Shown piece after piece: positions 1 to 64,000 of a DNA stretch of 64,000 bases (position 1 is its first letter; every line of letters begins with the position of its first letter). The stretch is taken from the NCBI GenBank assembly GCA_965601925.1, contig OZ271854.1, positions 3,328,001-3,392,000 on the forward strand, in the 5' to 3' direction. The position numbers and the translations under genes are program-made. A model generated the notes under the pieces. It did no database searches and was not told the origin of the DNA. It saw only the letters and a list, made by a program, of their open reading frames with translations. This DNA comes from Alkalispirochaeta sp. (GTDB lineage: Bacteria; Spirochaetota; Spirochaetia; DSM-27196; Alkalispirochaetaceae).

Positions 1-252
1 GCCGTCGGTTCGGGGGCGCGCGTCGTATGCCTTGTTGGGCCGTGCTTTACCCGCGTGGCGGTCGAGGCCGGCATCACGGGAAGGAACGGCGCCGCACCTG
101 CAGTCGTGACGGCCGCTACGGTCGAGGAAGCGGAGGAGACGCTCAAAGACGTTCTCCGAGATAATGAACTCATTTTGGTTAAGGGAAGTCGTGCACTCGC
201 GCTCGAGCGACTACTACCCGCTCTGGGCGTAGGGGAGGACGACGGTGCTTAA
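1..252 (+). CDS. murF: UDP-N-acetylmuramoyl-tripeptide--D-alanyl-D-alanine ligase, C-terminal part (5' end outside window)
   Basis: Frame open from base 1. C-terminal ILVKGSRALALERL motif typical of MurF; directly upstream of and overlapping mraY. Confidence 0.85.
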   Translation, partial: AVGSGARVVCLVGPCFTRVAVEAGITGRNGAAPAVVTAATVEEAEETLKDVLRDNELILVKGSRALALERLLPALGVGEDDGA

Positions 253-1324
253 GGAGTTTCTCTTTCCCCTGACGAATATCTTTACGCCGTTCAATGTCTT
301 TCAGTACATCACGTTTCGCGGGGCGTACGCCGCGGTTACCTCGCTTCTGATCACGTTCATCTTCGGGCCGTGGACGATCTCGATGCTGCGGAAACTGCGT
401 TTCGGAGAGGAGATTCGCGGCGACGGACCGGAGACGCATCTGGCGAAGTCGGGGACGCCCACGATGGGTGGTGTGCTCATTATTTTGTCCATCGTCGTGT
501 CGGGAGTGTTATGGCTCGATATCGGCGTGGCGTACACGTGGATCGGCCTGCTCGCAGTCGTCGGCTTCGGTTCGATCGGTATCGTCGACGATCTGCGCAA
601 AATCAGAAAGAAAGACAAGGGCGGGTTGAGCGGTTGGTACAAGATCGTAGGGCAGATGGCGGTCGCAACGGTGATCGTCTTGCTGCTCTACGTGCACGGG
701 AACGAACACGTGACGCTGCTCTATCTACCTTTTTTGAAGAACGCGGTCGCCGATCTCGGCCTCTGGTATATCCCTTTCGCGGTGATCCTGATGGTCGGGA
801 CGTCCAACGCGGTGAACCTTACCGACGGACTGGACGGCCTCGCGACGGGGCTGGTTCTCATGGTGGGGCTGACCTTTGCGGTGCTCTCCTACGTCACCGG
901 GCGGGTCGACTACTCCGCGTACCTCCAGATTCCCTATCTGCCCGGGGGCGGTGAGTTGGCTATCCTGAGTCTGGCGGTCGTCGGTGCATGCGTCGGTTTT
1001 TTATGGTTCAACGGTCATCCTGCGGAGATCATGATGGGTGACACAGGAAGTCTCTCCCTCGGCGGTATCATCGGTGCGCTGGCGGTCATGACGAAGAAAG
1101 AGGTGTTGCTCGTGATCATCGGCGGCGTGTTCGTGCTGGAGGCCGTCTCGGTGATCATGCAGGTCGCATCGTTCAAGTTTACGGGAAAACGGGTGTTTCG
1201 GATGGCGCCGATTCACCACCACTTCGAACTCTTGGGATGGCCGGAGAGCAAGGTAGTTCTCCGGTTATGGATCCTGGGAGGGCTCTTTGCGATTTTGAGC
1301 CTCTCGACCCTGAAGATTCGGTAG
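245..1324 (+). CDS. mraY: Phospho-N-acetylmuramoyl-pentapeptide transferase
   Basis: KSGTPTMGG, SNAVNLTDGLDGLA, MGDTGS and APIHHHFE motifs; multiple TM segments. Confidence 0.98.
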   Translation: MLKEFLFPLTNIFTPFNVFQYITFRGAYAAVTSLLITFIFGPWTISMLRKLRFGEEIRGDGPETHLAKSGTPTMGGVLIILSIVVSGVLWLDIGVAYTWIGLLAVVGFGSIGIVDDLRKIRKKDKGGLSGWYKIVGQMAVATVIVLLLYVHGNEHVTLLYLPFLKNAVADLGLWYIPFAVILMVGTSNAVNLTDGLDGLATGLVLMVGLTFAVLSYVTGRVDYSAYLQIPYLPGGGELAILSLAVVGACVGFLWFNGHPAEIMMGDTGSLSLGGIIGALAVMTKKEVLLVIIGGVFVLEAVSVIMQVASFKFTGKRVFRMAPIHHHFELLGWPESKVVLRLWILGGLFAILSLSTLKIR

Positions 1325-1325
1325 T

Positions 1326-2516
1326 ATGGTGCTGAGCGGTAGTTTTTTCGTAGAACAGATTCAGGACAAACGCTCGCGTATCGATCCGATCATGGTCGCC
1401 TTGCTGTTCGTGTTGGTCGTCGTCGGTCTCGGGATGCTCTGGTCCGCATCGTGGTTTCGCGCGCAGCAGTTGTACGGCGAGCCGCTGCGGTTCGTCTTGC
1501 GCCAAGGGTTATGGGTCGTCGTCGGGCTGGCTGCAATGGCCGTCGCGGCGGTGTTTCCGTTGCGCTGGGTGCGACGCGCATTACCCGCCCTGGTACTTTT
1601 GTCTCTCGCAGTGTCGCTCTTGACCTTCGTGCCCGGCATAAGCGCGCGTTACATGGGAGCGCGACGGTGGATCATTCTCTTTAACGTCTCGTTCCAGCCG
1701 TCTGAGTTGGTAAAAATGACGATGATCGTTTACCTCGCGCATATCTTTTCACGACGCGAGGGAGACTTTTCCGATCCGCTCCATTCGTTGGTGCCGCCGG
1801 TGTTGATCGTGTCCCTCTTTTCGGGGATCGTGCTGTTGCAGAACGATTTCAGTACCGCCGTGTTCCTGGTAATCGTTGCAATGGTCATGTTTTTTATCGC
1901 CGGGGTACCGATCGGATACTTTGTGAAGATGTTCGTCCTCGTCGTGCCCATCGGTATCATCACGCTCTTTACGCGCGAGCACCGTGTACGCCGCGTCATT
2001 TCGTTTCTCAATCCCGAGTACGATCCCATCGGAAGCGGGTTCCAGGTGCTCGCGGCTCGTCGCGCATTGGAAGCCGGCGGCTTCTGGGGAGTCGGTATCG
2101 GGCGGAGCGAGCGAAAGTTCGGTGGATTGCCCGAGGCGCAGTCGGACTTTCTCTTTGCCGTTTTGGGCGAGGAGCTCGGTTTCATCGGGGTAACGATCAT
2201 CACGGGTCTCTTTTTGCTGTTCGCCGCTCGCGGACTGTATCTGGCGCGACGACAGAACGATTGGTTCCGGTCGCTTCTGATATTCGGGCTTACGGCGAGT
2301 ATCGTCTTTCAGGCGCTCTTGAATATCGCCGTGGTTGCCGGGGCGGTACCGGCGACCGGCATTCCACTGCCCTTTTTCTCCGCGGGAGGGTCGTCGTTGG
2401 TCATTACCTTCGCGATGTGCGGCTTGATCCTGAACGCCGCCTCCGATCGTGGCGCCCCGGCGAATCAAAGCGCTACGGGCGCGCGGTCGTATGTATGGGG
2501 GGATCGACGTGTCTGA
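1326..2516 (+). CDS. ftsW: SEDS peptidoglycan glycosyltransferase FtsW
   Basis: GARRWI, FQPSELVK, LPEAQSDF and TGIPLPFFSAGGSSL motifs; dcw context. Confidence 0.96.
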   Translation: MVLSGSFFVEQIQDKRSRIDPIMVALLFVLVVVGLGMLWSASWFRAQQLYGEPLRFVLRQGLWVVVGLAAMAVAAVFPLRWVRRALPALVLLSLAVSLLTFVPGISARYMGARRWIILFNVSFQPSELVKMTMIVYLAHIFSRREGDFSDPLHSLVPPVLIVSLFSGIVLLQNDFSTAVFLVIVAMVMFFIAGVPIGYFVKMFVLVVPIGIITLFTREHRVRRVISFLNPEYDPIGSGFQVLAARRALEAGGFWGVGIGRSERKFGGLPEAQSDFLFAVLGEELGFIGVTIITGLFLLFAARGLYLARRQNDWFRSLLIFGLTASIVFQALLNIAVVAGAVPATGIPLPFFSAGGSSLVITFAMCGLILNAASDRGAPANQSATGARSYVWGDRRV

Positions 2517-3330
2517 AGCGATTATGTCGCGTCGGCAGCGCCGGAGGACGAGCGCGCCCGCCTCAAGCAGCCGTCTGCTCGTCCTGCTGGCCGTACTTTT
2601 GAGCGTCGTGCTCATCGGATATGTGATCGCGGTCACCGTGGCGTTGCCCTATATGGGAGTGTCGCGCGTGGTGGTGCAGGCCGACTTTGAGATGAATCGC
2701 GAGGCGCTGTTGGAGCTGGCGGGCTTGAACGGCGCGCCGTTTCTCTTCTCCGTACGTCCCGACGAGATAGCCGCCCGTCTAGAGAGTCATCCTATGATCC
2801 GAACGGCCGTGGTCGAGCGCGCCTTTCCCGACACCGTGCGTCTGGAACTGTTGCGACGTCGGCCGCTCGCCGTCGCGTTGGTGGAACACAACGGTACGAG
2901 CAGACCCTTTGTCGTCGATGAGACCGGAACCCTGTTCGACGGTGGCGCGCATCTTGCGAGTTACGATCTGCCGGTGCTCTCCGGTATTCGCTTCGAGGGC
3001 GATGTCGTCGGCGGCAAACTCCCCGAGGAGATCTGCGCCTTCTTGACGCGCCTATACGACGTGCGTCTTTCGTCTCCCGAGATATTCGCGTCACTTTCGG
3101 AACTCAGGATCGAGGCGCGCGGGGGAGGCGAGCACGACGTACTACTCTTTACCGAATCGTTTCGCGTTCCCGTTCGACTCGATTTGCACATCGATCGTGA
3201 GGTCGGTAAGTATGCGTTGATGGTTTTGGACGTACTTGCGCAGCAGGGAATCGCCGACGATGTCGCCGAAGTGGATTTTCGCTCCGGAGAGATCGTCTAC
3301 CGGCTGAAGGAGGACCGAAGTGTCCGTTGA
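2509..3330 (+). CDS. ftsQ: Cell division protein FtsQ/DivIB (POTRA domain)
   Basis: Basic N-terminus, one TM, POTRA-like segment (HPMIRTAVVERAFPDTV), C-terminal VDFR; lies between ftsW and ftsA. Start set at GTG 2509 overlapping the ftsW stop (ATG 2524 is an alternative). Confidence 0.88.
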   Translation: MSEAIMSRRQRRRTSAPASSSRLLVLLAVLLSVVLIGYVIAVTVALPYMGVSRVVVQADFEMNREALLELAGLNGAPFLFSVRPDEIAARLESHPMIRTAVVERAFPDTVRLELLRRRPLAVALVEHNGTSRPFVVDETGTLFDGGAHLASYDLPVLSGIRFEGDVVGGKLPEEICAFLTRLYDVRLSSPEIFASLSELRIEARGGGEHDVLLFTESFRVPVRLDLHIDREVGKYALMVLDVLAQQGIADDVAEVDFRSGEIVYRLKEDRSVR

Positions 3331-4546
3331 CGATATGATCGTCGGACTCGACATCGGTACGAGTAAGATTACCGCGACCATCGCCGAGTATGACGAGTCC
3401 GGTGCGCTTGAGATTATCGGTGTCGGGAGTACGCCCTCTTCGGGGCTCCGCCGAGGTGTGGTTATCAACATCGAGGCGACGTTGCGGAGCGTCGTCGACG
3501 CGATTGAAGCGGCGGAACAGATGGCGGGGCGCGAGGTCAAACGTGTGGTAAGCGGTATCGCCGGTAGCCACATCGAGGGGCTCAATTCGCGCGGCGTGGT
3601 CGCGGTCACCGGAAAGGGCCGAGAGATTACGCAGGACGATGTCGACCGCGTAATCGAGGCGGCCAAGGCGGTGTCGATCCCCATGGATCGGGAGATTCTC
3701 CACGTCGTGCCCCGCGATTACATGATCGACGAGCAGGGGGGAATCAAAAACCCCCTGGACATGATCGGCGTACGCCTGGAAGTCGAAGTTCATATGATTA
3801 CCGGGTCGGTTACCGCCGCCCAGAACTTGGTAAAATGCGTCAACCGCGCCGGATTCGAGATCGGCCAAGTCGTCTTCAGCTCACTCGCCGCGGCAGAGGC
3901 GGTGCTGTCTCAAGACGAGAAGGATCTTGGTGTCGTCGTCGTGGATATCGGCGGTGGGACGACCAACGTGTTGATGTACCGCGACGGTGCTCCGTACTAC
4001 AGCTTTGTGCTTCCCGTGGGCGGTTCGCAGGTGACCGGCGACCTCTCGATTATGCTCAAAACGTCGACGGAGTCGGCGGAGCGCATCAAACGCGAGGCCG
4101 GTTGTGCCTACAGACCGTTGGTGGAAGAAGGTGAGCCGGTCATCGTGCCCGGCGTCGGCGGGCGGCCGCCCATCCAGTGTACGCGCGAACAGGTCTGCGA
4201 GATCATCCAACCTCGCATGACCGAGATCTTCCGAATGGTGCGGGAACGGCTGGACGGACAGCGGCTGTTGGACCGGATCGCCGGCGGTTTGGTGCTCACC
4301 GGGGGCGGCGCGATGCTGCCGGGAGTCGTAGAGTTGGGGCAGGACATCTTCAATCTGGGTGGCCGGATCGGGCAACCGGGCCGACACGGCGGGTTGGTCG
4401 ATCGGTATCAAAGTCCGGAGTATGCGACCGCGGTCGGGTTGGTGTTGTATAGCCATCGCCTGGGCCTCGGCGACTCCGGCGTACCGAAGGAGCGTTCCGA
4501 CGGGGTCATGAAGGGACTCCGTCGCTGGATGAAACACTTTTTTTAA
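3320..4546 (+). CDS. ftsA: Cell division protein FtsA
   Basis: [15 protein letters not shown] and LTGGGA actin-fold motifs; C-terminal amphipathic helix. Confidence 0.98.
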
Positions 4547-4583
4547 GCGGGGATACAAAACGATGCACAAGGGAGGGGAGTGC

Positions 4584-5789
4584 ATGAATTTTCAAGTATA
4601 CGAAGACGATCTTTCGATCGCATCATCGGGGACCAGCCCCACGGTGATCAAGGTTATCGGCGTCGGGGGCGGCGGCGGCAACGCCGTGAACCGCATGATT
4701 CAGGCGGGGCTGACCAACATCGAGTTCATAGCCGTCAATACCGACCTGCAGGCGCTCCAGAGCTCTCAAGCGGAGCTGCGCATACCGTTGGGAACCAAGA
4801 TTACCGGCGGATTAGGCGCGGGCGGGAAGCCCGAAGTCGGCGAACAGGCGGCGCTGGAGGATAAGGACCAGATTCGGGGCTTCTTAGAGGGCGCCGATAT
4901 GGTCTTCGTCACCGCCGGAATGGGCGGCGGCACCGGTACCGGGGCGGCTCCGGTTATCGCGGATATTTCGCGCAATCTCGGTATTCTGACCGTTGCCGTC
5001 GTGACGCGCCCCTTCACGTTTGAGGGACAACGAAAAGCGCGCCTCGCCCAAGAGGGTGTGGACAAGCTGCGTGCTGCGGTCGACACATTGATTACCATTC
5101 CCAACCAGCATCTTCTGAAGATCGTGGAAAAGAACACGCCGATTAACGACGCGTTCCTCGTCGCCGACGACGTGTTGCGGCAGGGTGTCCAGGGCATCAG
5201 CGATCTCATTACCAAAGACGGCATGATTAACATCGATTTTGCCGACGTGCGCACGGTTATGTCAGGTCAGGGCGACGCACTCATGGGCATCGGCAGGGGC
5301 GAAGGCGACAACCGAGCGGTCGATGCTGCAACCAACGCCATCAACAATCCGCTTCTTGAGGATGCGCATATCGAGGGTGCCAACAAAATTCTGGTGAACG
5401 TGACCGGCGGCGCCGACTTCACCCTCACCGAATACGAAGACATCATGAAGATCATTACCGCCAATGCCGACGACGACGTCCTGGTCATTGCCGGCACCGC
5501 GGTCGATCAACGCCTCGACGGTGAGGTGCGCGTGACGGTGATCGCTACCGGATTCGGTGAGAGCATCGCCCCCGGAGTGGGCGCCGGTGCGCAATCGCGG
5601 GGAGCCCCGGAGTCGGACTGCGGCGGTAAGGCCGAAGAGCAGCCGGAGTTCATAAACCTGGATACGTGGAACAACCTCACGCGTCCCGGCCGTCAGGAGG
5701 ATCTCTTCTCCGAGACATCCGACGACGATGAGCAGCTCGGGGTTCCGGCAATCCTGAGACAGCGCCGCGCTGCGGGTAAGTTTTTTTAG
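4584..5789 (+). CDS. ftsZ: Cell division protein FtsZ
   Basis: [20 protein letters not shown] and INIDFADV motifs; C-terminal VPAILR. Start ATG 4584 follows a GGAGG SD. Confidence 0.99.
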
Positions 5790-5798
5790 GGGGGATCG

Positions 5799-6692
5799 GT
5801 GCCTTCCACCGCAACGCTTCTGGATCAGTTCCGCGACTACCTCTTAGTCGAGCTGCGTTTGTCGAAACAGACCGCCGACACGTATCTGCGCGAGTGTACA
5901 TCGGCGGACGCGGATGCTCGTGAGAACGGCCTGAATCTCGCGGAGTTGAACACCGCGCAGCTGGTCGACTACCTCATTCGGCGTCAGACCGCCGACGATC
6001 CGGTGGATTCACGTACCATCGCCAAAGGGCTCTCGGCGTTGCGCTCGTTTTTTCAGTTCTGCGTACTGGAAGAGCTGCGCCCCGACAACCCGGCGATGAG
6101 CGTGTCTTCACCGCGGGGGGAACATCGACTTCCGGGGGTATTGTCGGTCGAAGAGGTCGAGCGTCTGTTGGAGTCGATCGATCTCGGGAATGCCGGAGGC
6201 GTGCGCGATCGAGCGCTCTTCGAGCTGATCTACTCTTCGGGCCTTCGTATCTCGGAGGCGGTGGGCCTGGACCAGAATCACCTGTACCTTGAAGAGGCGT
6301 TGATACTGGTGCGCGGGAAGGGAGACAAGGAGCGTATGGTACCTCTCGGCGAGGAGGCGGTACGCTGGATGAAGCGTTACCTGGAAGAGGGACGGCCCAA
6401 GCTCTCGCGAAGTATCGCCGAGCGAGCGCTCTTCCTCAATCGGCGCGGGATGCGCCTTTCCAGAAAGGGTATGTGGAAGCGCTTCCACGAGTTGACGCAA
6501 GCGGTCGGGATCGATGCGAAGGTCCACACCCTCCGGCATAGCTTTGCGACTCACCTTTTGGAGGGCGGTGCCGATCTGCGGGCGGTGCAGGAGCTTCTGG
6601 GACACGCCGATATCGCAACGACGCAAATCTACACACATGTAGATACCGATGACCTAAAGGCATATCATGAGCGCTTTCATCCCAGAGGATAA
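5799..6692 (+). CDS. xerD: Site-specific tyrosine recombinase XerD
   Basis: [30 protein letters not shown] and LGHADIATTQIYTH motifs; ends in FHPRG. Confidence 0.9.
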   Translation: MPSTATLLDQFRDYLLVELRLSKQTADTYLRECTSADADARENGLNLAELNTAQLVDYLIRRQTADDPVDSRTIAKGLSALRSFFQFCVLEELRPDNPAMSVSSPRGEHRLPGVLSVEEVERLLESIDLGNAGGVRDRALFELIYSSGLRISEAVGLDQNHLYLEEALILVRGKGDKERMVPLGEEAVRWMKRYLEEGRPKLSRSIAERALFLNRRGMRLSRKGMWKRFHELTQAVGIDAKVHTLRHSFATHLLEGGADLRAVQELLGHADIATTQIYTHVDTDDLKAYHERFHPRG

Positions 6693-6710
6693 CGGAGTAA
6701 GGAGTTCGAT

Positions 6711-7508
6711 ATGAACGAATCGGAGATTAAAACGGGTATAGCACGCGCAAACGATACGCTCGAAAAAGCCGGGCGCCCGGCGATCGCCTTCGACGGGACG
6801 GCGCGGGTGGATAGCGAGGCGGGCCTCGCGCGCTACTTCGACCATACCTTGCTGAAGCCGGAAGCGACCGAAGACCGGTACCGCACACTGTGCGAGGAGG
6901 CCAGGCGTTACGGCACGAGAAGCGTCTGTGTGCCGCCGGATCGGGTAGCGCTGTGCGCCGAGTTGTTGCGCGGATCCGATACCGAGGTGTGTACCGTCAT
7001 CGGGTTTCCTCTCGGATACCACAGCTCTTCGGCCAAAGTTGCCGAAGTCGAAATGGCCGCCTCCCAGGGTGCGACCGAGTTCGATATGGTCATTCCCATC
7101 GGACGCATGCGCGACGGAGACCCGACGGTGGTGTACGACGATGTGCGCGCGGTAGTGGCGGCGGCGGGCGAGAAGATCGTGAAAGTAATCCTGGAGATCG
7201 CGCTCCTCGATGAGACGCAGAAGGTCCAGGCGGCGGTCGCGGCGGTGAGAGCCGGAGCGGCGATCCTTAAGACCTCGACCGGCTTCGCCTCAACGGGAGC
7301 GACGATCGAGGATCTGCGTATGTTTCGCATCGTGGCCGGGGATGCACGGGGAGTGAAGGCCGCCGGAGGAATCCGCGACTTGGCGTTCACCCGGGCGTGT
7401 ATCGAGGCCGGAGTCGACCGAATCGGCGCTTCCGCGACCGTCTCGATCCTTGAAGAGGCGGCGGGACGTATCGATGCGTCACAGAGTAGGAGTGGAGACG
7501 GATACTGA
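6711..7508 (+). CDS. deoC: Deoxyribose-phosphate aldolase
   Basis: DHTLLKP, TVIGFPLG, EFDMV, KVILE, KTSTGF and VKAAGGIR motifs. Confidence 0.95.
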   Translation: MNESEIKTGIARANDTLEKAGRPAIAFDGTARVDSEAGLARYFDHTLLKPEATEDRYRTLCEEARRYGTRSVCVPPDRVALCAELLRGSDTEVCTVIGFPLGYHSSSAKVAEVEMAASQGATEFDMVIPIGRMRDGDPTVVYDDVRAVVAAAGEKIVKVILEIALLDETQKVQAAVAAVRAGAAILKTSTGFASTGATIEDLRMFRIVAGDARGVKAAGGIRDLAFTRACIEAGVDRIGASATVSILEEAAGRIDASQSRSGDGY

Positions 7509-8245
7509 TGGCACGAGTCGGGCGCACGGTACGACACGGAGTACTCATCTCGGCGACGCTTGCGGCGGTCATATTTCTCGCCGCGTGCGCCCCCGAGGAG
7601 GAGCCGGCGCTCGACTTTTTGGTCGCTACCGAGGGTGCAACCTACGACGGCGTCTCCGTTTCGGAGGAGCGCGTCGAACAGCTGCGCGCCGATATCGAAC
7701 GCTATCGCGAAGAGATCCGCGAGACGACGATTCGCCTCGGACGAGTAGCCACGTTTCAACGGCTCTTGGCGCGGGAGCTCATGGAAGCGGAGATGTACGG
7801 TCCGGCGTTGGAGGCACTTGAGGCCGCGATGGCGATCCAGACCGACAACGCGAACCTGTACTATCTCGCCGGCGTCGCCACCGCTCGCTCCGCCCGTGCG
7901 CGCATTACGGCGGGCGACGAGACGGCGTACTACGATCGAGCGGAGCGCCTCTATCGCGCCGCGATCGACATCCGACCCGACTATCGCGAGGCGTTGTACG
8001 GACTGACCGTGTTGCTGACGTTCGAGCTCGATCGCCCCGAAGAGGCGCTGGCATACGCCCGCCGCCTGGTGGAGGTGGAATCGCGCGAACCCTCGGTACG
8101 GTTCCTGTTCGCGAACGTGTTGGTGCGTAACGGGTTGGACGAAGAGGCCGCTGCGGTCTACGGCGAGTTGGCGCGTAACGCCCTCACCGACGAACAGCGA
8201 CATCGTGCGGCGCAAAACAGAGATGCGCTCACGGGGGATCGGTAA
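7508..8245 (+). CDS. TPR-repeat lipoprotein
   Basis: Signal peptide with lipobox FLAAC, a coiled coil, then TPR-like helical repeats (LYYLAG..., ALYGL..., FLFANVL...). Confidence 0.75.
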   Translation: MARVGRTVRHGVLISATLAAVIFLAACAPEEEPALDFLVATEGATYDGVSVSEERVEQLRADIERYREEIRETTIRLGRVATFQRLLARELMEAEMYGPALEALEAAMAIQTDNANLYYLAGVATARSARARITAGDETAYYDRAERLYRAAIDIRPDYREALYGLTVLLTFELDRPEEALAYARRLVEVESREPSVRFLFANVLVRNGLDEEAAAVYGELARNALTDEQRHRAAQNRDALTGDR

Positions 8246-9384
8246 TGGTCGGCGGTAAGGGAACGCCGGTGAGGCACGAGGGAGAGGACGTGCGAGCCGG
8301 AGACGAACACAACTGGCGCGAACGACTCGTCGCGCGAGCGGCCGGGGCGAGGCGCCCCGACGACGATGCGCTTCTTTTGGTCGCGCGATTCCGACCTCTG
8401 CGACCTTTGGAGCGCCTCGCACTGCTTCTTGCGGTCCCGCGTTTGGATGGATTGCTGGCCCTGGAGCACTACGACGTGGAGCGTCTCATCCAGCGTCCTT
8501 TGCGCAAGACGCGCTGGGATCCGCACCACCTGCTCCGCGCCGTCGAGGCCGACCGTCGGTGGGCGGCAAAACCGGAGCGACGGGTCGTGTGGATCACGGA
8601 CGGAGAGTATCCGTCGCGTCTCACGCGACTGTTCGATCCACCGCCGATCCTCTATATGTGGGGAACGAGCGCCGCCGTAGGCCGAGGCACCGACGTGCCG
8701 TATGCGATCGCGATGGTAGGGACGCGTCGTCCCGACGAGGCGAGCGTCGTCGCGGCCTACGAAACGGGACGGATCGCCGCGGAACACGGATTGTCGGTAG
8801 TAAGCGGGCTTGCTCTCGGGATCGATGGTGCGATCCACCGCGGCGCCGTCGCCTCGGGGATCGAAAACCGCGCGGTGGCGGTACTCGGGTCGGGCATAGA
8901 CTCGGTCTACCCGGTACGCCACAGAGAGCTTGCAGCCGACATACTCGATCGCGGCGGAGTGATCCTCTCCGAGTATCCACCCGGGACGCCTGCTCAACGC
9001 TACCAGTTTCCGGCGCGCAATCGAATCGTTGCCGGTGTTTCTCTCGGCGTGGTGCTCTTTCAAGCGCCGGAACGCTCCGGCGCATTGATCACCGCCGATT
9101 TTGCGGCCCAAGTAGGCGTGCCGGTCATGGTGCACCGGAGCGCCTCGATATCGCCCGGCGGCCGTCGATGTATTGCCGACGGAGCCGACGAGGTGGCCGG
9201 AATCGAGGATATTCTCAACTGTCTGAGAGCGTCCGGGGTGTCGTTGGCCGACGAGTCGGATAGGTGCCGGCGAGCCGACACCCGCGCGCGAGGCGTCGTC
9301 TCGCGTTTCGGACCCGTCGATCCGCCCGGTTCACTCCGGGAGGCGCGACAAGCGATGCGCCGGCGAATAGGAGAAATGGTGTGA
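8245..9384 (+). CDS. dprA: DNA-processing protein DprA/Smf
   Basis: YPSRL..DPPPILY, AMVGTR, VVSGLALGIDG..H, FPARNRIVAG and SGALITA motifs; exact start uncertain. Confidence 0.93.
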   Translation: MVGGKGTPVRHEGEDVRAGDEHNWRERLVARAAGARRPDDDALLLVARFRPLRPLERLALLLAVPRLDGLLALEHYDVERLIQRPLRKTRWDPHHLLRAVEADRRWAAKPERRVVWITDGEYPSRLTRLFDPPPILYMWGTSAAVGRGTDVPYAIAMVGTRRPDEASVVAAYETGRIAAEHGLSVVSGLALGIDGAIHRGAVASGIENRAVAVLGSGIDSVYPVRHRELAADILDRGGVILSEYPPGTPAQRYQFPARNRIVAGVSLGVVLFQAPERSGALITADFAAQVGVPVMVHRSASISPGGRRCIADGADEVAGIEDILNCLRASGVSLADESDRCRRADTRARGVVSRFGPVDPPGSLREARQAMRRRIGEMV

Positions 9385-10370
9385 CCGATACCGCATTACG
9401 GAACGACATCGACCGCTACGTCGAGTACCTGCGCAGTGTGCGCGGTATGGCGCTCGCGAGCGTACGAGCCTATCGGGCCGATCTCGACCATTTTTCACAG
9501 TTCGCGGCCACCATTTCGACGGAGACGGCCGAAGACGTTACCTCGAATCTCGTCAGGCGTTGGGTGCGCGATATGGGCGACCGCGGCTTTGCCGCCACGA
9601 GCGTCAACCGGCGTCTCTCGGCGCTCCGCGGCTTTTTCGGCTTTCTCGAGCGCGAGGGACGCGTCACCGGTAACCCGGCGATGCCGATTCGAAGCCTCAA
9701 GATGCCCAAGCGACTCCCGGAGACGATGTTCGAGTCGGAGATCGAGCAGTTGCTCGCCATCGAGGGCGACGACTTCGCGACGTTACGCACTCGTGCACTG
9801 TTGGAGACGCTCTATTCAACCGGAGCGCGTATAAGCGAGGTCTGTTCCGCGAACGTGGATGATCTCGCCCTGAAGCGCCGATCGTTGTTGGTTCACGGTA
9901 AGGGCCGCAAAGACCGCTTCGTCTTTCTCGGAAACGGCGCCTTCGGCGTCCTATGCGACTATTTACCCCTACGCCAAGCCTTTGTCGCGAGGCACGGATT
10001 GGGGGATCAAAAGGCGCTCTTCCTCAATCTTCGGGGTGGAAGACTTTCTACCCGTGGGGCGGCGGGAATTATTTCGCAGCGACTACGGGAGTCGGGGGTA
10101 GAAAAATATCTCTCTCCGCACGGATTCCGCCACTCCTTTGCGACGCACCTACTCAACCACGGTGCCGATATCCGCATCGTTCAGGAGATGTTGGGGCATT
10201 CGAATCTATCTACGACACAAATCTACACGCACGTCGGCATGGAGCGGCTTCGCACCGTCTATCGCGATGCCCACCCCCACGCCCGTCGGCGGTCTCGTCG
10301 AGGCGATACTACGGCGGAACAACCTCGACCGGCGAGCGTACGCAAAGAAAGGACGCTTCATGGCTCATAA
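9381..10370 (+). CDS. xerC: Tyrosine recombinase XerC (CodV-like)
   Basis: [30 protein letters not shown] and [14 protein letters not shown] motifs, AHPHA; GTG 9381 overlaps the dprA stop (GTGA); precedes hslVU. Confidence 0.88.
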
Positions 10371-10908
10371 CGGCATAACGGTACGAAGCACTACGATCGT
10401 GGCGGTGCAACGAGGCTCGTCGGTCGCTATCGCCGGCGACGGCCAAGTCTCGATGGGTAACTCCATCGTAAAAGGGAACGCGCGCAAGGTCCGTACAATC
10501 TACGACGGAAAGATCGCCGTGGGGTTTGCCGGTGCTACCGCCGACGCCTTCACGCTGTTTGAGCGCTTCGAGACGCGGGTGAAGGGATATTCCGGCGACC
10601 TCATGCGGAGCGCCGTGGAACTCGCTAAAGAGTGGCGCACCGATCGCGCGCTTCGCCGCTTGGAGGCGATGCTCTTGGTCGCCAATCGCGAGACGATGTT
10701 ATTGATATCCGGTACCGGAGACGTGATCGAGCCGGAGCACGGAGTGCTTGCGATCGGTTCCGGCGGCAACTACGCCCTCGCTGCGGCGCGCGCCCTCGTG
10801 GAACATACCGATATGGGCGCCCGTGAGATCGCCGAGGCGGCGTTGGGTATTGCGGGAGACATATGCGTCTTTACCAACCGGCATATCACGGTGGAGGAGT
10901 TGTCGTGA
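10360..10908 (+). CDS. hslV: ATP-dependent protease peptidase subunit HslV
   Basis: Short propeptide then catalytic [12 protein letters not shown] and AIGSGG motifs. Start ATG 10360 after an AAAGGA SD. Confidence 0.97.
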
Positions 10909-12308
10909 AGCTTGAAAACCTTACCCCCGCCCAGATCGTAGCGGAGCTTGACAAGTTCATCATCGGCCAACAGAAGGCGAAAAAGGCGGTCGCAATTGCG
11001 CTGCGAAATCGCATTCGGCGTCAGAAGTTGCCGGAAGATCTGCAGGAGGAGATCGCTCCGAAGAACATTATCATGATCGGACCGACGGGGGTCGGAAAGA
11101 CCGAGATCGCCCGTCGTCTCGCGCGCCTCACCGGCGCACCCTTCGTAAAGGTCGAGGCTACGAAGTATACCGAAGTCGGCTACGTGGGACGCGACGTCGA
11201 GTCCATGGTGCGCGATCTCATGGCGACCGCCCTCTCGATGGTCAAAGAGGATCTGCGCGAGGAGGTCCGGGAGAAGGCCGAACAGCGCACCGAAGAGGCG
11301 CTTCTCGACGCGTTGTTACCCGGTGTGACCGAGTCGTCGCCTCAAACGTCCGCCCCCGAGCGCGCCGATCCCGATCCGGCCGCACTCGTCGCCGAAGGAG
11401 CCGCGGGGCGAGACGGCAAAAACGGTGTCTCCACCCATACGCGCGAACGATTTAGAACGATGCTCCGAGACGGTAAGCTCGACGACAAGGAGATTGAGAT
11501 TTCGGTCAGCAAGCAGGCGATGCCGGCGATTGAGATTTTTTCCGGGAGCAACGTGGAGGAGTTGGACCTCAACCTCGGGAACCTCGGCAATATCTTCGGC
11601 GGTAAAAAGAAAAAGCGTCGCATGAATGTGCGTCAGGCCCGTGAGTTTCTTCTCCAGGAGGAGATGGACAAGCTGGTGGATACCGAGCGCGCCGCCGAGC
11701 TCGCGCGCAATCGCATCGAGAACACCGGCATCATCTTCATTGACGAGATCGACAAGATCGCTACGCGCGAGGGACGCGGCGGCGGCGACGTGAGCCGCGA
11801 GGGGGTGCAGCGCGACATCCTTCCGATCGTAGAGGGCAGCAAGGTCAATACGCGCCATGGGATCGTCGACACCTCGCATATTCTGTTCATCGCCGCCGGT
11901 GCTTTTCATATGAGCAAACCGAGCGATTTGATACCGGAGCTTCAGGGCCGCTTTCCCCTCCGAGTGGAGTTGGAAGCGCTCGAAGAGGAGGATTTCTATC
12001 GCATCCTGACACAACCGGAGAACGCACTCATCAAGCAGTACAGCGCGTTGCTGGAAACTGAAGGCGTCACGTTGGAGTTTCACGACGAAGCGATCCGGGA
12101 GCTTTCCAAGATCGCCGCGGAGGTGAACGGGCGTACCGAGAATATCGGAGCGCGACGGCTTCACACCATCATGGAGCTCCTGTTGGAGGACGTGTCGTTC
12201 AACGCTCCCGACCTCGCGGGACAGACGATTCCCGTCACGCGCGAGTATGTGTTGGAGAAGTTGGCGGACGTCGTTGAAGATCACGATCTGAGTCGCTACA
12301 TCCTCTAA
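10905..12308 (+). CDS. hslU: ATP-dependent protease ATPase subunit HslU
   Basis: [12 protein letters not shown] pore loop, [14 protein letters not shown]-terminal SRYIL; GTGA overlap with hslV. Confidence 0.98.
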
Positions 12309-12332
12309 AGGTGCGAACGGGGACACCGATGA
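12306..12332 (+). promoter_or_regulatory. Sigma28 (FliA/SigD)-type promoter for the flgB operon
   Basis: TAAA (12306-12309), 15-nt spacer, ACCGATGA (12325-12332), then a GAGGAG SD and the flgB ATG; compare consensus TAAA-N15/16-GCCGATAA. Confidence 0.7.
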
Positions 12333-12353
12333 TGATAGAAGAGGAGAAGACGG

Positions 12354-12773
12354 ATGTTTGAGAATACCGGATTCGGTCGCCAGCTCGACATTTTACAGCG
12401 CACGATGGATGCAAGCCTCCTGCGCCAGAGCGTCATCGCCGATAACATCGCCAACGCCAACACTCCGAACTTCAAGCGGAGCGAGGTCAACTTCGAGTCG
12501 CGTCTGGCCTATGCGCTCGAGAGCGCCGAAAGACGCCCACGTTTTCAGGAGGCGGTGACTCACGAGCGCCACATCCCGTTTCATCAGAGCCTCGACTACC
12601 GAGACGTACGACCGCGCCGCGTCCTCGATTTCGCGACGACGGGACAAAACAACGGCAATAATGTGGATATCGAGGTCGAATCGATGAATCTGCTCAACAA
12701 TCAGTTGGCGTACCAGATGATGACCCGATCGGTGGCGGACTCGTTCGCCAGAATCAATCTGGTACTACGATAG
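12354..12773 (+). CDS. flgB: Flagellar basal body rod protein FlgB
   Basis: IADNIANANTPNFK and NNGNNVDIE motifs. Confidence 0.97.
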   Translation: MFENTGFGRQLDILQRTMDASLLRQSVIADNIANANTPNFKRSEVNFESRLAYALESAERRPRFQEAVTHERHIPFHQSLDYRDVRPRRVLDFATTGQNNGNNVDIEVESMNLLNNQLAYQMMTRSVADSFARINLVLR

Positions 12774-12788
12774 GAGAGGTGACCGACG

Positions 12789-13247
12789 ATGGGACTTTTT
12801 TCGGCCATTAACAGCGCAGCGACGGGCCTCACCGCCCAACGCCTCCGGCAAGATGTCATTGCCGACAATATCGCCAATGCGAACACGACCCGCACGACCG
12901 AGGGTGGCCCCTTCCGTCGTAGCCGAGTAGTTCTTCGGCCGCGTACCGAGGGGCCGACCTGGCGCAGTCCCTTTTTGCCGCGCCCCCTCGACAACGGCGT
13001 CGGGCAGGGAGTGAGAGTTACGGAGGTCGAGAAGGATATGGACTCGGAGCTGCGTCTCGTGTATGACCCGACGCATCCGGATGCGATTCAAAGTGGGCCG
13101 CGCGCGGGGTACGTCGAGTATCCCAACGTCAACGTCGTGAATGAAATGGTCGACCTCATCGACGCCTCCCGGGCGTACGAGGCGAACGTCGCGGTGATAA
13201 ACGGCGCGCGAACGATGTTCCAACGAGCCCTCGACATCGGGCGATAA
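12789..13247 (+). CDS. flgC: Flagellar basal body rod protein FlgC
   Basis: NIANANTTRT..GGPFRR, YDPTHPDA and PNVNVVNEMVDLIDASRAYEAN motifs. Confidence 0.98.
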   Translation: MGLFSAINSAATGLTAQRLRQDVIADNIANANTTRTTEGGPFRRSRVVLRPRTEGPTWRSPFLPRPLDNGVGQGVRVTEVEKDMDSELRLVYDPTHPDAIQSGPRAGYVEYPNVNVVNEMVDLIDASRAYEANVAVINGARTMFQRALDIGR

Positions 13248-13260
13248 GGAGTGAGTGATT

Positions 13261-13590
13261 ATGACGTTGTTTGAACCGTCACAGGCGATGGGAAACGCCA
13301 TCCGGATCGAGCGGACGCATCCGAACCACCTACCGGGTAAGTACGAGCCGTTACCCGATCCGTTGGGGCAGACGGGATTTCGCGACGCCCTTATCGACAG
13401 CTTGGAGGAGACCAACGGGCTGCAGATCGCCCATGAAGAGCTCTCGATTCGGGCAATCATGGATCCGGAGAGCGTGGAGGCTCACGATCTCACGATCGCC
13501 GCGGCGAAGGCGAATACCGCTTTGAGTATCACCCGAAACGTCGTGGATCGGGTGATCCAGGCGTATCGAGACATCACCAACTTGCGCTGA
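13261..13590 (+). CDS. fliE: Flagellar hook-basal body protein FliE
   Basis: HDLTIAAAKA..TRNVVDRVIQAYRDI; lies between flgC and fliF. Confidence 0.92.
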   Translation: MTLFEPSQAMGNAIRIERTHPNHLPGKYEPLPDPLGQTGFRDALIDSLEETNGLQIAHEELSIRAIMDPESVEAHDLTIAAAKANTALSITRNVVDRVIQAYRDITNLR

Positions 13591-13717
13591 CCGCGATGCG
13601 CAGATGGGCTCTCTGATGAACGGCAGACTTCAAAGAGCGTACCACATCGAGCTAAGAGAGCGCGGAGGTAGCGTGCACGGCGGATAGAGCCGCTTAATCG
13701 AACCTGGGGAGGGGAAC

Positions 13718-15424
13718 ATGAACGAGTTTATCAAGCGTCTCGTTGAGCGCATAAAGACGCTGTGGGGCGAGTGGAAGCTTCCGCAGAAGCTCATATTTTT
13801 CGGAATCGCCGGCATCGTCGTCGCCGCCGTCGTTATGTTAATCGTGTTTTCGGCCTCGCCGTCTCAGGTGCCGCTTCTGCGCCAGCCCGTTGCCGATCCG
13901 CAACAGTTGGCCGACATCACGACACGTCTCGATCAAGAGGGCGTGCCGTATACCGTCTCTGCAAACAACATCATCATGCTCGACGACGAGCGCACGGCGC
14001 AACGGATGCGCGCCATCCTTACCCGCGAGGATCTGATTCCCACCGGAACCGACCCGTGGGAACTCTTCGATATCGAGCGCTGGACGCTCACCGACTTCGA
14101 GCGTAACGTCAACCTTCAACGCAGCATCATGCGCCAGATCGAACAGCATATAACGGCGCTTGAGGATGTGGACGCGGCGAGCGTGACGATCGTTATGCCC
14201 GAGGATGAGCTTTTCGCGGAGCAGCAAAACCCGGTAACCGCCTCGATCATCATCACGCCCAAGCCGGGTAGCGACATTCGCGAGAGCCGCGCCAAGATCG
14301 AGGGTATCGAAAAGCTCATTCAGTTTGCCGTCGAGGGGCTGCATCCGGAGAACATCACCATCACCGATCCCTCCGGAGTGACCCTGAACGACTTTGAAAG
14401 CTTGCAGGACTTCGATCGGTTGGAGCTCACGCGACGCGAGCTCGAGATCATTCGCGACCAGGAAGAGCAGTATCGGCAGGCGATTCTGACGGCCCTCTCG
14501 GAGATCTATCGTCGCGATCGGGTGCAGGTGGTTAACATCAACGTCGACATGGATATGGGGAAGCGCACCGAGGAGACCAACGAGTTCTTCCCGATTACGA
14601 CTATCGAAGATAATCCCCGGACTCCCTTTGACGAGACCGAGTTCGTCCTCTCGATACCGCGCTCGATCGAAAACATCAACGAAAACTACGAGGGAACGGG
14701 ATTCAACCCCGAGGGACCTCCCGGTGTGGAGGGGCAGACGCCGCCGGCATATCGCGACCTCGACGGGCTCGTAGGGCGGTGGAACAACGACGAGGAACGA
14801 ATCAACAACGAGATCAACAGTCGACGCATCGTCGAGGAGAAGAGTCCGACGATCCAGCGGATTACCGCCTCCGTCGCTCTGGACGGCACATGGCGCTGGA
14901 CCTATAATGACCGTGCGGAGGTTCAATTCGACTCCGACGGGTCTATTTCGCGCACGTATACGCCCGTCGGCGTCGAGGAGCTGGCCGCCGCACGCGAGCT
15001 CGTCGAACACGCGATCGGTTTCGATCAGGACCGCGGCGACGCGGTGAGCGTGCGTCACATACAGTTCGACCGGACGGCGCAGTTTCGCGAGGAGGACGAA
15101 CGATACCGCAGACAGCGACAGATCCAGCTCGCCGTACTGTACATCCTCATCGGTATCGCGATCCTCTTGGTATCCTTCATAGCCTTTCGCCTCGTCTCTC
15201 GCGAAATCGAACGGCGTCGGCGCCTGCGGGAAGAGGAACTCGCCCGGCAGCATCAGGCGATGCGCGAGGCGGCCCTCAGGAGTGCCGAGGAAGAGAGCGC
15301 CGAGGTCGAGATGTCGGTTGAGGAACGGGCGCGCATGGAGCTTGAAGAGATGGCCATCAACATGGCCCGCGAGCATCCCGAGGACGTTGCGAATCTCATT
15401 CGCACGTGGCTGATGGAGGAGTAG
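13718..15424 (+). CDS. fliF: Flagellar MS-ring protein FliF
   Basis: Two TMs flanking a large periplasmic region with an ASIII motif; C-terminal HPEDVANLIRTWL FliG-binding helix. Confidence 0.97.
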   Translation: MNEFIKRLVERIKTLWGEWKLPQKLIFFGIAGIVVAAVVMLIVFSASPSQVPLLRQPVADPQQLADITTRLDQEGVPYTVSANNIIMLDDERTAQRMRAILTREDLIPTGTDPWELFDIERWTLTDFERNVNLQRSIMRQIEQHITALEDVDAASVTIVMPEDELFAEQQNPVTASIIITPKPGSDIRESRAKIEGIEKLIQFAVEGLHPENITITDPSGVTLNDFESLQDFDRLELTRRELEIIRDQEEQYRQAILTALSEIYRRDRVQVVNINVDMDMGKRTEETNEFFPITTIEDNPRTPFDETEFVLSIPRSIENINENYEGTGFNPEGPPGVEGQTPPAYRDLDGLVGRWNNDEERINNEINSRRIVEEKSPTIQRITASVALDGTWRWTYNDRAEVQFDSDGSISRTYTPVGVEELAAARELVEHAIGFDQDRGDAVSVRHIQFDRTAQFREEDERYRRQRQIQLAVLYILIGIAILLVSFIAFRLVSREIERRRRLREEELARQHQAMREAALRSAEEESAEVEMSVEERARMELEEMAINMAREHPEDVANLIRTWLMEE

Positions 15425-15427
15425 TTT

Positions 15428-16486
15428 ATGGCCAAACAGACCGAACAACCGGCCCCCCCCGCCGGAGGCGGCGGACGCAAATCGAGACAGCAGCTCGGCG
15501 GGCGTCAGAAAGCGGCGATTTTTCTCGTGACCCTGGGAAGCGAAATTTCCAGCGAGATCTTCAAGCACCTTAGGGAGGACGAGATCGAGGCGTTGACCTT
15601 CGAGATCGCGCGCATGGAGAGCTTCGGTAACGAGGAAAAAGAGGTCGTTCTACAGGAGTTTCAAGAGTTGATGATGGCTCAGGACTTCATCAACACCGGC
15701 GGCATCGACTACGCGCGGGAGCTGTTGGAGAAGAGCCTCGGCTCCCAGAAGGCGGTCGATATCATTAACCGCCTCACGACGAGCCTCCAGGTCAGACCGT
15801 TCGACTTCATTCGTCGTACCGATCCGACGCATCTGCTCAACTTCATTCAGCAGGAACATCCTCAGACGATCGCCCTTATCCTCGCGTACCTCGAGCCGCA
15901 GAAAGCGAGCGTCATCTTGGGAAGCCTCCCCAACGAGATCCAGTCGGACGTCGCCAAGCGTATCGCAACGATGGATCGTACCTCGCCGGAGACGTTGCGC
16001 GAGGTCGAGCGCGTCTTGGAGAAGAAGCTCGCCTCGATTTCAAGCGAGGATTACACCGTGGCCGGTGGCGTCGAGAGCATCGTCGAGATTCTCAACCTCG
16101 TAGACCGCTCGACTGAGAAGGTCATCATCGAGAGTCTGGAAGAAGAGGATCCGGAGCTCGCCGAGGACATTAAAAAGCGGATGTTCGTGTTCGAGGACAT
16201 CGTTATGCTCGACGATCGCGCGATCCAGAAGGTCATGCGCGAGGTCGACACCGCGGAGCTTGCAAAGGCGCTCAAGGCGGTCGACACCGAGGTACAGGAC
16301 AAGATCTTTCGCAATATGTCCAAACGTGCGGCCGCCCTCCTCAAGGACGACATGGAGTATATGGGCCCGATCCGCATGAAGGACGTGGAAGAGAGTCAAC
16401 AGAAGATCGTATCGATCATTCGCAAGCTGGAAGAGCAGGGCGAGATCGTCGTTGCCCGCGCCGGCGAGGACGAGCTGGTGGTATAG
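15428..16486 (+). CDS. fliG: Flagellar motor switch protein FliG
   Basis: GRQKAAIFL, EHPQTIALIL, MFVFED and NMSKRAA motifs. Confidence 0.98.
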   Translation: MAKQTEQPAPPAGGGGRKSRQQLGGRQKAAIFLVTLGSEISSEIFKHLREDEIEALTFEIARMESFGNEEKEVVLQEFQELMMAQDFINTGGIDYARELLEKSLGSQKAVDIINRLTTSLQVRPFDFIRRTDPTHLLNFIQQEHPQTIALILAYLEPQKASVILGSLPNEIQSDVAKRIATMDRTSPETLREVERVLEKKLASISSEDYTVAGGVESIVEILNLVDRSTEKVIIESLEEEDPELAEDIKKRMFVFEDIVMLDDRAIQKVMREVDTAELAKALKAVDTEVQDKIFRNMSKRAAALLKDDMEYMGPIRMKDVEESQQKIVSIIRKLEEQGEIVVARAGEDELVV

Positions 16487-16509
16487 GGTCGCGTAAGGCA
16501 GGGTGAGAG

Positions 16510-17460
16510 ATGGCAAAGAACGTATTTCGTCAACGGGAGATCCAGTTCAAGCAGCATAAGGTCTATCTCCGCGCCCCCGATCACTCCGGCGCGTCGAAAG
16601 ACAAGGTCGGCGCCGTCGCGGAGGTCGAGCCGCTGGAGGCGATCGAGGAGTACACCGGGCCGACCGCCGATCAGTTGCGTCGCGAGGCCGAAGCGTTTAA
16701 GGCGCAGTGGGACACCGAGAGGGAGAAGATGATCTCCGAGGCGACCGGCGAGGCGAAACGCATCGTTCAAGAGGCCGAGGAGGAGGCGTTTCGTAAGATT
16801 CGTGACAAGACCGCCGAGGCCAACAACACGACGAAAGAGGCGGAAGAGGCGGCCGACGCGACGCGTCAGGCCGCAGAGGCCGAACGGGTCCGTATCCAAA
16901 CCGAAGCCGAGGAGCGGGCGCGTCAGATCGAGCAGGATGCGTGGCAGCGGGGACACAAAGAGGGGCGCGAGGCGGGCATTGAAGAGGGCAAGGCGGAGGT
17001 GCAGCGAGTCGTCGAGCGCTTTCACGTCGTCCTTTCCAAAGCGATCGAGCGGCGAAACGAGATCATTCAAGAGAGCGAAACGCAGGTGGTCAACCTCGTC
17101 CTCAGCATCGCCAAAAAGGTCATCAAGGTGATCAGCGAGAACCAGAAGAACGTGGTCGTCAACAACATCGTTCAGTCTCTCCAGAAACTTCAACATAAGA
17201 GCGATGTGATCGTGCGCGTCAACCTCGCCGATCTCGATATCGCCACGCAGCATAAACAGGACATCCTCAACATGGTGGAACGGGTCAAGAGCATCACCGT
17301 CGCCGAGGATTCTACGGTCGATCCCGGCGGGTGCATCATCGAGACCGATTTCGGCGAGATCGACGCCCGGATCGCCTCTCAACTGCGAGAGATCGAAGAT
17401 CGAATCTTGGAGCTCACCCCGATACGGTCGCGCCCGAAGTCGACCGACGGGATAAGTTAA
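16510..17460 (+). CDS. fliH: Flagellar assembly protein FliH
   Basis: Long Ala/Glu coiled coil with GxxxG repeats; GGCIIETDFGEIDARI. Confidence 0.95.
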   Translation: MAKNVFRQREIQFKQHKVYLRAPDHSGASKDKVGAVAEVEPLEAIEEYTGPTADQLRREAEAFKAQWDTEREKMISEATGEAKRIVQEAEEEAFRKIRDKTAEANNTTKEAEEAADATRQAAEAERVRIQTEAEERARQIEQDAWQRGHKEGREAGIEEGKAEVQRVVERFHVVLSKAIERRNEIIQESETQVVNLVLSIAKKVIKVISENQKNVVVNNIVQSLQKLQHKSDVIVRVNLADLDIATQHKQDILNMVERVKSITVAEDSTVDPGGCIIETDFGEIDARIASQLREIEDRILELTPIRSRPKSTDGIS

Positions 17461-17471
17461 GGAGCGTCGCG

Positions 17472-18806
17472 ATGTCGGTCGCCTTTTTGGAGAAGTACCA
17501 GGCGCTCGTCGATCACACCGAGACGATAAAGCAGATCGGCCGCATACAGGCGGTGCAGGGCCTCAAGATCGAGAGCGTCGGACCGCAGGCCAAAGTCGGC
17601 GAGTTGTGTCAGATCGTGATCGAGAGCTCCGGATCGATCGTTCCGGCCGAGGTCGTTGGTCTCGACGGAAACAACGTCCAACTGGCCCCGTACGTCGAGA
17701 CCGAGGGCATCGAGGTCGGAAACCCGGTGATCGGTCTGGGACGCCCCTTGGAGATCCCCGTGAGCGAGCGCCTGTTGGGTCGCGTGCTGGACGGAAAGGG
17801 TACGCCGATCGACGGCCTCGGAGATATCGGAAGCGGCGTCTTTTATCCCGTGTTTCAGCGTTCCCCCGATGTACTCGCCCGACGTCCCATCTCCGAGCAA
17901 GTCGAGACGGGCATCCGTGCGATCGACGCCCTCGTACCGGTCGGAAAGGGGCAGCGGCTCGGTATTTTCAGCGGAAGCGGCGTCGGAAAGTCGACTCTCA
18001 TCGGTATGATCGCTCGCAATACTACCGCGGACGTGAATGTTATCGCCCTCATCGGTGAGCGCGGCCGCGAGGTACGCGAGTTCATCGAGAACGATCTGGG
18101 ACCCGAAGGGTTGGAACGCAGTGTCGTGGTGGTGAGTACCTCGGATACGCCGGCCTTGGCGCGGCTGCGCGCCGCCTTCGTCGCTACGACGATTGCCGAG
18201 TTCTTCCGTGATCAGGGTCAAGACGTCATGCTCATGTTCGACTCCGTGACCCGTTTTGCCAGGGCGCAGCGCGAAATCGGCCTCTCCCGCGGAGAGGGTC
18301 CCGCCTCCAGGGGGTTCCCGCCGTCGGTGGATGCGATTCTTCCCCAACTATTGGAGCGTTGCGGTACCAGCGAGCGGGGGACCATCACGGGCTTCTATTC
18401 GATTCTGGTCGAGGGAGACGATCTGGACGAACCGGTCTCCGATACGGTACGCGGCATTCTCGACGGCCACTTGGTGCTCAGTCGTCGTCTCGCCCGCCGG
18501 TACCACTATCCGGCGATCGACATTTTGGGGAGCGTAAGCCGACTCGAAAGTAAAGTCTGCGATCCCCTGCACCGCCGGGCCGCCGGTGCCGTGCGCACCC
18601 TCATGGCGACATACCAGGAGGCGGAGGATCTTATCAACGCCGGCATCTACGCAAAGGGAAGCAACGCCGAGATCGACGCGGCGATCGACAAGCGACCGGC
18701 GATCACACACCTATTGCAACAGCAAGTGGAGGAGCGCAGTAGCGCCGCGGACGCTCGAAGCGTCCTGCTGGGGATCGCCGGAATTGACGAGGCTTCGGAT
18801 GCGTAG
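17472..18806 (+). CDS. fliI: Flagellar export ATPase FliI
   Basis: GSGVGKST, GERGRE, DSVTRFA and LDGHLVLSR motifs. Start ATG 17472 after an AGGAG SD. Confidence 0.97.
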   Translation: MSVAFLEKYQALVDHTETIKQIGRIQAVQGLKIESVGPQAKVGELCQIVIESSGSIVPAEVVGLDGNNVQLAPYVETEGIEVGNPVIGLGRPLEIPVSERLLGRVLDGKGTPIDGLGDIGSGVFYPVFQRSPDVLARRPISEQVETGIRAIDALVPVGKGQRLGIFSGSGVGKSTLIGMIARNTTADVNVIALIGERGREVREFIENDLGPEGLERSVVVVSTSDTPALARLRAAFVATTIAEFFRDQGQDVMLMFDSVTRFARAQREIGLSRGEGPASRGFPPSVDAILPQLLERCGTSERGTITGFYSILVEGDDLDEPVSDTVRGILDGHLVLSRRLARRYHYPAIDILGSVSRLESKVCDPLHRRAAGAVRTLMATYQEAEDLINAGIYAKGSNAEIDAAIDKRPAITHLLQQQVEERSSAADARSVLLGIAGIDEASDA

Positions 18807-19242
18807 ATTTCACTTTCGGCTGCAATCGGTTCTGTCGCTTCGTGAGCATCAACTCGACCAACGGCGGCTCGAACTCGGCTCGATCTCCTCGCAGTGCGCC
18901 GACTTACGTCAACGGATCGACGACCGCCTCGCAGTACGACGTGAGACCCTCACGTCGTCGGACGGCACCGAGCATTCCGATGATGTGGCGTATCGTCTCT
19001 CGGTAGAGGGCTATGCGGCGCGCCTCGCCGATGAGGCGGGGCGTCTGCGACGCGACCTTGCCGCAGCCGAGGAGCAGCGCGCGATCGCCGCCGAAGCGTT
19101 TCGTGAAGCGAAACGCGGTGCCGACGTCTTGCAAAGGCTCAAGGAGCGGCGCGAAGCGGATTACATGGTGGCGCAGAAGCGGGACGAGCAACACCGTCTC
19201 GACGAGATTTCACAACGCATCCATCAACGTTCGGAGGAGTAA
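18799..19242 (+). CDS. fliJ: Flagellar export protein FliJ
   Basis: MRRFHFRLQSVLSLRE N-terminus, coiled coil, EQHRLDE end; follows fliI. Confidence 0.9.
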   Translation: MRRFHFRLQSVLSLREHQLDQRRLELGSISSQCADLRQRIDDRLAVRRETLTSSDGTEHSDDVAYRLSVEGYAARLADEAGRLRRDLAAAEEQRAIAAEAFREAKRGADVLQRLKERREADYMVAQKRDEQHRLDEISQRIHQRSEE

Positions 19243-19248
19243 TCGATA

Positions 19249-19875
19249 ATGGCGGCACGGTACAGTCGAATCAGCGCATTTCCGCAGATCCTTCTCTTGC
19301 TGTTCTTGATAGCGATACTGTCGGTGGGTGGACTGTTGTGGTTCGATTTCCTCGGACTTCTCGACGTAACCGACACCCTTTCCCCCGTTCTTCGTTTGGT
19401 GGGTGTCGAGGAGCGCAGCGGTCTGGATGAGGTGGACGATATCATGTTAATGGACCGCCTGCGCCTGGAAAAACTCCAAGAGGCGGTCACTCTCCGCGAA
19501 GTACAGTTGGAGGAGACCGCCGGCCGCCTCGACGAAGAGCGTCTAACCTTTCTCCAACGCGAGCAGGAGCTCGCACAACTCGCCGCGGAACTCGAAGAAC
19601 GTGAGAATTCGCTCAATGAACAGCTCCAACGGTACGAAAATAGAAGAGCGGTGCTTGAGCAAAACTCGCGCGATCTGACGAGTATGCGCCCGGACGACGC
19701 AGTGGGAATCCTATCGGGGTACGACGATCAGCTTTTGATCGACACCCTCCGAGTGACCGAGGAGTTGGCACAGGAGGCCGGCGAGGTTTCGCTGGTTTCG
19801 GTCTGGCTCTCCCGACTTCCCGCAGAACGGGCGGCTGAGATTCAGCGCAAGATGACGCTCACACCTGCAGATTGA
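19249..19875 (+). CDS. flbB: Spirochaete periplasmic flagellar collar protein FlbB
   Basis: N-terminal TM (GGLLWFDFLG), long coiled coil, MgtE-N-like C-terminus (MRPDDAV..WLSRLPAERAAEI); position between fliJ and fliK. Confidence 0.8.
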   Translation: MAARYSRISAFPQILLLLFLIAILSVGGLLWFDFLGLLDVTDTLSPVLRLVGVEERSGLDEVDDIMLMDRLRLEKLQEAVTLREVQLEETAGRLDEERLTFLQREQELAQLAAELEERENSLNEQLQRYENRRAVLEQNSRDLTSMRPDDAVGILSGYDDQLLIDTLRVTEELAQEAGEVSLVSVWLSRLPAERAAEIQRKMTLTPAD

Positions 19876-19893
19876 TCTGGAGGTACTGTTTGC

Positions 19894-21477
19894 GTGTATA
19901 CGTTAACGCCCGTTGCTACGCGTTCTGACCGCCCCTCTCCGATACCGGATTGGACGGCCAAGGTTGAGTCGAGCGGGCGGCCCGATCCATTCTCCGACTA
20001 TCTGAAAGCCCACGACACCGGCGGCGAAGATCGCGTTTCGCACACCGAGTCCGTGTCGGCCGAGCCTGAGGCGCCGCCCGAATCGGGTATACGCGCCGCC
20101 GAGCATCCACCGACACACGGCGCGCAGGACGCGCCCCGGGACGAACACACGGTGGCCGCCGCGACTCCTTCCGACCGTGCACCCTTTACCGCGGCGGAGG
20201 ATTTGAACGAACCGATGACGAAGGGAGGCCGCAAGGCCGCGAAGCGCTCGGATCGCGCGAGCGACGACGTCGCCGACGATGAGGCGGAGGGCAAGTCGAA
20301 CGACGCCGACGGAGTTGCAGACATCGAGGCGGAACACGGTAAGACGCCGCTCGATCTTCCCTCGCACATCGCTCTTACCGACGCTCCCGTCGGTGGTGCG
20401 GCGGACGGGCACGCCTCGCAGGCCGTAGACGGCCATCCGGTCGAAGACAAGACCTCCGCAAAGCGCGCCAAGATGCGTCGCGTGCATGCCCGAGACGGGG
20501 CAACTCGCGCCGCAAAAGAGGGTTTTGCGACCAAAGAGGGACTTCGCCTCGCCGACGCTTCGCCCGCAGGACATGACGCTCCGGCCGCTCGTCCCACCGC
20601 CGGGGCGGTACCCGCCGAGGGCGCGACGACCGGGGCGGCGGATTACTCCACCGATCGAGCAACGGGCGACGAGCTCGCGACGGCGCGGCCGACGGTCGCG
20701 GCCGGGCAGGTCCGCGCCGAGGTTGCGCAAGTCGCGGTCCATGAAGCGGCCGCCGGAAAGCCCGTGGTGCGAAAGGGCGCGCTTCGCGAGGAAAAGGCTT
20801 CCCGCATTGAAGCCAAGTTGCGTCGGACGGCGGCCTCTGAGTCGTCCTCGGTGGAGACGCGCGACGGCGTCGACATCGTTCGAGAGATACAAGTCGATTT
20901 GTCCGAGTCTAGCTCTCACGGTGAGGGTAGCGAGCGCGGCGCGACGAGCGATGGTGAGGCGACGGAGGCGTTGCTGCGTGCCGACTCCACCTCGACGACA
21001 CGTCCCGCTGCGGCAAAAGGAAGCGTATTGGCGAGTGCGACGGGCAACTTCGCCCGGAGGCTCAACGGCGAGCTCGGGACACGGATCGTACGCGACGCGC
21101 GTATTATGTTGCAGAACGCCGACAGTGCCGAGATTCGCCTTATCATTCGCCCGCCGGAGCTCGGTCGAGTACGTATTCGGCTGCGAATGGACAACGGCCA
21201 TATAGCCGGGCGCATTCTTGTCGATAATGGAAGCGTACGCGAGGTGATGGAACAGAACATCGCCTCGTTGCAGCGCGCCTTTGAAGAGGCCGGGCTCGAT
21301 ATCGGCGATCTCGAGGTAAGCACCGGCGATGCCGGTCGGGAGACTCGGGACGGAGAGAACGACTTCACCGATAGCCGGGACGACCGCCGACGAACCGGAG
21401 TGGATCGATTCGAGCAGCAGATCGCGCCGGCGGGTGAATATGATTACGGCACGCACAGGGTGAATCTTGTCGCCTGA
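19894..21477 (+). CDS. fliK: Flagellar hook-length control protein FliK
   Basis: Long low-complexity N-terminus; C-terminal T3S4 domain IRPPELGRVRIRL; precedes flgD. Confidence 0.92.
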   Translation: MYTLTPVATRSDRPSPIPDWTAKVESSGRPDPFSDYLKAHDTGGEDRVSHTESVSAEPEAPPESGIRAAEHPPTHGAQDAPRDEHTVAAATPSDRAPFTAAEDLNEPMTKGGRKAAKRSDRASDDVADDEAEGKSNDADGVADIEAEHGKTPLDLPSHIALTDAPVGGAADGHASQAVDGHPVEDKTSAKRAKMRRVHARDGATRAAKEGFATKEGLRLADASPAGHDAPAARPTAGAVPAEGATTGAADYSTDRATGDELATARPTVAAGQVRAEVAQVAVHEAAAGKPVVRKGALREEKASRIEAKLRRTAASESSSVETRDGVDIVREIQVDLSESSSHGEGSERGATSDGEATEALLRADSTSTTRPAAAKGSVLASATGNFARRLNGELGTRIVRDARIMLQNADSAEIRLIIRPPELGRVRIRLRMDNGHIAGRILVDNGSVREVMEQNIASLQRAFEEAGLDIGDLEVSTGDAGRETRDGENDFTDSRDDRRRTGVDRFEQQIAPAGEYDYGTHRVNLVA

Positions 21478-21500
21478 GAGCGCCTAAGTAAGGAGAAACG

Positions 21501-21935
21501 ATGGATCTTTCGACATCTTTGAGCACAACTGAACGAGGCCTGGTGCAAGCTCAGACGGACGCGTTCAATCGAGTCATCGCCCGCGAAGGCGGTGCGAGCC
21601 AGGAACTTGGGCGAGACGACTTCCTCCGGATTCTTCTCACCCAGTTGCAAAACCAAGATCCGACGCAGCCGATGGAGGACAAGGAGTTCATCTCGCAGAT
21701 GGCGCAGTTCTCGTCGTTGGAGCAGATGACCAACGTATCTCAAGGCTTTCAGGAGATGAACGCTCTGTTGAGCACGAACCAAGCGTTGGCCGTGTTGGGA
21801 CGCGTTGTGGAGGTGCGCTCCGGCGAGCAGGTCGTCACCGGCACCGTCTCGAGCGTTACCTCGGGCGCGATGCCGCAAATTTCGATCAACGACCAGACGT
21901 TCGACTATTCCGACCTCGTGCGGGTCATCAATTAA
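21501..21935 (+). CDS. flgD: Flagellar hook capping protein FlgD
   Basis: DDFLRILLTQLQNQDPTQPM..FISQMAQFSSLEQ motif. Confidence 0.97.
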   Translation: MDLSTSLSTTERGLVQAQTDAFNRVIAREGGASQELGRDDFLRILLTQLQNQDPTQPMEDKEFISQMAQFSSLEQMTNVSQGFQEMNALLSTNQALAVLGRVVEVRSGEQVVTGTVSSVTSGAMPQISINDQTFDYSDLVRVIN

Positions 21936-21953
21936 GAAGGGGGTATAGACGAT

Positions 21954-23366
21954 ATGATGCGATCACTGTACTCCGGTGTTTCAGGCCTTCAGAACCATCA
22001 GGTTCGGATGGACGTCATCGGTAACAACATCTCAAACGTCAACACGACCGGCTTCAAGCGGGGCCGCGTGAACTTTCAGGACCTGATTTCGCAGATGCGC
22101 CAAGGTCCGGCGCGACCCAACGAGCGCGTCGGCGGCGTAAACCCGCAGCAGGTCGGATTGGGTATGCAGGTCGCCTCGATCGACACCATTCACTCCCAGG
22201 GGTCGCTCCAGACGACCGGTGTTAAGAGCGACGTTGCGATCCAGGGCGAGGGATTCTTCGTCATGCGCGCCGGGGATGAGGACTTCTACTCTCGCGCCGG
22301 AGCGTTCGGCGTAGACTCGGAAGGATTCTTGGTCAATCCCGCCAACGGTATGCGCGTCCAGGGGTGGAACGCCCGCACCGTAGACGGCGCGACGCTCATC
22401 AACACCTCCGCGACGATCGAGGATTTAATCATTCCCGTCGGGAGCAAAGATCCGGCGCAGCAGACTTCCGAGGTCTTTCTCGCGTCCAACCTGAACAAGA
22501 ACACGCCCCTCGTCCCGGCCGGGGCGACCGAGGCGCAGATTCAGGCCGGTACGTGGACCGTCGAGTACGACATTTACAACTCCTTCGGCGGCACGCATAC
22601 GCTCCGGATCGACTTCACCCGCAACCCGGACGCCGAAAATCAGTGGTTGGCCACCGTCTCGATCGATCCCGAGGCCGATGCACCCCTTCCCCAGACGGTG
22701 ACCGTGGGCGGAATCGATGCGGCGGACGGGCAGACCTTCATCGTAGAGTTTGCCAACGACGGGACGCTCCTTTCAGCGCAGAACCCCGAAGGCGGGCTCT
22801 CGGCCGCCGATATGATCAACGTCCAGATCACCTACGAGGTGCCGGAGACGAGCATTCCCATCGATCCCGACACCGGATTGCCCCAGGACGGGCCGGTGAC
22901 CCAGACCTTCAACCTCAACTTGGGAGAGCAGGGGAGTTTTGTCGACGCGATGACGCAGTACGCGTCGGAGAGCTCGACCAAGGTCTTCAGCCAGAACGGT
23001 TTTCCCATGGGCTATCTGGAGGACTACCGTATCGATTCGAGCGGAATCATCACGGGCATTTTCTCCAACGGTAACAACCGTTCTCTCGGTCAGTTGGCGC
23101 TGGCGACCTTTCGGAATCCGGGAGGGCTCGAAAAAAGCGGCGACACCAATTTCCAGGAGTCGATCAACTCCGGTCTCGCCGACATCGGAACGGTCGGGGT
23201 CGCCGGCAAGGGTACGATCATCGCCGGCGCGTTGGAAATGAGCAACGTCGACCTCGCCGAGCAGTTTACCGATATGATCGTGACCCAGCGGGGCTTCCAG
23301 GCCAACAGTCGGACGATTCAGACCTCCGATCAGATGTTGCAGGAAGTATTAACACTCAAGCGATAA
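21954..23366 (+). CDS. flgE: Flagellar hook protein FlgE
   Basis: GNNISNVNTTGFK and LEMSNVDLAEQFTDMIVTQRGFQAN motifs. Confidence 0.98.
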   Translation: MMRSLYSGVSGLQNHQVRMDVIGNNISNVNTTGFKRGRVNFQDLISQMRQGPARPNERVGGVNPQQVGLGMQVASIDTIHSQGSLQTTGVKSDVAIQGEGFFVMRAGDEDFYSRAGAFGVDSEGFLVNPANGMRVQGWNARTVDGATLINTSATIEDLIIPVGSKDPAQQTSEVFLASNLNKNTPLVPAGATEAQIQAGTWTVEYDIYNSFGGTHTLRIDFTRNPDAENQWLATVSIDPEADAPLPQTVTVGGIDAADGQTFIVEFANDGTLLSAQNPEGGLSAADMINVQITYEVPETSIPIDPDTGLPQDGPVTQTFNLNLGEQGSFVDAMTQYASESSTKVFSQNGFPMGYLEDYRIDSSGIITGIFSNGNNRSLGQLALATFRNPGGLEKSGDTNFQESINSGLADIGTVGVAGKGTIIAGALEMSNVDLAEQFTDMIVTQRGFQANSRTIQTSDQMLQEVLTLKR

Positions 23367-23386
23367 AGGGAGTACCTTAGTCAAGA

Positions 23387-23584
23387 ATGATTCAGGTCAC
23401 GAGACTTGACGGACGGGAGTTTTATATCAATCCGCACCAGATTGAGTACATAGAGCTCAATCCCGATACTACACTAATCATGTTGTCCGGAAAACGGCTG
23501 GTGGTCCGCGAGGACTACCAGTCGGTTCTCGACCGGATCATTGCGTATCGCCGCGAGATCGGCGTGTTCAAGAACGAGGAGTAG
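23387..23584 (+). CDS. flbD: Flagellar FlbD family protein
   Basis: MIQVTRLDG..YINPHQIE..PDT; lies between flgE and motA. Confidence 0.92.
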   Translation: MIQVTRLDGREFYINPHQIEYIELNPDTTLIMLSGKRLVVREDYQSVLDRIIAYRREIGVFKNEE

Positions 23585-23590
23585 GGTCCA

Positions 23591-24376
23591 ATGGATCTGG
23601 GAACGATAATCGGTATTACCGTCGGCGTAGTCATGGTTGCCTTGGGTATCATTCTCGGCGGCGTCGGTATCGGGCCGTATTTAAGTATCGACTCGCTCTT
23701 GATCACGATCCTCGGGTCGTTCGGGGCGATGATGGTCGCCCAGCCCATCGGGCGAATGCTCGGAATCATGAGCTACTTGAAGCACGTCTTCAACACCACC
23801 TCGTGGAACGAGGAGGAGCTCATCAGCCAGTTGGTCGGCTTCTCCGATCGCGCCCGCAAAGAGGGATTGTTGGCGTTGGAGGATAACCTCGACGCGGTTG
23901 AGGACGAGTTTATGCGTAAAGGCATCCAACTCGTCGTCGACGGTACCGATCCCGACATCATCAAGAGCATTCTCTACGCCGATCTCAACCAGCTTCAGAC
24001 GCGCCACGAGGTGGGGATGAAGATCTTCGACGATTGGTCCAAGATAGCCCCCGCGTTCGGCATGATCGGCACGCTCGTCGGTCTTATCGCCATGTTGGGT
24101 AACATCGGCGGCGACTCCGCAGCGATCGGGCGCGGTATGCAGACCGCCCTCGTTACGACGTTGTACGGGTCGTTCTTCGCCAACCTGTTTCTCATACCGT
24201 TTAAGAGCAAACTCGAGGACCGCGACTTGGAAGAGAGCCGCGTGAAGGAGATCGTTATCGAGGGAATTCTCTCGATCCAGAGCGGCGACAACCCGAGAAT
24301 TCTCCTGGAGAAGCTGGTGTCGTTTCTCCCCCCCGACCAGCGACACGCGGTCAGACAGGAGAGTGGCGCCGATTAA
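23591..24376 (+). CDS. motA: Flagellar stator protein MotA/PomA
   Basis: ARKEGLLALE, APAFGMIGTLVGL, ALVTTLYG and GDNPR motifs. Confidence 0.97.
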   Translation: MDLGTIIGITVGVVMVALGIILGGVGIGPYLSIDSLLITILGSFGAMMVAQPIGRMLGIMSYLKHVFNTTSWNEEELISQLVGFSDRARKEGLLALEDNLDAVEDEFMRKGIQLVVDGTDPDIIKSILYADLNQLQTRHEVGMKIFDDWSKIAPAFGMIGTLVGLIAMLGNIGGDSAAIGRGMQTALVTTLYGSFFANLFLIPFKSKLEDRDLEESRVKEIVIEGILSIQSGDNPRILLEKLVSFLPPDQRHAVRQESGAD

Positions 24377-24394
24377 TACGGCGGGAGTACGCGT

Positions 24395-25126
24395 ATGGCC
24401 GATCAGATGAAGTGTAAAAAGTGTCCCCCCGAGGGCGCGCCCGATTACATGCTCACGTACGGCGACATGGTCACGCTGCTTCTCACCTTTTTCGTCATGC
24501 TCCTTACCACTGCGACGATCGACGGATATCAACTTCGTCTTATTCTGGCGGCCTTTCCCGGTCTCGGAAATCTTGAGGGGGGGAACACCCTCGAGGCGGG
24601 CCGTCTCGCGGAACTCGGCAATACGATCGAATCGTTGCCCTCGATGGAGCGCGGCCGCGCTTTGGACGAGGCGCGTCGCAACGCGGTCAGCATCTTCAAT
24701 CCGGAGATTCAGTCACAACAAGTGCGCGTCCAGGAAGACGAACGTGGGCTGGTGATATCCCTCGCCTCGGACTCCTTTTTCGAGCCCGCCAGCGCCGACA
24801 TTCGGATCGAGCAAACCCGTGAGATTCTGCAGAAGCTGGCGACGCTCCTTACCGACCCCGGGCTTGCGGAACGGACGTTTCGGATCGAAGGACATACCGA
24901 CGATATTCCGACCGATCCGGCGGGGCCCTGGCCGTCCAACTGGGATCTGTCGACCGGGCGATCGTTGAGCGTGCTGCGATTTCTCGACGAACTCGGCGTC
25001 AACGACGATCAGTTTCAAGTTATGGGTCTGGGAGATACCCGGCCGCTATTCGATAATGATACCGCCGAGGGACGAGCGTACAATCGGCGCGTAGACGTCA
25101 TAATACTCTCCGACGGGCATCTATGA
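24395..25126 (+). CDS. motB: Flagellar stator protein MotB/PomB
   Basis: TYGDMVTLLLTFF TM with the essential Asp; OmpA-like domain (IEGHTD, NWDLS, NRRVD). Confidence 0.97.
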   Translation: MADQMKCKKCPPEGAPDYMLTYGDMVTLLLTFFVMLLTTATIDGYQLRLILAAFPGLGNLEGGNTLEAGRLAELGNTIESLPSMERGRALDEARRNAVSIFNPEIQSQQVRVQEDERGLVISLASDSFFEPASADIRIEQTREILQKLATLLTDPGLAERTFRIEGHTDDIPTDPAGPWPSNWDLSTGRSLSVLRFLDELGVNDDQFQVMGLGDTRPLFDNDTAEGRAYNRRVDVIILSDGHL

Positions 25127-25156
25127 CGCGCCCGCAACGGTTGAAGGAGGCCTTCT

Positions 25157-25720
25157 ATGTCCGACGAAATCTTTGATACCGAAGAAGAGGGCGGCGGCGA
25201 GGAGCAACAAGCCCAGGCGGGAAAGAAGAAGATCGGCTTTCTTCCCGCCATCGTCATCGACATTCTCAAATGGACCGCCATCGTTATCGGCGGTATCATA
25301 TTTATAGTAGTGGTCGTCGTCATTACCGTGCGTACCATGAACCAAGGAACTCGGGCCACGGCTACGCGGCTCCCGCTTCAGAGCGAATATGAGGAGGGGG
25401 GCGCCGAACTCCTGTCGTGGTTCAGTCAGATCGGCGATATTCGAGGCACTACCGCGGATGCCGTCCGCCAGACCTATATCGTCAATCCGCACATCGGGTA
25501 CGACCCCGATAACGAGGCCGTGTTGCCCGAGCTGATCCAGCGAGAGATTCAGATCAACGAAGCGATCGCGATCTACTTCTCATCGCGCACCGTGGATCAA
25601 CTGGAAGGGGTCGAGAATCGCCAGCGGGTCAAGCGTGAGCTGCGCGAGGAGATCAACCGCATTATGACCAACAACGTCCGCGACGTGGCGTTCGACCGTT
25701 ATGAATTTATAGAATTCTAG
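25157..25720 (+). CDS. fliL: Flagellar basal body-associated protein FliL
   Basis: Acidic N-terminus, one TM, FliL-like C-terminus; lies between motB and fliM. Confidence 0.88.
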   Translation: MSDEIFDTEEEGGGEEQQAQAGKKKIGFLPAIVIDILKWTAIVIGGIIFIVVVVVITVRTMNQGTRATATRLPLQSEYEEGGAELLSWFSQIGDIRGTTADAVRQTYIVNPHIGYDPDNEAVLPELIQREIQINEAIAIYFSSRTVDQLEGVENRQRVKRELREEINRIMTNNVRDVAFDRYEFIEF

Positions 25721-25794
25721 AAAATGCCGTTTTCTGGCTTGCAAAAGGAGCGATTCTGTGCAAAAAATGATACAGGGAGGGGTAGAATAGATAT

Positions 25795-26820
25795 ATGAAC
25801 GAAGTTCTGTCTCAAGATGAGATAGATCAGCTTCTCACGGCCATCTCGTCCGGCGACGTAGAGACGGAGGAGCTTGCCCAGCCGACCGAGTCGCGCAAGA
25901 TCAAGATCTACGACTTCAAGCGCCCGGACAAGTTCTCCAAGGAGCAGATACGCACCGTCTCGATTATGCATGAGACCTTTGCCCGCCTGACCACTACGGC
26001 GCTCAGCGCGCAGCTGCGTAGCTTGGTGCAGGTCCACGTTGCGAGCGTCGATCAGCTCACCTACGAGGAGTTCATTCGTTCCATACCCAACCCCACCACC
26101 CTCGGTGTCATTAACATGGATCCGCTCAAGGGGTCTGCCATTCTCGAAGTCGACCCCGCCATCACCTTCGCCATCATCGACCGCCTCTTCGGCGGCAAGG
26201 GCGAGGGCACCAAGGTCACGCGCGATCTGACCGATATAGAGACTACGGTCATGGAAGGCATCATCGTGCGCATTCTCGGGAACATGCGCGAGGCGTGGTC
26301 GCAAGTGATCGATCTACGCCCGAGACTCGGACAGATCGAGACCAACCCGCAGTTTGCCCAGATCGTACCGCCGTCGGAGATGGTCGTCCTCGTCACGCTG
26401 GAGACGAAGGTCGGTGAGGTCGAAGGGATGATGAACTTCTGTATTCCCTATCTCACGATCGAGCCGATTATCTCCAAGTTGTCGGCCCAATACTGGTACT
26501 CGTCGGTTCGTCGCGGCGCGACTACGGAGAATCTTAATATTCTGCGCGAGCGCCTCTCGACGATCGCCGTGCCCATGATCGTAGAGATCGGTTTGATGGA
26601 TCTTACCGTTAGGGAGGTGTTATCTCTCAACTTGGGCGACGTGATTCGTCTGCCCGAAGCGAACATCAACGACAGCATGGCGCTTCGCGTCGGAGACCGC
26701 AAGAAGTTCTGGTGCAAGCCCGGTCAAATCGGCAACAAGTTGGCGGTGCAGGTCACCGGCAAGATCGAGGAGATCGAGTCCGAAGATTTCGAAGAGCTTT
26801 TGGCGGAAGAAGGAGAGTAG
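25795..26820 (+). CDS. fliM: Flagellar motor switch protein FliM
   Basis: LSQDEIDQLL CheY-binding peptide, YDFKRPDKFSKEQ, C-terminal SpoA domain. Confidence 0.98.
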   Translation: MNEVLSQDEIDQLLTAISSGDVETEELAQPTESRKIKIYDFKRPDKFSKEQIRTVSIMHETFARLTTTALSAQLRSLVQVHVASVDQLTYEEFIRSIPNPTTLGVINMDPLKGSAILEVDPAITFAIIDRLFGGKGEGTKVTRDLTDIETTVMEGIIVRILGNMREAWSQVIDLRPRLGQIETNPQFAQIVPPSEMVVLVTLETKVGEVEGMMNFCIPYLTIEPIISKLSAQYWYSSVRRGATTENLNILRERLSTIAVPMIVEIGLMDLTVREVLSLNLGDVIRLPEANINDSMALRVGDRKKFWCKPGQIGNKLAVQVTGKIEEIESEDFEELLAEEGE

Positions 26821-26823
26821 GGA

Positions 26824-27933
26824 ATGAGTGACGGTTCGCTGTCCCAGGACGAAATTGATGCTCTGTTAGCCGGTACCGGTAATATCGACCTCGGTGACAG
26901 CTCCGCCGGCGGCGGTGGGGCCTCCGCATCCTCTGACTCCTTGTCGGGACTGCAGCAGGCGCTCGCGGAGACGGTTGCACAGCAACAGTCGAACATGGCG
27001 ATGATTACCGGGCGCGAGGTCGAAGTGGCGCCGCCTACGATGGGCGGCGGCGCTCCGAGCGGGCTCTCGGGAGATCTCGTACAGATTACCTACAACCTCG
27101 GTGATGCCGGCGGCCACGCCTATGTGATGACCGCCGCCGACGCGTTGACGTTCGCCTCTGCATCCATGGGGCTCGACGGTGTGGAACTCGACGACGCCGC
27201 GTTCAACGCGGTGCAGGAGGTGTTCTCTCAGGTCGCGGGTCCGGTCATCAATACGCTTAGCGAGAAGACCGGCGCTACGATCATGCCGGAGCCGCCCACC
27301 GCGACCTCCGTCGACCCGGGAAGCTTGTCGCTCCCGAACGATCCGGTATATGCCCGTTATACGGTAACGGTCGGTGACGATTCGGCGGTAATTTACGAAG
27401 TTTTCGAAAGCTCTTTTGCGGCGCGGTTGGCAACGGCGGCGGGCGGCAGAGCGGCACTCGGAGAACCCGCTGCGGCGGCAAGGGGTGGTGCGATACCGCA
27501 AGCCGGCGGCGGGCCGCCGCAACAAGGCGGATGGCAAATGCCGGGAATGGGCGGCATGGAAGGCGGTATGGGAAACATGATGGGTGATGCCGGGCTTCCG
27601 GGTTTCGGTGCGGGGGCCAACGTTCAGTCCGTACAGTTTCCGAATCTCCAGCAACAGGGGGCACTGTCCGAGCAGGGAAATATCGGTCTGCTCATGGACG
27701 TGTATATGGAGATGACCGTCGAACTCGGGCGGACGAAGAAGCTCATTCGCGAGATCCTCGGTATGGGCGAAGGGACGATTATCGAGCTCGATAAGCTCGC
27801 CGGAGAGCCGGTCGATATTTTGGTTAATCATAAGCTCATTGCGAAGGGTGAGGTCGTCGTTATCGACGAGAATTTTGGTGTGCGCGTGACGGAGATCGTC
27901 TCGCCGATGGAACGAGTGAGTGACATGACATAA
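26824..27933 (+). CDS. fliY: Flagellar motor switch protein FliY (CheC-like domain plus FliN domain)
   Basis: LSQDEIDALL, CheC-like middle region, Gly/Met linker, FliN SpoA domain (GEVVVIDENFGVR). Confidence 0.9.
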   Translation: MSDGSLSQDEIDALLAGTGNIDLGDSSAGGGGASASSDSLSGLQQALAETVAQQQSNMAMITGREVEVAPPTMGGGAPSGLSGDLVQITYNLGDAGGHAYVMTAADALTFASASMGLDGVELDDAAFNAVQEVFSQVAGPVINTLSEKTGATIMPEPPTATSVDPGSLSLPNDPVYARYTVTVGDDSAVIYEVFESSFAARLATAAGGRAALGEPAAAARGGAIPQAGGGPPQQGGWQMPGMGGMEGGMGNMMGDAGLPGFGAGANVQSVQFPNLQQQGALSEQGNIGLLMDVYMEMTVELGRTKKLIREILGMGEGTIIELDKLAGEPVDILVNHKLIAKGEVVVIDENFGVRVTEIVSPMERVSDMT

Positions 27934-27943
27934 GCGTAGACGA

Positions 27944-27976
27944 TCCGATATCGGGGCGGCAGACCCGATATCGGGG
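27944..27976. repeat. Duplicated palindrome CCGATATCGG (direct repeat CCGATATCGGGG x2) able to form an 11-bp hairpin
   Basis: Copies at 27945-27956 and 27965-27976 in the fliY-fliO intergenic region; 27945-27955 is complementary to 27964-27974. Confidence 0.7.
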
Positions 27977-28014
27977 ATACACAGGGGAGGGGAACACTGA
28001 AACGATCACGTCTT

Positions 28015-28713
28015 GTGAGCATGGCCATTGCGATGTGCCTGCTCTGTCTATTCACACATACCGGTTTCTCGCAGACGGTCGAGGCGTCGAGTAGTGCGTT
28101 ACCCGCGGAGGCGGAGTCGCGTGAAGCGGCATCACAGTCCTCGGCAGGCGCGCCCGCGGCCTTTCCCGGCGAGGAGAATCTCGTCTTTGCGCCCGATTCC
28201 GACGAAGCGACCCCGTCGGTCGACGACTCCGGAGGACCTGCGGCGTTCGGCATATGGGATCTTCTGCGAATGCTTCTGGTGCTCATCACGGTGCTCGGCG
28301 CGATCTACGGCCTCATTGCGCTTCTGAGACGCCGTATTCCCGCGGGGTCCGACGAGCCCGACTCCCCCATCAAGGTGCTTGTCACGCGGAATCTGGGCGG
28401 CAGCCGCGACCTTCACGCCGTGATGGTGGGAAAAGAGGTGATGCTTCTCGGAGGAAACGAGAGCGGCGTGCAGCTGATCAAGACGATCGACGATCAGGAG
28501 ACGATCGACGAACTCGTCCTGGCCCACTCGTCCGGCACCGCGTCGCAACGTCGAACCTTCGGCTCCGTATTTGCCCAATGGGTCGGTAATCTCACCGTTC
28601 CGGGAAGCGGTCACGGCGAGCGCGGCGCCGCGGCGAGGAGGAGTGAGGAGGAAGTGCGCATCGGCTCGGGCTTCGTGCAGTCCCAGCAACGGCGCGTGAG
28701 GCAGATGAGATGA
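28015..28713 (+). CDS. fliO: Flagellar biosynthetic protein FliO/FliZ
   Basis: Signal-like N-terminus, TM, IKVL..LGGSRDLHAVMVG FliO domain; precedes fliP. Confidence 0.85.
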   Translation: MSMAIAMCLLCLFTHTGFSQTVEASSSALPAEAESREAASQSSAGAPAAFPGEENLVFAPDSDEATPSVDDSGGPAAFGIWDLLRMLLVLITVLGAIYGLIALLRRRIPAGSDEPDSPIKVLVTRNLGGSRDLHAVMVGKEVMLLGGNESGVQLIKTIDDQETIDELVLAHSSGTASQRRTFGSVFAQWVGNLTVPGSGHGERGAAARRSEEEVRIGSGFVQSQQRRVRQMR

Positions 28714-29546
28714 TCACCCGTCGCATCGGGACGGCGTTGATGCTACTCATAATGGCCGCCGGCCTCGCCGGTCCCGTTTTCGGACAGTCCGTCCGTAACC
28801 CTCAGGCCAATACGCTCGGCGATCCGCTCCTCAACCCTGCACAAGGCGAAGAGGGACTCCAAATTCCGTTTGTCGATCTTCAGTTGCGCGGTCCCGACGG
28901 CGGCGAAGAGGTTGCGTTTTCGCTCCAGCTTCTGTTAATGCTGGCGATCCTCAGTCTTGCACCGTCGATTTTCATCATCATGACCAGTTTTCTACGCATC
29001 GCGATCGTCTTGGACTTCGTAAAGCGAGCGCTCTCGCTCCAGCAGGTTCCGCCGACCCAGGTGCTTTTGGGCATCGCGCTGTTTCTGACGCTCTTTTTGA
29101 TGTGGCCCACATTCAACGAGATATATGAAGGGGCGTACGTGCCGCTGCAGAACGGCGAGATCGGAATCGATGAGGCGTATCGTCGCTTCGAGCAGCCGAT
29201 GCGCGTATTTATGTTCCGGCAGATGGAGGCGGATCCGTCGAGCGTGGGATTATTTATGCGCCTTGCGGGTCTCGGGAGGCCGAACACACTTGCCGACGTG
29301 CCGACCTACGTCCTCATTCCCGGATTCATCCTCCACGAGCTCACCGTAGCGTTTAAGATCGGCATTCTGCTCTTTATTCCGTTCATTATCGTCGACATGG
29401 TGGTCGCCTCGACGCTGATGTCCATGGGTATGATCATGCTGCCGCCGATCATGATCTCCCTTCCGTTCAAGTTGATTCTCTTCGTCCTGGTGGACGGATG
29501 GAACATGATCGTGCAACAGCTCGTAGCGAGCTTCGGAGGCTTCTAA
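28710..29546 (+). CDS. fliP: Flagellar export gate protein FliP
   Basis: MTSFLRI, QQVPPTQV and MGMIMLPP..ISLPFK..FVLVDGW motifs. Confidence 0.98.
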   Translation: MITRRIGTALMLLIMAAGLAGPVFGQSVRNPQANTLGDPLLNPAQGEEGLQIPFVDLQLRGPDGGEEVAFSLQLLLMLAILSLAPSIFIIMTSFLRIAIVLDFVKRALSLQQVPPTQVLLGIALFLTLFLMWPTFNEIYEGAYVPLQNGEIGIDEAYRRFEQPMRVFMFRQMEADPSSVGLFMRLAGLGRPNTLADVPTYVLIPGFILHELTVAFKIGILLFIPFIIVDMVVASTLMSMGMIMLPPIMISLPFKLILFVLVDGWNMIVQQLVASFGGF

Positions 29547-29815
29547 TGGACTTGGGTTTCGTCGTTATGATGTTTCGTTCCGGAATCTTCCAGCTTCTGG
29601 TCGTCTCCGCTCCGGCGCTCATTATCGGAATGGTTACGGGGCTGATTATCAGTATTTTTCAGGCGACGACCAGTATTCAGGAACAAACCCTCACCTTCGT
29701 GCCCAAGATCGCGGCAATTCTCATCTCGCTTCTCTTTTTCGGACCGTGGATGATGCAAATGCTCGTGCAGTACACGATCAATCTGATGAATCAGATACCG
29801 CAGATGGTAGGTTAA
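29546..29815 (+). CDS. fliQ: Flagellar export gate protein FliQ
   Basis: FQATTSIQEQTLTFVPK motif; TAATG overlap with fliP. Confidence 0.97.
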   Translation: MDLGFVVMMFRSGIFQLLVVSAPALIIGMVTGLIISIFQATTSIQEQTLTFVPKIAAILISLLFFGPWMMQMLVQYTINLMNQIPQMVG

Positions 29816-29817
29816 CG

Positions 29818-30624
29818 GTGTTAGAGACGATCGCCCGCAACGCACCCGTATTTCTCCTCATTTTCGTACGGGTCTACGCGTTGCTCCGGATCGCGCCCAT
29901 CACCTCCTCGGCGTCGATTCCCGGGATTGCGCGTACGGCAATGGCGTTCTTCACCAGCTTTGCCGTCTATCCCGGCATTGCAACTGCCGGATATGCGGTG
30001 CCGGATACCATTCTCGGCTTCATTCTTTTGGCGGTGGGGGAGATGTTGATCGGTATTCTCACCGCGCTCTTTCTAGTCGTACTCTTCGCCGTCTTCCAAC
30101 TGGCCGGCCAGTTCTTTTCGCTTCAAATGGGGTTCGGTGCATCGCAAGTCTTCGACCCCCTGGCGCAGATCGAGATTCCTCTGGTAGGCCAATTTTTGAA
30201 TATGGTGGCGATGATGGTCTTCGTCTTCTCGAGCGGGTTGCAGCGACTATTTCTTTTCGGCGTCCAGGGATCGTTCGAGGCGATGCGTGCAGTCGATATC
30301 GCCGGCGCACGGGGAGATCTGTTCGCCCTCGTGGGGGCGAGCTTGGGGCAGCTGTTTACCCAGGCGCTCATACTCTCCTTCCCCATTCTCGGAACGTTGT
30401 TTTTGCTACAGGTTACGATGGGGCTCTTCGGCAAAGCCGCTCCCCAGATGAACCTGCTGATGCTCGGATTCCCGGCGGCGATCGGCCTCGCCTTTATCAT
30501 TATTTTGTTGCTTTTGCCCTTTCTGGTAGAGGCGTTCGAGGGAGTCATCGACGGCGCGTTCGATCAGATTCGCTTGGTCTTCTCCGGTACGGCGGGCGCC
30601 GTACCACCGGGAGGCGCCCCGTGA
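29818..30624 (+). CDS. fliR: Flagellar export gate protein FliR
   Basis: AGQFFSLQMGFG..FDP and KAAPQMN..GFP motifs; start GTG 29818. Confidence 0.96.
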   Translation: MLETIARNAPVFLLIFVRVYALLRIAPITSSASIPGIARTAMAFFTSFAVYPGIATAGYAVPDTILGFILLAVGEMLIGILTALFLVVLFAVFQLAGQFFSLQMGFGASQVFDPLAQIEIPLVGQFLNMVAMMVFVFSSGLQRLFLFGVQGSFEAMRAVDIAGARGDLFALVGASLGQLFTQALILSFPILGTLFLLQVTMGLFGKAAPQMNLLMLGFPAAIGLAFIIILLLLPFLVEAFEGVIDGAFDQIRLVFSGTAGAVPPGGAP

Positions 30625-31913
30625 CGGCGATGGTGATGTTCGCACTCGCCCCGGCATCGATACTCCTCGTACCGGTCGCGCTCCTCACCGAGTTCCGCCG
30701 CACCTCGAATGTTCCCGCGCCGCGGGGCGCGGCGCCCGTTCGCGACGGAGATCTACGCGCCGACTCGACGCCGTCCGTTGCCGCGAGCGAGGACGCCGAT
30801 CCGTTACGCGTTCTTCGCGGTATGCATCTGCAATGGTTTGCCGCCGAGGACGAAGGGCGTACCGAGGAGCCGACCGAACAGAAGATTCGCAAGTCGCGCG
30901 AAGAGGGCAAGGTAGCCAAGAGTCCCGACGTTTCGAGTGCGGTCGTGCTTCTGTGTTCGGTCGTGGCGTTGGGTCTGCTCGGACGCTTTATGCTCAACTC
31001 GATGATCGACATGACGCGGTACTATCTGGAGCGCGCCGGCGACATCGACCCGACCTCCTCCGGCATACTTATGCGAGCCTTCTACGCCTATTTCATGAGG
31101 ATCGCGCTTCCGGTCGCAATGGTCGCCTTCGCCGCCGCAATCTTCGGAAACGTCGTGCAGTTCGGGTTCCTCTTTACCACGAAGCCCATAACACCCGATT
31201 TCAATCGGATCGCACCGCGGTTCGACAAGTGGGTGCAACGGTCGTTTTTGTCGACCGAGGCGCTCTACAACTTCTTTCGAAGTCTCGGAAAGGTGATAAT
31301 CATCGGGCTTATCGCCTTCCTGATCATTCGATCCCGTTTTGATCGATTAGCCAATTTGCTGAGAGTGCCCTATCTCCTTGCCATCAATGTAGTGGCGGAG
31401 ACCGTATTTCTGCTTCTCCTGTCGGCCGCGGTTACGCTGCTGGTGTTGAGTCTCTTCGACTATCTCTTTCAACGTCAGCAACACCGTGAACAGTTGAAGA
31501 TGACCAAACAAGAGGTCAAGGAAGAGCGAAAGCAGTTCGAGGGCGACCCGCAGATTCGAAGTCGACTACGACAACGCATGCAGGAGATCATGTCGCGCAA
31601 CATGGTGCAGAACGTACAAAGCGCGGACGTGTTGGTGACGAACCCGACTCACTTTGCCGTTGCGCTCCAGTACGATTCGGCGACCATGAGTGCCCCGACG
31701 GTAACGGCGAAGGGGAGTGACGAGACCGCCTTCAGAATGCGACGTATCGCCGGTGAGGCCGAGGTTCCGATCATCGAGAATAAGCCCCTTGCGCGCGCCC
31801 TCTACGCCGAAGTGGAGGTGGGCGAACAGATTCCGGAGAAGTTTTACGAGGCGATGGTCATCGTGCTCAGAGAGGTGTATCGCATGACGGGAAAGAGGGT
31901 AGTCTATGGCTGA
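30621..31913 (+). CDS. flhB: Flagellar export switch protein FlhB
   Basis: RTEEPTEQK, EGDPQIR and the NPTH autocleavage motif. Start is either GTG 30621 (coupled to fliR) or ATG 30822. Confidence 0.96.
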   Translation: MTAMVMFALAPASILLVPVALLTEFRRTSNVPAPRGAAPVRDGDLRADSTPSVAASEDADPLRVLRGMHLQWFAAEDEGRTEEPTEQKIRKSREEGKVAKSPDVSSAVVLLCSVVALGLLGRFMLNSMIDMTRYYLERAGDIDPTSSGILMRAFYAYFMRIALPVAMVAFAAAIFGNVVQFGFLFTTKPITPDFNRIAPRFDKWVQRSFLSTEALYNFFRSLGKVIIIGLIAFLIIRSRFDRLANLLRVPYLLAINVVAETVFLLLLSAAVTLLVLSLFDYLFQRQQHREQLKMTKQEVKEERKQFEGDPQIRSRLRQRMQEIMSRNMVQNVQSADVLVTNPTHFAVALQYDSATMSAPTVTAKGSDETAFRMRRIAGEAEVPIIENKPLARALYAEVEVGEQIPEKFYEAMVIVLREVYRMTGKRVVYG

Positions 31914-34020
31914 TTCGCAACAGGCTTCGCGCCCCACTTCGCTCCTCGGCGGGCTCTTCGACGGCCATCGTAGCGACGCATTCGTAGCCTTCGGGGTGAT
32001 CGTCGTGGTGATGATGCTCATCATCCCCCTTCCGACGGTGCTTCTCGATACCTTGATGGTGACCAATCTTCTATTGAGCCTACTCATCATCTTGATCGTG
32101 CTGTACACCAAAAATGCCCTCGAGTTCTCGGTCTTCCCGACGCTGTTGCTGGTGAGTACCGTATTCGGGCTGGCTCTCAACGTCTCATCGACGAGATTGA
32201 TCCTCAGCCAGGGAGCCGCCTTCGGGGGACAAATCGTGCGCGCCTTTGCGCGCTTCGTCGTCGGATCGGAGGGCAGTGAAGGGCTCGTCATCGGATTGAT
32301 CATCTTCGTAATTCTCGTGGCGGTGCAGTTCATCGTCATAACCAAGGGCGCAACCCGGGTTGCCGAGGTCGCTGCGCGCTTCACCCTCGACTCGCTTCCC
32401 GGTAAACAGATGGCGATCGAGGCCGAATACAACAGCGGGTCGCTCACCGAAGAGGAGATGACGCGCAAGAAGACGGAGCTCGAACGGGAGGTCGATTTCT
32501 ACGGCGCGATGGACGGTGCCAGCAAGTTCGTATCGGGAAACGTCAAGGTCGGTATTCTCATCACCGTCGTGAACATCGTCGGCGGGCTGATCGTCGGAAC
32601 GACGATCCACGGAGAGCCGATAAACGCTGCGTTGGCCACCTACGTCTCTCTCACCATCGGCGACGGGCTCGTATCGCAGTTTCCGGCGCTCCTCATCAGT
32701 ACCGCGACCGGTCTTATCGTTACGCGCGCCATCTCCGACGGGACGTTCGGCGACGACATCACGAGCCAGTTCTCGCAGCAGTCGCGCGTGTACTGGATCG
32801 TCACGTTCTTTCTGATTATTCTGGCGATCCTGCCCGGTTTCCCGTGGTATGTATTGATTCCCATGGCGGGGCTCACCGCTTTTGCGGCCTTTCGCCTGCA
32901 GCGGCGCGACCAGAGAGTGGCCGCCGAGGAGGCGGCCGCGGCTCCCAAGGCGCCGGCGCAGAGCCAGGTCGAGCCGACTCACGTCGCACCCCTCGATCCC
33001 TTGTCCATGGAACTCGGTTACGGCCTTATTCCTCTGGTGGATAAGGAGAAGGGTGCGGAGCTTTTGGATCGGATCACGAGTATTCGTCGGGAGACCGCCC
33101 TTGAGTTGGGGCTGGTCGTACCGCGGATTCGCATTATCGACAACATGCGTCTTGGACCGAGCGAGTATAGCCTCAAGATACGTGGTGTGGAGGTCGGCCG
33201 CGGTTCCATAAAAATGGGGCGGTATCTCAGTATCAATCCCGGCGGGGTTCGCGAGGAGATAGCGGGCGAGGCGACGACCGATCCGGCATTCGGACTTCCC
33301 GCGACGTGGATCACCGAGGACGACAGGGAGCGCGCCGAGCGCGCCGGCTACACGGTCGTTGATCCGCCGTCCATCGCGGCCACGCACCTTACCGAGGTCA
33401 TCAAGCACAACGCTTCGGACTTGCTGGGGCGTCAGGAGGTCCGTCAAATGCTCGATCAGCTCAAACAGGACTATCCGGCGGTCGTGGATGAGGTCAATAA
33501 TGCCCTCGGTCTGGGACAGGTCCAGAAGGTGTTCCAAGGGTTGTTGATCGAACAGGTCTCGATTCGCAACCAAGTCGTCATCCTGGAGGCGTTGGCCGAT
33601 TTCGCGGCGGTGAGCAAAGATACCGGATTTCTGGTGGAAAAGGCGCGGCAGGCCTTGGGACGCCAGATATGTCTACAGTACTCCGATGACGAGCGGACGC
33701 TTCACGTAGCGACGGTCGCACCGCCGTTGGAGAACGAGATCGTGGAGAGTCGCGTCGAGACCGCCGCCGGCGCTATCGCGGCCCTCCCGCCGCCGCGCCA
33801 TCGTCGTTGGATCGAAGGGGTCTCGGCCGCGGTACACCGGATGCAGGAGCAGGGGTTTCTGCCGGTCATCCTCGTCTCCGAAGCCGCGCGGCCACTGGTT
33901 AAACAGAGCACGCGGCGCGAGATACCCGATGTGGCCGTCTTGTCCATCCCGGAGATCGCCGCCGACATTCGGGTCGAGTCGGTGGGTGAGATCGCAATAG
34001 AGGAAAGTGGGGGCACGTGA
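31906..34020 (+). CDS. flhA: Flagellar export protein FlhA
   Basis: RVAEVAARFTLDSLPGKQMAI, FYGAMDGASKFV and TIGDGLVSQ motifs. Confidence 0.98.
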   Translation: MADSQQASRPTSLLGGLFDGHRSDAFVAFGVIVVVMMLIIPLPTVLLDTLMVTNLLLSLLIILIVLYTKNALEFSVFPTLLLVSTVFGLALNVSSTRLILSQGAAFGGQIVRAFARFVVGSEGSEGLVIGLIIFVILVAVQFIVITKGATRVAEVAARFTLDSLPGKQMAIEAEYNSGSLTEEEMTRKKTELEREVDFYGAMDGASKFVSGNVKVGILITVVNIVGGLIVGTTIHGEPINAALATYVSLTIGDGLVSQFPALLISTATGLIVTRAISDGTFGDDITSQFSQQSRVYWIVTFFLIILAILPGFPWYVLIPMAGLTAFAAFRLQRRDQRVAAEEAAAAPKAPAQSQVEPTHVAPLDPLSMELGYGLIPLVDKEKGAELLDRITSIRRETALELGLVVPRIRIIDNMRLGPSEYSLKIRGVEVGRGSIKMGRYLSINPGGVREEIAGEATTDPAFGLPATWITEDDRERAERAGYTVVDPPSIAATHLTEVIKHNASDLLGRQEVRQMLDQLKQDYPAVVDEVNNALGLGQVQKVFQGLLIEQVSIRNQVVILEALADFAAVSKDTGFLVEKARQALGRQICLQYSDDERTLHVATVAPPLENEIVESRVETAAGAIAALPPPRHRRWIEGVSAAVHRMQEQGFLPVILVSEAARPLVKQSTRREIPDVAVLSIPEIAADIRVESVGEIAIEESGGT

Positions 34021-35255
34021 TGGATTATTTTGTCGAGCAGGCTGCAACGGATCAGGAGGTCCAGGCGATCATCCGGAGGAAGTACGGCGATCGCGCGCGT
34101 ATTCTTGCTCGAAAAGAGATACACACCGGCGGTATTCTCGGACTGTTTCGAAAGCGGGCGGTAGAGGTCACCGGTTACTGCAGCCACGCACCCCAAACCC
34201 GCGTGCCGGGACGGGGATCGATGGTGGAGGAGCGCCGCAAAATACTCGAAACGGTACGTCAAGGCGCACCCGCTTCACGCGCTCCCTCGAGCCGCGAGGC
34301 CGCGCCGGTCGTCGCCGCCGAACCGCGGGCGGACAAGGTCGAGAGCGGCATCGGCCTCGATGTGGTGCTCTCGGAGCTGCGCTCCCTCAAGGAGCATATG
34401 GGGCACGGCGGCCCGGGGGCGTCACCCGGCGACCACGAGACGATCGTTCGGATTCGGGATATTCTGGAGGAGAACGACTTTTCCCCCGCATATATTCGCG
34501 ATGTGATAGACCGATTACGGAGCGAATGCTCGGTGGAGGATCTTGAAAACGCCGCGGAGATCGACGAGCGCGTCGTACGGTGGATCGCCGCTTCGATTCA
34601 CGTCTATCCGTGGCAGGAGAGAGCGCGACGTCCCCACGTCTTTGTACTCGTCGGACCGACCGGCGTCGGCAAGACGACGACGATTGCGAAGCTCTCGGCG
34701 ATGTACGGCGCGGTCGCGGACCCCTCCTACGACGTGCGTATTCTCACCATCGACAGCTACCGAATCGGTGCACTGCAGCAGATCGAGAAGTACGGTGAAA
34801 TCATGAACATTCCGGTCCACGCCGTGGAGACGGCCACCGAGATGCGTAAGCTCCTCGATCTTAATCGGGAGGCCGACTTTGTCTTCGTGGACACGATCGG
34901 TAAGAGTCCCAACGATCTCACGAAGCTGGCGGAGGTAAACCAACTCATACGGAGCGCCGGAGGAGAGGTGCACTTGGCGGTCAGTGCTACAACCAAGCGG
35001 GGCGATATCGGAGAGATTCTGCGCCAGTTCGAGCCGTTCAACTATCAAGCGGTGGTCGTCACCAAGCTCGACGAGACCGCCACGGTGGGCGGGATTATCA
35101 GCGCCCTCCACGAAAAACAAAAGTCCGTGAGTTTTATTACCGATGGTCAAAGCGTGCCACAGGATATTGAACGTGCCCGGGTCGAAACGCTTATTACCCG
35201 TTTGCGCGATCTCCCCGTTCACCGGTGGGAGAGAGAAGCGAGCACGAAGGAGTAA
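34017..35255 (+). CDS. flhF: SRP-family GTPase FlhF
   Basis: [31 protein letters not shown] and GQSVPQDI motifs. Confidence 0.96.
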   Translation: MMDYFVEQAATDQEVQAIIRRKYGDRARILARKEIHTGGILGLFRKRAVEVTGYCSHAPQTRVPGRGSMVEERRKILETVRQGAPASRAPSSREAAPVVAAEPRADKVESGIGLDVVLSELRSLKEHMGHGGPGASPGDHETIVRIRDILEENDFSPAYIRDVIDRLRSECSVEDLENAAEIDERVVRWIAASIHVYPWQERARRPHVFVLVGPTGVGKTTTIAKLSAMYGAVADPSYDVRILTIDSYRIGALQQIEKYGEIMNIPVHAVETATEMRKLLDLNREADFVFVDTIGKSPNDLTKLAEVNQLIRSAGGEVHLAVSATTKRGDIGEILRQFEPFNYQAVVVTKLDETATVGGIISALHEKQKSVSFITDGQSVPQDIERARVETLITRLRDLPVHRWEREASTKE

Positions 35256-35258
35256 TTC

Positions 35259-36128
35259 ATGACGGATCAGGCAGAAACTCTCCGTGAGATCATGCGACAA
35301 CGGGGACGCGAGTCCGACGACGCGAGAAAGACCCGAATCATAACGATTGCCAGCGGCAAGGGCGGTGTCGGCAAGACGAACATCGCAACCAACCTGTCTT
35401 TAGCCTACGCCGCGATGGGACAAAAGGTCGTTCTGATGGATGCCGACCTCGGGCTTGCGAACGTCAACGTCGTCTTGGGTATCATACCCAAGTACAACCT
35501 GTATCACGTCATTCGGAAGCAGAAGCAAATGCGCGATATTCTCATGGACACCGACTACGGCATCCAGATCGTAGCCGGCGCCTCGGGATTTGCCAAGATA
35601 GCCAATCTCACCGAGGATGAACGGCAGAGTTTCATTGAGGAGCTTCAGCAGCTTTCGCACGCCGACGTCATCATCATCGACGCCGGTGCGGGTGTCGGGA
35701 ACAACGTACTCGCCTTCGTCGCCGCCGCCGACGAGGCGATCATCGTCACGACGCCGGAGCCGACGGCGATCACCGACGCGTACGGAATCATCAAGATCAT
35801 CGCGACGGAGGTCGACAACCTCAACCTCGGCCTCAAGCTCGTGGTCAATCGCGTAAAGTCGGTGACCGAGGGCAAGAAGGTGGCCGAGCGTGTGATCAAT
35901 ATCGCCGGACAGTTTCTCAATCTCAAGATCGACTATCTCGGATACGTATATGACGATCAGTCCGTACAGCAGGCGATCATCAAACAGAAGCCGTTCCTGC
36001 TGATGGACCCGCGGAGCAAGGCGAGCACGTGCGTGCAACAGATCGCCGGACGCCTGGAAAGGGTCGAGTATCGAGAAGGAGGGGGAGTTGGACAATTTCT
36101 TAAGCGCCTGTTCGGCCGATTACAGTAA
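35259..36128 (+). CDS. flhG: MinD-like ATPase FlhG (FleN/YlxH)
   Basis: DQAETLR N-terminus, SGKGGVGKT, DADLGLAN and TPEPTAITDAY motifs; C-terminal amphipathic helix. Confidence 0.96.
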   Translation: MTDQAETLREIMRQRGRESDDARKTRIITIASGKGGVGKTNIATNLSLAYAAMGQKVVLMDADLGLANVNVVLGIIPKYNLYHVIRKQKQMRDILMDTDYGIQIVAGASGFAKIANLTEDERQSFIEELQQLSHADVIIIDAGAGVGNNVLAFVAAADEAIIVTTPEPTAITDAYGIIKIIATEVDNLNLGLKLVVNRVKSVTEGKKVAERVINIAGQFLNLKIDYLGYVYDDQSVQQAIIKQKPFLLMDPRSKASTCVQQIAGRLERVEYREGGGVGQFLKRLFGRLQ

Positions 36129-36129
36129 C

Positions 36130-36159
36130 TTGACGGTAATTTTGTATATACCTTACTCT
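36130..36159 (+). promoter_or_regulatory. Sigma70-type promoter for the flgV-fliA-fapA-hsp70 sub-operon
   Basis: TTGACG (36130-36135), 18-nt spacer, TACTCT (36154-36159) in an AT-rich island. Confidence 0.6.
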
Positions 36160-36171
36160 GTAATTTGTTAG

Positions 36172-36894
36172 ATGGAACGATATGTGAAGATCGCCGTCCC
36201 TGCGGGTGTCGGCGCGCTCGTACTTTCTGTACTGGTCGGACTGATCGCCGGAGTATCGTTCGGTACCGTCGTGGTACGCGCCGTTGCATGGGCCGCTCTG
36301 TTTGCCGGTGCCGCGGTCGGGCTTGCGGCTCTCGTCGAACGTTTTATCCCGGAACTCGTGGACGGTGACGCGTCGCCGGGATCGGAGGCCGCATCGCGCT
36401 CCTCCGCAGGAGCGCGCGTCAATATCGTCGTGGAAGACGATGACACGGACGCGGGTGTCGAACGAGAGCCCGCGGCGACCGGAGCCCGCGCCACGGTTCT
36501 GCCGGTCGGAGACGACGAGAGCGACGCCGAACGGCAGGCGGGACCCGCGTCGGCGGAGTTGGTCGACGCGGTTGCAGAGCAGCTCGCCGACGACGAAGAG
36601 GCGGTGATGAGCCAGGCGATCGAAGAGGAGAGGAACGGCGCAGCGGTCGAAGTAGACGACGGCGCGATCGACGAGATGCCCGATATCGGCGCCTTTGCCG
36701 GTTCGTTCGTTTCTTCGGATTACGAACAGACCGAAGGATCGCCGGACGGGGAGATGGATGATTCCGTCTCGCTACCGGACCCCACACGAACCGACGGTTC
36801 GCGGTCAGGGGGGAGCGGCGAGGTAAATGCCGGCAATGATCCGGCTACGATCGCGCGCGCATTGCAGACGATGTTAAAACGTGACGGCGGTTAG
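36172..36894 (+). CDS. flgV: FlgV-like flagellar membrane protein (2 TM, acidic disordered tail, C-terminal helix)
   Basis: Two N-terminal TMs ending in FIPEL, acidic tail, C-terminal DPATIARALQTML; position between flhG and fliA matches that recalled for FlgV. Confidence 0.65.
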   Translation: MERYVKIAVPAGVGALVLSVLVGLIAGVSFGTVVVRAVAWAALFAGAAVGLAALVERFIPELVDGDASPGSEAASRSSAGARVNIVVEDDDTDAGVEREPAATGARATVLPVGDDESDAERQAGPASAELVDAVAEQLADDEEAVMSQAIEEERNGAAVEVDDGAIDEMPDIGAFAGSFVSSDYEQTEGSPDGEMDDSVSLPDPTRTDGSRSGGSGEVNAGNDPATIARALQTMLKRDGG

Positions 36895-36921
36895 GCCGTT
36901 CGCAGAGCACTGGGGAGGGGA

Positions 36922-37710
36922 ATGAGCGACCGCGTTCTGACCGAGAAGACAGAAGAAGAACTCTGGAGGGCTTACCGCAAGACCGGTGACGACGCCATCC
37001 GGAATCGTCTCGTGAAACAGTACCTTCCACTCGTGAAGTACGTCGCCGGCAAACTCGCCGTCGGCATGCCTCAGAATGTGGAGTTCGACGATTTGGTGAG
37101 CTACGGTGTTATCGGTCTGTTCGACGCGATCGACAAGTTCGATCCCGACAAGCACGTCAAGTTCAAGACCTACGCGGTGACGCGCGTGCGCGGTTCGATC
37201 TTTGACCAGTTACGGCAGCTCGACTGGGTTCCGCGATCGATCAGGCAGAAGACGCGTGAGTTGGAAGACGCGGTTCGGCGTCTGGAGGCGCAACTCGGCC
37301 GATCGGCGACCGACCGCGAGATCGCTCGCGAGCTGGGTATCTCGGAGCGCGATTTCGAGAAACTCATACTCAAGATAAGCGGTACGACGGTGCTCTCCCT
37401 CAACGATGTGTGGTACCCGGGGGACGACAACGACCGGATGTCCATCGGCGACAGCATCGAAAGTCCTCAAAATCGAAACCCCGACGCCATTGTAGAAAAG
37501 CAGGAGATTAAGCGCGTCATCGTTGAGGCGATCAACGATCTTCCCGATAAAGAAAAGAAGGTCCTCGTACTGTACTATTACGAAGATCTTACCTTGAAAG
37601 AGATCGGCGCCGTCCTGGGAGTGACCGAGTCCAGGATTTCTCAGCTACACACCAAGGCGATTATGCGACTCCGTGGACGGCTGACCAGTGTGAAGCGAGG
37701 TATCATGTAA
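36922..37710 (+). CDS. fliA: RNA polymerase sigma28 factor FliA/WhiG
   Basis: [36 protein letters not shown] and [20 protein letters not shown] motifs. Confidence 0.97.
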
Positions 37711-37712
37711 CC

Positions 37713-39683
37713 ATGGTAACGATGGAGCAACTCCAGGCGTTCATGCGCAAAGCGGCTCAGGACGACAACACGAAGAAGTATGTCAACGTGAGCGGCGATA
37801 GTCTGGAAGATGCGCTCCGCGAGGCGGCCGTCGAACTCGGACTTCCCATAAAGAAGATCGAATATGAGATCTTGGAACGCGGCTCGTCGGGGATGCTCGG
37901 CATGGGGAAGCGGCCGTTTCTCCTGGTCGCCTATCCCGCACAGGTACAAGCCCAGGGAATCGTCGGCGACGACTCTTTTGATATGGATTTCGGTTTCGAT
38001 TCCGAGGACACCGCCGACGCCAACGGACAAGCCTTTGTCCGTCTCACTCCCGAAGGAATCCTGCTCAAAGTGACGCCGCCGGAGGGCGACGGGGAGCGTG
38101 TGACCGAGCGTCAGGCGATGCACGTCATCACACATCGCACCAGAGACAAGGTAGACACCTCGCTGATCGCCAAGGTCGTGAAGCGCGCCGACGCCGAGTG
38201 GGTACGGATCGGTGAGTTCATGTACAACCCTGCCAACGACGCATACGTCTCCTGCGACATCGTCGAGGCCGAAATGAAGGCGATCGTGACGTTGACCGCC
38301 CCCGGAACGGGCGGCGCCGATCCGTCGGTGGATGCGATACGCGGCGTACTGGAGGCGAGCGGCATCGTTCACGGCATCAAGGAAGATGCTCTGTCGGCGT
38401 TGGAGGACAATCCGATCTATCGCGAGCCGTTGGTTGTGGCGGAAGGTACGAAACCGCGTCACGGCGCCGATGCCCGCATGGTGTTCAACTTCAAGACCGA
38501 CTCGCGGGAGATTCACCTCCAGCAGACCAAGGACGGAAAGGTCGACTTCAAGGAACTGAACAGAATCGAGAACGTCGTCGCGGGACAGGTACTCGCTCGC
38601 AAGGTTCAACCGGAGGCCGGGGAGCCGGGCGAGACGGTAACGGGACGCATGATTCCTGCAAAAGACGGCAAAGACATACCCCCGCCCTTGGGAGACAACA
38701 CGCGACTGTCGGACGACGGGCGCAGTATTCTGGCCGAGATTAACGGTCTGGTGAAGCTCGTAAACGGCAAGGTAACCGTCGAGCCGATTTATCTGGTGGA
38801 CGGCGACGTCAACATAAAAGAGGGCAACATCCACTTTCTTGGTACCGTCATCGTCAAGGGCAGTGTCGATGACGGTTTCAGCGTGAGCGCCGCCGGCGAC
38901 ATCGAGGTCATGGGGAGTGTCGGCAGAGGCGTGCTGGAGGCCGAAGGCGACATCATCGTACACCAAGGTATCGCGGGTAAGGGCGACGGTACGGTGACCG
39001 CCGGCGGGTCGATTTGGTCCAAGTTCATCGAAAACGGTAACGCCCAGGCCGGCGAGATGGTCGTCGTCTCCGACGGTATCATCAACAGTTCCGTCTTTGC
39101 CGACAAGCGCATCATTTGCCGAGGCCGTAGAGCGTCGATCGTAGGGGGACACATTCGAGCCGCTGAAGAGGTCGACGCGAAGACGCTCGGATCGGTCGCC
39201 GGTATGGAGACGATCGTTGAGGTGGGATACGATCCCAAGAGCCGGGAGCGATTGCTCGAACTCGAGGCGTCGGACGGCGAGCTGGCCAAAAACCTGGAAG
39301 AGCTCTCGCTCAATATGTCGACGATCGAAAACATGCGCAAGAATAAGCGCAAGATCAGCCCGGAGAAGATCAAGCACTACGCCGTTATGAAGATGCAGCG
39401 CGAGAAGGTGCTCAAGAGTCGCCAGAAGATCGGACGGGATATCAAGGCGATCCAGGATTATCTCGACGAGTTGAAGACCCACGGGAGGATCAGCGTTTCC
39501 GGTACCGTCTATCCCGGTGTCAAAGTGGCGATCAAGGACGCCCAGTTGCCGGTGCGTCACGAGGCCAGGGCGGTGACCTACGTCGCCGAGGCGGGTATGG
39601 TAAAAGTCACTCGTTACGAGGAGAGCCAGGCGGATATTTCGATTCGCAAGAAGGGGGGCAGGGATGTCGATACAGCCGATTGA
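37713..39683 (+). CDS. fapA: FapA family (DUF342) flagellar assembly protein with N-terminal Jag_N-like domain
   Basis: N-terminal SLEDALREAAVELG..YEILERGSSG (Jag_N-like); VDFKELN..NV, GNIHFLGTV beta-helix, coiled coil, VYPGV. Confidence 0.88.
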   Translation: MVTMEQLQAFMRKAAQDDNTKKYVNVSGDSLEDALREAAVELGLPIKKIEYEILERGSSGMLGMGKRPFLLVAYPAQVQAQGIVGDDSFDMDFGFDSEDTADANGQAFVRLTPEGILLKVTPPEGDGERVTERQAMHVITHRTRDKVDTSLIAKVVKRADAEWVRIGEFMYNPANDAYVSCDIVEAEMKAIVTLTAPGTGGADPSVDAIRGVLEASGIVHGIKEDALSALEDNPIYREPLVVAEGTKPRHGADARMVFNFKTDSREIHLQQTKDGKVDFKELNRIENVVAGQVLARKVQPEAGEPGETVTGRMIPAKDGKDIPPPLGDNTRLSDDGRSILAEINGLVKLVNGKVTVEPIYLVDGDVNIKEGNIHFLGTVIVKGSVDDGFSVSAAGDIEVMGSVGRGVLEAEGDIIVHQGIAGKGDGTVTAGGSIWSKFIENGNAQAGEMVVVSDGIINSSVFADKRIICRGRRASIVGGHIRAAEEVDAKTLGSVAGMETIVEVGYDPKSRERLLELEASDGELAKNLEELSLNMSTIENMRKNKRKISPEKIKHYAVMKMQREKVLKSRQKIGRDIKAIQDYLDELKTHGRISVSGTVYPGVKVAIKDAQLPVRHEARAVTYVAEAGMVKVTRYEESQADISIRKKGGRDVDTAD

Positions 39684-39987
39684 TCTGCAAACTCTCTTTG
39701 TCCGGTTGAGTCAAGTCGGGCGCGAGCAAGCGGCGATCAAACAGTCGGTTGCACAGAACCAACTCGTTACGGGAAATGAAATTGCAGAGCGGTCCCAAGA
39801 GGTGGGCCACACGGTGGAGGAGACCAAAGAGGTTTCCGAAGGACCGGAAACGGTGCACGAGGACGGATCGCCGAACGAACAACCTCACGGTGAGCAGCAC
39901 CGTGAGTCGGATTCGAAGCCGGAGGAGCATGCCGATGAAGCCTTTCGCGATCCGGATCTGGGACAGAATATCGATCTCACGGGATAG
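39664..39987 (+). CDS. Conserved hypothetical protein (flagellar operon)
   Basis: MSIQPIDLQ N-terminus and DPDLGQNIDL C-terminus; overlaps the fapA end. Confidence 0.75.
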   Translation: MSIQPIDLQTLFVRLSQVGREQAAIKQSVAQNQLVTGNEIAERSQEVGHTVEETKEVSEGPETVHEDGSPNEQPHGEQHRESDSKPEEHADEAFRDPDLGQNIDLTG

Positions 39988-39990
39988 GGC

Positions 39991-40572
39991 ATGACGTTCG
40001 GCCTGTATCTCCTTCTCAACCTCGCTCTATTGAGTATCCTCGTCGTATGGTTGAGACGGCTCGTGGTACGTCGCCTCGCTCCTGAGCGCATCCTGCAGGA
40101 TTTGTACGGTGAAATTCAAACCCTCGTCGCCGAGGTCAATCAGACGAGCGACCACAACGTATCCATCATAGAGGACCGGATCTCGTCGCTCCGTGAGCTG
40201 GTGCATAACGCGGATCGGCAAATTGAAGAGTTGGAGGGGCTTCTGCAACGAGTCACCGAAACGGTACCGGAGGAGGTCTATTCTCTTCCGTTGCCGACGA
40301 CGCGGCACGAGGAATCAGCGTCGACCGACGATTCCGGAAGGTCTGCCGATGAGACGCTATCCGCCGTAGGGGGCGGCGTGGGGGCGATGGACGACCAGCG
40401 GCGGAACGCTTCCGACGATCCACCCAGCGCAGCGGAGAAGGACCGCCGAACGAGAGTGGCGGAGCTCTACGAGCAGGGACTTTCCACCGAGCTGATCTCG
40501 TCCCACACCGGCGTCGCGATCGGTGAGGTCGAGTTGATTATCTCTCTGATACAAGGGCGGGCGCGACGATGA
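39991..40572 (+). CDS. Membrane-anchored coiled-coil protein with C-terminal HTH-like motif (DUF6115/SwrB-like)
   Basis: N-terminal TM, coiled coil, C-terminal LYEQGLSTELISSHTGVAIGEVELIISL. Confidence 0.7.
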   Translation: MTFGLYLLLNLALLSILVVWLRRLVVRRLAPERILQDLYGEIQTLVAEVNQTSDHNVSIIEDRISSLRELVHNADRQIEELEGLLQRVTETVPEEVYSLPLPTTRHEESASTDDSGRSADETLSAVGGGVGAMDDQRRNASDDPPSAAEKDRRTRVAELYEQGLSTELISSHTGVAIGEVELIISLIQGRARR

Positions 40573-42233
40573 CGGTCGGCATCGATCTGGGAACGACCAA
40601 TTCGTTGATCGCCTTTCTCGATGGGGATTCCCCGCGGTTGATACCGAACCGGCGCGGCAAGACAATTACACCGTCGGTCATCGGAGTTGATGCCGCGGGC
40701 GGGCTCTTGGTGGGTGAGGCGGCTCGCAATCAAGCCGTCGGTGCCGTCGATAGTACCGCGTATCACGTGAAGCGGCTGATGGGACGGCGAACCACCGTCG
40801 CACTGGGTGGTATCGGTCGGAGCCCTGAGGAGCTCAGCGCCGCCATACTGCGAGACTTACGCGCCCAGGCGTGCGCCTTTCTCGCCGGCGATCAGCACGA
40901 GGCGGTCGTTACCGTTCCGGCGCATTTCGACGAGCGGCAGCGCCTATCGACGACCGAGGCGGCATTTCTTGCCGGGTTTGACGCCGTGAGTCTCCTTAAC
41001 GAGCCCACGGCGGCCGCCTTGCCGTACGCCGCCCGCGACCGCAACCATGAACGGCTGGTCGTCTTCGACTTCGGAGGCGGTACCCTCGATGTGACCTGTC
41101 TGGAGCGCACGGGGCGTGAGTTTACCGTACGCTCGACCACCGGCGACGGTGAGCTCGGCGGCACTGATATCGATCATATCATCTGCGAGCGTCTCGCGGT
41201 TGAGTTTCGCGATCGCACGGGGAACGATCCGATGAACGATCCCCGACTACGCTACGTGATGTTCCAACTTGCCGAGCGGGCAAAGATCGATCTGTCGGAA
41301 ATGGAGGAGACGACCGTGAGCATGCCGTTCATCGGCGGCGGTCGGCAGGCGGTGCACCTGAACGTGAGGGTGACACGCGACGAGCTCGATGAGGCGATCG
41401 GCCCCTTGGTTGCGCGCGCTCGCGCCGTCGTCGAGGACGCGCTGGAGTCGGCGGGCTATCGCCGCGGCGGGTTCGACCGGTTGATCCTATCGGGCGGCAG
41501 CAGCCGGCTACCGGTGATACGAACGATGCTCCGTTCACACTACGACGCCCCTATCGCCGATCGGATAAACCCCGAAGAGGTCGTAGCCGTCGGCGCGGTC
41601 ATGTACGGCGAGAGCCGGAGGAGCGGCGCGTTTGCACTTCGTGAGGCGCTGTCGAGTACCCTCTCGGTCGAACTTGCCGACGGGAGCTGCGTGCCGATTC
41701 TTCGTAAGAATCAGACCGTTCCGACGCAGCAGACGCGTATCTTTACTACCGTCGCCGAGGATCAACAGGAGGCGGAAGTCCACCTCCTACAAGGCGATCA
41801 TCTCGACGCCAGCAGCAACCAGACACTCGGACGGTTCGTCCTCCGTGACATACAACGCGCTCCGCAAGGGGCCGCGCGTATTGTGGTGACCGTGTCGGTG
41901 AATGAGGAGGGACTCGTCAGTGTGCGTGCCGGTGACCGCGATACCGGTGCGTCTCGCGAGCTCGTCACACGCGCGTTACCTAAGGCCGAACGGCGGGAGG
42001 TCGAGGGAGATCGCAGGTATTATGCCGAGTCGGTCTTGCGCAGAGCCGAAGGGTTGTGTCGAATCGCGACCGAGGCCCTCCGTAAAGAGGTGGAGCAGAT
42101 TCTGTCCTCCGTGCGCTCGCGCGACGACTCCGGTCTTCCCGAGGACACGGTGGTCGTACTGGAGACGCTTATTCAGGAAATCGTCACCTCTCGGACGACC
42201 GTACCGGAAAGGAGCCATCGTGCAGCGTCGTGA
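40569..42233 (+). CDS. Divergent Hsp70-family chaperone (not the housekeeping DnaK)
   Basis: GIDLGTTNS, VTVPAHF, NEPTAAA, DFGGGTLDV, LSGGSSRLP and NPEEVVAVGA motifs; SBD-beta present (FTTVAEDQ), lid short; ATGA overlap with the upstream gene. Confidence 0.93.
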   Translation: MTVGIDLGTTNSLIAFLDGDSPRLIPNRRGKTITPSVIGVDAAGGLLVGEAARNQAVGAVDSTAYHVKRLMGRRTTVALGGIGRSPEELSAAILRDLRAQACAFLAGDQHEAVVTVPAHFDERQRLSTTEAAFLAGFDAVSLLNEPTAAALPYAARDRNHERLVVFDFGGGTLDVTCLERTGREFTVRSTTGDGELGGTDIDHIICERLAVEFRDRTGNDPMNDPRLRYVMFQLAERAKIDLSEMEETTVSMPFIGGGRQAVHLNVRVTRDELDEAIGPLVARARAVVEDALESAGYRRGGFDRLILSGGSSRLPVIRTMLRSHYDAPIADRINPEEVVAVGAVMYGESRRSGAFALREALSSTLSVELADGSCVPILRKNQTVPTQQTRIFTTVAEDQQEAEVHLLQGDHLDASSNQTLGRFVLRDIQRAPQGAARIVVTVSVNEEGLVSVRAGDRDTGASRELVTRALPKAERREVEGDRRYYAESVLRRAEGLCRIATEALRKEVEQILSSVRSRDDSGLPEDTVVVLETLIQEIVTSRTTVPERSHRAAS

Positions 42234-42867
42234 AGCGTTTCGGATACTCGGGCTTGATCCCGGCGCGCCCGTACAGACGGTAAAGGCCCGTTTTCGCGGC
42301 CTGGTTAAACGCGTGCATCCCGATGCGCGGCCGGCCGTGGGCCGCGCCGAGAGTATGGATGTCGGGACGATTACCGAGGCGTATCGTGTCATATCGCAGA
42401 CGTGGAGCGGGACACCTCGCTCGGCGCCCGACGGTCGGGAGCGGCGCGAAGCGGGAGCGGCGGGTAGGCGTGCGCCAAAGAGTACGCGTGTAGACCGGGG
42501 GAGTCGACTGTTCGATTTAGGGCGACTGGCGACGTCGGCGGCTCGTTCGGAGACGAGACGGTCGGCGCTCAGGGAACTCGGTCGCTCCGATATGTTCTCC
42601 GCGGTCGTCTACGTACAGCGCGCCTTATTCGATCCCGATCCGTCGGTGGCGTGCGAGGCCGCATCGATACTGCCGACGCTTCCCGGTATCGGTACCGAGA
42701 GGCTCCTCCTCGAGGTGTTCGATCGACTATCGGTAGCGCAGCGGCTGTGTGTACTGCGCACGATTCGGGACGCGTCGCTTCGAATGCCGCGCCTCGTTGC
42801 GTATGCTACGGCCGATTTGCATCCTCCCGTTCGAAGGCTTGCGGGAGATTTATACCGGTGGACGTGA
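42220..42867 (+). CDS. Class C J-domain protein with C-terminal HEAT-like repeats
   Basis: GTG 42220 after an AGGAG SD; AFRILGL..VKARFRGLVKRVHPD with HPD at residues 33-35; HEAT-like ALFDPDPSVACEAA and DLHPPVRRLA. Confidence 0.88.
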   Translation: MQRREAFRILGLDPGAPVQTVKARFRGLVKRVHPDARPAVGRAESMDVGTITEAYRVISQTWSGTPRSAPDGRERREAGAAGRRAPKSTRVDRGSRLFDLGRLATSAARSETRRSALRELGRSDMFSAVVYVQRALFDPDPSVACEAASILPTLPGIGTERLLLEVFDRLSVAQRLCVLRTIRDASLRMPRLVAYATADLHPPVRRLAGDLYRWT

Positions 42868-44531
42868 CCGAACCGTTGAAAAATAGACTCGCTCGGCTCG
42901 CTGAGACGGTAGAGCTTCATCTCTTGGAAGAATCGGATCCACCGTCGTCTTTGACGCCGGATATCGCCTCGGTCTTGGATGAGGTGCGTTTTCTCGGAGC
43001 CGACGACGTCGTCAATGTGCTCGAAGGTATTCGTCATCATCTCGAAGCGGATCCGCAATCGACGGACGATGAGTCGGATGAGCTTCTACCGCTCGTGTTT
43101 CGTCTCCGCGACCTTAGCGACGAGGCGGTCGAGATCGAAGAAGCCGCGACGGGCGAAAACGAGTATGTCGATCTCGATCTTCGTCCGGAGGTCGAAAGGG
43201 TTCTGATGCTCACCGAAGCGGACGAGCGATTGGTTAATGCCGGGGTCCAAAGCGGTGCGCGGATCTTTCTTATCGAGGTACGCGCGGAGACACGCGCTCT
43301 CGATGCGGTCCACGATGCGGTTGAGGCGCACTTTCGCGTCGTGCGGAGTCTTCGCCACGAGCAATCAGGTCGACTCACCTCCTTGGTCGTCGACACTACC
43401 GAGCCGGACGTGCGCCGGGCGCTCGAAGAGCGTCTCGATATCAAAGGGGTCGAAATTGCGGTACGCCCGGTGGACGGAGACGAGTTGCACCACCGGACGA
43501 TCGTCGCGTCCGGAGGGTATCGAGCGCTCCCGCGAATATCGGTCGCGGCGGACGCCGCAGCGCTGGAACGCATCTGGCTGTTTGCCGCGTTACTCGCGCC
43601 GAAGGTGGACGAAGCGGCTACCTCGGGATTGTGGAGCGACTTTCGTGCCGCCCTCGGTGAGGCGTTGACTATTGACGTTCCGACGCTTCTGGCGGATCTG
43701 CGAGAGCCGCTGGAGACGATGGCGCGCGCGAAGCATAGACCGGTACGTATTATCTTTTCCGGGGAGCCGCAACCGATCGGCGCGGAGATCGCCGAGAGTC
43801 TCCGCGAGACGGTCTTTGAGCTGTTGTCCAACGCAATTGCCCATGGAATCGAGACTGAAGCGGAGCGCGAGAGCGCCGGCAAACGAGCGATTGGAACGAT
43901 TCGGTGTATCGCCCAGTCTCGTCATCCCGGCCTCACGCTGAGGGTGCAGGACGACGGGCGCGGCGCCGACGAGACTGCGGTACGTCGGGCATTCTCCGGA
44001 CGTCGTCGCGGAGGACTCGCACGGGCGCGAAAGCTCGTTCGGGATCATCTGGGCGGGTGTATCGGCCTTCGTTCGAGCTCCCGCGGCACCACCGTGACCA
44101 TAGACCTACCGGCGGTCCGGGGAGTCTTTAGGGGATTGCCGTTTCGGAGAGGCGAAATCGACTTTGCGATTCCCGCCGCAATCACCGAAGCCGCGGAAGC
44201 GATCGTCGCGGAGCGAGTCGTTGTCGATGGGGCCGGCGGACGCTTTCTACGCTACCAACGGCGCGTCGTGCCGTTGGTCGAACCCCAACCGTCCGTCGCG
44301 CGGCAGGACGAGGGAGCGGAGGCGTCCGAAGCGCCGATCGGCCGCGACGACGATGGGCTCGACAATCGGCCGACCGCCGCGGTAGTGATACGTATCGGCG
44401 GGGCCCCGATCGCCCTGGCTGCCGACTACGTCGGAGACGAGACGGTGATGGTGTCTATGGAGGATGGAACGGTTTCTTTGCCGTCCGACCAAGGGCGCCG
44501 CCTCGCGGCGGTCTCGCTACGCGGGTTATAA
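42864..44531 (+). CDS. Degenerate CheA-like protein (HATPase_c plus CheW-like domain; probable pseudokinase)
   Basis: ELLSNAIAHGIE..ER..GK, VQDDGRG, GTTVTIDLP and CheW-like FAIP..VVPLV; no HxxKG phosphoacceptor motif; GTGA overlap with the J-protein stop. Confidence 0.82.
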   Translation: MTEPLKNRLARLAETVELHLLEESDPPSSLTPDIASVLDEVRFLGADDVVNVLEGIRHHLEADPQSTDDESDELLPLVFRLRDLSDEAVEIEEAATGENEYVDLDLRPEVERVLMLTEADERLVNAGVQSGARIFLIEVRAETRALDAVHDAVEAHFRVVRSLRHEQSGRLTSLVVDTTEPDVRRALEERLDIKGVEIAVRPVDGDELHHRTIVASGGYRALPRISVAADAAALERIWLFAALLAPKVDEAATSGLWSDFRAALGEALTIDVPTLLADLREPLETMARAKHRPVRIIFSGEPQPIGAEIAESLRETVFELLSNAIAHGIETEAERESAGKRAIGTIRCIAQSRHPGLTLRVQDDGRGADETAVRRAFSGRRRGGLARARKLVRDHLGGCIGLRSSSRGTTVTIDLPAVRGVFRGLPFRRGEIDFAIPAAITEAAEAIVAERVVVDGAGGRFLRYQRRVVPLVEPQPSVARQDEGAEASEAPIGRDDDGLDNRPTAAVVIRIGGAPIALAADYVGDETVMVSMEDGTVSLPSDQGRRLAAVSLRGL

Positions 44532-44576
44532 AAAAATGGAGGCGGCTCGCCTGGACGTCGTTCGCGTGCCGCCTCC
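44530..44576 (-). terminator. Rho-independent terminator (minus strand)
   Basis: Stem arms GGAGGCGGC (44538-44546) and GCCGCCTCC (44568-44576), followed on the minus strand by T7 (A7 at 44530-44536). Confidence 0.85.
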
Positions 44577-44603
44577 GTGAATGATCACATAATCACTCGT
44601 TGC
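44530..44603 (-). ncRNA. Candidate sigma28-dependent small RNA (~75 nt)
   Basis: Sigma28-like promoter directly upstream, small 5' hairpin, intrinsic terminator, no ORF. Confidence 0.45.
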
Positions 44604-44608
44604 TTTTA

Positions 44609-44636
44609 TTATCGGAACGGCGCACAGTCGACTTGA
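44609..44636 (-). promoter_or_regulatory. Sigma28-type promoter (minus strand)
   Basis: TCAA (44636-44633), 16-nt spacer, TCCGATAA (44616-44609). Confidence 0.55.
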
Positions 44637-44663
44637 TTCTTTATTGCCTCCTCCCGAATCCAC

Positions 44664-46535
44664 TCAGGCGCAATAGCGCAGCAGAAGCGCTCTATGGTAC
44701 TCCGCCGCTTCACTCAGGGCGGTATAGATCACGCGCGCCTGCGAAATACTCTCACGCGCGGTGGTGGGAACGCGTGTCGTCGCCTCTTCCAACGCCTCGG
44801 CGGCGAGAAATCCGGCGAGCTCACGATGGGTGAGGGAAGATAGGCGACGGTCGATCTCGTCGAGAGCACCGAGCGCCTTCCGTACTGTCGCCCCGTCGTT
44901 GTGCGCGTCGTCGGAGGAGAGCGCGTCGTCGGCGGCATCACACGTCGTCAAACCGTCGACGGCGATGGTGCGTATCTCGCATAGGCTCGCAGTCAGGCGC
45001 TCCACGAGGTCGTCCCCTCCGGTTCTCGTCCTCGCGGCTACGGCGGCAAGCGCCGAGCGCGCCGCCTCAAGCGCCTTTCCGGTCGCAGGAGTATCGGTAA
45101 GCCATTCTCGAGGACTTGTGTATGGAACGCCGCGAATTGCGCTGCTCTCCGGTGAGAATAGTACCGTCCGAATCTCCGGATGGCGCTGCGCCTGCTCCTC
45201 GAACCATCCGCGATAGACATCCATCCGTGCATCGCTCACTACCGGTTTGCCGGCGGCGGACGGCACGAACGCCGCCTCGGCACCGTGAAGGTACTTCCAC
45301 AGACCGTGTTCCGCGGGGCGTAGTCGTGCGGCGATGCGCTGTAGGCGGACTTCGAAAAATGAATCGCGGCAGTGCGTCTGGTAGCCGGGAAAGCCCAAAT
45401 CGACCCCGGCAAGGGCGATGTGCGTCGCGCCGAGGACGCGGGCGAGATCCCACGCCGATGTCGCTACCGAGCCACCGGCCCCCAACTTGAGAGTCCGTCC
45501 GACAAGGGCATCGAAAAACGAGCCCAACGGAAAGAGCGACGCGGAGACGAGGGTCGGGCCGGTCCACAACCGCAGTGTCCGAGGGTGGGTGGCGGGTTCG
45601 GCGACCAGAACCGTCGCGGCGCCGCGGACCGAGTCGAGGTGGCGGGTATTCCAATACTGCGGATCGGCGATGATCGCGATGTCGGCATCCAGACCCACAC
45701 GTTGCAATGCGGAAACCGCCGTATCGACCGCAATAACCAAAGCGTGACGAGTAAGGCTTGCGAGGTGCGGCAGCGTGGCATCCAGGGTGGGGCCCGCTCC
45801 GCATACGACCGCCGGGACTCCGGCGGCGATACCCGCCAATCGGTCGATATCGGGAATGACACCCCACCGGCGAATCGTATGCAGCGTGTTGCGCACCCAC
45901 AGTTTTCCGAACCGGCGGAGGGTGTTACGGTTCACGCGTCGTCGCTGCATATAGCGACGCAACTCGTCTCGAATGCGTTCAAAGCGTTCTTTTTGGGCCG
46001 CGGCGAGGCTCGCCAGTTCTGCGCATACCGGGTCGTCAATACCGAGGTCGCGCAGAATGGGCGCCAGCGTTCCGGGCAGCCACGCCGGAACGAGTCGATC
46101 GGGACCGTAAGCGCACCACCACGCCGCATTGCGATGGGCGAGGGCCGCGCTCAGAATCGCAGGCGACAGACAGATCACGACGATCGATCCGCCGAGATAT
46201 GACGACCCGCGCGCCTCGGCCAGCGCTTCGAGATGGTGGCCGAGGCCGAGGCCGATGATCACGACGCCGGCTCCCGCGTTGTCCGCCTTCTCCGCCTCGA
46301 CGACGAGCCCTGCGGCGATACGGTCGGCCTCTTTGCGCGGATCTATCGAGCTATGTATCCACCGTCCCGCGACGCGTAGGCTCGTATCTCCGGTGCGCGT
46401 GGGGCGGAGCTCGACGTGCAGACGCTCGTCGTCGTCGATCGCGGTGGCGTCGTTCAAGGCTGCGCGAATATCCTCGGCGAGGTGCGGCCGGCAGCGCATC
46501 AAAACGGAGAGATCGGTACTATGGGACCTCGTCAT
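44664..46535 (-). CDS. Motility-associated factor (Maf, DUF115/MptE-like) flagellin glycosyltransferase family protein
   Basis: IHSSIDPRKEA, GLGLGHH, VCGAGPTL, IAVDTA, DPQ, GGSVATSA and GVDLGF motifs. Confidence 0.85.
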   Translation of the reverse strand: MTRSHSTDLSVLMRCRPHLAEDIRAALNDATAIDDDERLHVELRPTRTGDTSLRVAGRWIHSSIDPRKEADRIAAGLVVEAEKADNAGAGVVIIGLGLGHHLEALAEARGSSYLGGSIVVICLSPAILSAALAHRNAAWWCAYGPDRLVPAWLPGTLAPILRDLGIDDPVCAELASLAAAQKERFERIRDELRRYMQRRRVNRNTLRRFGKLWVRNTLHTIRRWGVIPDIDRLAGIAAGVPAVVCGAGPTLDATLPHLASLTRHALVIAVDTAVSALQRVGLDADIAIIADPQYWNTRHLDSVRGAATVLVAEPATHPRTLRLWTGPTLVSASLFPLGSFFDALVGRTLKLGAGGSVATSAWDLARVLGATHIALAGVDLGFPGYQTHCRDSFFEVRLQRIAARLRPAEHGLWKYLHGAEAAFVPSAAGKPVVSDARMDVYRGWFEEQAQRHPEIRTVLFSPESSAIRGVPYTSPREWLTDTPATGKALEAARSALAAVAARTRTGGDDLVERLTASLCEIRTIAVDGLTTCDAADDALSSDDAHNDGATVRKALGALDEIDRRLSSLTHRELAGFLAAEALEEATTRVPTTARESISQARVIYTALSEAAEYHRALLLRYCA

Positions 46536-48403
46536 TCGAGTTCCAGCCGGATGTTCATGCCGTGTTGGAACACGGTTCCCGGTGGAGGGGTCTGTCGCAC
46601 GACCCAGCCGCTGCCCTCGATGAGGACGCGGACGTCTTCGCGTCCCAAGAGCGGTAACAGTGCGCGGATCGGCAGACCCGTATAGTCGGGAATCGTACCG
46701 TCGATCGGCGGGAGTTGCGGCTTGCGGGTAGTAATGGTCCCGGGGTGCGACACGACAATATCGGTATCGCGCGGTATGTCCCAGTACGGCACAAGGAATT
46801 CGATCAGCCGGTCGACTGCCGGTGCGGCGATTCGTCCGCCGTAAAAGCTCTCGCCGCGGGGATAGTCAATGACGACATACACGATTAACTGCGGATCCTC
46901 GGTCGGAAACAACGCCAGAGTCGAGGCGATGAAATGCTCCTCCGAGTACGTTCCCGTCTCGGGATCGAAGACCTCCGCCGTTCCCGTTTTCGCTGCGACC
47001 GAGATACCTTCGACTTGAATCCGCCGCCCCGTGCTGTTGGGGTCGGTCGCACGGTCCATGAGCGAGAGCATCGTCGAGGCGGTACCGGGGGACAGCACCT
47101 CGCGAATCGGATCGCGCTCGAGACGCCGCAGCACCTCTCCGGAGGGTGAGACGATGCGATCGATGATTTGCGGGCGAAGGAGTATGCCGCCGTTTGCGAG
47201 TGTCGTTGCGGCGGCGAATATCTGGATCGCCGTCGTGCCGATCTCCTGACCGATCGCCAAGGTCGGGCGGCTGCGCGTCGACCACTCCTCAGGCGGCGCC
47301 AATAGGCCGTTCTCCTCGCCGTTCAAGTCGACTCCGGTGCGCCGGCCGAAACCGAATTGTGTCAACATCGTGTAGAAGGCGCCGGAGTCCACCCGCTCGG
47401 ATGCGTAAGCCGCGCCGACATTGCTCGAGAACTTGATGATCTCTTCGGCGTCGACCCACCCGTAGTCGGCCAAGTCGGTGATAACGTATCCGCCGTCCTG
47501 TGACCGATATCCGCCCGAAGTATTGAAGCGATCGTCGGTATCGATGCCGCCGAGCTCAAGAAAACCGGCCACGGAGAACGCCTTGAATACGCTTCCGGGC
47601 TCGTATATCTGCGATATGATGCGGTTGCGCCGCTGTTCGTCCGAGTAGTTGCGAAAGTTGTTCGGATCGAACGAGGGTTGGCTGGACAACGCGAGGAGCG
47701 CGCCGGTCCGCGCCTCTCCGACGATGATCATGACCGAGTCGGCATCGTGTTCGTCCAGAAGATCCTGTGCGATTTGGTCGGCCTCGCTCTGTATCGCGAG
47801 ATCCAGAGTGAGAAAGATTTGGTTGCCCATCATGAGCGAGAGATCGTCCTCTCTACCGGTGGGCGGCGCCAACTCTCCGGAAAACATGTACTCGATACCC
47901 GAGAGCCCCACGTTATCTACACCGGTAAAGCCGATCACCGCGGCCGCGGCGTCGCGTTCGGGGTAGCTCCGACCGGTGTCGGGTTCCAGGCGTATGCCTT
48001 GCAGACGACCCTCGCTGCGTTCGATGCGAATGCGTTCGCTCTGGCTGGGCGTGATCGTACGCTCCACGATGAGAAAGCCGTTCGCCGCGGCGAGTCGGTC
48101 CGCGAGTTCATCCTCCGATAGGTCGAGAATCTCGGCCAGAGTCCGCGCGGTAGCCTCGATGTCCTCGATCTCCGGCCTCCACGCCGTTACCGTATCCAAG
48201 CGGGTCTGAATCGCCAGAATGCGTCCCCGACGATCCATGATAGGACCGCGTTCCACCTCACCGAGCGCCGCCGAGCGCGCGGCCACCGAACCGGGAAGCA
48301 TGATCGAGGCGTACCTGAGAATGACAAGCGCGGCCAAAGACGCCACGACGATTCCGACGATCGTGAGCCGCGGCGACCGTTTGTCCGTGCTATTATGATC
48401 CAA
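46532..48403 (-). CDS. Class B penicillin-binding protein (FtsI-like) with C-terminal PASTA-like domain
   Basis: RGPIMDRRG, RSYP, GLSGIE, SxxK (PGSVFK), SSN and KTG motifs. Start set at TTG 48403 after a GGGAGG SD. Confidence 0.92.
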   Translation of the reverse strand: MDHNSTDKRSPRLTIVGIVVASLAALVILRYASIMLPGSVAARSAALGEVERGPIMDRRGRILAIQTRLDTVTAWRPEIEDIEATARTLAEILDLSEDELADRLAAANGFLIVERTITPSQSERIRIERSEGRLQGIRLEPDTGRSYPERDAAAAVIGFTGVDNVGLSGIEYMFSGELAPPTGREDDLSLMMGNQIFLTLDLAIQSEADQIAQDLLDEHDADSVMIIVGEARTGALLALSSQPSFDPNNFRNYSDEQRRNRIISQIYEPGSVFKAFSVAGFLELGGIDTDDRFNTSGGYRSQDGGYVITDLADYGWVDAEEIIKFSSNVGAAYASERVDSGAFYTMLTQFGFGRRTGVDLNGEENGLLAPPEEWSTRSRPTLAIGQEIGTTAIQIFAAATTLANGGILLRPQIIDRIVSPSGEVLRRLERDPIREVLSPGTASTMLSLMDRATDPNSTGRRIQVEGISVAAKTGTAEVFDPETGTYSEEHFIASTLALFPTEDPQLIVYVVIDYPRGESFYGGRIAAPAVDRLIEFLVPYWDIPRDTDIVVSHPGTITTRKPQLPPIDGTIPDYTGLPIRALLPLLGREDVRVLIEGSGWVVRQTPPPGTVFQHGMNIRLELE

Positions 48404-48749
48404 CGAAAAAAACCCTCCCGCGGATAAGCGATGCCGGTACCGCTCCAAAGTGTCTCGAATCGATGGAGTGGATCGCGTTGTCGCCACGTACAAAATATCG
48501 GTCTCGATCGATCGTTCGCTCAAGTCTTTTGATCAAAAGTGTTCCATTCTTCGGGTGATGAAACACGACGATATCCCCGGGACGCGGAGATCGTAGAAGA
48601 AAAGCCAGCCGATTAACGAGAACGACGCGCCCCTCCGGAAGGGTAGGCTCCATGCTGTGTCCGTCTACGGCGTACAACGCCACCGTCGCGTGCAGCGTCA
48701 CGCCGAACATCAAAACGGTCAACGCAACCGTGAGTACCGGAAAACGCAC
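48393..48749 (-). CDS. Short S26-family signal peptidase I
   Basis: One TM; GHSMEPTL (Ser), IKR (Lys) and GDN..SIDSRHFG motifs. Confidence 0.9.
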   Translation of the reverse strand: MRFPVLTVALTVLMFGVTLHATVALYAVDGHSMEPTLPEGRVVLVNRLAFLLRSPRPGDIVVFHHPKNGTLLIKRLERTIDRDRYFVRGDNAIHSIDSRHFGAVPASLIRGRVFFVGS

Positions 48750-48754
48750 ACGGA

Positions 48755-48783
48755 ACTATAATACGCTCCATTTTTCTTGTCGA
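48755..48783 (-). promoter_or_regulatory. Sigma70-type promoter for the peptidase-PBP-maf operon, overlapping a plus-strand TATAAT
   Basis: Minus strand TCGACA, 17-nt spacer, TATAGT, 5 nt before the GTG; plus-strand TATAAT at 48757-48762. Confidence 0.5.
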
Positions 48784-48795
48784 TACTGCTAATGT

Positions 48796-50058
48796 ATGGT
48801 CAGTGTGATCGAGCATCAGAAGGTCGAACGACGTAAGCGTGTTCAGCGCAAACTCAAAGTCACTACGAGCGGCCCCTCCTCTCGACGACGCGTATCCGGT
48901 ATACGGCTGGTCGTATCACGCGCGCTCTCGAAGCGGATATCCGGCGGGCGTCACCCTTCGACAGTCTCGCGGACGATGCGCCCATCGACCACAGGTGTTA
49001 CGTCCGTCGTCCTTCGGCTCGCCCGTGCCGTAAAGCGACGCGCAGTCGAAGCGCTGGGACGAGGAGCCAAGCGCGTTGCTCTCCGTGGCGCCGGCATGCT
49101 CATGTTTGACGAGCGCGACGTGCCGCTCCACGGCGCCGCCCTCGCCTTCGCACTGATCGCCAATATGGTTCTCGTCTCCATGAACATCGATCGTGTGCTG
49201 CTCTCCGGAGCGGTGGCGACCGTTACGCTGCCGCCTCAGGGAGAGTTGATCGTCCGCTCGTCCTTGACGCCCCAACGGGACGAGTTTGCCGTTATCGGCG
49301 AGGTTGCCGGCGTCGATCCGTCGCGCTTCGCCGCGTTGGAGGTCGCCTCCTATACCGTGCAAGCCGACGATACGCTGGGAGAGATTGCGCTCCGGTACAA
49401 CCTCGAACTCGATACGCTTATCAGCTTTAACCAGATTGAGGACGTGCGGCGACTGCAGGTCGGCGATGTGTATCAGATTCCCAATCGCGACGGATTGCTC
49501 TACACCGTAAAGCGTGGCGACAGTGTCTCTTCGATCGCCTCGGAACACGGCACGACGGTAAACGAGATTCTCGACGTCAACGACCTTCCGACGCGCATGA
49601 TTACCGCCGGACAGGTACTCTTCGTGCCCGGTGCGCGGCTCAACTCGACCGAACTGCGAATCATCCTGGGCGAGTTGTTTGCCTGGCCGACGCGCGGCAG
49701 ATTCACCAGCGGTTTCGGTATGCGGGCCGATCCGTTCACCGGCCTGCCGCGATTTCACAACGGCATCGACCTCGCCAACCGCGTCGGCACGCCCATCCGG
49801 GCCGCCGCGTCGGGGCGGGTCGTGCACGTCGAGAGCCAAATCGGTAACTATGGGCGCTTCGTCATCGTGCGCCATCCCGACGGATTTCAGACGCTGTACG
49901 CGCATCTGAATGATTTCTCGGTACGTACCGGACAGTACGTAGAAAGGGGACAAACTGTGGGAACGATGGGGAATACGGGACGGAGCACCGGCCCGCATTT
50001 GCACTTCTCGGTGATTCACAACGGTACATTTGTAAACCCGTTGCGTTATCTACATTGA
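48796..50058 (+). CDS. LysM x2 plus M23 metallopeptidase domain protein (NlpD/MepM-like)
   Basis: Two LysM repeats (YTVQADDTL, YTVKRGDSV); HNGID, YAHL and STGPHLHF Zn motifs; start uncertain. Confidence 0.92.
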   Translation: MVSVIEHQKVERRKRVQRKLKVTTSGPSSRRRVSGIRLVVSRALSKRISGGRHPSTVSRTMRPSTTGVTSVVLRLARAVKRRAVEALGRGAKRVALRGAGMLMFDERDVPLHGAALAFALIANMVLVSMNIDRVLLSGAVATVTLPPQGELIVRSSLTPQRDEFAVIGEVAGVDPSRFAALEVASYTVQADDTLGEIALRYNLELDTLISFNQIEDVRRLQVGDVYQIPNRDGLLYTVKRGDSVSSIASEHGTTVNEILDVNDLPTRMITAGQVLFVPGARLNSTELRIILGELFAWPTRGRFTSGFGMRADPFTGLPRFHNGIDLANRVGTPIRAAASGRVVHVESQIGNYGRFVIVRHPDGFQTLYAHLNDFSVRTGQYVERGQTVGTMGNTGRSTGPHLHFSVIHNGTFVNPLRYLH

Positions 50059-50079
50059 TCATATTAGACTTTATTCATC

Positions 50080-50154
50080 ATGCGCAGATTGGTTATTGCC
50101 GTGGTAGTGCTGTTGGCTGTGTTTTCGTTTATTAACGCGTACGCACCCGTGTAG
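50080..50154 (+). CDS. Candidate 24-aa small membrane peptide
   Basis: MRRLVIAVVVLLAVFSFINAYAPV*; preceded by TTGCGT-18-TAGACT; below the ORF track size cutoff. Confidence 0.45.
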   Translation: MRRLVIAVVVLLAVFSFINAYAPV

Positions 50155-50187
50155 GCGTTCTTCACCCTGATATTTTTTAACGTTTCG

Positions 50188-52932
<2,745 letters not shown>

Positions 52933-52942
52933 AGGAACTTAC

Positions 52943-53000
52943 AGTATACCTCCCGCAAATCGGCGGTCAAGTTGACAGGTGGTCGAGGCGCGGCTACTAT
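52943..53000. promoter_or_regulatory. Back-to-back divergent sigma70 promoters (secA and lipoprotein)
   Basis: Minus: TTGACC (52970-52965), 16-nt spacer, TATACT (52948-52943). Plus: TTGACA (52972-52977), 17-nt spacer, TACTAT (52995-53000). Confidence 0.7.
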
Positions 53001-53008
53001 CGGCCCAC

Positions 53009-54253
53009 GTGGCCAGACGTAGCACGAGAGATTCCGTTTCTCGCTTCCCATCCGTATTGTCGGTTATCCTCATATTCGGTTTGACCACGGTTATCGCCGC
53101 GGGGTGCGCCGCGAATCGTTCTGCAGTTCTCGATCGAGAACCCCTTTTCGATCTCGAAATCGGCCGACTCGAAGATCAGCTCGACCTCATCAGTCGGGAG
53201 GGAATCATGCCGAGGGTCAGCACCTCGGTGGTGATGCGCGATGGAATCGTCTACATCGGCGACGGCGCCGCCAATAAAATCATGGAGTTCACCTCATTCG
53301 GTGATTTGGTGCAACTCATCTACCATCCCCAGGAGAACCCGCAGCCGGTGACCCTCGGAGACGACGGTGCGTCGGCCGCGGGAGGTGTGGTTACACGGAC
53401 CGCCGCGGAGTATCCCTTCAACCAGTTGGGGCGTATCGCCGTAGATTCTCGGCGCTTCGTCTACGCAGAGGATCGGTTATCGGCGGAGCGATCGGTGTTC
53501 GACGAGGAGTTGGGTGTCCAACTCAACCGGATCGTCTTGCGCTTCGACGACCGCGGTGAGGCGGTCGACTACATCGGCCAGGAGGGTATCGGTGGGACGC
53601 CGTTTCCCTTTATCGAGAGAGTTCAGATCACCGCTCGCGACGAGGTCGTAGTCGTTGCCAGTACCATGGATACCAAGTTCGTCTATTTGTACGATCCGTC
53701 CGGCGAGCTGATCTACACCGTGCGCGTCGGTCTGGATCGTCTCCCGATCCCGACCGAAGACGATGAGCTGATAACCGTGCTCGAGGAGTTGGTGGCGGGT
53801 GTCGATGCGTATCGTATCTATCTCAAGATATCCTACTATCGTACCGCGGTAGCCGAGGATACCGGCGAGGAGTACGGCATCAATTTCGACCATAGTCGCG
53901 TCTATTGGCTGGACCTGCAATCCGGACGATATACCGGATTCGTAGAGTTGCCGCGCGGCGCCGACGGGGGCGAAGGCGAACACCACGAGCTTATCGGCGT
54001 CGTCGACGGGGAGCATATCTTCCTCCTTTCCCGTCAAGATGCGGGCCAGACGAGACTCCTCATCATGAACGATGCGGGACGCGTCATTCGGCGCCGAACC
54101 CTCGCGATCTCGGAAACCGACCTCATAGCGCGGAGTTTCTCCCTTACCACCGACGGCGTATTGACGGCGCTCTTGGGATATCCGAGCTTCGCCCAGGTGG
54201 TATGGTGGCGCACCGATCGACTCCTTCCCACGGCGCGGTCCGACGATGGTTGA
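53009..54253 (+). CDS. Putative lipoprotein, beta-propeller-like (spirochaete LIC_12708-like family)
   Basis: Lipobox IAAGC; IMEFTSFGDL and YIGQEGIGGTPFP motifs. Start moved to GTG 53009 because the upstream GTG lies inside the promoter. Confidence 0.7.
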   Translation: MARRSTRDSVSRFPSVLSVILIFGLTTVIAAGCAANRSAVLDREPLFDLEIGRLEDQLDLISREGIMPRVSTSVVMRDGIVYIGDGAANKIMEFTSFGDLVQLIYHPQENPQPVTLGDDGASAAGGVVTRTAAEYPFNQLGRIAVDSRRFVYAEDRLSAERSVFDEELGVQLNRIVLRFDDRGEAVDYIGQEGIGGTPFPFIERVQITARDEVVVVASTMDTKFVYLYDPSGELIYTVRVGLDRLPIPTEDDELITVLEELVAGVDAYRIYLKISYYRTAVAEDTGEEYGINFDHSRVYWLDLQSGRYTGFVELPRGADGGEGEHHELIGVVDGEHIFLLSRQDAGQTRLLIMNDAGRVIRRRTLAISETDLIARSFSLTTDGVLTALLGYPSFAQVVWWRTDRLLPTARSDDG

Positions 54254-55868
54254 ACGCGATCGCCTCGTCCGTTCCGCGGAGATGGCCTCAATCGATCGCG
54301 CCGCACAGGAACGCTACGGTATTCCCGGCATCGTACTCATGGAGAATGCCGGGCGGAAGGCGTGGGACGTCCTGCGCGTCGAGATTGCCGAAACCTACCG
54401 TACCGACCGCGCCGGGGATAGTCGTTCGCCTCTTAGGATCGTATGTGTCGTGGGCGGTGGAAACAACGGCGGCGACGCGCTGGTTATGGCGCGACACTGC
54501 CTCATCGAGGAGGTCGCGAGTATAGCGTGCGTTACCACCACGCGCGAGCTCACCGGTATCGTCGCCGAACAATGGACCGTCGTCGAACGCCTCGGAGCGG
54601 AGCGGGTGGCGTGGGAGGATGATCCGCACCGGTGCATCGCCGCGCTTTCCGGAGCCGATTGGATCGTCGACGGCATAGCCGGGACGGGTCTCTCGGGGCC
54701 TTTGCGCCCCTCGTCGGTCTCGTTGGTTGAGGCGATACAAGCGTCCCGGGCACGGGTCGTTTCGGTGGACGTCCCCTCGGGCATGCGTGACGGAGGCGCC
54801 GGTGACGAAGTGACGGTGCGGGCGGACTTAACGATCGTAACCGGGTATGGAAAGGCGTGTCTCTACGAGGCGGCCCGGCGGCCGGCGGTCGGACGGGTTA
54901 CTCAGGTAGATCCCGGCTTCCCACCCGACCTGGTGCGCGATACGGCGCTCGTCTCGTCGCAAATCCGGTTGATAGACGACGGAACGACGCCCCGCGACGT
55001 GGGGCGGCCGGCGGTTCGCGCCCGCCTATCTTCGGCACCGCCCGATGCGCACAAAGGAACGAGGGGCAAGCTTGTCGTGGTGGGCGGAAGTTCGGGTGCC
55101 TCCGGAGCTCCGATCCTCTCCGCGCTTGCGGCATTCGGCGTCGGCGTCGGAATGGTGCGTCTCTGTACCTCCCCCGAGGGTGTCGCCGCGGCGCTCAGTC
55201 GGGAGCCGGGCATCATGGCGCGGGAGTTTGCCGCGGACGGTGAGGAGGACGACATCCTGCGATGGGCGGACGCCGCCGTTGTAGGACCCGGGTGGCTCGA
55301 GGTCGACGATCGTACCCTTGCGCGTTGGATCGACGGCGCGGCGGCTCGCGGCATTCCCCTGGTGATCGACGCCTCAGCCCTGATTCCCCTCGGTAACCGT
55401 CGAGGCCGGTCGTGGAAGGCGCTCATGGAGAGCGAGGGAGATATCGTCGTGACCCCGCATCTCGGAGAGTTCTCCTCTCTGGCCGACCGCGCGATTGAGG
55501 ATGTCCGTTCGGACGCCGTATCGATCCTGACGGAGTTTCCCCTTCGCCGAGGGATGACCGTGGTGCTCAAGGGATCGGTGACGATGGTGAGGTACGGTGA
55601 CGGAGAACTCCATGTGGTGGACGGGCGATGTCCCTCCCTCGGGGTCGCCGGGAGCGGCGACGTACTGGCCGGGGCGATAGGGGCGGTCGTCGCCCGATGC
55701 GCGGCGCAACGCGACTCCGCCGTCGGGCCTGCGGTGCGCGATGCGGTCTTACGACATCTCGATGCGGGGCGGGCTCTCGCGCGTCGCCGTCAATGGTTCT
55801 CCGCGTCGGAGCTTGCCGTCTCCCTCGGCGATACACCGTCGCACCGGAGAGGTACCGATGGGCAGTGA
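54246..55868 (+). CDS. nnr: Bifunctional NAD(P)H-hydrate epimerase/dehydratase (NnrE-NnrD)
   Basis: LMENAG, GGGNNGGD, DGIAGTG, VDVPSG, HKGTRG, TPHLGEF and AGSGDVLAG motifs. Confidence 0.95.
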   Translation: MVERDRLVRSAEMASIDRAAQERYGIPGIVLMENAGRKAWDVLRVEIAETYRTDRAGDSRSPLRIVCVVGGGNNGGDALVMARHCLIEEVASIACVTTTRELTGIVAEQWTVVERLGAERVAWEDDPHRCIAALSGADWIVDGIAGTGLSGPLRPSSVSLVEAIQASRARVVSVDVPSGMRDGGAGDEVTVRADLTIVTGYGKACLYEAARRPAVGRVTQVDPGFPPDLVRDTALVSSQIRLIDDGTTPRDVGRPAVRARLSSAPPDAHKGTRGKLVVVGGSSGASGAPILSALAAFGVGVGMVRLCTSPEGVAAALSREPGIMAREFAADGEEDDILRWADAAVVGPGWLEVDDRTLARWIDGAAARGIPLVIDASALIPLGNRRGRSWKALMESEGDIVVTPHLGEFSSLADRAIEDVRSDAVSILTEFPLRRGMTVVLKGSVTMVRYGDGELHVVDGRCPSLGVAGSGDVLAGAIGAVVARCAAQRDSAVGPAVRDAVLRHLDAGRALARRRQWFSASELAVSLGDTPSHRRGTDGQ

Positions 55869-56457
55869 CGAGCACGGTCCCGAGCGACCGACGCCATGGC
55901 GCGGCGCCGACGGTGAGCGCCTTACGTTCCACTACGATCGTGCGGAGCGGGAGGCGATGCGTCAGCGGATATGGGAGGCGCCGACCGGCAACTTTTTTCG
56001 CCGAAATCGCGGGCTCACCTTAACGCTCATCGATCTTGTGTTCGTAATCGCGCTGTTCGGTATATTCGTGTTCATACTGCGCCCGATGACCGGACGGGTA
56101 CGGATCGATCGTTATCGCGTGGAAGCGGAGGCGCTCCACTTCGACGGAGAGGTACTCGTCTCGGTCTCGGTAACGGATACGCGATACGGCAGGGGCGACG
56201 AAAGGGGGAGCGACAGCACTTCGAACGAACCGCCCGGGGGCGCGGAGAATCTGGTGACGGTGCGTGTTATCGATATGAGCGAAAGCGATCTCCTGCCGAC
56301 GCTCTCGCCGGTGCGCACGATTCGATTTCGACTCCCCGTCGAGGACGTTCCGATGTACGAGGACGACGAGGCGGCGCTTCTCATCCACGTGGAAATCGGT
56401 GAGGAAGAGCGATCGATACGCACTGCCATCGAGGGCGAGCCGCTTCCGGCGAAATGA
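55858..56457 (+). CDS. Hypothetical single-TM membrane protein
   Basis: ATG 55858 after a GAGG SD, overlapping the nnr stop; FHYDRAER motif, TM, beta-rich C-terminus. Confidence 0.7.
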   Translation: MGSDEHGPERPTPWRGADGERLTFHYDRAEREAMRQRIWEAPTGNFFRRNRGLTLTLIDLVFVIALFGIFVFILRPMTGRVRIDRYRVEAEALHFDGEVLVSVSVTDTRYGRGDERGSDSTSNEPPGGAENLVTVRVIDMSESDLLPTLSPVRTIRFRLPVEDVPMYEDDEAALLIHVEIGEEERSIRTAIEGEPLPAK

Positions 56458-56472
56458 CGACGAAACCCGAGA

Positions 56473-56501
56473 TTGACCTGGACGGGCGGATGCGACATAC
56501 T
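56473..56501 (+). promoter_or_regulatory. Sigma70-type promoter, probably leaderless
   Basis: TTGACC, 17-nt spacer, CATACT, 8 nt before ATG 56510; no SD. Confidence 0.6.
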
Positions 56502-56509
56502 ATTGCATC

Positions 56510-56923
56510 ATGTACCAGATCTACTTCCTGTCCGTCCTGACCAATATCATCGCAGGGATAGCACTGGCCTTTGATCGCATGGACGAACGCCTGCGTCTCC
56601 ACGCGGTGTTCAATCCCGAGCTCTTTCAGCACGCGGGATTTCGCCTGGCGATCGGGTTGATTACGTTCGTCGTCGGATTTCTCAAGCTTCTCTCGGTGAG
56701 TCCGGGTGACGCGGCGATCGTCGGTGATCTCGTTCCCGCCGTAACCGGCCTTCTGACCGGTTTTGCGTTGGCGTTTCAGTACTATCAGGAGCGGACCGAG
56801 GCACAGAGCAGCACCGTCCAATCCCTCGACAAGGTGTTCGGACGCCATAGCTCATCGTTGGGAATGGTCGCGTTGTTGGCCGGAGTGGTGCACTTCTTCC
56901 TACACCGTGTTCTCTTTCTCTAA
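56510..56923 (+). CDS. Hypothetical 4-TM membrane protein
   Basis: Four hydrophobic segments, GDLVPA motif, ends HFFLHRVLFL. Confidence 0.8.
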   Translation: MYQIYFLSVLTNIIAGIALAFDRMDERLRLHAVFNPELFQHAGFRLAIGLITFVVGFLKLLSVSPGDAAIVGDLVPAVTGLLTGFALAFQYYQERTEAQSSTVQSLDKVFGRHSSSLGMVALLAGVVHFFLHRVLFL

Positions 56924-56935
56924 TCGGCATTCTCG

Positions 56936-57343
56936 GTGACGTCCATACATCGCGGCGGACGCCTGGTGACCACCGCCGGTGTTGCCGAGCGCCACGGCAC
57001 CTACTTTCTCGCGCGCCGCAAGATCGGGGGAGCCCAATCGGGTCGGTGGGAGTTTCCGGGCGGAAAGTGCGACCAGGCGGACGGCCTCGAGGCGCGCTGC
57101 CTCAAGCGTGAGTTCCAAGAGGAGTTCGAGGTCGATATCAACGTGCATGAGGAGTTGGGTGCGGTCCCCTTCGATCACGGCGACGTGCGCTACCTCCTCG
57201 TTGCATTTCGCATTACATTTTTGACTGAGCCGACTACTCTGTTGGAACATACCGACGCCGGATGGTTTACACCCGTCGAGTTACGTGCCCTCCATCTGGC
57301 GGACTCCGATCGGACGCTCGTCGACACGGTGCTCCTTTTGTGA
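56936..57343 (+). CDS. NUDIX hydrolase (MutT/NudG-like)
   Basis: WEFPGGK..LKREFQEEF Nudix box; ends LADSD; start may be GTG 56966. Confidence 0.9.
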   Translation: MTSIHRGGRLVTTAGVAERHGTYFLARRKIGGAQSGRWEFPGGKCDQADGLEARCLKREFQEEFEVDINVHEELGAVPFDHGDVRYLLVAFRITFLTEPTTLLEHTDAGWFTPVELRALHLADSDRTLVDTVLLL

Positions 57344-57397
57344 CCTCCTGTATGTGCGGCCCCAACGTCTCGGCCTTCCCGCCGGTTGATCTCCTGC

Positions 57398-58198
57398 ATG
57401 TCCCCCTATCAACCATTTGAAGTTGAACTCGCAACCGGCATTGACGGACGGCGCGTCGAGTCGTGGACGATTCGCGCAGGCGTAGTTCTACGGCGCGGTA
57501 CGACCGGCAATCCCGCAGGCGTGTCCTTTCGGCCGGCGGGTTCTTTTGCTCCCCGCGAAGTTCTCTTGACACAGCGCCAAATTGCCGCAGTTCTCGGGCG
57601 CGAGCCCGAGGATTTTAGAGCGCTGCAGCAGGTGCACGGCGCGACGGTCGTACGAAGGCGACGCGACGAGTCGCCGGATCGTGCGTCTCCCGAGGCCGAC
57701 GCACAGTTCACCACCGATCCGGGTCTTGTGCTGTGTGCGAACGTTGCGGATTGCTGCCCGGTCGTCTTGTCGTGCGACGCGCCGGCGATGGTCGGCATCG
57801 CACACTCCGGGTGGCGCGGTACCGCCGAGAAGGTTGCCGTTGCGCTGGTACGGGCGATGGTCGAGGCGGGCTCTCCGATCGACGGGTTGCGGGCGTGGCT
57901 CGGTCCTTGCGCGGACGGAGACCGGTATGAGGTCGCCTTGGACGTCGCATCGCGCTTTGCTCCGTGGGACGACGCGATCGCGCCGCACCCCGACCGGCGC
58001 GATCGTGTTCTCTTGGACGTCGGGCGAGTAATCGCCGCGCAGCTCGCCGACGCCGGTGTGGGCCATATCGCCGTAAGCGCAGGCGGAACGATTTCACACA
58101 CGCGATACCATTCCCACAGGCGGGACGGCTTTGCGGCCGGTCGTATGCCGGCGTTCGTTACGATGGATGGGTCGCTCGATATCGTTGGACGCCGGTAG
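57398..58198 (+). CDS. pgeF: YfiH/PgeF family (laccase-domain) protein
   Basis: QVHG, VADCCPV, HSGWRG, GPC and SHRR motifs. Confidence 0.88.
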   Translation: MSPYQPFEVELATGIDGRRVESWTIRAGVVLRRGTTGNPAGVSFRPAGSFAPREVLLTQRQIAAVLGREPEDFRALQQVHGATVVRRRRDESPDRASPEADAQFTTDPGLVLCANVADCCPVVLSCDAPAMVGIAHSGWRGTAEKVAVALVRAMVEAGSPIDGLRAWLGPCADGDRYEVALDVASRFAPWDDAIAPHPDRRDRVLLDVGRVIAAQLADAGVGHIAVSAGGTISHTRYHSHRRDGFAAGRMPAFVTMDGSLDIVGRR

Positions 58199-58263
58199 GG
58201 GCTCTTCCGTACTTTATGTCTGATTTATACAACGATTCAGTACATGAAAGGGGACGAGGCAAC

Positions 58264-58827
58264 ATGGCAGATATCATTCCGGAAATCGCGACACGGCGGG
58301 CGCGACGAGCATATTCAACCCAACCGATCGACCGATCGATCTTGGAGCGACTCTTTTCCGCCGCGACGATGGCGCCGAGTTGTAACAACAAGCAGCCGTG
58401 GCGTTTTCTCATTTGCAACGACGATGCGGCACTTGAAAAGGCGCGCGAGGCGCTGGCCGGAGGAAACTACTGGGCCAAGGAGGCGGCGGCGTTGGTAGTC
58501 GTCACTACGCGCGACGAGTTTGATTGCCAAATCCCCGACGGACGCAATTATGCGCAGTTCGATACCGGTATGGCGGTGATGGGATTGTTACTCCAGGCGA
58601 CGCGGGAGGGGCTGTACGCCCATCCCATGGCGGGATTCGACCCGGCGACGCTCCGTAAGCACTTCGATATCGAGGATGAGACGCGGATCATCACGATGAT
58701 CGCCGTCGGCCATCCCGGTGACGGGACGAATCTCAATGAGAAACACACCGAGTCGGAGCGGTCGGACCGACAGCGCAAGGCACTCGATGAGGTCGTCCAA
58801 TGGAATGATTGGCGGCCGTTAGCGTAG
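58264..58827 (+). CDS. Nitroreductase family protein
   Basis: RRARRAY, APSCNNKQPWRF, FDTGMA, HPMAGFD and RQRK motifs. Confidence 0.92.
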   Translation: MADIIPEIATRRARRAYSTQPIDRSILERLFSAATMAPSCNNKQPWRFLICNDDAALEKAREALAGGNYWAKEAAALVVVTTRDEFDCQIPDGRNYAQFDTGMAVMGLLLQATREGLYAHPMAGFDPATLRKHFDIEDETRIITMIAVGHPGDGTNLNEKHTESERSDRQRKALDEVVQWNDWRPLA

Positions 58828-58841
58828 ACCGCGGACTGCGG

Positions 58842-58876
58842 GGCACGTACGGTATCGACGTCGATACCGGCGTGCC
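58842..58876. terminator. Palindromic hairpin between convergent genes (probable bidirectional terminator)
   Basis: Perfect 20-bp palindrome CGGTATCGACGTCGATACCG (58850-58869) flanked by GGCACG/CGTGCC; no U-tract. Confidence 0.55.
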
Positions 58877-60046
58877 TCATTGTGCGTGTGCGACCGTCCG
58901 CGGTTTAACGACACCCAGTCCCAAGCGTCGGGCCACCGCCTTGGCGTAGCCTGCGAGACCGGCGTGATCCTCGAGGCGTGTTTGTTCCCACACCGATAGG
59001 CAGGACAGATTCTCATCGCATTCGTCGCCGAGGGCGTGGGCGAGGTGCATCGCGTCATCGACGGCCTTGGCGGTTCCAGAGCCGATGTGCGGACGAACCA
59101 GACTCGCCGCGTCGCCTATGAGGACCGTGCGACCGAACACGAGTCGCGGCACGGTCAGATCCTCAACTTTTTGCACGAACGGCTCTTCCGACTTCATAAC
59201 GACCTCAGCGAAGGGTCCGCACAGATCGCGGGCAACCAACTCGTGCATCCGCGAGAGCGTCTCGGAGGTCATCACGCCGCGCGGAACGGTGCTACGGTGC
59301 ACATAGCCCTCGGTATCGGTCATGAGTGAGGTGAGTCGCTCTCCCGGCGACACATTTTGATACCAGACCCAGTTGATACGCCGCCGCCCCGGCCGGATGT
59401 CACCGTCGGACCGTGGAACTTCGTACAAAATGATCGTCGTTTCATCCCCGCTGTGTGTGCAGAGGCTATCGAGAAACAGTTCGACCGTTTCCGGCTCCAG
59501 CCGGTCCTCCTCCACCATACCGCGCCACGCCACGTACCCCGCGTACTGCGGCGCGGCACCGGGCAGCAGCAGCTGTCGCGCCCTCGATCCGATACCGTCG
59601 GCGCCGACGACGAGGTCGGCGGACAGGACCTCTCCCGTGTCGAGGACGACTTCGCCCCGTTCGCCCGACTCGGGAAGATCGACCATCGTGACGCCGCGTC
59701 GAATGCGACTCCCGTCGACGATCGTCTCCAACTCCCGCAAGAGAACGTCCCAAGAGGTGTAGGCGGCCGCGCTTTCCGGCATGCGAACGATCGAGCCGTC
59801 TCGATGGAAGATTTTGCGCGTTCGCGCCGGAATGCTGGCTACATTGGGCATCGCGACCCCGTGACGCTCGAGGTACTCGAGCATACGGGGCTGCACGACG
59901 ACACCGCCGCCGGTACGTAACCGTTCGGTCGATTTCTCGATGATCTGTACGGACCAACCGTTGCACTGGAGCCCGACCGCCGCGACGAGACCTGCGTATG
60001 ATGCGCCGATAATAATCGCATGCCCGTCCGATGATGGTGATTTCAT
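58877..60046 (-). CDS. FAD-dependent monooxygenase (2,6-dihydroxypyridine 3-hydroxylase-like fold)
   Basis: GASYAGL, GADGIGS, YAGYVAWRG, NWVWY and LIGDAA..RPHIGSG motifs. Confidence 0.88.
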   Translation of the reverse strand: MKSPSSDGHAIIIGASYAGLVAAVGLQCNGWSVQIIEKSTERLRTGGGVVVQPRMLEYLERHGVAMPNVASIPARTRKIFHRDGSIVRMPESAAAYTSWDVLLRELETIVDGSRIRRGVTMVDLPESGERGEVVLDTGEVLSADLVVGADGIGSRARQLLLPGAAPQYAGYVAWRGMVEEDRLEPETVELFLDSLCTHSGDETTIILYEVPRSDGDIRPGRRRINWVWYQNVSPGERLTSLMTDTEGYVHRSTVPRGVMTSETLSRMHELVARDLCGPFAEVVMKSEEPFVQKVEDLTVPRLVFGRTVLIGDAASLVRPHIGSGTAKAVDDAMHLAHALGDECDENLSCLSVWEQTRLEDHAGLAGYAKAVARRLGLGVVKPRTVAHAQ

Positions 60047-60140
60047 GCAAAAAAAATACGCGCCCTCGCGCGTGAGGTAAAGCGGCTTGCGACATAGAAG
60101 GGACCTTGCGGCCTCGGAGGAGGCGCGGTATGGTACTGTG

Positions 60141-60482
60141 GTGGCCGATCAGAACGACCTGCGCGAGGAACTTCTCCGTCATAGAGATACACTGGACGCC
60201 TTGGATCGACGGCTCGTCGAGATGCTGGGGGAACGCTTCGCGGTGACCGAACGCATCGGATTGATAAAAGCGCTTCTGGACCTGCCGTCCCTCGACTCGG
60301 AACGCGAGAGCGCGCAGCGTACGCGACTGCGGGATTTATCGATGCGCACCGGAGTCGACGCCGACTGCGTGCAAACGGTGTTTGAGACGGTGACCGCCGC
60401 CGTTAGACGCCGTCACGAGGAGATACGTTCCGCACTTGCTAACCGTTCTCCCGTTCAACCTCCGTCTCGTCCTCAGGATTGA
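60141..60482 (+). CDS. Chorismate mutase (AroQ, monofunctional)
   Basis: RDTLDALDRRLVEMLGERF..IGLIK..DSERE; start GTG 60141 downstream of TTGCGG-17-TATGGT. Confidence 0.85.
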   Translation: MADQNDLREELLRHRDTLDALDRRLVEMLGERFAVTERIGLIKALLDLPSLDSERESAQRTRLRDLSMRTGVDADCVQTVFETVTAAVRRRHEEIRSALANRSPVQPPSRPQD

Positions 60483-60996
60483 TCGGCTTGTTGGCGAGAA
60501 TGAGGGCACCCAAGGGGTCGGTATCGGTGACGAAGTCACGGATACGAAAGAACTGCGGATTCTCTTGTGCGTCGGGAGGGTTCCCGCCGTCCACGCGGCT
60601 CTGATAATCGTGAAAGTTCTGGAGCTCGCCGTAGAGACGTGAGAAACGATCGTGCCATTGAAGCGACTGTCGCTGGTGGCGGACAAGATAGTCCAAGAGC
60701 TCGGCTCGATCGATCTCGCGTATACGGCGCTCAGCCTCCTCTGCGGCGTCGCACACACCGGTCAACAGGGTGTGCCATACTGCGAAGTAGACGTGCTGCG
60801 GGCTCTCGTTGCAACTCGCGCAGTACAACTCCTCGCGTATCACACCGTTGAGAACCGGAGATCCGTCAATCACATCGCCGACCCGATACTCGTGTAGACC
60901 CGGTTCGAACGCTTTGGTTTGTACCTGATCGATCTCCGCGCCGCAGTTTTTGCACCGTCGAGGCGGGTCAAGAAAAACGGTATCGAACAGTCCCAT
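60439..60996 (-). CDS. Hypothetical protein with two CxxC motifs (putative Zn ribbon)
   Basis: MGLFDTV..CKNCG..QTK..YRVGD..CASC. Confidence 0.7.
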   Translation of the reverse strand: MGLFDTVFLDPPRRCKNCGAEIDQVQTKAFEPGLHEYRVGDVIDGSPVLNGVIREELYCASCNESPQHVYFAVWHTLLTGVCDAAEEAERRIREIDRAELLDYLVRHQRQSLQWHDRFSRLYGELQNFHDYQSRVDGGNPPDAQENPQFFRIRDFVTDTDPLGALILANKPINPEDETEVERENG

Positions 60997-61054
60997 ATCA
61001 ATCAGCATAAGAGGGGATCGCGCGTCGATGCAAGCGCTTTGCGGGGGGCGATCG

Positions 61055-62284
61055 TTAACGCACGCGCGGGCGTGTCCATCCTCGGTGAGCGATCGCGAGA
61101 GTCTCCGGCGCAACGAGCACCATGACCGCCGTTCCCACGAGACCGGCCGCTGCGACCGTCGCAACCGCCGGAGCGAGGGCGACGCCGGCCGCGAGCGAGC
61201 CGACGATCACGGGGCCGACGGCGGAACCGACGTCCCCGTACAGGCGCCATATACCGAGAAACTCCGCCACCGCTCCCTCCGGTGCGAGGTCGGTGCCGGT
61301 CGTCATGTTAATACCCGCCCCGAATCCGTTGCCGGCGCCGATCAGAGCGACGGCGGCAAAGAACCCGATCGCGCTTTGGGTAGGCAGGAGGAGAAGCAGT
61401 CCCATGCTGAAGACGCCGAGACAGAGTCCGGCGGCGACTTTGCGCCCGTAACGGTCCGATATGAACCCCGACGGGAGAAACAGTATGAGATCGAACGCCG
61501 CGCCGACACTCATGACGACACCGATCGAGGCCACATCCAAGCCGATGCGGTGACCCCACATGGGAAGGATGATTTCGCGTGTCGAACGCAGTATCGAGAG
61601 GATCAGGATGGAGAACCCCACGGTTGCCAGCGCGAACCAGCGCCCCCGCAATCCCACTGCGAGTCGCCGGAGATCCCGAAGCACCGTCGACGCGCGCTCC
61701 GGGCCGTCGGTAAGCGTATCTGCCGGAAAGCGGGCGCGAAACGATATCAACCCCAGCATCAAGCTCACCGAGCGCAGCGCAAAGAGCGCCGACACACCCC
61801 AACTGCCGGCGATCGCGCCTCCTGCGATCGGTCCCAGAAGCATTCCGACGCGTAGCGCGCCGCCCAACATCGCCAAAGCGCGCCCGCGCATCGTCGCCGG
61901 CACCGACGCCCGTATGAGAGTCATGAACGAGGTCATCAGAATCGAGGTGAAGAAACCGGAGGCGAAGACGAGCAACGCGATAAGCGCGACATTCGTTATG
62001 AAAACGAGGCCGATATTTGCGAGTGTCGCCAGGACAAACCCGACGGTGGTTACTCGTTTGAGCCCCCAACGAGGTATCGCGAGTCCACCCGGAACGTCGC
62101 TTACCGCCTGGCCGATACCGCGCATCGAAACGACCAGCCCCACGAGCGCTACACCGGCACCGAGGCCGGTGAGATACTGTGGAAATGCGGGAGTAATCGA
62201 CGACTGAGCCCATGCAATAAACAGCACGGGCACGTAGGCGGACCATGTCAATGCACGCAGGTGTTTCGAGACGGCGTCTTCCAT
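61055..62284 (-). CDS. MFS transporter
   Basis: About 12 TMs; GFISDRYGRK motif A-like; RGRAL. Confidence 0.93.
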   Translation of the reverse strand: MEDAVSKHLRALTWSAYVPVLFIAWAQSSITPAFPQYLTGLGAGVALVGLVVSMRGIGQAVSDVPGGLAIPRWGLKRVTTVGFVLATLANIGLVFITNVALIALLVFASGFFTSILMTSFMTLIRASVPATMRGRALAMLGGALRVGMLLGPIAGGAIAGSWGVSALFALRSVSLMLGLISFRARFPADTLTDGPERASTVLRDLRRLAVGLRGRWFALATVGFSILILSILRSTREIILPMWGHRIGLDVASIGVVMSVGAAFDLILFLPSGFISDRYGRKVAAGLCLGVFSMGLLLLLPTQSAIGFFAAVALIGAGNGFGAGINMTTGTDLAPEGAVAEFLGIWRLYGDVGSAVGPVIVGSLAAGVALAPAVATVAAAGLVGTAVMVLVAPETLAIAHRGWTRPRVR

Positions 62285-62419
62285 CGCGGACCACTGTAGC
62301 AGGGATCCGCGCCGAGTTGGAGTCCGGGGCCGACTGAACCGTTCGGGACATGACGCCGAACGGGCGACGGCGTAGCGGCCGCCTGAAGAGGCCGTCGGTC
62401 GCCCCGACGGCCGTGGAGA

Positions 62420-63409
62420 TTATCGCCAGCGCTGCGGCTGATCCGGGCGGTTCTGCAGAATCTCTTCAACGGCATCCATCGTCGCATCGTCCAGTTTCTC
62501 GGACAACTCGAGTGCCTTCATGTTCTCCTCGACCTGCTCGGGCTTCGACGCCCCGGTGATGACCGTGCTCACATCGGGATTCTTGAGTGTCCATGCGATG
62601 GCAAGTTGAGCCAAGCTGACGCCGAGTCCGTCGGCGATCGGTCTGAGATTCTCGACCGTGGCGATGCGTCGTCGTCCCTCTTCACTCTCATACCGTTTGC
62701 GGAGCCACTCGTAGCCGGGGAGGGTGAGGCGGCCGTCGGTGATGCCCTTGCCGTACTTGCCGGTAAGTACACCCGAGGCGAGGGGACTCCAAATCGTCGT
62801 CCCGAGCCCGAAATCGCGGTAGAGCGGCGCGTATTCGACCTCCACCCGGTCTCGATGAAACATGTTGTACTCCGGTTGCTCCATCGTAGGCGGCGTCAGA
62901 CCGACTCGGAGGGCAACCTCATACGCCTGTCTTATCTGCTCGGCGCTCCATTCGCTCGTTCCCCAATAGAGCGCCCATCCGCGGTCGATGACATGACTCA
63001 TGGCGCGCACCGTCTCTTCGATCGGCGTCTCGTAGTCCGGGCGGTGACAGAAGACGAGGTCGACATACTCCAAACCGAGTCGATCCAGGGCGGCGCGCGT
63101 CCCTTCAACGATGTGCTTGCGTGACAACCCGCTGTCGTTCGGGCCCTCGCCGCCCCAAAAGATCTTGGTCGAGATGACGTAGTCGTTGCGGGCGAGGCCG
63201 AGCTTTTTGATCGCCTTACCCATGATGATCTCCGACCGTCCCGCCTCGTATACCTCGGCGTTGTCGAAAAAGTTCACCCCGCGATCGAAGACCATCTTCA
63301 TCTCCTCGGCGGCGCGGTCCACGTCGAGCTGTTTGCTGAATGTGACCCACGAGCCGAATGAGAGTGCCGATACTTTTAGGCCTGAGGAACCTAACCGTCG
63401 ATATTGCAT
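62420..63409 (-). CDS. Aldo/keto reductase (Kv-beta/AKR6-like)
   Basis: FFDNAEVY, STK, CHRPD, WGTSEW, WSPLASG and VITGAS motifs; AGGAG SD. Confidence 0.95.
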   Translation of the reverse strand: MQYRRLGSSGLKVSALSFGSWVTFSKQLDVDRAAEEMKMVFDRGVNFFDNAEVYEAGRSEIIMGKAIKKLGLARNDYVISTKIFWGGEGPNDSGLSRKHIVEGTRAALDRLGLEYVDLVFCHRPDYETPIEETVRAMSHVIDRGWALYWGTSEWSAEQIRQAYEVALRVGLTPPTMEQPEYNMFHRDRVEVEYAPLYRDFGLGTTIWSPLASGVLTGKYGKGITDGRLTLPGYEWLRKRYESEEGRRRIATVENLRPIADGLGVSLAQLAIAWTLKNPDVSTVITGASKPEQVEENMKALELSEKLDDATMDAVEEILQNRPDQPQRWR

Positions 63410-63459
63410 GTCGTGCTCCTTATGTATGTGTGAACCAAAGGTAATAGCGCTACGCCGAA

Positions 63460-63999
63460 TTACACAAATTTGGAGAGCGTGCGAGCGTCGATCTGCGTGC
63501 GTTCGTTCGCGCGACGCCGTGCGACTACGGCTACCGCCTGAGTTCGGTTGTGGACACCCAGCTTGGCAAAGATGCTGCTCAGGTGAAACTTAACCGTATT
63601 GACCGAGATATCGAGCTCCTCGGCGATCTCGCGATTGGACAAGCCGCGGTGGAGTGTCTCATACACCGCGCTCTCGGCGGGGCTCAAGTCCGTACGCAAC
63701 GGTGCATTCGTCACGTTCGGCGACCGAAGTACGGGCGGTGCGGTATGTTCCTCGCCGCCCGGTAGCGGTGCGGTAACGTTTAATCCGGCGAGAACCGCGT
63801 GGAGTGCGGCTGGTAAGCGCCGCTCGACGTCGCGACGATCGAGGAGCGCCGCAACGGGGGGCGTAGGCCACACGTCGTTCCGCGCGATCGAGAGGTCCTC
63901 GACAACGACGATGAGCGGCGGAACGAGAAGGTTCTCCGGCGGTGCGACGAGGGCGGTGGGAATTGAGGTCGCGACGATGAGGTCACTCCGCTCGAAGAG
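63460..63999 (-). CDS. LuxR/NarL-type HTH transcriptional regulator with degenerate receiver-like domain (5' end outside window)
   Basis: Frame open to the window end; LSPAE..GLSNREIAEELDISVNTVKFHLSSIFAKLGVHNRTQAV. Confidence 0.88.
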   Translation of the reverse strand, partial: LFERSDLIVATSIPTALVAPPENLLVPPLIVVVEDLSIARNDVWPTPPVAALLDRRDVERRLPAALHAVLAGLNVTAPLPGGEEHTAPPVLRSPNVTNAPLRTDLSPAESAVYETLHRGLSNREIAEELDISVNTVKFHLSSIFAKLGVHNRTQAVAVVARRRANERTQIDARTLSKFV

Positions 64000-64000
64000 T

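Follow-up and report, generated by a model that had tools for sequence, protein, structure and literature searches.

What is the role of the three genes that close the flagellar gene run in the window (the whole 64,000-nucleotide stretch of Alkalispirochaeta DNA analysed here), and do they act together? They encode, in this order, an Hsp70, a J-domain protein with HEAT-like repeats (J-HEAT) and a CheA-like protein (pseudo-CheA), and follow fapA, a yjfB-like gene and a gene for a protein with a transmembrane segment and a helix-turn-helix (TM-HTH). The original prediction took the trio for a single chaperone machine defined by the pseudo-CheA as its client or adaptor.

The trio and the genes preceding it lie on the plus strand. 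The trio is preceded by a flgV-like gene (36172..36894), an ORF without a Pfam match between flhG and fliA; fliA, encoding sigma-28 (36922..37710; Pfam Sigma70_r2/r3/r4, named from its position); fapA (37713..39683; Pfam FapA, FapA_N and Jag_N), which was used as the synteny anchor; the ORF of the yjfB-like small protein (39664..39987), whose position is conserved; and the TM-HTH ORF at the position of bb0265 (39991..40572; weak DUF6115 match). The flgV-like and yjfB-like genes were named by position according to the layout in 10.1101/2024.01.09.574855. Then follow the Hsp70 paralogue of 554 amino acids (40569..42233; Pfam HSP70, E 8.7e-111), the class C J-domain protein of 215 amino acids (42220..42867; Pfam DnaJ, 1.5e-6, residues 6-60) and the CheA-derived pseudokinase of 555 amino acids (42864..44531; HATPase_c, 3e-11). 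The overlaps suggesting translational coupling are all present in the sequence: the TM-HTH stop codon overlaps the Hsp70 start (ATGA), Hsp70 and J-HEAT share 14 nt, and J-HEAT and pseudo-CheA meet in GTGA. The trio was found together widely, as the original prediction expected, namely in 19 of the 20 loci from relatives; the start codon with the identical 14-nt Hsp70/J overlap recurred in 18 of the 19 scorable loci. A frameshift joining J-HEAT and CheA was ruled out, as relatives have separate ORFs with the same overlaps.

The genes downstream of the trio (maf, PBP, signal peptidase and M23 peptidase, from Pfam) are convergent. Between the end of the operon and maf, the segment 44527..44580 holds a hairpin rich in G+C and, on the plus strand, a run of A; its appearance is that of a terminator for minus-strand transcription. 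The terminator/promoter scan placed a minus-strand terminator-like site at 44552-44540; its three promoter sites correspond to chance level (1.6 +/- 1.2). As the original prediction noted, partner genes are lacking: grpE, cheW and cheY had no match in the window, the same holds for cheR and cheB within these 64 kb, and a single query for hrcA had no match genome-wide.

The Hsp70 has an actin-like ATPase domain with the phosphate, catalytic and adenosine motifs, and a beta-sandwich substrate domain, and thus belongs to the Hsp70 family. Its residues D6, G8, T9, K68, E145, D167, T172, D174, E236, K239, S243, G309-G310 and R313 match E. coli DnaK, and judged from the sequence the ATPase residues are intact. 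It is not a housekeeping DnaK: the DnaK equivalog model gave 398 bits (cut-off 822), the linker reads FALRE where housekeeping DnaK has VLLLD, and the lid is shortened. There is no subdomain-IB insert, and substitutions are found at the DnaK positions L392 (to R), E217 (to T) and R167 (to S), which we take to be J-docking and linker residues. The housekeeping DnaK of the genome, encoded with grpE at C1:4555426-4558106, grouped with E. coli DnaK in a quick tree. The 30 flagellar Hsp70s of the class, among them three Borrelia-type rows, lay on one side of a branch with an SH-aLRT of 100, apart from all DnaK, HscA and HscC rows; HscA and HscC form long branches in this tree, and the placement of two Hsp70s (L069 and L073) is unsettled. 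Tree and equivalog scores thus bear out that the divergent Hsp70 of the original prediction is an old paralogue distinct from DnaK. Descent from a recent duplication of this genome's dnaK was ruled out by 35% identity and the separate clade, and an HscA or HscC orthologue because neither groups with the flagellar clade and the HscA model gave 327 bits (cut-off 708).

J-HEAT is the class C J protein that had been described: it has HPD at residues 33-35 and HEAT-like repeats, and lacks both the G/F and the zinc region; its Pfam DnaJ match is above the cut-off. The J domain (1-62) is followed by a flexible linker and the repeats (93-214), and the predicted model shows three J helices, the linker and eight helices. 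The HEAT_2 match at residues 105-151 (9e-4) stays below the cut-off of that family, which relatives in the class exceed. A fold search with the model had HEAT-like alphaRep proteins as best matches, none at E <= 0.001. The HPD motif was unchanged in all 27 J-HEAT proteins compared.

The J-HEAT gene is co-inherited with the Hsp70 gene. Among the 201 genomes of the class searched, 46 carry J-HEAT and 43 of these have an Hsp70 gene directly upstream (five of them shortened, split or degenerate); in loci newly fetched from other classes this was the case in 6 of 6. Hsp70 and J-HEAT therefore likely form a dedicated chaperone pair, as far as gene order and inheritance can tell. The pair occurs without CheA in 3 of the 46 class genomes and also in other classes; genomes of this kind are G141, G307, G388, G060 and G045. 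Since both genes are missing from Treponema-like and many other motile families, periplasmic flagella do not in general require the pair.

Pseudo-CheA has Hpt, dimerisation, HATPase_c and CheW-like regions in the order of CheA. Its layout comprises a P1 bundle with Ala35 in place of the phosphorylatable histidine, P2, a short P3, a P4 without ATP lid and a P5-like beta domain. Foldseek with the AlphaFold model (pLDDT 78.8) had CheA P3-P5 as top matches (E 1e-20), the N-terminal half matched Hpt+P2 relatives with a profile probability of 99.4, and the profile of the CheA family matched CheA P1 and P3-P5 chains. The best structural and profile matches were the CheAs of T. maritima and E. coli. 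The protein was said to lack catalytic hallmarks. This holds for the P1 histidine, the F box and a stretch of some 35 residues in the ATP lid, without which it does not qualify as an active kinase with complete N, G1, F and G2 boxes, but not for the N box (Asn323, His327) and the G1 box (DDGRG, 363-367), which are retained. Among the proteins compared, the loss of the histidine is confined to the family of the window (Alkalispirochaetaceae), where the phospho-histidine is present in 0 of 16 proteins, versus 42 of 42 outside it; the spacing from G1 to the end of G2 is 17 residues in pseudo-CheA versus 35-67 in 41 of 42 relatives. Judged by sequence, all 42 relatives outside the family are catalytically intact.

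A pseudogene was ruled out, since the ORF is kept in 16 of 17 genomes of the genus and dN/dS is 0.10-0.21 in four pairs, i.e. under purifying selection. In the draft genome G003, J-HEAT is present and pseudo-CheA was not found. The values for J-HEAT (0.10-0.17) and Hsp70 (0.05-0.075) are similar to or below that of the neighbouring maf gene (0.18), as are those of pseudo-CheA.

The CheA family was found in 77 of the 201 class genomes at 129 bits or more, and 39 of the 77 are without J-HEAT. For 19 of these 39 the locus was fetched; all are at the flagellar position, with no Hsp70 or J gene. In 18 of 18 such loci scored for the adjacent gene, cheA stands right behind TM-HTH or cheW. An orphan CheY, whose gene lies behind prfB in 20 of 20 fetched matches, is present in 73 of the 77 genomes with the CheA family versus 7 of the 124 without; five of the CheY training sequences were from genomes inside the sample. 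The score thresholds (80, 129 and 150 bits) were chosen post hoc from gaps in the search results, and the co-occurrence counts come from related genomes, which are not independent. CheA was also present in 43 of 46 J-HEAT genomes versus 39 of the remaining 155, an excess that synteny and shared ancestry could yield. The CheA family is thus co-inherited with the distant CheY, not with Hsp70/J-HEAT. The window's family lacks cheY behind prfB in 5 of 5 genomes.

Six loci (L054, L056, L061, L135, L170 and L175) have a full cheW-cheR-cheA or cheW-cheA-cheY cluster here. An HS[IL]KSE motif and the P2 domain are shared; in the tree the compact forms branch beyond the full ones, and the CheA group of the window is a long branch. 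As deeper lineages keep cheW-(cheR)-cheA-(cheY) at the site, the third gene is what remains of a chemotaxis cluster. The CheA family likely belongs to chemosensory class F1, judged solely by its P2 domain (PF07194) and its fla/che position. It shares the P1-P2-P3-P4-P5 order with CheAs of fla/che operons that have a Bacillus/Thermotoga-type P2 domain. Unlike these, it has no adjacent cheW, cheR, cheB or cheY in most class members, P3 is short and P5 diverged, and in the window's family the phospho-histidine and the ATP lid are missing. Rhodobacter sphaeroides CheA3 also keeps the domain layout with some domains dead; according to an excerpt of PMC10542144, it retains a phosphorylatable Hpt, has lost kinase function and works with CheA4. 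In pseudo-CheA, by contrast, it is the histidine that is gone; the N and G1 boxes are retained, and the adjacent genes include no complementary partner.

The statement that Borrelia burgdorferi has a second Hsp70 at the equivalent position proved correct: bb0264 ends the flgB operon and is annotated dnaK-1, and four genomes of inferred Borrelia type have the Hsp70 gene flanked by TM-HTH on one side and the S26/M23 genes on the other. The suggestion of an old spirochaete locus also stands, as the position is conserved across classes, Borrelia-type genomes included. The Borrelia-type Hsp70 (genome identity inferred) resembles that of the window in its place behind TM-HTH and in its group in the tree, yet it has about 490-510 amino acids and almost no lid, and no J-HEAT (11 of 11) or CheA follows it. 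In an excerpt of PMC3485029, transposon mutants show bb0264 to be non-essential, the single mutant clone tested was of intermediate infectivity in mice (at both time points, 7 of 15 tissue sites), and no molecular function is stated. The systems HscC-DjlC/DjlB and HscA-HscB likewise encode a second Hsp70 beside a class C J protein. Like HscC, the window Hsp70 has about 555 amino acids, no IB insert, a shortened lid and a non-leucine at the L392 position; unlike HscA and HscC, it keeps the subdomain IIB loop (shortened in both), is separate in the tree, has a J partner with HEAT-like repeats and stands in a flagellar context.

These results speak against the three-part machine. The CheA family and Hsp70-J each occur alone, which rules out an obligate three-gene system; the Borrelia-type Hsp70 stands by itself; and outside the window's family CheA appears intact and tracks the orphan CheY. 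Since CheA is co-inherited with this CheY and not with the chaperones, we consider it somewhat probable that the trio represents two separable add-ons of the flagellar operon: a dedicated Hsp70/J-HEAT pair and a non-catalytic CheA scaffold remnant. What is shown is the order of the genes and their overlaps, the motifs, the co-occurrence, the position in the tree and the purifying selection. In the pair, the HEAT repeats would grip a motility-associated client and HPD would make the cognate Hsp70 hydrolyse ATP; the short lid could speed up release, which would suit the remodelling of complexes already assembled. As the Hsp70 persists at the site even where J-HEAT and CheA have been lost, the most likely client would be a flagellar-operon product or the motor/export apparatus. 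In most lineages CheA may be the active kinase for the prfB-linked CheY; in the window's family, the P3/P5 surfaces that it still has could make it a structural subunit or a decoy alongside the other chemotaxis systems of the genome.

In the window's family, the trio is nearly always together and the His-less CheA always stands behind Hsp70-J, so a family-specific coupling is possible. The original prediction might then hold for this family alone: once catalysis and its CheY were lost, the relic of CheA would have been taken over as client or adaptor by an Hsp70/J-HEAT machine that assembles or remodels chemosensory arrays or motors. All 16 His-less CheA-like proteins are encoded directly behind J-HEAT, the GTGA overlap couples the two genes, and selection maintains a protein with neither histidine, lid nor cognate CheY. 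As precedents, the Hsp70 StkA of Myxococcus xanthus acts upstream of the Dif chemosensory proteins (excerpt of PMC4319316) and Halobacterium taxis requires a HEAT_PBS protein (excerpt of PMC2666748). StkA and SglK, as excerpted in PMC4319316 and PMC8265645, are non-housekeeping Hsp70s with motility or chemosensory phenotypes, albeit from another phylum and another motility type. We nevertheless regard this as unlikely, given J-HEAT without detected pseudo-CheA in G003, the 39 CheA genomes without J-HEAT and the five genomes with Hsp70-J alone. Still less likely is a combination in which the chemotaxis branch is split between CheA in the flagellar operon and CheY behind prfB and in which the window's family, having given up phosphotransfer as well as CheY, repurposed the dead CheA as adaptor of a chaperone machine that builds or remodels arrays or periplasmic flagellar motors.

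It is similarly improbable that the pair serves a client unrelated to motility, such as in cell wall, division or stress, its place as the tail of a long transcript being incidental. This would fit the many motile families without the pair, the convergent genes downstream, and G025 and G030, where the housekeeping grpE-dnaK-dnaJ operon adjoins the flagellar tail, so that chaperone genes can sit there without being flagellar. However, this place after fapA-yjfB-TM-HTH, with its codon overlaps, has persisted across classes, Borrelia-type genomes included, and bb0268 is reported to be co-transcribed with bb0272-bb0264 (10.1101/2024.01.09.574855). That all three genes are weakly selected relics in slow decay and no longer have a specific function in this organism is very unlikely: degenerate, split or truncated Hsp70s (G335, G353, G315, G281, G388 and L026), repeated independent losses and long branches would agree with it, but the dN/dS values relative to maf, frames open at 24-37% identity across the genus and the kept catalytic Hsp70 residues and HPD do not. 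Operon position is the one link of the pair to motility.

Dedicated Hsp70/J pairs serve Fe-S assembly and a few other jobs. If the preferred reading of two add-ons holds, a pair tied to the flagellar operon across the phylum would be a new use of them, and a testable hypothesis arises for Borrelia dnaK-1, for which mutants and the infectivity phenotype exist. The CheA family would offer a natural series from a full kinase cluster through a lone kinase with a distant CheY to a conserved pseudokinase. From this follows the prediction that many spirochaetes have a CheA-CheY pair yet to be studied and that CheA can have a non-catalytic role.

A predicted complex of pseudo-CheA and J-HEAT (alignments A8 and A4) scored 0.00 against a mark of 0.32 and gave no answer. 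The J-HEAT profile, run against 1.84 billion representatives, matched mostly long HEAT-repeat proteins; among ten clusters looked up, the sole taxon-named J-HEAT cluster was 'Spirochaetia bacterium'. When one J-HEAT protein was used to look for related loci, the matches were limited to two loci named as Spirochaetales and four weak ones. The protein homologue search with pseudo-CheA gave one true orthologue (78%) beside ordinary CheAs and other HATPase proteins. Taken alone, it would wrongly imply that pseudo-CheA is rare; the genome searches showed otherwise.

The three genes that end the flagellar run form a real, conserved and uncharacterised trio. They continue the + strand series flhB-flhA-flhF-flhG-flgV-fliA-fapA-yjfB-TM/HTH and comprise an Hsp70 gene (40569-42233, ATGA overlap at its start), a J protein gene (42220-42867, 14-nt overlap with the Hsp70 gene) and a CheA-like gene (42864-44531, GTGA overlap with the J gene). 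Context genes were named from Pfam matches, translations and the layout in parts of 10.1101/2024.01.09.574855. Within the window, grpE, cheW, cheY, cheR and cheB gave no match. The source genome is a single contig (C1; 5.05 Mb, 60% G+C), and the closest named homologue leads to a 'Spirochaetales bacterium'. The source genome encodes one further Hsp70, namely DnaK, whose gene belongs to a grpE-dnaK operon and which shares 35% identity with the flagellar Hsp70, and five further CheA-like proteins, one in an F2-layout cheA-cheW-cheX-cheY cluster. Beyond the window, C1:3422713-3425726 (-) encodes a CheA-like protein of 716 aa whose N-terminus is hydrophobic and which contains the motif HTFKSN. A cheX-like gene and then cheY come next, and locus L193 has a comparable cassette. 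Positions 44664-50058 of the window contain convergent genes for a maf-like protein (MptE-like domain), a PBP and a short S26 peptidase, then a divergent LysM-M23 gene, a block that comes after the flagellar tail in many genomes of the class.

A search with the J protein gave matches in 36 of 41 genomes, many via the J domain alone. Among 20 loci fetched from the best of these matches, 19 carried the Hsp70, J and CheA-like genes in this order (17 by BLAST, 2 by alignment; two of the 19 end at contig borders). The co-occurrence beyond the source genome that the original prediction of one Hsp70-J-pseudo-CheA machine called for was thus observed. In G003, genes other than the CheA-like one lie behind J: at L028:5080-8483, two unrelated enzyme genes replace the pseudo-CheA, resembling, as judged by eye, a CocE-type hydrolase and an ATP-grasp protein.

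The HPD motif was invariant in all 27 aligned copies of the J protein with HEAT-like repeats (J-HEAT). In its model (pLDDT 88.5) three J helices are followed, after a flexible linker, by eight more; the top fold matches were HEAT-like alphaRep binders, none with E <= 0.001. Full-length J-HEAT was present in 46 of the 201 class genomes at a score of at least 80 bits (next score 63), and one further genome, G428, has a very diverged copy. Directly 5' of J-HEAT, 43 of these 46 genomes had an Hsp70 gene, as judged by coordinates for 37 and by fetched loci for 6; five of the six Hsp70s from fetched loci were shortened, split or degenerate. The other three genomes are one split between contigs, one left unchecked, and G277, which has no Hsp70. 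In the phylum sample J-HEAT was found in 21 of 221 genomes, with 18 of 189 outside the class, across 10 families; newly fetched loci from other classes had Hsp70 upstream in six of six cases and cheW downstream in two.

The residues at the ATP-binding and catalytic positions of DnaK were intact in the window's Hsp70 and in nearly all of 32 flagellar copies. The window's protein lacks the subdomain-IB insert, which the DnaK of its own genome has; its linker reads FALRE compared with VLLLD in DnaK, and its substrate arch departs from DnaK (M404 to A/E/D, A429 to V/I). Its lid is shortened to much the same degree as that of HscC. A quick tree built with IQ-TREE from 51 rows had a branch of SH-aLRT 100 that set apart 30 flagellar Hsp70s of the class, three Borrelia-type rows among them; the L054 copy adjoined this group (SH-aLRT 89), those of L069 and L073 had no firm placement, and the genome's own DnaK clustered with E. 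coli DnaK. On sequence evidence the flagellar Hsp70 is an old paralogue; an identity as DnaK, HscA or HscC was rejected given the separate tree group. As side observations, the flagellar Hsp70 is degenerate, cut to the substrate domain or split in L134, L116, L122, L138, L135, L054 and L026, and missing entirely in L140, all with J-HEAT intact. In L085 (G030) the housekeeping grpE-dnaK-dnaJ operon lies directly behind TM-HTH, the gene just 5' of the Hsp70 position; in L139 (G025) it follows the trio at a distance of about 1.7 kb.

In B. burgdorferi, bb0264 is described as the final gene of the flgB operon in part of 10.1101/2024.01.09.574855. Passages of PMC3485029 give its annotation as dnaK-1 and report viable transposon mutants, one clone of which showed intermediate infectivity. 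Family f15 is probably Borrelia-type, with its Hsp70 at 273-293 kb as against 277-279 kb for BB0264. All 11 Borrelia-type genomes had the Hsp70 without J-HEAT; the same was found in G188, where the contig ends at this point.

By model and Foldseek, the third gene product is a CheA, with a helical P1, an alpha/beta P2, a two-helix P3, P4 and a beta P5. Its history can be read from relatives: a che cluster, cheW-(cheR)-cheA-(cheY-cheB), was found at the same site in other classes and in three genomes of the window's class, either behind Hsp70-J (L054, L135) or without it (L056, L061, L063, L170, L175). The motif HS[IL]KSE and a PF07194 P2 domain are common to these full forms and to the compact ones. 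A quick tree puts the branching of the compact forms beyond that of the full ones, though with the window's group on a long branch. With a P1+P2 profile at 129 bits or more, the CheA family was detected in 77 of 201 class genomes, 38 with J-HEAT and 39 without. Loci were fetched for 18 of these 39, and in all of them cheA directly followed TM-HTH or cheW, without Hsp70 or J; G252 has the same layout. It follows that CheA can do without the chaperone pair. Five J-HEAT genomes (the window's, three of its genus and G028) have a diverged CheA below 129 bits; once these are counted, 43 of the 46 J-HEAT genomes have CheA, the others being G141, G307 and G388.

None of the 16 proteins of the window's family has the P1 His, which 42 of 42 proteins outside the family carry. 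In the family the G1-G2 segment measures 11-31 residues, versus 35-67 elsewhere (one exception, 17), and the window's protein has about 35 lid residues fewer than T. maritima CheA. It retains Asn323, His327 and DDGRG, and thus ATP binding may still be possible. One genus of the family has a CheA relic without N and G1 boxes and without a Pfam match (L037:9270-11063, L039:340-2133), with a dN/dS of 0.13. The pseudo-CheA is kept without internal stops in 16 of 17 genomes of the genus; its pairwise dN/dS was 0.10-0.21 (four pairs, Nei-Gojobori, some dS > 1), compared with values for Hsp70 (0.05-0.075), J (0.10-0.17), fapA (0.03-0.07) and maf (0.18). On these values and the kept frame the idea of a pseudogene was rejected. 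The window's CheA-like protein is conserved and is predicted to be non-catalytic.

Orphan CheYs behind prfB came up when CheY from a full cluster served as the query. With a profile of six sequences (at least 150 bits, 201 class genomes), five of them from sampled genomes, orphan CheY was found in 80 genomes. These are 73 of the 77 genomes that have the CheA family and 7 of the 124 that lack it, counts in which kin are not independent and the thresholds were placed at gaps seen afterwards. The four CheA genomes without it are drafts of 88-92% completeness. All 20 fetched matches, plus four further loci, lay directly behind prfB (L188-L190, L198-L217, L222; many class genomes), and six aligned copies retain D9, D10, D54, S82 and K104. 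Judged by co-occurrence, the flagellar-locus CheA tracks the orphan CheY. In the window's family the prfB site (C1:209330-210363 in the source genome) was cleanly without cheY in five of five genomes checked, and none of nine profile-searched genomes had a CheY match of at least 150 bits. G028, from another family, keeps both the P1 His and a prfB-linked cheY (138 bits, under the threshold).

The most likely interpretation, to which we give somewhat better than even chances, is that the operon tail combines two separable add-ons, the Hsp70/J-HEAT pair and CheA. The mode of action of the pair would resemble that of HscA-HscB or HscC-DjlC. Its client, picked by the HEAT repeats, would probably be flagellar, and the short Hsp70 lid could favour remodelling. 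In most lineages CheA would be an active kinase that acts on the prfB-linked CheY; in the window's family it would be a scaffold or decoy. The coupled three-gene machine for arrays or flagellar motors, as originally predicted, seems unlikely and would concern the window's family alone; in its favour, all His-less CheA copies lie behind Hsp70-J, and against it, CheA elsewhere can occur without the pair. We consider it less probable still that the pair, placed as it is in a flagellar run, has a client outside motility. Functionless decay of the genes, which the degenerate Hsp70s might suggest, is improbable next to two separable add-ons; the retained pseudo-CheA frame speaks for function.

In our literature search, which largely covered journals outside subscription, neither the pair, the trio nor the CheY link turned up with a described function. 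Passages of a CheA architecture survey (PMC10542144) present R. sphaeroides CheA3 as having dead domains and make no mention of the window's CheA family. A 670-aa HEAT-repeat protein scoring 95 bits on the J-HEAT profile is encoded in a chemotaxis cluster on a Geobacter sp. contig, just before cheR (L187:6113-8125).
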